Of a DNA stretch of 32,245 nt, positions 1-32,245 are shown in pieces. The translations under genes were made by a program, and so were the position numbers. The number at the start of each line of letters is the position of its first letter. Within the stretch, counting starts at the first letter, position 1. The stretch lies in NCBI GenBank assembly GCA_016218805.1, contig JACRCW010000054.1, positions 1-32,245 of the forward strand, given 5' to 3'. This stretch comes from Deltaproteobacteria bacterium. GTDB taxonomy: Bacteria; Myxococcota; JACRCW01. The notes beneath the pieces were generated by a model. That model made no database searches. It worked only from the letters and a program-made list of their open reading frames with translations, and was not told where the DNA came from.

Positions 1-49
1 AATACGCCACCACGACAATGCTTGAGGAAACAACGGGTTCTCTCGTCAT
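1..49 (-). CDS. 5' fragment of a probable KTSC-domain protein (runs off the window edge)
   Basis: ATG at 49 preceded by GGAGG RBS; reads MTREPVVSSSIVVVAY, resembling the MxRxPVxSSxIxxVGY start of KTSC proteins; only 16 codons visible. Confidence 0.5.
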   Translation of the reverse strand, partial: MTREPVVSSSIVVVAY

Positions 50-163
50 GCGGTCCTCCGAAGGAGAACACCCGTTGATCAAAATCCTGCGCCGCTGCCA
101 AGGTCACCCCGAGCCTCCGGGAGTTGTGTAGAAGAGAAAGCCAAAAGGGGGGAGGCTACCTAC

Positions 164-985
164 CTACGGCGAGGCAGGGAACAACGCCTTCAACCTCTCC
201 ATCAGCGCGTGCGTCTCCGCGGACCCAGGCGCCACCGGCGCGCCTCCCACCGGTGCCTGCTTCACCGAGTAATGCCGCACCACCGTGAGCAGTCCGTGGA
301 ATTCCGCGGGATCGTGCGGGCCCGTACCGACGAGACCGGGGTCCTCCGCCCGCTTCAACAGCACCGCGAATTCACCGGATTCATCCTCTGACAAATCCCG
401 TTCCGATTGCGTCCATTCCAGGTCATCCGGCGGCTCACTGGAAAGATCATACCGCGGCGCGCGCACGCTGCGCGCCATGGCCAGCGGATGCGCGCCCTCC
501 CACAGCCGAACCTCCACCAGCCACCGCCACCCGCGCTCCCGCACGCCCCCTTGCAGCAACACCACCGCGGACGGTCCCCGCTCCGCGGACATCCACGCCT
601 GCGCGCGGTCCACCAGCCGCGCCGGAGGCTCCTGCCCCAACCGCCGCAGCAACTCCACCCGGTACGGACCGGACCGCCACAGCGCCGCCGTCGTCGCGGC
701 CAGCGCGCCCGCCACCGCACACACCACCATCCCCGCAAATGCCACCGCCGGCGGCCAGCTGGCCCACAGTGCGGTGGCCGGCAGCGCGGCCACCACGCCC
801 GCCCACGGTGCTGCGCGGTGCAGCGTGCCCTCCCAGCGCCGGGTGGTTGCCCCGTTCAGGATCTGTTCCGCCGGCAGCCGCGCCAGGTCCCGTGCACGCC
901 ACTCCGTCAGCGTCACGCGCGTGCGCGGCAGCGGACTGGCCGAGGTTGACGGAATTCCCGCGCCGTCCTCCCCGGCATTTCCCAT
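164..985 (-). CDS. Hypothetical membrane protein (2 predicted TM helices), possibly co-transcribed with the elb-like cluster
   Basis: 273-aa ORF starting 4 bp after the stop of the upstream epimerase; hydrophobic stretches WAGVVAALPATALWASW and VAFAGMVVCAVAGALAATTAALW. Confidence 0.6.
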   Translation of the reverse strand: MGNAGEDGAGIPSTSASPLPRTRVTLTEWRARDLARLPAEQILNGATTRRWEGTLHRAAPWAGVVAALPATALWASWPPAVAFAGMVVCAVAGALAATTAALWRSGPYRVELLRRLGQEPPARLVDRAQAWMSAERGPSAVVLLQGGVRERGWRWLVEVRLWEGAHPLAMARSVRAPRYDLSSEPPDDLEWTQSERDLSEDESGEFAVLLKRAEDPGLVGTGPHDPAEFHGLLTVVRHYSVKQAPVGGAPVAPGSAETHALMERLKALFPASP

Positions 986-989
986 GGTT

Positions 990-2087
990 TCAGCCCTGGG
1001 GCGGACGCTGCGCGGCCGCCTTCTTCATCCAGCGGTCCACCGCCCGCCACGTGTCCGCCAGGAGCGCCTCGGCCAGGCCGGACCCCGCGGGCGCCTGTCC
1101 CGTCGTGGTCACGCCGTGCGCGCGCAGGTCATGCACCGTGTCCAGCAGCGTGAGGTTGGGATCCCGGAACTCCACTCCCAGCTCCTCCTGCGCCTTGTGC
1201 GGGCTCACGTACCAGCAATAACCGGCCATTTCCACGCTCACGGCGTCCATCGGGTTGTATCCGTCCACCGTCTTTGCCAGCGCGTCCAGGAAACGCGCGG
1301 AAATCTCCCCCATGGGGCGGCTCATGGGAATCAGCGGCGCGGCCACGCCGGAAACCCGGGACACGCGTTCAAAGAAGGCCTTCACCGTGGTGTTGAGCCC
1401 GGTCACCAGGTAGCGCTCGCCACTGCGCCCCTTTTCCATGCCCAGGATCAGCGCCTGCGCGGCGTCACGGACATCCACAATGGACACGCCGCCCGCGGGA
1501 ATCCCGGGAATCTTCCGCTCCATGAACAGCCGGATATCGCGCGTGCTTTCGCCGCGGATGTCACCGGGGCCCAGCAGGAGACTGGGGTTGATGGACACCA
1601 CTTCCAGCCCGTCACGCGCCGCGGCCAACGCCGCCTGTTCCGCGTAGATCTTGCTCAGGTAATACGGCCATTTCCCCACCACGGTCAGGTCCGGCTGCGC
1701 GGATTCATCCAGTTCCTCGCCGGGGGGCAGCGTCACGCCCACCGTGCCGGAGGTGGAACAGTGCACCATCCGCTTCACCCCCGCGGTCCGGCACCCGTCC
1801 ACCACCGCCAGGGTCCCCTGCACGTGCAACCGGTGCAGTTCCGCCGCCGCCGCGGGGTCGCGTGACACGCGCCCCGCCAGGTGGAACACGCCGTCGGTAC
1901 CCTTGAGCGCGTCCGCCACCGCCGCGCGGTCCAGCACGTCGCCACGGCGCACGTCCACGCCGGCCTCCCGCAGGTTGCCCGCCTCCCCGCGGCACAGCGC
2001 GCGGACCTTGTGCCCGGCGCCCAGCAGCGCTTCGCACAGGTGAATTCCCAGGAAACCCGTTGCCCCCGTCACCAGGTACGTAGCCAT
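990..2087 (-). CDS. elbE: NAD-dependent epimerase/dehydratase (extended SDR), ElbE-like
   Basis: TGATGFLG Rossmann motif, YYLSK catalytic YxxxK, FHLAG; lies directly downstream of the ElbD-like gene, as in the Myxococcus xanthus elb cluster. Confidence 0.85.
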   Translation of the reverse strand: MATYLVTGATGFLGIHLCEALLGAGHKVRALCRGEAGNLREAGVDVRRGDVLDRAAVADALKGTDGVFHLAGRVSRDPAAAAELHRLHVQGTLAVVDGCRTAGVKRMVHCSTSGTVGVTLPPGEELDESAQPDLTVVGKWPYYLSKIYAEQAALAAARDGLEVVSINPSLLLGPGDIRGESTRDIRLFMERKIPGIPAGGVSIVDVRDAAQALILGMEKGRSGERYLVTGLNTTVKAFFERVSRVSGVAAPLIPMSRPMGEISARFLDALAKTVDGYNPMDAVSVEMAGYCWYVSPHKAQEELGVEFRDPNLTLLDTVHDLRAHGVTTTGQAPAGSGLAEALLADTWRAVDRWMKKAAAQRPPQG

Positions 2088-2102
2088 TGCCTGCCCTCCC
2101 GC

Positions 2103-5100
2103 TCACGCCAGCCCAAAGAACTTCTGGAACTGCAGCAACAATTCCGGATCATTGCTCTTGACCGTGCCGCTCATGAACTCCATCACCGTGGGCGTGTAGC
2201 GCTCCTCCACGATGCGGCGGAACATCTCCGCGGAGGTTTTCAGCACGCAATCCGCCTGGTCCGCCGTCTTCTGGTTCACAATGGACACGGCATCCTTGGT
2301 GACCTTCACGGTCCACTTGGCGTCCGCCCCGTCACCCAGGCTGAAATAGTACGTGACCGGCTGCTCCACGCGCGCGGGGTCAAACGTTTTCTCCAGTGAT
2401 CCAAACAGCCGGGGCAGCAGCGGCCCGTCATCCACGGGGCCGCCCACGTCCGCATCCGCGCGGGACAGGTCCAGCAATGACCCGTCCCGCAGCAACTCCA
2501 CCGCGCGCTGGCACAACCGCGCCGCCTCCCGGTACGCGTCTGAATGTCCCAGTCCGCGCGTGCGCTCCCGCAGCTGCTCAATGGTCAGCGGCACGCCGAA
2601 CGTCACCGTGAGGTCCCGCTTGCGCGGAATGATGGCGCCCTTGGGCATGCTGTCATGCGTGCCGCCCAGCCACACCGGCACAATGTCCACGCCGTGGTGC
2701 AGCGCCAGGTAGCCCAGCACGGACTTGAATTCCTGCATTTGCCCGTCGGGACTGCGCGTGCCTTCCGGGAACAGCAGCAGGCTCCGGCCCTGGTCCAGCA
2801 CTTCCCCCGCCTTGCGGAGGGACTGCTTGAGGCTGCCGCTGCGCTCCATGGGGACCAGGTTGGTGAAGTTCTCAAAATAGAACCGCCGCAAAGGCCCGTC
2901 GAAGAAGTAGTCCCGCGCAGCCAGCGATTGCAGGTCCAGCCCCGCATCCCCCAGGGCCACCTTCACCAGCCCCATGTCCAGGTGTGACGCATGGTTGGCG
3001 GCGACAATGAGGTTGCGGTTGAGCGGCACCCGTTCCCGCCCGTGCACGCGCGTGCGGAACGCGCGCTCATACAAGGCGCGCTGGCCCACCCCCAGCACGT
3101 CCCGCACCACGCGTTTCACCGGCGCCGGCAACTCCACGTCCACGTCCTCCGGGTTGACCACGGGCGAGGGGTCCCTGGGCGTGGGATCACCCAGGACGGG
3201 CGCGGGCGTGGTCCGGATCAATTCCACCAATTCCTGCACTGTGTCCGCCTGCGTCACGCGGTCCGGGTCCACCGGCCCGCCGCGCAGGCGCTCCAGCGCT
3301 ACCAGGATTTCCGTCCGCGCCAGGCTGTCCACGCCCAGGTCCGCCGCCAGGCGCGCGTTGATGCGGACATCCGCCACGGGGCGGGCCAGCGCTTCGGCCA
3401 CGGCCACGCGCACCCGCAACGCCAGGCCCTCCTCCAGCACCGCGGATTCCGCCACGCCCTGCTGCCGCTGCTCCTCCAGCCGCTGCAACTCCTGCACAAC
3501 TTCTGAACGCCGCACCTTGCGCGTGGCCGTGCGCGGCAGGGGAATAGATGTGGAATGCACCACCCGCGGCCGGTCATTTTCGGGCAATTGCCGGATGCGA
3601 TCCCGCAGCGCGCGCTCCGACCTCGCGCGGATGAAAGCCTCACTTTCGCCTTCACCCGGCGTGCGCGGGACCCAGAGGCAGGCAACCACTTCGCCGCCCT
3701 GCCCGTCCGGGAGCCCCACAATGGAAATCTCGGAAACGCCCTCCACGCCCTCCAGGTCCGCCTCCACCTGGTCCGGGTACACGTTCTCCCCGGACGCGGA
3801 AACAATGACTTCCTTAGCCCGCCCCACGACAAACAGCCGCCCCTTGCTGTCAATCCGCCCCAGGTCCCCCGTGCGCAGCCACCCATCGGTGATGACCGCC
3901 TGCGTGGCCTCCGCGTTGTCCTCATAACCGCGCATGATGGTGGGACCGCGCGCCAGGATCTCCCCCACCCCGGCGGCGTCCGGCGCATCAATCTTCATCT
4001 CCACGCCGGGCACCGCCACGCCCACGCTGCCTGGGAGCGCGTACTTGCCCATGCGGTGCACGCTGATCACCGGCGAAGCCTCCGTGAGGCCGTAGCCCTG
4101 CAGCAGTTCAAACCCCAGCCCCTGGAAGAACTCCTGCGTGGACGGCGGCAGCGCGGCGCCGCCGGAGATGAGCGCGCGGATGCGGCCCCCCATGCGGTCA
4201 TGCGCGTCACGGAAGAACAGCCGCCCCAGGTTCAGGTTCATGTCGCGCCACAACCAGCGGTTGAGCGCCAGTAACCCGTCAAAGACCGCCGTGGTCACCA
4301 GTCCGCGCTGCTGCACTTCACTGCGAATGCGCCGTTCCAGCAGTTGCCACAGCGCGGGCACGCCAATCATCGCCGTCACGCCGCCGGCTTTCATGCCCGC
4401 GCGCAATTGCTCGGCATTGATTTCCTGCAGATACGTGACACGGCCGCCCTTGTGCAGCGGCATCAACAGCCCGCCGGTGAATTCAAACGTATGGTGCAGC
4501 GGCAGGACGGACAGGCCCGCATCCCGGTGGCCCAGCGGGAAGATGGGCGCCAGGCCGGCCATGAGGCTGGTGAAGTTGGCGTGCGTGAGTTGCACGCCCT
4601 TGGGCTTGCCGGTGGTTCCGGACGTGAAAATCAGGCTCGCAATCTCGGAGCGCTGCGCGCGCGGCACCAGCGCCCGGGGCGTGTCCCATGCGGCGCGGTC
4701 CGTGGCCTTTTCCGCCAGTTCCTCCAGCACCAGGATGTGCGGGACGTGCTGCGGGTCTTCGTCAGATGAACCGAGCAGGTCATTGAGCAGCCGCCCGATG
4801 GCCTGGTGGCGCTTGCGTGACAACAGCACGGCCGAGGCACGGGAGGCGCGCACCAGGCGGGCCAGCGTCTCCGCCGGCAACGCGTGATCCACGGGGACCG
4901 CCGTGCCGCCCGCCTTGAGGATGGCGAAATACCCGATGGACCACGCGGACTGCCCCTCCGAGCACAGCACCACGCGGTCCTGCGGCTTCACGCCCATTCC
5001 CAGCAATTCCACCGCGGCGGCATCCGCGCGGTCCCGCAGTTGGCGGTAGGTGACCTGCTTGAGCCCGTCCGGCGTGAGGTCCTGCAGCGCAATCTTGTTG

Positions 5101-6842
5101 CCCCAGGTGCGGCTGACCTCGTCAATGAGCTGCACCAGGTCATCAAAGCGCGTGACCGGCTGGATCTCCCGCGCCAGGCGCCGGTCAATCTCCGGGTACA
5201 CCCACTTCTCCAGGCCGGGCAGCTGCACCTCGTGCCAGTAATGCCGCCAATCAATCTGCTCCGGCCAGTACGGGAGGCGGATGCGGTCCTGCTCCAGGAC
5301 GTGGTCGCGCAGCTCGCGCATGTGGCCGCACACAAACGTGTAGCGGTTGATCCACGTGAACGGCATGAACAGTTCAAAGATCTTCTGCGTGTTGGAGGCC
5401 TGCTTTTCCAGCGCACTGAGCGCGCCGGCCACCGCCTTGAGCGGCGGCACCGCGGGGGACGCGGCGCGCAGCGCGCGGGACAACCCGCCGGCCACAGCCT
5501 TCACCATGGGTGACGACGTGCGGCGCCACTCCGCCTCCGGCACCGCAATGGGCTCCAGCTTGCGCAGCAGCGGCACCAGCGCGGGCGGACCCAGCGGCCG
5601 GACGCGCGCGCGCGTGCGCTTGTAGAGCCCCGTCAGCTCCACCACGCGGTCCATGGGGAACGGCGCCAGGTCGGAGGTGCCCAGTTGGTAGACCTCGCGC
5701 TGCTTGCCGTGAAGCAGCGCGGCCAGCGCCAGGATGAGCCCTGCGCCCACCCAATCCACCGGGATGATGTCCAGTGACACCACGCCGTCACCCACAAACC
5801 CCAGTTGCCCCTTGAGACCCAGGTACGTCAGCGGCGCGCACGTGTTGACGCCCTCATTCCACCCTTTGACCGGCCATTCCATGGAGCATTCCACAATGGC
5901 GGGGCGCACAATGGTGAACGGCAGGGCACCCTGCTTCACCAGCAATTCGCCCACTTTCTTGGTGAACGTGTAGATGTTGGTAAAGCCCCACTGCTCGGCG
6001 CGCTGCGTGCCCTGGCGGATGAGCTCCTCGCGCACCCACTTGCGTCGCTCGTCGGCAACCAGCTTGCGGTGGCCGGCGCCGTCCTGCGGTTCGCCATGGC
6101 GCTCCGCGCGGGCCCGGGCCCGCTCCGCAAACATCACCTGCTTGTCCGCGTGGTCTGCCTGCGCGCGCGCGGCCTCAATGAGCGCAACGCATTCCTCCAC
6201 TTCGCGCTCGGGGTCAAACACCACGCCGGGCAGGTCGTCCTGGCGGGGGAATGCCTTGGTATCCGGCGGGTCTTCGCGCACGGTGCCGCTGATGGCGCCG
6301 GCCACGTAGCACGTGGAGGTATGCACCACCGGGACGTTCCCCAGCACGCGCGCCACCTGCAGGATGTGCTGCACGCCGCGGCAGTTGACGTCAATGGCCT
6401 CATCCAGCGGCGGCGTGAAATCCACCACGCCGGACACGTTGAATACCGCGGCAATGCGCCCCTGGAGCTTCACCCAGTGATCGTCGTCAACCCCAAGGCC
6501 CGGCAGCGTGATGTCACCGTCAATCACGTCAAACAGCGTCCGCGCGTGTTCAATCCACGCGTCCATTCCCATGGATTCCTGCCAGTGGCGGAAAGGAACG
6601 GAACGGAGGAATTCCTCCTCCAGGCGCTGCCACGCGTTGCGGTAGCCCCCGCGGCGCATCAGCAGGTGCAGCTTGCCAATGCCGGGATACCGCGCCAGCA
6701 GCAGGGACACGGTGACCTTGCCCACAAACCCGGTCCCGCCCAGCACCAGCAGTTCCTTGCCGGCAAGCGTCTTCTCGACGTCAATGGGCGCGCCCGACAG
6801 CAGGGCGTCCGTGGTGCGCGGTCCGCGGGGAAGCCGTTTCAT
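2103..6842 (-). CDS. elbD: Multifunctional ElbD-like enzyme: fatty acyl reductase + acyl-CoA/AMP ligase + carrier protein + PlsC-type acyltransferase + SCP2
   Basis: 1579 aa; GGTGFVGK and YTFTK (reductase), IFTSGTTGKPKG/GYGLTE/TGDLG (adenylation), LGVDSL (phosphopantetheine Ser), NHASHLD and FPEGTRS (acyltransferase), C-terminal ADCVLKTS..FMSGTVK (SCP2-like). Confidence 0.9.
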   Translation of the reverse strand: MKRLPRGPRTTDALLSGAPIDVEKTLAGKELLVLGGTGFVGKVTVSLLLARYPGIGKLHLLMRRGGYRNAWQRLEEEFLRSVPFRHWQESMGMDAWIEHARTLFDVIDGDITLPGLGVDDDHWVKLQGRIAAVFNVSGVVDFTPPLDEAIDVNCRGVQHILQVARVLGNVPVVHTSTCYVAGAISGTVREDPPDTKAFPRQDDLPGVVFDPEREVEECVALIEAARAQADHADKQVMFAERARARAERHGEPQDGAGHRKLVADERRKWVREELIRQGTQRAEQWGFTNIYTFTKKVGELLVKQGALPFTIVRPAIVECSMEWPVKGWNEGVNTCAPLTYLGLKGQLGFVGDGVVSLDIIPVDWVGAGLILALAALLHGKQREVYQLGTSDLAPFPMDRVVELTGLYKRTRARVRPLGPPALVPLLRKLEPIAVPEAEWRRTSSPMVKAVAGGLSRALRAASPAVPPLKAVAGALSALEKQASNTQKIFELFMPFTWINRYTFVCGHMRELRDHVLEQDRIRLPYWPEQIDWRHYWHEVQLPGLEKWVYPEIDRRLAREIQPVTRFDDLVQLIDEVSRTWGNKIALQDLTPDGLKQVTYRQLRDRADAAAVELLGMGVKPQDRVVLCSEGQSAWSIGYFAILKAGGTAVPVDHALPAETLARLVRASRASAVLLSRKRHQAIGRLLNDLLGSSDEDPQHVPHILVLEELAEKATDRAAWDTPRALVPRAQRSEIASLIFTSGTTGKPKGVQLTHANFTSLMAGLAPIFPLGHRDAGLSVLPLHHTFEFTGGLLMPLHKGGRVTYLQEINAEQLRAGMKAGGVTAMIGVPALWQLLERRIRSEVQQRGLVTTAVFDGLLALNRWLWRDMNLNLGRLFFRDAHDRMGGRIRALISGGAALPPSTQEFFQGLGFELLQGYGLTEASPVISVHRMGKYALPGSVGVAVPGVEMKIDAPDAAGVGEILARGPTIMRGYEDNAEATQAVITDGWLRTGDLGRIDSKGRLFVVGRAKEVIVSASGENVYPDQVEADLEGVEGVSEISIVGLPDGQGGEVVACLWVPRTPGEGESEAFIRARSERALRDRIRQLPENDRPRVVHSTSIPLPRTATRKVRRSEVVQELQRLEEQRQQGVAESAVLEEGLALRVRVAVAEALARPVADVRINARLAADLGVDSLARTEILVALERLRGGPVDPDRVTQADTVQELVELIRTTPAPVLGDPTPRDPSPVVNPEDVDVELPAPVKRVVRDVLGVGQRALYERAFRTRVHGRERVPLNRNLIVAANHASHLDMGLVKVALGDAGLDLQSLAARDYFFDGPLRRFYFENFTNLVPMERSGSLKQSLRKAGEVLDQGRSLLLFPEGTRSPDGQMQEFKSVLGYLALHHGVDIVPVWLGGTHDSMPKGAIIPRKRDLTVTFGVPLTIEQLRERTRGLGHSDAYREAARLCQRAVELLRDGSLLDLSRADADVGGPVDDGPLLPRLFGSLEKTFDPARVEQPVTYYFSLGDGADAKWTVKVTKDAVSIVNQKTADQADCVLKTSAEMFRRIVEERYTPTVMEFMSGTVKSNDPELLLQFQKFFGLA

Positions 6843-6845
6843 CCG

Positions 6846-8612
6846 TCAGCTCCCGTGCTGGCCGTTGCCGTTGCCGTGACCGCCGGTATGCCGGTCCGCG
6901 GGCTCGCGCGGGGACACGTTGGGGTCCTCCACGTCACACAGCATGATGGGCGGCGAATGCACCATGGTGAAACTGGGATTCTGCGGCGCGGTGTCCTTGG
7001 CCATTTCAATGGCCTCCGCCAGGTTGCGCGCGGGCTCGTAGCCCAGCGTCTCACACACCTGGTCAGACTTGGCCCCCGCGACGATGACGCGGCCCATGTG
7101 CGCGCGCCCGGCCTCGCCCCAGTACCACATGTAGAACGGGTGCACGGCGTGGTACGCGTTCCCGCGCCGGTACATCTGCTTGTAGATGGGATTGTCCGCG
7201 AATTCCTGCTCATACTTCTTGTGCAAAACCGTGGAATCGCGCGTCAGGGGCAGCAGCCGGTGGAAGAACTCAATGTAGGAGGGGTGCTGCTCCGCATCAA
7301 AGCGGTCCTCCGCCGGGTTGCTGATGATGAGCGTGCCACCCTTCTTCAGCAGTGGAACACCCCGATACAGGTTGTGCATGTATCCGCTGGCCAGCACCTG
7401 CACGAGCACCGGGTTGAGGATGGAATGGATGTTGTACGGGCTGATGAACGGCATCCCCTGGATGACCACGTCCGACTGCCCGCGCACCGGCACGGAGTAC
7501 TGCTGGTAGACGCGCTCCAGCGTCTTCTCGTGCACCGCGTTGGTCTTGCCGGCCCACACCCCCGTCATGGCGTACGGTGCCTCAATGCGGCTGAATACCG
7601 CCGTGCGCGCATCCGCGGGCATCTTGGACAAACCAAACATCAGCCCCTTGAAACGCAGCCAATCAAAATCAGTCCAATCCTCCTCGCGCTTCATGAGGAA
7701 GCCCATCTGGCCGTCAAACATGTGGTTGTTGATGGAGGTTTCAATGTGGAAGACGTCAATCGTCTCGTTGACGATCTTCCCCATCCGGTCCACCGAGTCC
7801 GACAGCGACGAGCGTTTGGGGTCCATGTACGAGTGGCACTCGCGCATGGTGTACGGGTTGTGGTGCGCCTTGAGCGACCGGTACCCGGCCAACCCGACGG
7901 AGACGCTCTTGTTGCCGCCGTCCATGGGCACCAGGTTCACGTTGACGTAGATGAGCAGGTCACTGTCCAGCACACGGCGCGGCAATTCCACCACTTCCCC
8001 GCGCTCCGTTGTCCCGACAATCTCCAGGCCCTCATCCTCGCCGTCAAAGTTGTACAGGCGGTCCGGCCAGTAGTCGCGGAAGATCTTCTCCCCCACGGTG
8101 TGGCGAACCTCCCAGTCCTTCATGCGCCGGTGCAGCGCCGTGGCAATGATGATCTCAATGTCCGTGACGCCGTGGTCCGCCATCATCTGCAGCACAATGG
8201 TGAGCACGCGCTCGCGGATGTCCGGGCGCTTCATGGGCGGCAACGGCAGTGAAATGTCATCAATGGCAATGGTGACCTTCATGCCCGGGTACAGCTTGGC
8301 GTACAGCGGTTCGCTCTGCTCCGGGTGATTCAACGCGTAACGGATGGCCGCGTCCGGGTTGTTGAGTCCCGCCATGGGCGGCTTGGGGAAGATCACGCGC
8401 GTGCCAACGGGCAGGTTCTCCAGGCGGAAATCATCGCCGTAATAGAGCACCCGCGGTGGGCTGTTCTTCTCCGTGTAGACAATGCCGCCGTCCCACGCCG
8501 GCGCGTTGGGTTCGCGGCGGATGCGGACGGTGGGGCCCTGGGGCTTCCGTTCAGGCGCCCGTGCAGGGACGGTGGCCGGGACGGAGGGAGCGGGGGTCTT
8601 CTGCGTCGTCAT
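6846..8612 (-). CDS. elbC: LarA/DUF2088 (lactate racemase N-terminal domain) family protein, ElbC-like
   Basis: 588 aa; AIRYALNHP, KVTIAIDDISLP, IATALHRRM and DGGNKS match LarA-superfamily motifs; sits between the HAD gene and the ElbD-like gene. Confidence 0.8.
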   Translation of the reverse strand: MTTQKTPAPSVPATVPARAPERKPQGPTVRIRREPNAPAWDGGIVYTEKNSPPRVLYYGDDFRLENLPVGTRVIFPKPPMAGLNNPDAAIRYALNHPEQSEPLYAKLYPGMKVTIAIDDISLPLPPMKRPDIRERVLTIVLQMMADHGVTDIEIIIATALHRRMKDWEVRHTVGEKIFRDYWPDRLYNFDGEDEGLEIVGTTERGEVVELPRRVLDSDLLIYVNVNLVPMDGGNKSVSVGLAGYRSLKAHHNPYTMRECHSYMDPKRSSLSDSVDRMGKIVNETIDVFHIETSINNHMFDGQMGFLMKREEDWTDFDWLRFKGLMFGLSKMPADARTAVFSRIEAPYAMTGVWAGKTNAVHEKTLERVYQQYSVPVRGQSDVVIQGMPFISPYNIHSILNPVLVQVLASGYMHNLYRGVPLLKKGGTLIISNPAEDRFDAEQHPSYIEFFHRLLPLTRDSTVLHKKYEQEFADNPIYKQMYRRGNAYHAVHPFYMWYWGEAGRAHMGRVIVAGAKSDQVCETLGYEPARNLAEAIEMAKDTAPQNPSFTMVHSPPIMLCDVEDPNVSPREPADRHTGGHGNGNGQHGS

Positions 8613-8633
8613 GGAGCGTGCCTCAGGATGAAA

Positions 8634-9302
8634 TCAGGAGAGTTCAATGACCGGCCAACGCTGGCTCTGCGCCATCCGCCGCAACCGGGGCCCGGGGTTC
8701 ACCGCGGCCGGGTGCCCCACCACGGACAGCATCGGCGCATCGGCGCTGTCGTCGGAATAGGCGTAGCAGTCCGTGAGCCGCCAGCCGTGCTGGTCGGCCA
8801 GTTCGCGCATCATGGCCGCCTTGCGGGGACCTGCCAGCACCGGCGGGAGAATGCGCCCCGTGCAGGTGTTGCGGACGAATTCAAGTCGATTCCCGAAACA
8901 GAAACGTTCGTCAAACCCGAGGCGCTGGCCGAACGGCTTCACCAGGAAATCCGGGCTGCCGCTGATGAGCACCAGCGTCATGCCCTGCGCGGCGCAGGCG
9001 TCCACCAGCTGGCGCGCGCCGGGGAACAGGCCGGGCAGCAGCAGGCGGTCCACCACCTCGTCAGCCAGCACGCGCAGGCGGTCCTCAGAGAAGCCTTGGT
9101 ACGCGGCAAACAGCTGCTCATTGAAGCTGCCCCGGTCCATGGCCTCCGCCCAGGTCAGCAGCGGCAGCCGCGCCACCTGCTGCGCCACGCGGAAGGCACC
9201 CAGCAACGGGTTCTGAAGGCTCTGCAGGTAGTACCCCAGCGCGGACGCAATGTTGGTCCGGGTCAGGGTGCCGTCGACGTCAAAGAAGGCAGCGCGCGAC
9301 AT
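8634..9302 (-). CDS. elbB: HAD-superfamily hydrolase subfamily IB (SerB-like phosphatase), ElbB-like
   Basis: Start re-set to MSRAAFFDVDGTL (DxDGT motif I); LISGS motif II; YSDDSADAPML motif IV. Confidence 0.85.
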   Translation of the reverse strand: MSRAAFFDVDGTLTRTNIASALGYYLQSLQNPLLGAFRVAQQVARLPLLTWAEAMDRGSFNEQLFAAYQGFSEDRLRVLADEVVDRLLLPGLFPGARQLVDACAAQGMTLVLISGSPDFLVKPFGQRLGFDERFCFGNRLEFVRNTCTGRILPPVLAGPRKAAMMRELADQHGWRLTDCYAYSDDSADAPMLSVVGHPAAVNPGPRLRRMAQSQRWPVIELS

Positions 9303-9465
9303 GGGTTTTCCGTGGCCCGGGGAGCGGGGGTCGTCCCTCATGCGGCGAAGGCCGGGGCATGTCAAGAACGCCCGCGGGGCGGCCCGGTAGCGCACCCCCC
9401 ACCGCCCACCGCCGCCGGCGGCAGGCTGCCTCCCCCACACGGGCGGAGGCTACGGGGGACCGACG

Positions 9466-10050
9466 TCACTTCGCGTTCTTGTCCACCCACGCGCGGAACG
9501 CCTCCTGCCACTTTGCCCAGCCCTTGCCCGCGCGCAGCTCCAGGAACTCGCGGAACGCGTCATCCAGTGCGTCCTGGACCTGGTCCAGCAGGCCCATCCG
9601 CGTCAGCAGCCGCGCCTCGTCCTCCATGCGCGTGCGGTCCTGCTCCTGCTCCGCTCCTGCCTTCTCGCCCATCTCAACGGCCACGCCGCTTTCCACGGGC
9701 TTGCCCGCGTCCTTGGGCAGCTTGCAGCCGTTGAGCGTGAGCGACTCCGCCCGCAGGTTCCCCGCCACCACCGTTCCGTTGAGGTCCACCTGCGCTTTGG
9801 CCGTGACAATGAGCGCCCCGCGCTGCAACGCCACAAACAACTCCCGTGACGTGGACGCGTGCTCGCCCTTGATCACCACCTCCGCGCCCGTTCCATCCGG
9901 CGCGCGCAGCTTGAACTGCTGGCCCAGCACCACGCGCACCGGCGCGCCGTCGTGGGTGCGCTCCTCGCCGGACTCACCCGCGTGCCACAGCCACGTGAGG
10001 TACTCCGCACCCACCTCGTCGCCACCGACGGGAATCTCAGAACGGGGCAT
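9466..10050 (-). CDS. Protein resembling the C-terminal half of RdgC
   Basis: ATG at 10050 with AAGGAG RBS, overlapping the upstream gene by 14 bp; GAEYLTWLW, VLGQQFKL and ELFVALQRGALI resemble the C-terminal half of RdgC. Confidence 0.65.
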   Translation of the reverse strand: MPRSEIPVGGDEVGAEYLTWLWHAGESGEERTHDGAPVRVVLGQQFKLRAPDGTGAEVVIKGEHASTSRELFVALQRGALIVTAKAQVDLNGTVVAGNLRAESLTLNGCKLPKDAGKPVESGVAVEMGEKAGAEQEQDRTRMEDEARLLTRMGLLDQVQDALDDAFREFLELRAGKGWAKWQEAFRAWVDKNAK

Positions 10051-10660
10051 CGTCGTCTCCTTCCTTGGCCGCGGCCACCTTCTTGGGCTCCGGCGCCGGG
10101 CGCGCCGCACCAAACCCCGCCCGGTGCATCAACCCATCCGGCGTGACCTCCTCCATGGAGATCTCAAAGGTCCGCTCAAACAGCTCGCAGCACGCCGTCG
10201 CGGACGCCTTGTTGGCGCCGAACAACCGCGCCTCCTGCCGCTCCGGGTTCCACACCAGCTCGGCCACCTTGCGGCGGATCGTCGCGCGCGCGCGCATCTC
10301 AGCCAGCACCACTTCCTTGAGGGCGCCGCGTTCGGAACGCGTGAGCCGCCGCCCGCGTTCGTACTGCAGCTCGCGCGTGCGCATCTTCAGCTCGTCCCGC
10401 ACGTCAGCGGCGCGCACCACGCGCTCATCCATGCGGAAGCCCAGGCAGACGTGCTCGCCCACAAACAGGTCCTCCTGCAGCAGCTTGTCCGCCAGCGGGT
10501 CCGTCATGGGCACCCACCCAAATGACACGGTCTCCACCTCCGTCGTCGGGGCGAACCGCCGGGCGTTGGCGGCACGCGCCGCCTTGGCCAGGAATCCCTT
10601 GTCAGGTTTTGCGCCGATGAAGAACCGTTTGAACGTGGCACTGCCGAATAGCGCGGGCAT
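10037..10660 (-). CDS. rdgC: Recombination-associated protein RdgC-like (N-terminal half)
   Basis: Start MPALFGSATFKRFF with GAGG RBS; SFGWVP, LGFRMDERVV and ERGRRLTRSERGALKEVVLAEM are RdgC-like blocks. Confidence 0.7.
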   Translation of the reverse strand: MPALFGSATFKRFFIGAKPDKGFLAKAARAANARRFAPTTEVETVSFGWVPMTDPLADKLLQEDLFVGEHVCLGFRMDERVVRAADVRDELKMRTRELQYERGRRLTRSERGALKEVVLAEMRARATIRRKVAELVWNPERQEARLFGANKASATACCELFERTFEISMEEVTPDGLMHRAGFGAARPAPEPKKVAAAKEGDDDAPF

Positions 10661-10751
10661 GGTGCACCTCTGTCCGGAAGGGGCCGGCCTCCTATCCGAA
10701 CCCGCCCACCGTTGCACGCCGGCACCGCGGCCGCCCACACTGCCCCGCGCC

Positions 10752-11390
10752 ATGCCAGACCGCCGCGACGTCCGCGCCCGCTATGACACGCTGAGCCGGT
10801 ACTACGACGTCATTGCGGGGTGGACCGAGCAGCCCGCGCGCGACCGCGGGCTGGCGCGGCTGGCGCCGGCCGCGGGGGAGCGCATCGTTGAGGTGGGCGT
10901 GGGCACAGGGCGCACGGCGGCGGCCCTGGCCCGCGCGGTGGGGCCGCTGGGGATGGTGGTGGCGGTGGATGTGTCCGCCGGGATGTTGCGCAGGACGGTG
11001 GCCCGCGGCGGCCCTTCCCTTCACGCGGCGCGCGCGTGCTGCGGGGACGCGGTGGCCCTGCCGCTGCGGGCGGGGGCCTTTGACGCGGCGTGCATGATCT
11101 TCACGCTGGAGCTCCTCCCGGACGGTGAGATGGCCCAGGCGGCGCACGAACTGGCGCGCGTGCTGCGCCCGGGCGGGCGGGCCTGCGTGGTGAGCCTGTC
11201 ATCGGCCGGGGCGGAGACCATGGCGCGGCGGTGGTACGTCCGCGGTCACCAGGCGTTCCCCGGTGCGCTGGATTGCCGCCCCATTGCGGTGAAACCCGTC
11301 CTGGAAAGCGCGGGATTCAGCAGTATTTCAGTGGATTCCATGCGGCTGTGGGGCCTGCCGGTTGACGTCGTCACGGGATGCCGGACGTGA
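10752..11390 (+). CDS. Class I SAM-dependent methyltransferase (UbiE/PmtA-like)
   Basis: Start re-set to MPDRRDVRARYD; VEVGVGTG motif I, VDVSAGML, GDAVALP, RVLRPGG. Confidence 0.85.
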   Translation: MPDRRDVRARYDTLSRYYDVIAGWTEQPARDRGLARLAPAAGERIVEVGVGTGRTAAALARAVGPLGMVVAVDVSAGMLRRTVARGGPSLHAARACCGDAVALPLRAGAFDAACMIFTLELLPDGEMAQAAHELARVLRPGGRACVVSLSSAGAETMARRWYVRGHQAFPGALDCRPIAVKPVLESAGFSSISVDSMRLWGLPVDVVTGCRT

Positions 11391-11391
11391 T

Positions 11392-11531
11392 CCTGGGAGG
11401 GCGAGGCTCCTGCCGAGCCCGCGTCCGGCGGTCACCGCTTCACGGCAGCGCGCACTCGCACCGGGCGTCACCCGGAGGGAGCCGCGCCGCGCGCCTGGCC
11501 CAGGGCTCGGCAGGAGCCTCGCCCTCCCAGG
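11392..11531. repeat. REPIN-like element: perfect 29-bp inverted repeats with an 82-bp spacer, between convergent genes
   Basis: CCTGGGAGGGCGAGGCTCCTGCCGAGCCC (11392-11420) is the exact reverse complement of 11503-11531. Confidence 0.85.
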
Positions 11532-11585
11532 TGCTCCTACGGCCGACTTTGTTCTCGGTGACGTCGTCGCGTGTGTTCCAGCTCC

Positions 11586-12944
11586 TCACGGGCCGATGGT
11601 CACCTGCCGCGGCGCCACTTCGTGTTCGCCAAAGCGGCACTTGCCGGTCTTCACGTGCTCCTCAAACTCGTGCCGGAACTTCTTGAAGTAGCTGATGGTG
11701 GGCATGGCCGCGGCGTCACCCAGCGCGCAGATGGTGTTGCCCATGATGTTGTTCGCCACCTCGTCAATAAGCGTGAGGTCCTGCTCACGCCCCTCGCCGT
11801 GCTCAATGCGCGTCAGCATCTTCGCCAGCCAGTGCGTGCCTTCCCGGCACGGCGTGCACTGCCCGCAGCTTTCGTGCGCGTAGAACTTCAAAAGCCGCGC
11901 AATCGCCCGCACCATGCACGTGCTCTCGTCCATGACAATGGCACACGCCGTCCCCAGCATGGTGCCCGCCTTCTTGATGGAATCAAAATCCAGCGGCGTG
12001 TCCAGCTGGTCCGGCAGCAGCAACGGGCAGGACGCGCCACCCGGGACAATGGCCTTGAGCTTCTTGCCGTCCCGGACGCCGCCCGCAAACTCCAGCAGCT
12101 CGCGCATGGTGGAGCCAAACGGCAGCTCATACACGCCCGGTTTGTTCACGTGGCCGCTGATGCCGTACAGCTTGGTCCCCGGCGCCCCATTCTTTCCCAG
12201 CGCCTTCCACTTCTCGGCGCCCATCTCCACAATCGGCACCACGTGCGTGAGCGTTTCCACGTTGTTTACAATGGTGGGGCACCCGAACACGCCAACGACG
12301 GCAGGAAACGGCGGCTTCAACCGCGGCTGGCCCTTCTTTCCCTCCAGCGACTCGATAAGGCCGGTTTCCTCGCCGCAGATGTACGCGCCCGCACCGCGGT
12401 GCACGTGGATATCCAGGTCAAAGCCGCTGCCCAGGATGTTCTTCCCCAGCAGCCCGGCGGCGCGCGCCTCGTCAATGGCGGCCTCCATGCGCTTCACTTG
12501 GAACAGGAACTCACCGCGCAGGTAGATGTAACAAACGTGCGCGTTGATGGCGTAGCTGGACAGCATGCACCCCTCAATGAACATGTGGGGGTCCAGCTCC
12601 ATGATGTAACGGTCCTTGAACGTGCCCGGTTCGCCCTCATCCCCGTTGACGACGAGGTAGCGCGGCTTGGGATTGTCCTTGGGAAGAAAGCCCCACTTCA
12701 CGCCGGTGGGAAACCCGGCGCCGCCCATGCCGCGCAGCCCGGCGGCCTTCACCGTGTCAATGAGTTCCTGGGGTTTGAGTCCCTGGCCCTTCACCGTCTT
12801 CTCCCACAGCTTGTAGCCGCCGGAGTCACGGTAGCTGGGCAGCGTGTGGCTGTTGGGCTTGCCCCAGTTGCGGCTGACCACGCGCACCGTCTTGACGGGC
12901 AACGCGGGTGCGGGGGCGGGAACGGTGGCGGTCTCAGTGACCAT
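11586..12944 (-). CDS. nuoF: NADH:quinone oxidoreductase subunit F (FMN/NADH-binding, 4Fe-4S)
   Basis: GLRGMGGAGFPTGVKW, NGDEGEPGTFKDR, GAGAYICGEETGL, ESCGQCTPCREG...TICALG. Confidence 0.95.
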   Translation of the reverse strand: MVTETATVPAPAPALPVKTVRVVSRNWGKPNSHTLPSYRDSGGYKLWEKTVKGQGLKPQELIDTVKAAGLRGMGGAGFPTGVKWGFLPKDNPKPRYLVVNGDEGEPGTFKDRYIMELDPHMFIEGCMLSSYAINAHVCYIYLRGEFLFQVKRMEAAIDEARAAGLLGKNILGSGFDLDIHVHRGAGAYICGEETGLIESLEGKKGQPRLKPPFPAVVGVFGCPTIVNNVETLTHVVPIVEMGAEKWKALGKNGAPGTKLYGISGHVNKPGVYELPFGSTMRELLEFAGGVRDGKKLKAIVPGGASCPLLLPDQLDTPLDFDSIKKAGTMLGTACAIVMDESTCMVRAIARLLKFYAHESCGQCTPCREGTHWLAKMLTRIEHGEGREQDLTLIDEVANNIMGNTICALGDAAAMPTISYFKKFRHEFEEHVKTGKCRFGEHEVAPRQVTIGP

Positions 12945-12974
12945 GGCGGTACCTCGTCGGAAATCTGCGGTTCG

Positions 12975-13478
12975 TCAGGGAAGATCGCGGAGGATCTTGA
13001 GGGCCTTCTCCACGGTGAGATGCTCGTGATAGTCGTCATTCACCTGCATGGCGGGGCCGCTGCCGCACGAGGCCAGGCATTCCACCTCAGCCAGCGTGTA
13101 GCGGCCGTCCTTGGACGTCTCCCCGGGCTTGATGCCCAGCGCCTGGGACAGCCCGTGGATGAGCTTGTCCGCGCCGGTGAGGTGACAGCTGATGTTGCCG
13201 CACAGCTGCACGTGGTACTTCCCGACGGGCACCTTGTTGTACATCGTGTACCAGGTGGCCACTTCGCGGACCCACGTCTCGGGGATGTCCAGTTCGCGCG
13301 CCACGGTGGCCATGGCGGCAGGGGACACGTACCCGAACTCGCGCTGGGCAACGTACAGCGCCGGCAGCGTGGCAGCGCGGCGGTCCGGGTACTTGGCAAC
13401 GTGGTGCTTGATCTCGTCCTTCGCCTTCGCGGAGAACTCAAGCGGCCCCTTGGGGTGTTCAGACTGGGCAAGCGACAT
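12975..13478 (-). CDS. nuoE: NADH:quinone oxidoreductase subunit E (2Fe-2S)
   Basis: Start re-set to MSLAQSEH; VATWYTMY, CGNISC...CLASC cysteine set; immediately upstream of nuoF. Confidence 0.92.
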   Translation of the reverse strand: MSLAQSEHPKGPLEFSAKAKDEIKHHVAKYPDRRAATLPALYVAQREFGYVSPAAMATVARELDIPETWVREVATWYTMYNKVPVGKYHVQLCGNISCHLTGADKLIHGLSQALGIKPGETSKDGRYTLAEVECLASCGSGPAMQVNDDYHEHLTVEKALKILRDLP

Positions 13479-13697
13479 GGTGCACCCTACGGACGGTGGT
13501 TCGTGACGACGTGACGACGCCGTCCGGCGTGGCGTGGCGACGTAGTGGCGACCGGCCGGGGTGTCAACGTGTGGGCGCCCTGTCCGGCCCCGCGGGGTTG
13601 TGCGGCGGGCGCGGCCGCCGGATAACCGGCAGCGCAACAAGCGTGGGCGTCATCGCGGGCCCCGGCCCGGGAGGCGCGCGCCGTCGACGGAGCATCC

Positions 13698-15080
13698 GTG
13701 TCCCAGCCGCTGCATTTCCTGGAGAGACTGGCGCGCGTGACGCCCGCGGAGGCGGCGCTGGCCAGTGAGCTGGCGCGTGATTCGGTGGCGGTGCGCGGCT
13801 TCCTGGTGAAGGCACGCGCCCGGGATCCGGCAGTGCCTGACGCGGAACGCTTTGCGCTGCCGCTGTCCGCCGCCGCCCAGCGCAGCCAGATGATTGTGAG
13901 CCGGGACGGGAACGCGGTGACGTGCCTGGGGCCGGGGATGGAGCACAAGGACGCCGCGGCGCTGCCGTGGGCGTGGGTGGACGCGTTTGCGCGGGAGCTG
14001 CGCGAGGCGGTGCACGCCACGGTGGTCCTGCAGCGCGAGGTGGCCGGCCAGGCGGGCGGCCACGTGCTGGACCGGCTGGTGCACGCTCCCGGATCCATCA
14101 CGCACGCGGACCACGCCACGCTGGAGGCGCTGGTGCCGTTGCTGGGCGGGCTGCTGACGGAGAGCGTGCTGATGGCGGCGGACCTGGTGCGGACGGAGAT
14201 TCCCGCGTGGGCTGCGGGCCGCCACGTGGATGACGCCACGCTCAGCGAGTGGTGGACGCGTTACCTGCGCGGGGCGCTGGCGATGTTCCTGGGCGGGGCG
14301 CGGGCGTTTCCGGCGCGCGCGGTGGTGCTGCACGCGGCCACGCCGGACGTGTACCTGTCCGCGCGGGCCTCCTGGTGGGCGGCACGGCGCGGCGCGGAGA
14401 CGCTGGACGTGCTGGAGGAGTTGGCCGCACAGCACGGGCTGTGGGGCGGGGAGCATGAGCTGTCCGTGGCGGTGGCGACGGAACAGCCGCTGCTGGCGGG
14501 GCGGGTGCGTAAGTTTGTCAAAACGCACCGGCACCAGGCCGGCGCGCAGTACCTGGAGTTGCTGCAGCGTGCGCTGGATGATCCGCGGGGCGCGCTGGAC
14601 CACGCGCTGTGGGCGGTGCTGCCGGTGCTGCCGGCGGTGCTGGTCCCCGCTGAAGCGGGCCCCGGGTCCCCGCTGTCCACCGAAGCGCTGGTGGAGACGC
14701 GCCGGGGGCTGGGCGCGGTGCCGGGTGAGGCGCCGCGCAAGGTGGCCGCGCGTATGCACCGGCGGCTGGGCCAGCTGGTGGATGAATGGATGGACGGTGA
14801 CGACGCCACGCGGCTGCGTCACTGGCGGCGCCTGGTGCGGTGGACGCCGCTGCGGTTCAACGCGTTCCCGCTGGGCACGCTGTTGTGTGCGCGCGCCCCG
14901 CGCGAGGCGTTTCTTCCTGACGTCACGCCCACGCGGGACTGGGACGCGGACACGGGGCGCGCCTACCTGGGCACCGTGCTGCGCGGGCTGGCCCGCCCGG
15001 CGGCCCCCCGCCCGGGACCCAATGCACCCTGCCCGTGCGGCAGTGGTAAGAAATACAAAAAGTGCCACGGGCGCGCGTGA
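13698..15080 (+). CDS. Hypothetical protein with a C-terminal SEC-C zinc-binding motif
   Basis: 460 aa from a GTG start; ends PGPNAPCPCGSGKKYKKCHG; N-terminal part not recognised. Confidence 0.8.
   Translation: MSQPLHFLERLARVTPAEAALASELARDSVAVRGFLVKARARDPAVPDAERFALPLSAAAQRSQMIVSRDGNAVTCLGPGMEHKDAAALPWAWVDAFARELREAVHATVVLQREVAGQAGGHVLDRLVHAPGSITHADHATLEALVPLLGGLLTESVLMAADLVRTEIPAWAAGRHVDDATLSEWWTRYLRGALAMFLGGARAFPARAVVLHAATPDVYLSARASWWAARRGAETLDVLEELAAQHGLWGGEHELSVAVATEQPLLAGRVRKFVKTHRHQAGAQYLELLQRALDDPRGALDHALWAVLPVLPAVLVPAEAGPGSPLSTEALVETRRGLGAVPGEAPRKVAARMHRRLGQLVDEWMDGDDATRLRHWRRLVRWTPLRFNAFPLGTLLCARAPREAFLPDVTPTRDWDADTGRAYLGTVLRGLARPAAPRPGPNAPCPCGSGKKYKKCHGRA
15033..15080 (+). repeat. 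48-bp direct repeat, left copy (3' end of the SEC-C gene)
   Basis: CCGTGCGGCAGTGGTAAGAAATACAAAAAGTGCCACGGGCGCGCGTGA; 47/48 identical to 17002-17049. Confidence 0.95.
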
Positions 15081-15228
15081 CCAGGGCCGTGCCAGGAGCC
15101 GCTGGTGGCGCGGAACTCGCGGTGACGCGTGGACGGTCAGGGTCAGGACGTCCGCTTTGCGCGTCAGGAAGCTGGAATCCGACGCCCGGGTGGCCTACAT
15201 CCAACGATGGACGGCCTCCGAGGACTCC

Positions 15229-16296
15229 ATGGCCCTGATCGAACAGCTCGACATCGCCGGCTATCGCCTGTTCGACCAGTTGCGGGTCAGCGGCCTGACC
15301 CGAGTGAACCTGGTTGTCGGGAGGAACAACGCCGGCAAGACGGCGCTCCTCGAGGCCGTGGAGGCGCTCGTCTCGGAGGGGTCGCCCTTCGCGTTTTATC
15401 GGGCGTCGCTGGAGCGCGGCGAGACACGCCGCGGCGTGCTCAAGCAGGACTCCGAGGCAATCGCGATCGATGTGCGCCGCTGGTTCCGAAACCACCTCCT
15501 GAAGCCGGGCGCCCACATCCGGATTGCGTCGGGCGGCTCGCTGCCGCGCGTTCTCGAGTGCAAGGTCCTCGAGGTTTCTTCCGACCAGGGCCCACCCTTT
15601 GTTCCCGGGGGCTTTCGTCTCGACACCAAGCGGGAGCCGCGCGACCGGGCCTCCGAACTACAACTGCCCGTCCAACCGAACGGTCTCCTCGGTGCCCCTC
15701 CAGTGACGATGTTTCTTGATTTCGGACCCACGCTCCCGAGGCCGGTCAGTTTTGTGACGACGCGGCGCCAGACTGTGACGGAGCTTCTTCCCCTGTGGTC
15801 GCGCGTTGTGCTGACGCCCCAGGAGACGGACGTCGCCGTCGCGCTCCGTGCGATCGACCCGGCGATCGAGCGCGTGGCGCTGTCGGGGCTCGGCGACGAA
15901 GCGGTCGGTTCCGTGCTCCTCCATGGCGCGGTCGAGCCGGTCCCGCTGGGCAGCCTCGGCGAAGGCACCACGCGCATGCTCGCCATCGCGCTGAGCCTCG
16001 CCACCGCGAAGGGAGGCTTCCTCCTGGTGGACGAGATCGACACCGGCCTCCACCACACGGTCATGGCGGACATGTGGCGACTGGTCATTGAGACGGCGAA
16101 GCGTCTCGACGTGCAGGTGTTTGCGACCACGCACAGCCTCGATTGCGTCAATGCCCTGGGCTGGCTCGTGGAGACGAACGTGGCGCTCGGCGCGGAGGTT
16201 TCGCTCCACCGGATTGAGCGTGGCCGCGACCGGACCACGCCTTACACCGCCGCGGAGATTGCCGCCGCTGCCCGTCACCACAGCGAGCTGCGCTGA
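15229..16296 (+). CDS. ABC-type/AAA_15-AAA_21 family ATPase (OLD/AriA-like)
   Basis: Start re-set to MALIEQLDIAGYRLF (GAGG RBS); Walker A GRNNAGKT, signature-like LGEGTTRML, Walker B LLVDEIDTGLH, H-loop FATTHS. Confidence 0.9.
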   Translation: MALIEQLDIAGYRLFDQLRVSGLTRVNLVVGRNNAGKTALLEAVEALVSEGSPFAFYRASLERGETRRGVLKQDSEAIAIDVRRWFRNHLLKPGAHIRIASGGSLPRVLECKVLEVSSDQGPPFVPGGFRLDTKREPRDRASELQLPVQPNGLLGAPPVTMFLDFGPTLPRPVSFVTTRRQTVTELLPLWSRVVLTPQETDVAVALRAIDPAIERVALSGLGDEAVGSVLLHGAVEPVPLGSLGEGTTRMLAIALSLATAKGGFLLVDEIDTGLHHTVMADMWRLVIETAKRLDVQVFATTHSLDCVNALGWLVETNVALGAEVSLHRIERGRDRTTPYTAAEIAAAARHHSELR

Positions 16297-16961
16297 TGGG
16301 CCGTCCGGCCAGGTCCAGCCCGCACCGCCTCCTCGTCGAGGGACAGGACGACCTCTTCGCGATCGCGCACCTGATCCGCGCCCGCTTCGCTGCGGCGCAA
16401 TCCGCGATTGACCTCGACGCACCTTCGCCGAACGCGCCGTGGATTGAACAGCACGACGGCCTCGAAAACCTGCTCAAGGCGGGCAACATCGAGTCGGCGG
16501 CCAAGACGTATCTGCGACTCGGGATTGTCGTCGACGCCGATCAGGTGCCGGCAGCTCATTGGAGGGCCGTGGTGGGGCGACTCGCGACGGTCGGAGTGAC
16601 GGTCCCGGCGTCGCCCGCAACGGGAGGCGTTATCGTCCCGGGCTATCAGGAGGGGTGGCGGGTCGGCGTCTGGCTCATGCCGGACAACGCGCGCCCCGGT
16701 GCCCTTGAGGACTTCCTCCTGCCGCTCATGCCCGGGGAGGACGCGCTGTGGCCCGAAGCGGTCAGGGCCACTGACGCGGCCGTGCAGGTTGAACGCCGCT
16801 TCGGCGTCAACGACGACCTCAAGGCGCGCCTGCGGTGCTGGCTGGCCTGGCAGGCGGAGCCCGGCGCGAACCTCGGCGTGGCCGTATCCAGGGGCGTGCT
16901 CGACCCGCTCAGCCCAGCGGCCGATCCCTTCGCGCGGTGGGTCGAAGCCCTGTTCGCGTGA
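16296..16961 (+). CDS. DUF3226-like TOPRIM-fold protein, putative nuclease partner of the ATPase
   Basis: TGATG overlap with the ATPase; LLVEGQDD, GIVVDAD and VWLMPDN..GALEDFL motifs. Confidence 0.8.
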   Translation: MGRPARSSPHRLLVEGQDDLFAIAHLIRARFAAAQSAIDLDAPSPNAPWIEQHDGLENLLKAGNIESAAKTYLRLGIVVDADQVPAAHWRAVVGRLATVGVTVPASPATGGVIVPGYQEGWRVGVWLMPDNARPGALEDFLLPLMPGEDALWPEAVRATDAAVQVERRFGVNDDLKARLRCWLAWQAEPGANLGVAVSRGVLDPLSPAADPFARWVEALFA

Positions 16962-17001
16962 CGCGTGCGCCGCGCAGCCCCTCACGCCCACGCGACTGCG
17001 A

Positions 17002-17049
17002 CCGTGCGGCAGTGGTAAGAAATACAAAAAGTGCCACGGGTGCGCGTGA
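17002..17049 (+). repeat. 48-bp direct repeat, right copy (non-coding relic of the SEC-C 3' end)
   Basis: One C>T mismatch versus 15033-15080; preceded by TCACGCCCACGCG, which also occurs at 14923-14935. Confidence 0.95.
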
Positions 17050-17094
17050 ATCCCGGCGCGGGAACCCGGCGCCGCCTCCGGTGTCCCACCCGGC

Positions 17095-17514
17095 ATGGGA
17101 ACACTTGTCATGTTTGCGCTGCTGGCGGCGCAGTATCCCGGTGAGCCGCTGTGGCTTCCCGGCGGCTCCCCCTCGCGTTCCGGCCGCGTGGTTGAGCTGA
17201 GCCAGCCCTGCCCGCGCGTGGTTGCTGCGCTGCGACAGCACTACCGGAACGCGAGTGCCATTGTGTTTGACCGCAGCGACGGGGCGGACCGCCTCCGTTC
17301 CAAGCGTGTGGGGGACGCGTGGGAGCGCGCGGTGCTGGAACCGCGGGACGGCGCGTGCTGCGTGACCATCACGCCCATGTTCCGCGGGGCCGCCGTCGTC
17401 GTGGATGGCGCGCCGCCGCGGTTTGTGACGCTGGTGCTCCACCGCAATGACGAAGCCCGCCGGCAAGCCGCGGACATGGACCACCTGCGCAAGCCGGCCC
17501 GCCCGATCCGGTGA
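17095..17514 (+). CDS. Hypothetical small protein, possibly exported
   Basis: 139-aa ORF filling the gap, with a short hydrophobic N-terminus (LVMFALLAA) and GC-rich third codon positions. Confidence 0.5.
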   Translation: MGTLVMFALLAAQYPGEPLWLPGGSPSRSGRVVELSQPCPRVVAALRQHYRNASAIVFDRSDGADRLRSKRVGDAWERAVLEPRDGACCVTITPMFRGAAVVVDGAPPRFVTLVLHRNDEARRQAADMDHLRKPARPIR

Positions 17515-17626
17515 CCTGCCCCGACGGGGCACCGCTGACTTTCCGACGTCAGCGGTGAGCCGCCACGCTGGACGGGCCTGTGCGGCTGCGACATGCTCTC
17601 GCCTCAGGCGGATGCGCGGAGGTGGG

Positions 17627-20170
17627 ATGCGTAGGCTCGTGGTTCGGCTGGCGTGGGTGGGAGTACTTGCCGGGTGTCCGCGGCCCGTGGACGAGACGGT
17701 CAAGTGCAACTCCACGGCGGACTGCACGCGCGTCCAACGCTGCCAGGACGGCATCTGCGTGCTGGATACCGGCGGGGGCAGTTCCGGTCTGGCTGGCGCG
17801 AGCAGCGGCAGCGCCACGGCGGCGTCCTCGTTGGGCGGGGTGAGCAGCGGATCTGGCGTGTCCAACAGCGGCTGCCCCCCGCAACACATGCGCTGTGATG
17901 GCCTGTGCGTGGACCCCGCCACCGACGAGATCTTCTGCGGCGCTTCCGCGGACTGTCTGGGCACCCACCGCGGGCAGATCTGCGTGGGGGAGGTGTGCGT
18001 TGCGGGAGCCTGCGTGTCGGGCTGCCCGTCGGAATACGGACTGGTCCAATGTTCCACGGCGTCCGGGACGGGCACGTACTGCGTGGATCCCGCCAGCAGC
18101 ACGGTGTTCTGCGGCGCGCATGATGACTGCGCCGGCACCAACGCGGGCGCCACCTGTGCGGAAGGCGGTACGTGCGTGGGAGGTACGTGCAGTTGCCCGG
18201 ACGGCGGGCGTGACTGCAACGGCGCCTGCGTACCCGGTGCGGCCTGTTGCACCACAACGGAGTGCTCGGCGGGCAGGCAGTGCCTGGGCGTGCCGGACGC
18301 GGGCCACAAGACCTGCGCGTGCCAACCTGGGGACGTGGACTGCGCGGGAACCTGCGTGAGCAACCAGGGATGTTGCAGCAACGCGGACTGCACCGGCGGC
18401 CGCATCTGTGGTGCGCCGGTGGTGGCGGGCGCCGGCCTCATCCGTCGCTGCGAATGCCCGGCGGGACAATCCCTCTGCAACGGGACCTGCTCAGTCAACG
18501 CGGGCTGCTGCGCGGCGGCGGACTGCGCGCCCGGCCAACAGTGCGTGCCCCCCGGTGACGGCGGAACCGCAATGATCTGTGTGTGTCCGGGCGGCACGTT
18601 TTGTGAGCCTTTGGCCCAATGCGTGGCGGCCGGAGCCTGCTGCCGCAACGCCGACTGCAGCGGCGGGCACGCGTGCCTTGCCGGGGCGGACGCGGGACCC
18701 TCCTGCGTGTGTCCGCTTGGAACGCGGGAGTGCCAGGGCGCCTGCCTGGCCACGGACCGCTGCTGCCTGGACGCGGAATGCACCGGCGGCCGGACCTGCC
18801 AGTCCAACAACTGCCTGTGCCCTGCGGGGACCCGCCTGTGCGGCAGCGCGTGCGTCCCGCTGGACCGTTGCTGCACGCAGCCCCAGGACTGCCCGGCGGG
18901 CCAGACCTGCCCCGCCGACGGAGCCTCCTGCCAGTGCACGGGCGGCGGCGAAGGCTGTGGGACCGGGTGCATCCCCGCCGGGACGTGCTGTTCCACCGTG
19001 GCCAGTTGCACCGGGGGCAAGGTCTGCACCGCTCCCGGTTCCACATGCACCTGCCCGTCGCCCACCCGGGAGTGCGGCGGGACGTGCATCCCCGCGGCGT
19101 CCTGCTGCGTGGATGCGGACTGCGGCGGCGGTCAGGTGTGCCCCAGCCCAGGCGCCACGTGCGCGTGCGCGGCCGGCACGCGCCTGTGCAACGCGGCGTG
19201 CATCCCGGACGGAACCTGCTGCTCCAGTACAGACTGCGGCGGTGGGAAGACGTGCGCCGCCCCGGGTGCAACCTGCGCCTGCCCGTCGACAAAGTACGAT
19301 TGCGCGGGAACTTGCGTGGCCAGCGGGACCTGCTGCAACGCGCCGGACACCTGCGTTGCCACCCAGCACTGCCCGGCACCCGGCGGGACCTGCGTGGCCA
19401 ACTGCGCCGCCAATGCGGGGGATGCGTGTGGAAGTTGCGGCGGCATCGTCCAATGCGACGGTTCCTGTTCCGTCGCCACGCCGGGGAATTACGCGCAAAC
19501 CTGCGGCAGCTGCGGTGGCACGTATCAATGCAACGGTTCCTGTTCCGTCGCCACACCGGGGAATTACGCGCAAAGCTGCGGCAGCTGCGGCGGCACCATC
19601 CAATGCGACGGTTCCTGTTCCGTCGCCACACCGGGGAATTACGCGCAAAGCTGCGGCAGCTGCGGCGGCACCATCCAGTGTGACGGCAACTGTTCCGTGG
19701 CCACGCCGGGGAATTACGCGCAAACCTGCGGCAGCTGCGGGGGCACCATCCAGTGTGGCGGCAACTGCTCCGTGGGGACGCCCGCAAACTACGGCCAGAA
19801 CTGCGGCAGCTGCGGTGGCACGTATCAATGCAACGGTTCCTGCTCCGTTGCCACGCCGGGGAACTACGGTGTGGCCTGCGGCAGCTGTGGCGGCACCATC
19901 CAGTGTGACGGCAACTGCTCCGTGGGGACGCCGTCCAACTACGGTGATCCGTGCGGCTGCTATGGGACCATCCAGTGCAACGGGTCGTGTTCGCAGGCGG
20001 CGTGTGGAGCCGGATTCTCCTGCTACGGCGGCGGCTGCAATCCCACGGCGGAATGGCCGTGCGGCGGCGCGGGCGGTTGGAATTGCGGCGGAACCAAGCA
20101 CTGCTGCGGTCAGGGCGAACCCGGGACGGATTCGCACGGGTGCATGAACAACGGCCTCAACTGCTATTGA
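17627..20170 (+). CDS. Cysteine-rich repeat lipoprotein (myxobacterial type)
   Basis: GGAGG RBS, MRRLVVRLAWVGVLAGC lipobox; two CVDPxxxxxFCG modules, about ten 8-Cys repeats and 7+ 25-aa repeats. Confidence 0.85.
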   Translation: MRRLVVRLAWVGVLAGCPRPVDETVKCNSTADCTRVQRCQDGICVLDTGGGSSGLAGASSGSATAASSLGGVSSGSGVSNSGCPPQHMRCDGLCVDPATDEIFCGASADCLGTHRGQICVGEVCVAGACVSGCPSEYGLVQCSTASGTGTYCVDPASSTVFCGAHDDCAGTNAGATCAEGGTCVGGTCSCPDGGRDCNGACVPGAACCTTTECSAGRQCLGVPDAGHKTCACQPGDVDCAGTCVSNQGCCSNADCTGGRICGAPVVAGAGLIRRCECPAGQSLCNGTCSVNAGCCAAADCAPGQQCVPPGDGGTAMICVCPGGTFCEPLAQCVAAGACCRNADCSGGHACLAGADAGPSCVCPLGTRECQGACLATDRCCLDAECTGGRTCQSNNCLCPAGTRLCGSACVPLDRCCTQPQDCPAGQTCPADGASCQCTGGGEGCGTGCIPAGTCCSTVASCTGGKVCTAPGSTCTCPSPTRECGGTCIPAASCCVDADCGGGQVCPSPGATCACAAGTRLCNAACIPDGTCCSSTDCGGGKTCAAPGATCACPSTKYDCAGTCVASGTCCNAPDTCVATQHCPAPGGTCVANCAANAGDACGSCGGIVQCDGSCSVATPGNYAQTCGSCGGTYQCNGSCSVATPGNYAQSCGSCGGTIQCDGSCSVATPGNYAQSCGSCGGTIQCDGNCSVATPGNYAQTCGSCGGTIQCGGNCSVGTPANYGQNCGSCGGTYQCNGSCSVATPGNYGVACGSCGGTIQCDGNCSVGTPSNYGDPCGCYGTIQCNGSCSQAACGAGFSCYGGGCNPTAEWPCGGAGGWNCGGTKHCCGQGEPGTDSHGCMNNGLNCY
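19427..19993 (+). repeat. Intragenic 75-bp tandem repeat, 7 full copies + 1 partial
   Basis: Units start at 19427, 19502, 19577, 19652, 19727, 19802, 19877 and 19952; consensus CGSCGGTIQCDGSCSVATPGNYAQx. Confidence 0.95.
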
Positions 20171-20191
20171 CCCGCGCGCGGGTTTCTCAAC

Positions 20192-20512
20192 TCAGTTGGG
20201 CCACGTTTCCGGCGGGAGCCTGTAGACCGCCAGGAACGCCACCGGGCCTTCACACGCAAACAGGAACTCGCCCTCGGGAACGTCGACGAGATCACCGGGC
20301 TCCACCACCTGTTTGTCACCGGCCACCGCGATGAGGAACCGGCCCTGGAGGCCCACCAGCGTGCGCCCCTCCGCTTCGCCGGCAAAGCGCGAGGCCTCCG
20401 GAATCTCACGCCGGAAGACCCGGTACTTGTATTCCGGCTGGTAGAGGGCGCGCGCGGACTCTTCGCCCAGCGGCCCGTCCTTGTCCAACCAACGGCGGAC
20501 TTTCATGGGCAT
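20192..20512 (-). CDS. Small cupin-like protein
   Basis: 106 aa; LQGRFLIAV...VVEPGDLVDVPEG resembles cupin motif 2; start overlaps the upstream stop (TGATG). Confidence 0.6.
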   Translation of the reverse strand: MPMKVRRWLDKDGPLGEESARALYQPEYKYRVFRREIPEASRFAGEAEGRTLVGLQGRFLIAVAGDKQVVEPGDLVDVPEGEFLFACEGPVAFLAVYRLPPETWPN

Positions 20513-21009
20513 CACCCCTTCTTGGGGCCCGGGTTGTTGAGGATGCCGCGCACCCGCTCCGTGAGGCCCTGTGCGGGATGGGCCGGCCCCGAAGCATCCA
20601 CCGGGGCCGGATTCTTCACGCGCGCCATTCCCACCAGCGTCACGCCGGACTGCACCCCGGTGGCCATCACTTCCTGGAGCAGGCGGTCCTTCACGTCGTC
20701 AGGCAGCGTGTCCACCATGGCGGGAAGGCGGACATTGACGCCCAGTTTCTGTTCGCGCTTCTTGAGGAACAGCAGGACGGCGGCCACCTCACCGCTCTTT
20801 ACTTTGGGATTGGCGGCCAGGTGCTCCCCCACCGGCCCCAGGTCCAGGGTGCCGTCCCGGAACAGCCGTTCCCACTGGTCTGAAATGAACGCGATCACCT
20901 GGCTGACGTCCACACGGGCCGCCATGGTGGAGGTCCGCATGATGGTGAGCATGACGCCCAGCAGCGTGCTCTTGAACAATTCTGACGACGGACCGCGGGG
21001 CGCGCTCAT
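20512..21009 (-). CDS. Hypothetical protein
   Basis: 165 aa from MSAPRGPSSELFKS; normal composition; translationally coupled to the cupin-like gene. Confidence 0.6.
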   Translation of the reverse strand: MSAPRGPSSELFKSTLLGVMLTIMRTSTMAARVDVSQVIAFISDQWERLFRDGTLDLGPVGEHLAANPKVKSGEVAAVLLFLKKREQKLGVNVRLPAMVDTLPDDVKDRLLQEVMATGVQSGVTLVGMARVKNPAPVDASGPAHPAQGLTERVRGILNNPGPKKG

Positions 21010-21151
21010 GGAAGCCAGGACCCTACCACGGGCGGGCAGCGGCTGCCCGTGCACCGTGTGGCGCGCCGCCTTGATTTGCGCGGGCCGGCCCTCTATCGGC
21101 GTCGGCATCGCGCGGCCCCGGGCGGGGCGGCGCTGGGACAAGGAGAAAGCA

Positions 21152-22972
21152 ATGCGCATGAATCGCTGGCTGGGCATGGCGTTGGTTTCCGCGCTCGCAC
21201 TGGGCGCGGGTTGCACCGGAACCTCGGATGATGATGATTCCTCGTCTTCCTCGTCGTCTACGGGCGGTACCTCAGGAGGATCCTCCGGAAACGTGACCTC
21301 CAGCAGCCACGCGGCGGGTTCCACCAGCGCGGCGGGCGGGTCCTCCAGCGCGGCGGGAACGTCTTCCAGCGCGGCAGGCGGCTCGTCCGGCGCGGTCAGC
21401 ACCTCCGGCGGCAGCAGCGCCGCCGCCACCTCGCAGGGTACCGGGTCATCCACCGCTACCGTGTCGTCGTCCGGTACCGTGGTGCAGAGCTCGTCGGCGG
21501 CGGTGACGTCGTCCTCTGCGGCCCCGCAGTCTTCCTCCACGGTGGCCGCCAGCAGCAGCGGCGTCACCGTTTCCTCCAGCGGCACCACCACGGTGTCCTC
21601 CAGCGGCGGCGGTGCATCCTCCACGGGCACGGCCAGTTCCGGCGGGTCCACGGGTGACGGCATTGCGGCCGCACGCGCCGCGGCGGATGGCACCGGGTTG
21701 TCACTGCCGGTGAGCTCAGTCGTCGTGACGTACCTGAAGAATGATCCGGAAGGCCCGGGCTTCTTCATCCAGTCCCAGACGGCCGGCGGCCCGGCGCTGT
21801 ACGTGCACGTGGACCCGGCCTCGCTCACGCCCTCCCCCGCCGTGGGGAACGTGGTTTCCATGACCATCACGGACATGGGCACCACCGGCGGTCAGCGCCG
21901 CGCGCTCGCGGTGTCCGGCGTGGTGGTGAACTCCACCGGCTTTAACGTGGGGTCGCTGGTGCAGGACGCCACCGCAGTGGATCTCGTCGCGCAGCTGGAC
22001 GCGCATGAAAGCGAGCTGGTCACCGTGTCCGGCTCCATTGCCAGTGCGCAGGGCACCGCCGGTACGGGGTTCCGCGCGTACCAAATCACCACCACGGGCG
22101 TGGCCGCGCCCTCCAACGCGTTCCGGCTGCGCATGCCGGACACGGTGGGCTCCGCGCTGGGCACCATTGCGGCCGGATGCAGCTTCACCGCCACCGCCAC
22201 GCCGCTGTGGCGCTTCAACACGGACGCGCAGGTGCAGGTGTGGCAGACCAGTGAACTGAGCATCACCAACTGCCCCTCCGCCGGTGCGGCGCGCCTGGCC
22301 GTCAACGAGTTCAACACCAACATTGCCAACGGCTGCGACATCATTGAGCTGCGCGTGGTCACCGGCGGGGACCTGAGCGGGTACACGGTGCAGGCGGGCG
22401 GCCCCACGGCTCCCGTGCTCACCTTCCCCAGCTTCAATGTTGCCAAGAACGACTTCATCCTGGTGCACACCGGCACGGGCACCAACATGGTCTCCTGCGG
22501 TGGCGCCGCGTCCGGCACGGTGGTGCCCACCAACGAAACCACCGCCAAGACGGACGTGCCGCCGGCCACGGCACCGGCCAACTCGGACAGCGCGTGGGAT
22601 TTCTGGACGGGCGCGGGCGGCCTCACCAACACCACCAACATTGTGCTGGTTGCGGACAACCTTGGCGCGGTGCAGGACGCCGTGGCCTGGTGGGACGGCG
22701 CCGCAACCAGCGTGAACAGCACCACCACGGGCCTGATGGCCATTGCCAATGGCGGCACCACGCCGCAGTGGGTGGACGTGAACGGCAACGCGGCAGTGAC
22801 CAGCCCGGTGGCCAGCTACACGGATGCCGCGGTTTCCGGCGCGGCCGGCAACACGCGCACGGGAGACTCCGCCCAGCGTCCCTCTGACGCGGACACCAAC
22901 CGGAAGGCGGACTGGGGCGTCGCCGCGCCGACGTGGGGCGCGCTGAACGCCGGTCAGTCCATCCTTCCCTGA
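21152..22972 (+). CDS. Secreted lipoprotein with Ser/Gly/Thr linker, OB-fold-like region and lamin-tail-like domain
   Basis: AGGAG RBS; LALGAGC lipobox; long S/G/T tract; GFFIQ..G.ALYV and ESELVTV (OB-like); LAVNEF...DIIELRV (LTD-like). Confidence 0.75.
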   Translation: MRMNRWLGMALVSALALGAGCTGTSDDDDSSSSSSSTGGTSGGSSGNVTSSSHAAGSTSAAGGSSSAAGTSSSAAGGSSGAVSTSGGSSAAATSQGTGSSTATVSSSGTVVQSSSAAVTSSSAAPQSSSTVAASSSGVTVSSSGTTTVSSSGGGASSTGTASSGGSTGDGIAAARAAADGTGLSLPVSSVVVTYLKNDPEGPGFFIQSQTAGGPALYVHVDPASLTPSPAVGNVVSMTITDMGTTGGQRRALAVSGVVVNSTGFNVGSLVQDATAVDLVAQLDAHESELVTVSGSIASAQGTAGTGFRAYQITTTGVAAPSNAFRLRMPDTVGSALGTIAAGCSFTATATPLWRFNTDAQVQVWQTSELSITNCPSAGAARLAVNEFNTNIANGCDIIELRVVTGGDLSGYTVQAGGPTAPVLTFPSFNVAKNDFILVHTGTGTNMVSCGGAASGTVVPTNETTAKTDVPPATAPANSDSAWDFWTGAGGLTNTTNIVLVADNLGAVQDAVAWWDGAATSVNSTTTGLMAIANGGTTPQWVDVNGNAAVTSPVASYTDAAVSGAAGNTRTGDSAQRPSDADTNRKADWGVAAPTWGALNAGQSILP

Positions 22973-23114
22973 CCCCGCTGCATCCCGCGGTGCGCGCCCA
23001 ACTCGCGCGCACTGCGGGAGGGCCGGGTTGCGCTGGCAACGGCTGAACAGTGGCCATGCCCGCCTTTGCACGTTGAGGTTGTGCCGGCCCGTACGCGCGG
23101 GAAGGGCAAGCCCG

Positions 23115-23151
23115 CCTTGAAAGTTGGGAGGCAGCCTCCCGGTTTTCAAGG
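23115..23151. promoter_or_regulatory. 37-bp palindromic box A (putative operator)
   Basis: CCTTGAAAgttGGGAGGCaGCCTCCCggtTTTCAAGG dyad; 29/37 identical to box B. Confidence 0.55.
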
Positions 23152-23447
23152 TGTCAGGATACGTGCGCCTGCCCTCCCCGCCTGCGCGTGACGACGACGT
23201 ACGAGCGCGCGCCACACGGAGGGTCAACAGCGGATGCCCAGCGCGCCAGGGAACCGCGGGTTCTCCGGCGCGGGTCTTGGCAGGGCGCACCCAGGTCAGC
23301 GCCATGCACGCGGGTGCGGCGGTGAGCGGCCACATTCGTGTCCTCGCGTCGCGGCGCTCCGCGTCGGCCCACGCGCCGGCACGGGCTCGCCAGGAGGCGC
23401 GCCCCCGAAAGGCCCCATGGACGAAGAGGGACGAACCCGTCCCCGGA

Positions 23448-23484
23448 CCTTGAAATTTGGGAATCAGTATCCCTATTTTCAATG
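23448..23484. promoter_or_regulatory. 37-bp palindromic box B just before the ATPase start
   Basis: CCTTGAAATTTGGGAATCAGTATCCCTATTTTCAATG; AT-rich dyad ending 5 bp before the ATG at 23490. Confidence 0.55.
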
Positions 23485-23489
23485 TGACC

Positions 23490-24650
23490 ATGAAACGCAT
23501 CCGTGCGCTCCGCGCCGTCCGGGAACTGTTCCGGACCCATCCGGTGGTGACCCTGGTAGGCCCGCGGCAGTGTGGGAAGACCACGCTGGCGCGGGAACTT
23601 GCGCGGGGCCCTGGGTTCAAGGGCGGGCCGGCAACGCGGTTTGACCTGGAGGACCCCGTGGACCTGGCCCGCCTGGCCAACCCGCGGCTGGCCCTGGAGA
23701 ACGCTTCCGGCCTGATCATTATTGACGAGGTGCAGCGCCGGCCCGACCTGTTCCCTCTCCTCCGCGTCCTGGTGGATCAGCGCCGTCCGCGGAAGTTCCT
23801 CATCCTGGGCAGCGCGTCCGGCGGCCTGCTGCGCCAGAACAGCGAGTCCCTGGCAGGCCGTTCAGCCTTCCTGGAGCTGACGCCCTTCTCCCACCACGAG
23901 GTCGTTGGCCTGGACCGGCTCTGGCTGCGCGGCGGCTACCCCCGCGCGTGGCTGGCGCGCACCGACGCAGACGCTTTCACGTGGTTGTCCCAGTACGTGA
24001 CCACGTTCCTGGAGCGGGACATCCCGGCGTTGGGTCTCCGCATCCCGCCGGTGGCGCTGCGGCGCCTGTGGATGATGCTGACGCACACGCACGGCCAGAT
24101 CCTCAACCGGTCAGACCTGGGACGCGCCATGGGCCTGGACCACAAGACGGTGGCGAATTACCTGGACGTGCTGACCTCCGGGTTCATGGTTCGGCAGCTG
24201 CAACCGTGGTTTGCCAACGTGAGCAAGCGACAGGTCAAAGCACCCAAGCTCTATTTCCGGGACTCCGGCCTGTTGCACCAGTTGCTCGGCGTGCGCTCAC
24301 GGGCCGCGCTGGACGTCCACCCGAGCGTGGGCGCGTCATGGGAGGGGTTTGCCCTGGAGTGCGTCATCCGCGAGCTGGGCCTTGGGCCCACGGAGGTCTT
24401 CTTCTGGTCCACGCACGCAGGCGCCGAGTTGGACCTTTTTGCGCACGTCAACGGGAGCCCCTACGGGTTTGAGATGAAGCGGGCGGACGCGCCCGTCCTC
24501 ACGCCGTCCATGCGCATTGTGCTGGAGGACCTCAAGCTCCGCCACCTGTTTGTCATCTTCCCGGGGAACACCACCTACCCGCTGCATGACCGGGTGACCG
24601 CCCTGGGGTTGGGGCTGCTGGACCGCCGCCTCTCCCGGTTGTTGCGCTGA
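23490..24650 (+). CDS. AAA+ ATPase, AAA_14 + DUF4143 family
   Basis: GPRQCGKTT Walker A, IIIDEVQR Walker B, LGSAS, ESLAGR, RGGYP, KAPKLYFRDSGL, C-terminal ELDL...FEMK PD-(D/E)xK-like motif. Confidence 0.9.
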   Translation: MKRIRALRAVRELFRTHPVVTLVGPRQCGKTTLARELARGPGFKGGPATRFDLEDPVDLARLANPRLALENASGLIIIDEVQRRPDLFPLLRVLVDQRRPRKFLILGSASGGLLRQNSESLAGRSAFLELTPFSHHEVVGLDRLWLRGGYPRAWLARTDADAFTWLSQYVTTFLERDIPALGLRIPPVALRRLWMMLTHTHGQILNRSDLGRAMGLDHKTVANYLDVLTSGFMVRQLQPWFANVSKRQVKAPKLYFRDSGLLHQLLGVRSRAALDVHPSVGASWEGFALECVIRELGLGPTEVFFWSTHAGAELDLFAHVNGSPYGFEMKRADAPVLTPSMRIVLEDLKLRHLFVIFPGNTTYPLHDRVTALGLGLLDRRLSRLLR

Positions 24651-24669
24651 GCCGCCAGTAGCGGCGCGC

Positions 24670-25812
24670 TCACCGCGGGAGCACCGGGTCCTCCTGCAGC
24701 GGCCCAAACGGCGGTAATGCCCATTCTCCAACGGTGAGCCGCGCGAGGAAACGCGCGCGGGCCGCCAGTTCCTTCACATAGAACGGGCTGAACGCGCGCT
24801 CGTGGTCCACGTGGAGAAACGGCGCGTCCACGGCGTGGCACGCGCCGCAGCCCACGATCTCCATGTTGCGGCGCAGGTCCGGGTGCGCCTCCAGCACCGC
24901 GGGCGCCACGCCACTCAGATCCAGCTTCACCCACGGGTAGCCCTGGTTGACCCACTGGAACGGCCCGCGGAACGCCTCCGGGATGAGCGCCCGCCGCGCG
25001 TCCAGCGCTTCCGCGTTCTGCGCCACCCACCTGAGGAACGCCTCCCGCTGCGCGCCACCCACGCCCACCTTCAGCGAATCCGTCTGCTGGAACAGCGGCG
25101 GGTTGGTCAGCGTGCAGGTCCGCCCGGGCGCGCTGCCTTCATCCGTGTTCCACATCCGCCACTCCCAGGGCTGCTGCGTGAATTCCACGCTTTCAGCGGA
25201 CAGGAAGCGTTCCGGGACCAGGCTTTCAGTCACCAGCGCGCGCGCTTCCGCCAGGAACGCTGGCTCCTCCAACGACGACAGCGCTGCCAGGCGGCGCGCC
25301 AGTGTTTTGCAGTCCGTACCCGGCAGGCGGAACAACCACAGGAAATGAATGGGTGCATATACCGGATGCGTGGAGGCCATGGCCACGCGGAATTCACCGC
25401 AATGGCTGGCGCCGTCCGCCAGGTCCGGCCGGTGCACCAGCGCGGTGACCTTCACGGGAAACGCGCCCAGGTCCCACGTGGCCGGGTCCGCCCCGTGCGT
25501 GGCGGCAAAGTCCTCCAACAGCGCGCCGAATGCGGGCCGTTGGGACGCGTCCGTGGTGGTGAACGTGCGCAGCCAGTGTTCCCACAGCACGCCCGCGTTG
25601 CTGCCGGGGCACATGGTGCCCACCACGCGCGGCAGGCCTGCCACCTCCGGGTCATCCAGCAGCGCGGGCTGCGTCCACGTGAGACTGCGCGCGTCATCAA
25701 TGGGCGGAGGCTGATAGCCGTCAGCAGGGTCGCGCAGTCCCGCGTCAACCGCGCCACCGCCCGCGGGCGCACAGCCCCAGGCGGCCAGGAGAAGGAAGAG
25801 GTGGCATCGCAT
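24670..25812 (-). CDS. Hypothetical lipoprotein with a single CxxCH (possible c-type heme) motif
   Basis: MRCHLFLLLAAWGC lipobox-like start (alternative start 25824); CGACH near the C-terminus. Confidence 0.7.
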   Translation of the reverse strand: MRCHLFLLLAAWGCAPAGGGAVDAGLRDPADGYQPPPIDDARSLTWTQPALLDDPEVAGLPRVVGTMCPGSNAGVLWEHWLRTFTTTDASQRPAFGALLEDFAATHGADPATWDLGAFPVKVTALVHRPDLADGASHCGEFRVAMASTHPVYAPIHFLWLFRLPGTDCKTLARRLAALSSLEEPAFLAEARALVTESLVPERFLSAESVEFTQQPWEWRMWNTDEGSAPGRTCTLTNPPLFQQTDSLKVGVGGAQREAFLRWVAQNAEALDARRALIPEAFRGPFQWVNQGYPWVKLDLSGVAPAVLEAHPDLRRNMEIVGCGACHAVDAPFLHVDHERAFSPFYVKELAARARFLARLTVGEWALPPFGPLQEDPVLPR

Positions 25813-26017
25813 GCGCGGCCTCATAGCCGTGGCGTCGTCACGGCGCACCGTGACGGCTGGGAAGGACAGCGGGTGTGCATGCCCGGCCGCGCCGCGCTTG
25901 CGTCCCAGGTCCGCTTGCCGCGGCGCCGTGCGGCGCTGTCCCGCCTTGGAGAACGGATGCGTTGCCCCGGGCTGCGCTTTCCGCCACATTCCGCGGCCCC
26001 CACGCAAGGGACCACCC

Positions 26018-26797
26018 ATGACGGACACGCTGCTCATCTCCACGTCCGACGGCATCCGCACCCTCACACTGAACCGCCCGGAGCGGCGCAACGCGCTGTC
26101 CGCGGAACTGCAGGCCGCGCTCCACGGGGCCCTGCGTGACGCGGCGGTGGACAGCGCAGTGCGCTGCGTGGTGCTCACCGGCACGGGTGACAAGGCCTTC
26201 TGCTCCGGCGGGGACCTGCAACAGATGGGCATGGAGGAGGGCTGGCTTGCCGTGCATGACGGGCGGTTCGGGTTTGCGGAGCTGCTGCTGGGAATGCTGG
26301 ATTTCAACAAGCCGCTGGTGGCGCGCGTGGGTGGCAACGTGCTGGCGGGGGGCGTGGGCCTGGTGCTGGCGTGTGACCTGGTGATTGCCGCGGATGACGT
26401 CACGGTGAGCACGCCGGAGCTCCAGCGCGGGCTGTTCCCCATGATGATCAGCGCGCTGATGGTCCGCGAACTGGGCCGCAAGCGCGCCACCGAACTCATC
26501 CTGCTGGGTGACAAGTGGAGCGCGCAGCAGGCGCGCGAGGCCGGCATGGTGAACTTCGTCGTCCCGCGCGCGGCGCTGGACGACAAGACCAGCGAAGTCG
26601 CCAGCAAACTGGCGGCGGCCAGCCCGGCGGTGATGGGCCTGGGCAAGAAGGCGTTGCGCGTCTCGTCGGAAATGGGCTTGCGTGAAGCGCTGGCGTTTCT
26701 GCATTCGCAGCTTTCCATCAACCTCATGACGGAGGACGCGATGGAGGGTATCGCCGCGTTTCTCGAGAAGCGGCCGCCCCAGTGGAAGGGCCGGTGA
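26018..26797 (+). CDS. Enoyl-CoA hydratase/isomerase (crotonase family)
   Basis: Start re-set to MTDTLLIS; LNRPERRNAL, FCSGGDL, LAGGVGLVLACD, EGIAAFLEKRPPQW. Confidence 0.92.
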   Translation: MTDTLLISTSDGIRTLTLNRPERRNALSAELQAALHGALRDAAVDSAVRCVVLTGTGDKAFCSGGDLQQMGMEEGWLAVHDGRFGFAELLLGMLDFNKPLVARVGGNVLAGGVGLVLACDLVIAADDVTVSTPELQRGLFPMMISALMVRELGRKRATELILLGDKWSAQQAREAGMVNFVVPRAALDDKTSEVASKLAAASPAVMGLGKKALRVSSEMGLREALAFLHSQLSINLMTEDAMEGIAAFLEKRPPQWKGR

Positions 26798-26807
26798 AGG
26801 AGCACGC

Positions 26808-27695
26808 ATGCACAAGTCCGCCGAAGCGATCATGAAGGACAAGGTTGTCATCACCTGTGCGGTCACCGGCGTGCTGGCAAACCGCAAGCAGTGCCCGTGG
26901 GTGCCCTATACGCCCGAGGAGATTGGCGAGGAGTGCCAGCGCGCGTACGAGGCCGGCGCCTCCGTCTGCCACATCCATGCGCGCGACCCGGACAGCGGTG
27001 GGCCCGCCTTTGGCCCCGCGATCTACCAGCGCATCCACGACGAGGTCCGCAAGCGTTCCCCGGTGCTGGTGAACTTCTCCACGGGGGCCATTGGGATGCC
27101 GGTGGAGGAGAAGATTGCGCACATTCCCGTGGTCCGGCCGGCCATTGCGGCGCTGAACATGGGGTCCATGAACTACGCCAAGTATTCTGAGAAGCGGAAG
27201 GACTTTGTGTTTGACCTCCTGTTTGCGAATCCCTTTGGGGAGATTGTGCACACGCTGCGCACGTTCCAGGAGCACCGTGTGAAGCCGGAGCTGGAGTGCT
27301 TTGACAGCGGGCACACCAACAGCATCTGGCCGCTGCTGGACCTGGGCGTCCTCACGCCGCCCCTGCAGTTCTCATTCATTCTCGGCGTGGTGGGCGGTAT
27401 CCCGGCCACCGCGGAGGCGCTGGCGTTCCAGAAGGCGCAGATCCCGGACCACAGCCAGTGGGAGGTGATTGGCATCAGCCATGAGCAGTGGTTGCTGGTG
27501 GCGGCGGCGTTGTCACTGGGCGGGAACGTGCGCGTGGGCCTGGAGGACAACTTCTACGTGGCACCGGGCGTGATGGCCAAGAGCAACGGCGAGCTGGTGG
27601 CCAAGGCAGCGCGCATGGCGCGTGACGTGGGACGGGAACCGGCCAGTGTGGCGGAAGCCCGGAAGATCCTGGGCATCCCTGACGACCGTTTCTGA
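26808..27695 (+). CDS. 3-keto-5-aminohexanoate cleavage enzyme family protein (BKACE/DUF849)
   Basis: VITCAVTG, PYTPEEI, HIHARD, NFSTG, LNMGSMN, VRVGLEDN; AAGGAG RBS (alternative start 26832). Confidence 0.92.
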   Translation: MHKSAEAIMKDKVVITCAVTGVLANRKQCPWVPYTPEEIGEECQRAYEAGASVCHIHARDPDSGGPAFGPAIYQRIHDEVRKRSPVLVNFSTGAIGMPVEEKIAHIPVVRPAIAALNMGSMNYAKYSEKRKDFVFDLLFANPFGEIVHTLRTFQEHRVKPELECFDSGHTNSIWPLLDLGVLTPPLQFSFILGVVGGIPATAEALAFQKAQIPDHSQWEVIGISHEQWLLVAAALSLGGNVRVGLEDNFYVAPGVMAKSNGELVAKAARMARDVGREPASVAEARKILGIPDDRF

Positions 27696-27741
27696 CCCCG
27701 TTGACAGCCCTTCCACGACGGGGCATGTGCCCCAGCCCGCC

Positions 27742-28437
27742 ATGATCGCCATTGCCGCCCTGCTCTGTGCCATCCCCGTTGCCGACGACGGCGCGCTGCC
27801 TCCCATTCCCGCGGAGCAGCGCCTGGCGGATGCGGACGCGCTGGCGGCGGCGATGAACCTGCAGGGTGCGGCGGGCGCGCTGGGCGCGCTGGCGGATGAC
27901 CCCACCGTTCCCCCCGCCCTTCGTGCCAAGGCGGCGCTGAAGCTGGGCCTGGTGGAGCAGCAGCGCGGGCTGCCGGACCGCGCGGTGCTGGCGTTCAAGG
28001 CGGCCCTGGCGCAGGACCCGTCCATCACGTTGCCGGCGCAGGCCGCTCCGGAAGCGGGCGCATTGTTCCAGCAGGCGCGCGGGGAGCTGGCCGCGTGGAA
28101 GCCGCCACCAGCGCCGCTGCCCGCCAAGGTGGTGCCCGTTTCTGATCCCGCGCTGGGGTGGATCCGCCCGACGAGCTACGCGGTGATTGGCGCGGGCGGC
28201 GTCATGCTGGTGGCGGGCGCGGTGGTGGCCATGGGCGGGTTTGTGCTGCGCGAGTACACCTTCCGCTTTGCCGCCGCGGACTACGCGCCCACGCTGACGC
28301 GCGCGCTGCTGCCGGTGGCGGTGGCGGCGGCGGCGCTGGTGCTGCTGGCCATCCCGACGGGGGGAACGGGCCTGGCGCTGTTCTTCCTCTCCGGCCGCGA
28401 CGGCCCGCTGCGCGACCGCACCACCGACACCGACTGA
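27742..28437 (+). CDS. Hypothetical membrane protein (TPR-like helix + C-terminal TM segments)
   Basis: Signal-like N-terminus, ALKLGLVE...AFKAALAQDP, two hydrophobic C-terminal helices. Confidence 0.6.
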   Translation: MIAIAALLCAIPVADDGALPPIPAEQRLADADALAAAMNLQGAAGALGALADDPTVPPALRAKAALKLGLVEQQRGLPDRAVLAFKAALAQDPSITLPAQAAPEAGALFQQARGELAAWKPPPAPLPAKVVPVSDPALGWIRPTSYAVIGAGGVMLVAGAVVAMGGFVLREYTFRFAAADYAPTLTRALLPVAVAAAALVLLAIPTGGTGLALFFLSGRDGPLRDRTTDTD

Positions 28438-28455
28438 CTGTTCACGGAGGCGTGC

Positions 28456-29808
28456 ATGTTCCAGAAGATCCTCGTCGCCAACCGCGGCGAAATCGCCCGG
28501 CGCGTGGTGCGCACCGCGCGGAGACTTGGCGTGAAGACCGTGGCCGTGCACTCGGACGCGGATGCCGGCGCACTGTTTGTGCGTGATGCGGACGAGGCCG
28601 TGCGCATTGGCCCGCCGCCGCCGCGGGAGAGCTACCTCAACGTGGCCGCCATCCTGGCCGCTGCCCGGGACACGGGCGCGCAGGCCATCCATCCCGGCTA
28701 CGGCTTCCTCTCCGAAAACGCTGCATTTGCCACGGAGGTGGCCCGCGCGGGGCTGGTGTTCATTGGCCCTCCCCCGTCCGCCATGAACGCGCTGGGAGAC
28801 AAGGTGGAGGCCAAGCGCAACGTGTCCGCCGTGGGCGTGCCGGTGGTGCCCGGGTTTGTGGGCGTCCTGGAGAATGAGGACCACGCCGTGGCGGAGGCCA
28901 ACCGGATCGGGTTTCCGGTGATGCTCAAGGCGTCCGCCGGTGGCGGCGGTATTGGCATGCACCGCTGCCGGTCTGAGGCGGACCTGCGCAAGAACTTTGG
29001 TGATGCGCGCAAGAAGGGCGAAATGTTCTTTGGGAAATCCCACGTATTCCTGGAGAAGCTCATTGACCGGCCGCGCCACGTGGAGGTGCAAATCATCGGC
29101 GATGCGGGCGGCACGGTCCACGCGCTGTCCGAACGCGAGTGCTCCATCCAGCGGCGGCACCAGAAGGTGCTGGAGGAGGCGCCCAGTCCCGTGGTGGATC
29201 CGCCCATGCGCGCGCGCATGCTGGAGGCGGCGCGCAAGGCCGGCGAGGCGGCCGGGTACCGCAACGCGGGCACGGTGGAGTTCATTGTTGACGGGAATAC
29301 GCGGGAGTTCTTCTTCCTTGAGGTGAACGCGCGGCTCCAGGTGGAACACCCGATTACCGAGGCGGTGATGGGAATTGATCTCGTGGAGGCGCAACTCCGC
29401 GTGGCCGCGGGCGAACCGCTGCCGTTTGACCCCGCGGCGTTGCGCATGGATGGCCACGCGATTGAAGCGCGCATCTGCGCGGAGGATCCGGATAAGCGGT
29501 TTGTCCCCAGCCCGGGCACCATCAGCGCGCTGTCCTTCCCATCCGGCGAGGGCATCCGCGTGGACACCGGCGTGGAGTCCGGCTCCGTGGTGACGCCGTA
29601 CTATGACAGCCTGCTGGCCAAGCTCATCTGCCACGGGAAGGACCGCGCGCAGGCGTGTGACCGCCTGGTGGCCGCGCTGCGCCAGTGCAAGGTGGAGGGA
29701 ATCAAGACCAACATCCCGCTGCTGGAAAAGGTCGTGGACAGCGAGGTGTTCCGCAGCGGCAAACTGCACACCGACCTGCTGGCCGAATCGTTCGGTCTGA
29801 AGTCATGA
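28456..29808 (+). CDS. Biotin carboxylase subunit of an acyl-CoA carboxylase (no fused BCCP)
   Basis: KILVANRGEIA, HPGYGFLSEN, GGGGIGM, RECSIQRRHQK, EVNARLQVEHP, YYDSLLAKL; 450 aa. Confidence 0.93.
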   Translation: MFQKILVANRGEIARRVVRTARRLGVKTVAVHSDADAGALFVRDADEAVRIGPPPPRESYLNVAAILAAARDTGAQAIHPGYGFLSENAAFATEVARAGLVFIGPPPSAMNALGDKVEAKRNVSAVGVPVVPGFVGVLENEDHAVAEANRIGFPVMLKASAGGGGIGMHRCRSEADLRKNFGDARKKGEMFFGKSHVFLEKLIDRPRHVEVQIIGDAGGTVHALSERECSIQRRHQKVLEEAPSPVVDPPMRARMLEAARKAGEAAGYRNAGTVEFIVDGNTREFFFLEVNARLQVEHPITEAVMGIDLVEAQLRVAAGEPLPFDPAALRMDGHAIEARICAEDPDKRFVPSPGTISALSFPSGEGIRVDTGVESGSVVTPYYDSLLAKLICHGKDRAQACDRLVAALRQCKVEGIKTNIPLLEKVVDSEVFRSGKLHTDLLAESFGLKS

Positions 29809-30680
29809 GGCACATCCCGTTTGTTCAATTGGACGTATTCACGCAGCGGCCGCTGGAGGGCAACCAGTTGGCGGTGTTCCCGGACGCGGGCTCGCTCACC
29901 GGGGACGACATGCAGGCGCTGGCCCGGGAGACCAACTTCTCCGAGACAACCTTCATCATCCCGCGCGGTGGCGACGTGGAAGGCCGCGCGGGCGTGCGGG
30001 TGCGCATCTTCACCGTGCAGCAGGAACTGCCCTTTGCCGGCCACCCCACGCTGGGCACCGCGTGGTTCCTGCACCGCCAGCGCAAGGTGGACCGCGTCAC
30101 GCTGGACCTGGGCGTGGGACCGGTGACGGTGGAATTCGGCGCGGATGGCGCGGGCGTGATGACGCAGAAGGACCCGGTGTTTGGTGCCACGCATGACCGG
30201 CGTGACGTGGCGCCGCTGGGTGGGCTTTCTGTGGACGACCTGCGCGACGATCTCCCGGTGCAGGCGGTGTCCACGGGCCTGCCGTTTGTGGTGGTGCCGG
30301 TTCGGACGGCACAGGCGCTGCGGCGCATGAAGCTGGATGCCACGCGGACGGACGCGTACCTGGCAGCGGCGGAGGCAAAGTTCCTCTACTGGATTGCGCT
30401 GGACGGCGGGGGACGGGACGGCGTGGACGCGCAGGCGCGCATGGTCTTCTACGGCGGCGAGGACCCGGCCACGGGCAGCGCCGCCGGGTGCGGCATCAGC
30501 CACCTGGTGCACCACGGCGCGGTTCCGTCAGGAAAGACAATCACCATCCTGCAGGGACTGGACGTGAAGCGGCCCAGCCTGGTGCGTACATCCGCGGAAC
30601 GGGTGATGGACGCGGTGTCGCGCGTGCGCGTGGGCGGTCACGTCGTGGAAGTGGCCCGCGGTGAGTACGCGGTCCCCTGA
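29805..30680 (+). CDS. PhzF family isomerase/epimerase
   Basis: ATGA overlap with the carboxylase; DVF...GNQLAV, NFSETTF, ELPFAGHPT, EDPATGSA. Confidence 0.92.
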   Translation: MRHIPFVQLDVFTQRPLEGNQLAVFPDAGSLTGDDMQALARETNFSETTFIIPRGGDVEGRAGVRVRIFTVQQELPFAGHPTLGTAWFLHRQRKVDRVTLDLGVGPVTVEFGADGAGVMTQKDPVFGATHDRRDVAPLGGLSVDDLRDDLPVQAVSTGLPFVVVPVRTAQALRRMKLDATRTDAYLAAAEAKFLYWIALDGGGRDGVDAQARMVFYGGEDPATGSAAGCGISHLVHHGAVPSGKTITILQGLDVKRPSLVRTSAERVMDAVSRVRVGGHVVEVARGEYAVP

Positions 30681-30712
30681 CACGCGCGACCCGTCGGCGA
30701 ATTGCCCTGGAT

Positions 30713-31471
30713 TCAGGGCGCAGGGTCGGGTGGAGGATTGGCGGGCTTTCGGCCAAGCGGGGCCCACAAGGCCAACCCGAGTCCGCCCACGAGACCGCCG
30801 ATGGGGAGCGCCAGCAACAGCGGGTTGTCCAGCGCGCACACGCCCAGGAGCGCCAGCCCCAGTGCCACCACCAACCCGCAGACCAGCCCAGACGCCCACC
30901 CGCCCACGACGTCACCGCGGTGCCTTCCACCGGGCGGCCTGCGGGAATGCATGGCCAGCCAGACGTTGCGCAGGGCAAGTGCGCCAAGAAACAGGAAGGC
31001 CCACGCCAACGGGCTGCTTCCTTCCAGTTCCACGGTGGCAGTTGCGCCGCAGGTGGTCCCGTCAGGCGCAGTCTCCGTGATGCGCACCGGTGCGCGCACG
31101 CCGCCCGCAAAACCGGAGAAGAAGTAGTGGTAGCTGCCCTGTGAACGCGTGGGCAGCGGCTTGCCGTCGTCACCCCAGGTGCGCAGCGCGATCTCGCCGA
31201 GCGGCGAGGGCAGCACGATGGTCGCCACACCCCGGCGCGGGCCGGCGGTGGGGCGCGCCACCACCCAGTGGATATCTCCCTCGGTGGGGATTGCCAGCGT
31301 TTCGGTGGATGCCAGCGCGTAGGACGTGGAGCCGATGCGGAGGTCCGCGCGGCATTCGCCGCTTAGGGACGCGCGCGTGGGCAGAGGCGCCAGGCACACA
31401 GCCAGCACCACGGTGGCAACGTGGCGCCATGCATTGAACGGGGTGGAGGGTAGCCTGTGCGGGGTGCGCAT
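30713..31471 (-). CDS. Hypothetical membrane protein
   Basis: Signal-like segment, beta-rich middle region, three C-terminal hydrophobic helices; exact start uncertain. Confidence 0.55.
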   Translation of the reverse strand: MRTPHRLPSTPFNAWRHVATVVLAVCLAPLPTRASLSGECRADLRIGSTSYALASTETLAIPTEGDIHWVVARPTAGPRRGVATIVLPSPLGEIALRTWGDDGKPLPTRSQGSYHYFFSGFAGGVRAPVRITETAPDGTTCGATATVELEGSSPLAWAFLFLGALALRNVWLAMHSRRPPGGRHRGDVVGGWASGLVCGLVVALGLALLGVCALDNPLLLALPIGGLVGGLGLALWAPLGRKPANPPPDPAP

Positions 31472-31494
31472 GAATGCCGTCCTATCCAGCCGGC

Positions 31495-32034
31495 TTACGG
31501 GGGAGGCACACCGCCAACATAGGCCCGGTACGTATAGGCCGTGATGGGCGTGGAGTGCAGGACCAGCGCGAGTTGCGCCGGGCCGGTCACGGCGTCACGG
31601 AAGCGCACGAACAGGTCCCCATCCCGCGTGAAGGACGGCGTGACGGCGACGCGGCTGCCGGGCTGCCATTCCACGGGTCCCTCCGTCTCCACGTTCACCT
31701 CACCCACAAAGCCCTCAATGACAACCGCGGGGGGCAGCGGGCGACCAGGCTGGTGGACGAAGAACACGGCAAGGTGACGCCCAGCCGGGAGAACCGCCGC
31801 GGCCATGTCCGAATTGTACGGATAGACATTGCCCAGGCAATCCACCGCGCACACGCCGTTGTAGGCTCTGGAACCACCGGTGCGACACGTCGCCTCGGGC
31901 GGCTGCAACTCGTCATAACCGCACCCCGCCGCCGTGTCGTCCGTCTTGGCGCCGCCGCTCCCGGGCCCGTCCGCGCAGCCCAGCGCCGACGCCATCAGTG
32001 CGGTGAAGACCATGGTGCGAAAGACGGGATTCAT
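31495..32034 (-). CDS. Hypothetical lipoprotein
   Basis: MNPVFRTMVFTALMASALGC lipobox-like start; four further Cys near the N-terminus. Confidence 0.6.
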   Translation of the reverse strand: MNPVFRTMVFTALMASALGCADGPGSGGAKTDDTAAGCGYDELQPPEATCRTGGSRAYNGVCAVDCLGNVYPYNSDMAAAVLPAGRHLAVFFVHQPGRPLPPAVVIEGFVGEVNVETEGPVEWQPGSRVAVTPSFTRDGDLFVRFRDAVTGPAQLALVLHSTPITAYTYRAYVGGVPPP

Positions 32035-32245
32035 CGGCAGCCCCCAGTGAAGGCGCCGGACGCTACGAGCGCGTGGGCGTGTTGGCAATGACCCGGGTCA
32101 GGCGGGGTGTGATCGCCCATGGTTGTGGTCCCTGGGGGTGGGGCAGCCACAGGATCCCAAAGAGCCGTTGTGGTGTGGCACAGCCGCCCCGGCTGTGCCG
32201 GTGCATGGCGACGTCACGGATGTCCCGCTGGCGTCCCGGCCGGGG

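Follow-up and report, generated by a model that had tools for sequence, protein, structure and literature searches.

The window, a 32,245-nucleotide stretch from the genome of a Deltaproteobacteria bacterium, contains an ABC-type ATPase gene and a DUF3226 gene enclosed between two direct repeats (Table 1). The stop codon of the ATPase gene and the start codon of its partner share one base (TGATG), and these two ORFs are the only ones in the 1921-bp insert. The repeats are identical at 47 of 48 positions, with a spacing of 1969; the final base of the left copy is also that of the SEC-C host gene's stop codon, and the right copy is an orphan located 61 bp upstream of the next called gene. The GC content of the insert is 69%, compared with 74% in the host gene. 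By codon adaptation both inserted genes rank among the lowest 5% of the genome, with the host gene at the 53rd percentile.

Table 1. Features of the insert and its host gene (positions in the window).
Feature	Position	Strand	Description
SEC-C host gene	13698..15080	+	460 aa; C-terminal SEC-C motif (Pfam SEC-C E 3.8e-9); 3' end is the duplicated target
Left direct repeat	15033..15080	+	48 bp; covers the SEC-C gene's final 15 codons and its stop
Insert leader	15081..15228	+	148 bp; ribosome-binding site GAGGA at 15220-15224
ABC-type ATPase (AAA_21/AAA_15; PADLOC PDC-M38A)	15229..16296	+	355 aa; compact, without long coiled coil
DUF3226 TOPRIM-fold putative nuclease (PADLOC PDC-M38B)	16296..16961	+	221 aa
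Insert trailer	16962..17001	+	40 bp
Right direct repeat	17002..17049	+	orphan copy of the SEC-C gene's end; differs from the left copy at one base

No sigma-70 consensus was found in the leader, which has no similar DNA elsewhere in the genome, and the insert has no terminal inverted repeats. The window yielded no tRNA or Rfam RNA. The contig contains neither a tyrosine recombinase (eight are found on other contigs of the genome) nor a match to an IS91-type transposase, and the first-pass annotation was correct in describing a pair bracketed by 48-bp direct repeats with no integrase or transposase. Elsewhere in the window are a gene for a long, cysteine-rich and probably exported protein (17447-20170, + strand), with 75-bp tandem repeats at 19352-19943, and a gene for an apparent 1579-aa fusion (2103-8612, - strand) that, by eye, joins fatty-acyl reductase, acyl-CoA synthetase, carrier, acyltransferase and SCP2 parts and sits behind a lactate-racemase-like gene. 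A solo AAA_14 and DUF4143 ATPase gene (23457-24650, + strand), a defence candidate that matches PADLOC PDC-S01 (E 4e-82), has no bracketing repeat. A repeat scan of the genome also found CRISPR-like arrays with 38-bp and 30-bp units on contigs C59 (44218-45850), C97 (34697-35212) and C113 (35308-36070).

The arrangement could have arisen during assembly, if a short repeat had fused unrelated pieces. The genome assembly is in 170 contigs, and none of the read-set contigs listed, from four runs of one groundwater study, spans the whole stretch. However, in contigs of the deepest run, possibly the source run, the depth of the insert (21.5) equals that of its flanks (23.2 and 21.2); a contig from a second run (14810-15523) reads through the left repeat, and the two repeat copies differ at one base. 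An artefact is very improbable.

The nearest relative, G001, belongs to another genus and has an ortholog of the SEC-C gene (51% identity) in the same nuoEF context. No cassette lies behind that ortholog, but the genes downstream of it also differ. In both genomes the SEC-C gene is divergent from nuoE/nuoF-like genes. It belongs to a small paralog family with three further copies in the genome (contigs C64 and C54 among them), which have in common an N-terminal region without a Pfam match.

The ATPase matches the Pfam families AAA_21 (E 2e-18) and AAA_15. Its motifs comprise a Walker A (GRNNAGKT), a signature-like sequence (LGSLGEG), a Walker B (LLVDE), a D-loop (IDTGLH) and an H-loop (TTHS), and the residues Gly31, Gly36, Lys37, Gly244, Gly246, Asp268, Glu269, Gly273, His302 and Ser303 are invariant in all 120 aligned homologs. 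The earlier description of two coupled genes, the first encoding an ABC ATPase with Walker A, Walker B and H-loop, is therefore upheld. The predicted structure (pLDDT 94.5) has a longest helix of 17 residues and no long helical insertion. In a structure search it matched PtuA, OLD, Rad50 and GajA with E-values of about 1e-11 to 1e-13. The best PADLOC match was PDC-M38A (E 4.6e-61), followed by AbiLi (E 5.8e-42).

The partner protein matches DUF3226 over its full length (Pfam, E 2.6e-47), as had been proposed, and the acidic motifs noted before are present as VEGQDD (14-19) and DAD (80-82). Its best PADLOC model is PDC-M38B (E 2.4e-32), which is also matched by 110 of 110 effector homologs. A PDB sequence search with the effector found nothing, and no NCBIfam model scored above its cut-off. 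A structural model of high confidence (pLDDT 96.1) gave no Foldseek match at E <= 0.001, with OLD entries and the DUF3226 structure 2P62 ranked first. In a wide structural search only three of 48,161 chains reached Z 8: PH0156 (2P62; Z 11.9, rmsd 3.6, 189 aligned), the C-terminal region of Burkholderia OLD (6NK8; Z 10.7, 5.4, 168) and Thermus OLD (6P74; Z 9.2, 3.2, 133). GajA (Z 7.5), retron Eco2 (7.3), DnaG (6.9) and AriB (6.7) ranked lower, interspersed with unrelated Piwi MID domains at Z 7.1-7.5. These top matches agree with the TOPRIM fold suggested by the first-pass annotation, and the effector is predicted to have a TOPRIM fold of the OLD/PARIS type.

The metal-binding acidic set of AriB consists of Glu26, Asp30, Asp88, Glu90 and Glu122 (PMC11464382). 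In a weak profile alignment with AriB (E 0.22), Glu15 of the effector falls onto the catalytic Glu26 and Asp80 onto Asp88, and Glu138 corresponds to Glu122 by position only. Conservation was scored in 110 of 114 proteins, four shorter or partial matches having been excluded: Glu15 is present in 110, Asp19 in 108, Asp80 in 110, Asp82 in 79 (Asn in 29) and Glu138 in 109. Asp130 is also conserved, as is Lys176 (106 of 110), which may correspond to the catalytic lysine of OLD. Judged from this alignment, the effector retains the acidic residue set of AriB, which forms a candidate active site.

In all 119 loci with enough flanking sequence, from 160 fetched, the ATPase gene lies upstream of the DUF3226 gene; the pairing is obligate. 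The hosts belong to many phyla. Pfam DUF3226 was found in none of 40 relatives, and an alignment search detected the effector family in 29 of 401 genomes of the phylum, its own included, so the distribution is patchy. With its absence at the G001 ortholog, these counts rule out a core or syntenic gene pair, which the first-pass annotation had named as a result that would count against its proposal. They also fit its description of a minimal acquired unit of about 2 kb, as do the size and codon adaptation of the insert. The pair is real, intact and recently acquired. A second, divergent AAA_21 ATPase and DUF3226 pair is present in the same genome (contig C131, 2839-4393); its effector match covers model positions 58-205 only, and no bracketing repeat was found.

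Phage records contained no match to the pair, and four homologous loci lie in viral contigs. Six plasmids carry distant homologs, once beside BrnTA and once as nearly the sole cargo of a 4-kb plasmid. On two Acinetobacter plasmids the pair, and just the pair, is bracketed by pdif-like sites. The site pattern used, which we take to represent pdif, gave three matches per plasmid where about 0.04 and 0.01 were expected. The ATPase and DUF3226 genes constitute a two-gene pdif module on these plasmids, of the kind described in PMC10272872. In the annotation of one of them, pAHTJR2, the ATPase is broken into two pieces while the DUF3226 gene is whole, which argues against a strictly neutralised toxin, unless the split is a sequencing error.

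The genomic context of the pair was assessed in 37 loci with long flanks, using a PADLOC threshold of E <= 1e-25, with one generic kinase match excluded from the counts; neighbouring genes came from a simple gene caller, with long proteins truncated at 420 aa. A PADLOC match within two genes of the pair was present in eight loci and absent from 29. Four loci lie in or beside Hma systems: in L174, L140, L142 and L167 the pair is inside or directly beside an Hma defence operon, and in L174 it sits between hmaA and hmaB. The enrichment in defence islands that had been suggested as a check was not significant within the loci (14 of 148 near neighbours compared with 7 of 126 more distant ones, p 0.26).

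Another gene of the genome shares part of the repeat sequence. Over 33 nucleotides, both copies match the SEC-C coding sequence of secA (contig C95, 13153-13185) without a difference, four rare codons included, and the probability of this by codon usage is about 6e-6. In G001 the same SEC-C motifs are encoded with ordinary codons. The identity suggests recent sequence exchange or gene conversion between SEC-C ends, the secA sequence being known from the assembly only.

The most economical explanation of the repeat appears to be short-homology recombination. Insertion of the pair would have copied the final 48 bp of the host gene, leaving the SEC-C gene intact, without an integrase. Candidate routes would be the integration of a circle carrying the gene end or homology-facilitated illegitimate recombination, a process that has been discussed for orphan gene ends (PMC5361080). 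Restriction systems inserted with a long target duplication and without a mobility gene were reported by Furuta et al. 2010 (PMC2853133), including cases of 46-47 bp; the mechanism is unproven. The present locus resembles these in that its repeat exceeds 30 bp, its insert is shorter than 20 kb and a mobility gene is lacking. It differs in that the cargo is not a restriction system, an empty allele was not seen and secA contains part of the repeat too.

Alternatively, the repeats might be the attL and attR sites of an integrative element directed at SEC-C-coding DNA, such as the end of secA, and stripped of its integrase and of everything else but the pair. The exact ending of the left repeat at a stop codon, as in gene-restoring att sites, and the rare-codon identity with secA would both fit. 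However, the cassette contig is without an integrase of the tyrosine-recombinase type and the insert holds no ORFs beyond the pair; no element lies behind secA in the 18-kb contig C95, where the repeat is found once; the repeats around four homologous cassettes are unrelated in sequence and come from four different genes, and 21 bracketed inserts have no shared ends. Such an element is improbable here. SEC-C as a preferred target was ruled out, a SEC-C motif adjoining the pair in none of the 160 homologous loci (one had such a motif 8.6 kb away). The SEC-C site is therefore incidental: the first-pass annotation was right about where this cassette lies, behind a SEC-C gene. A non-autonomous IS or MITE was likewise ruled out by the lack of terminal inverted repeats and of shared ends, and an IS91-type remnant was found in one other bracket only.

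Repeats bracketing the pair were also sought at homologous loci. Repeats of 25-131 bp bracket four of 98 homologous pairs, compared with four of 566 control windows (p 0.019), with a different host gene supplying its 3' portion in each of the four cases. None was found at the same score in 31 further loci with both flanks, although these flanks were shorter and many of the genomes are kin (the 31 are what remained of 34 after removal of the own locus, one locus without an ATPase start and one without a right flank). Bracketing repeats are thus weak as a family trait.

Similar duplications occur elsewhere in the genome. An orphan copy of the 3' end was found 0.3-12 kb downstream of 26 of 5248 called genes, compared with 10 for 5' ends and four for gene middles, some of the 26 being tandem arrays or doubtful gene calls. 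Gene-end duplication events numbered 13 in 6.3 Mb of this genome, six in 1.6 Mb of homolog loci (one being a tRNA site) and none in 0.4 Mb of G001; the similar rate in the homolog loci rules out a host-specific trait. The case for repeat ends grouping tightly at stop codons was weakened by gapped alignment, in which the ends ranged from -22 to +216, and much of the 3' bias may arise because selection keeps the host gene intact.

The cargo of 20 such regions, chosen by eye, includes BrnT with a partner, an AAA_21 ATPase with DUF4276, DUF433 with DUF5615, UPF0175 and Uma2, as well as a hydrolase, peptidases and unknowns. Of 68 toxin-antitoxin-like domain matches, five lie inside such brackets, compared with 72 of all 5248 genes (p 0.002; p 0.012 without the cassette described here), but sight of the cargo had guided the choice of three of the five families, and the remaining two gave 0 of 8. 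The same genome holds a parallel case, an AAA_21 ATPase and DUF4276 pair between identical 50-bp repeats that include the host stop codon (contig C124, 24298-26341). A BrnT-type module is flanked by identical 47-bp repeats whose end coincides with a stop codon (contig C98, 37624-38583), and a DUF433/DUF5615 module by repeats of about 140-180 bp (contig C80, 29212-30228). Two of the genome's 35 Uma2-family genes, by eye an unusually large expansion, are repeat-bracketed. In other genomes, gene-end duplications reaching the stop codon enclose a truncated ATPase of the same family (L071, 2501-4557) and, by eye, HicA/HicB-like genes (L121, 4583-8096).

These flanks suggest that insertion accompanied by a long duplication of the target, known for restriction systems, is also a route by which toxin-antitoxin and defence modules are placed. 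In a broader and rather unlikely version, such modules would pass from one bacterium to another by a general, integrase-free copying of the 3' end of any host gene, DNA for the SEC-C motif, which is widely shared, would serve as a portable landing pad, and DUF3226 would be an active nuclease with its own trigger. Host genes would then survive insertion, since the copied 3' end often runs to the stop codon; a SEC-C landing pad would account for the 33 bases shared with secA and, in part, for SEC-C tails on unrelated proteins. Current views are not overturned by these findings.

The preferred reading, to which a probability of about 0.68 is assigned together with the recent, integrase-free insertion, is that the pair encodes a toxic nuclease that is gated by ATP and serves abortive defence or addiction. 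The ATPase would dimerise on ATP and hold the co-translated nuclease inactive. A phage protein, an infection-linked change in nucleotide state or a lost supply of ATPase would free or activate the nuclease, which would then cut cellular nucleic acid and stop growth, giving abortive defence with addiction as a side effect. The target is most likely tRNA, as in PARIS, although this assignment is tentative. The data behind this reading are the intact ATPase motifs, the TOPRIM fold, the conserved acidic residues, the obligate pairing, the patchy distribution and mobility as a unit of two genes; how the complex forms, how it is gated, what triggers it and what it cuts are proposed by analogy. The many loci without a PADLOC match within two genes count against a role in defence.

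Those solo insertions among unrelated genes might instead reflect a pure addiction module, akin to a type II toxin-antitoxin system and kept because its loss is harmful, without a real anti-phage role. The flanking repeats would permit loop-out, which addiction counter-selects, and carriage on small plasmids and the toxin-antitoxin-like nature of other duplication-bracketed cargo in the genome point the same way. However, four loci lie in or beside Hma systems, the PDC candidates were identified by their embedding in defence systems, and the related PARIS and AbiL are abortive-infection systems; addiction as the sole role is unlikely. The pair might also act as a split OLD DNase, a permanent ATPase-nuclease complex that cuts foreign or damaged DNA in response to ATP level or DNA state, with no release of a toxin. 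The effector fold is nearer to the C-terminal region of OLD than to AriB, Lys176 is conserved as the catalytic lysine of OLD would be, and pAHTJR2, where a whole DUF3226 gene adjoins an ATPase in two pieces, would suit a nuclease that is harmless alone. However, Z scores do not reveal the substrate, and the title of a 2026 preprint names P2 OLD itself a tRNase. A split DNase is distinctly improbable, and the ATP-gated toxic nuclease remains the preferred reading.

Both proteins have the PADLOC candidate PDC-M38 as their best models (PDC-M38A and PDC-M38B, adjacent and in the same order), the assignments being HMM-library matches by E-value rather than by system score or coverage cut-offs, and no feature was found that sets the pair apart. 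The 145 phage defence candidates (PDCs) of Payne et al. came from genes embedded in defence systems, and the main text of that preprint contains no occurrence of M38 (bioRxiv 10.1101/2024.01.29.577857). The full-text literature searched, the scope of which lay within non-subscription journals and main texts, yielded no mention of PDC-M38 or DUF3226 and no experiments on the family. The DUF3226-type effector had been called little studied; the type of system is not new, because the pair is already catalogued. DUF3226 gains a predicted fold and a candidate active site, and the clean two-gene unit with natural boundaries suits a first test of PDC-M38.

The pair had also been described as PARIS/split-OLD-like. 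This stands for architecture, fold and acidic set, but not for membership in PARIS or OLD. As in the wider class of ABC ATPase and TOPRIM systems, Walker A and B, signature, D-loop and H-loop are all intact, and the predicted TOPRIM fold carries a conserved Glu and a DxD motif. Like PARIS, the pair comprises two genes, an ABC ATPase followed by a TOPRIM protein, with the acidic active-site set retained. The PARIS effector, however, belongs to DUF4435, and neither the effector studied here nor any of its 110 homologs matched DUF4435 or AriB models. AriA is a 55-kDa protein that forms a hexamer, with helical insertions for its assembly (PMC11464382), whereas the present ATPase lacks long helical insertions; in a weak alignment, the AriA-binding arginines of AriB (Arg28 and Arg31) are replaced by Gln17 and Leu20, in variable columns. 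In PARIS, release is triggered by Ocr and tRNA-Lys is cleaved. The best HHpred match of a lactococcal AriB is 2P62 (PMC11381338), and DUF3226 is therefore distantly linked to DUF4435.

OLD (class 1) and Gabija GajA match in both ATPase and effector folds, but in class 1 OLD the two are fused, and the insert has no UvrD-like GajB partner. HEC-01, of the same ATPase and TOPRIM architecture, gave no protection in its test (10.1101/2024.01.29.577857); one of the 110 effector homologs matched the HEC-01B model (E 2.8e-4). AbiL has the same two-gene layout and an ATPase family that is the second-best match here, but neither the effector nor its 110 homologs matched AbiLii/RloB or DUF4276. Lactococcal AbiL and two AAA and TOPRIM_OLD pairs have been described as abortive-infection or toxin-antitoxin systems (PMC13064643, PMC10440598), and the NetFlax pairs of this kind, which have the two-gene layout seen here, were validated as toxin-antitoxin pairs (PMC10440598). 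On its sequence matches, then, the pair is a member of PDC-M38 and not of PARIS, OLD, Gabija or AbiL, and would work like PARIS or AbiL/split OLD. With 355 aa for the ATPase and 221 aa for the putative nuclease, it represents a compact PARIS/OLD design that is useful for the question of a minimal sensor.
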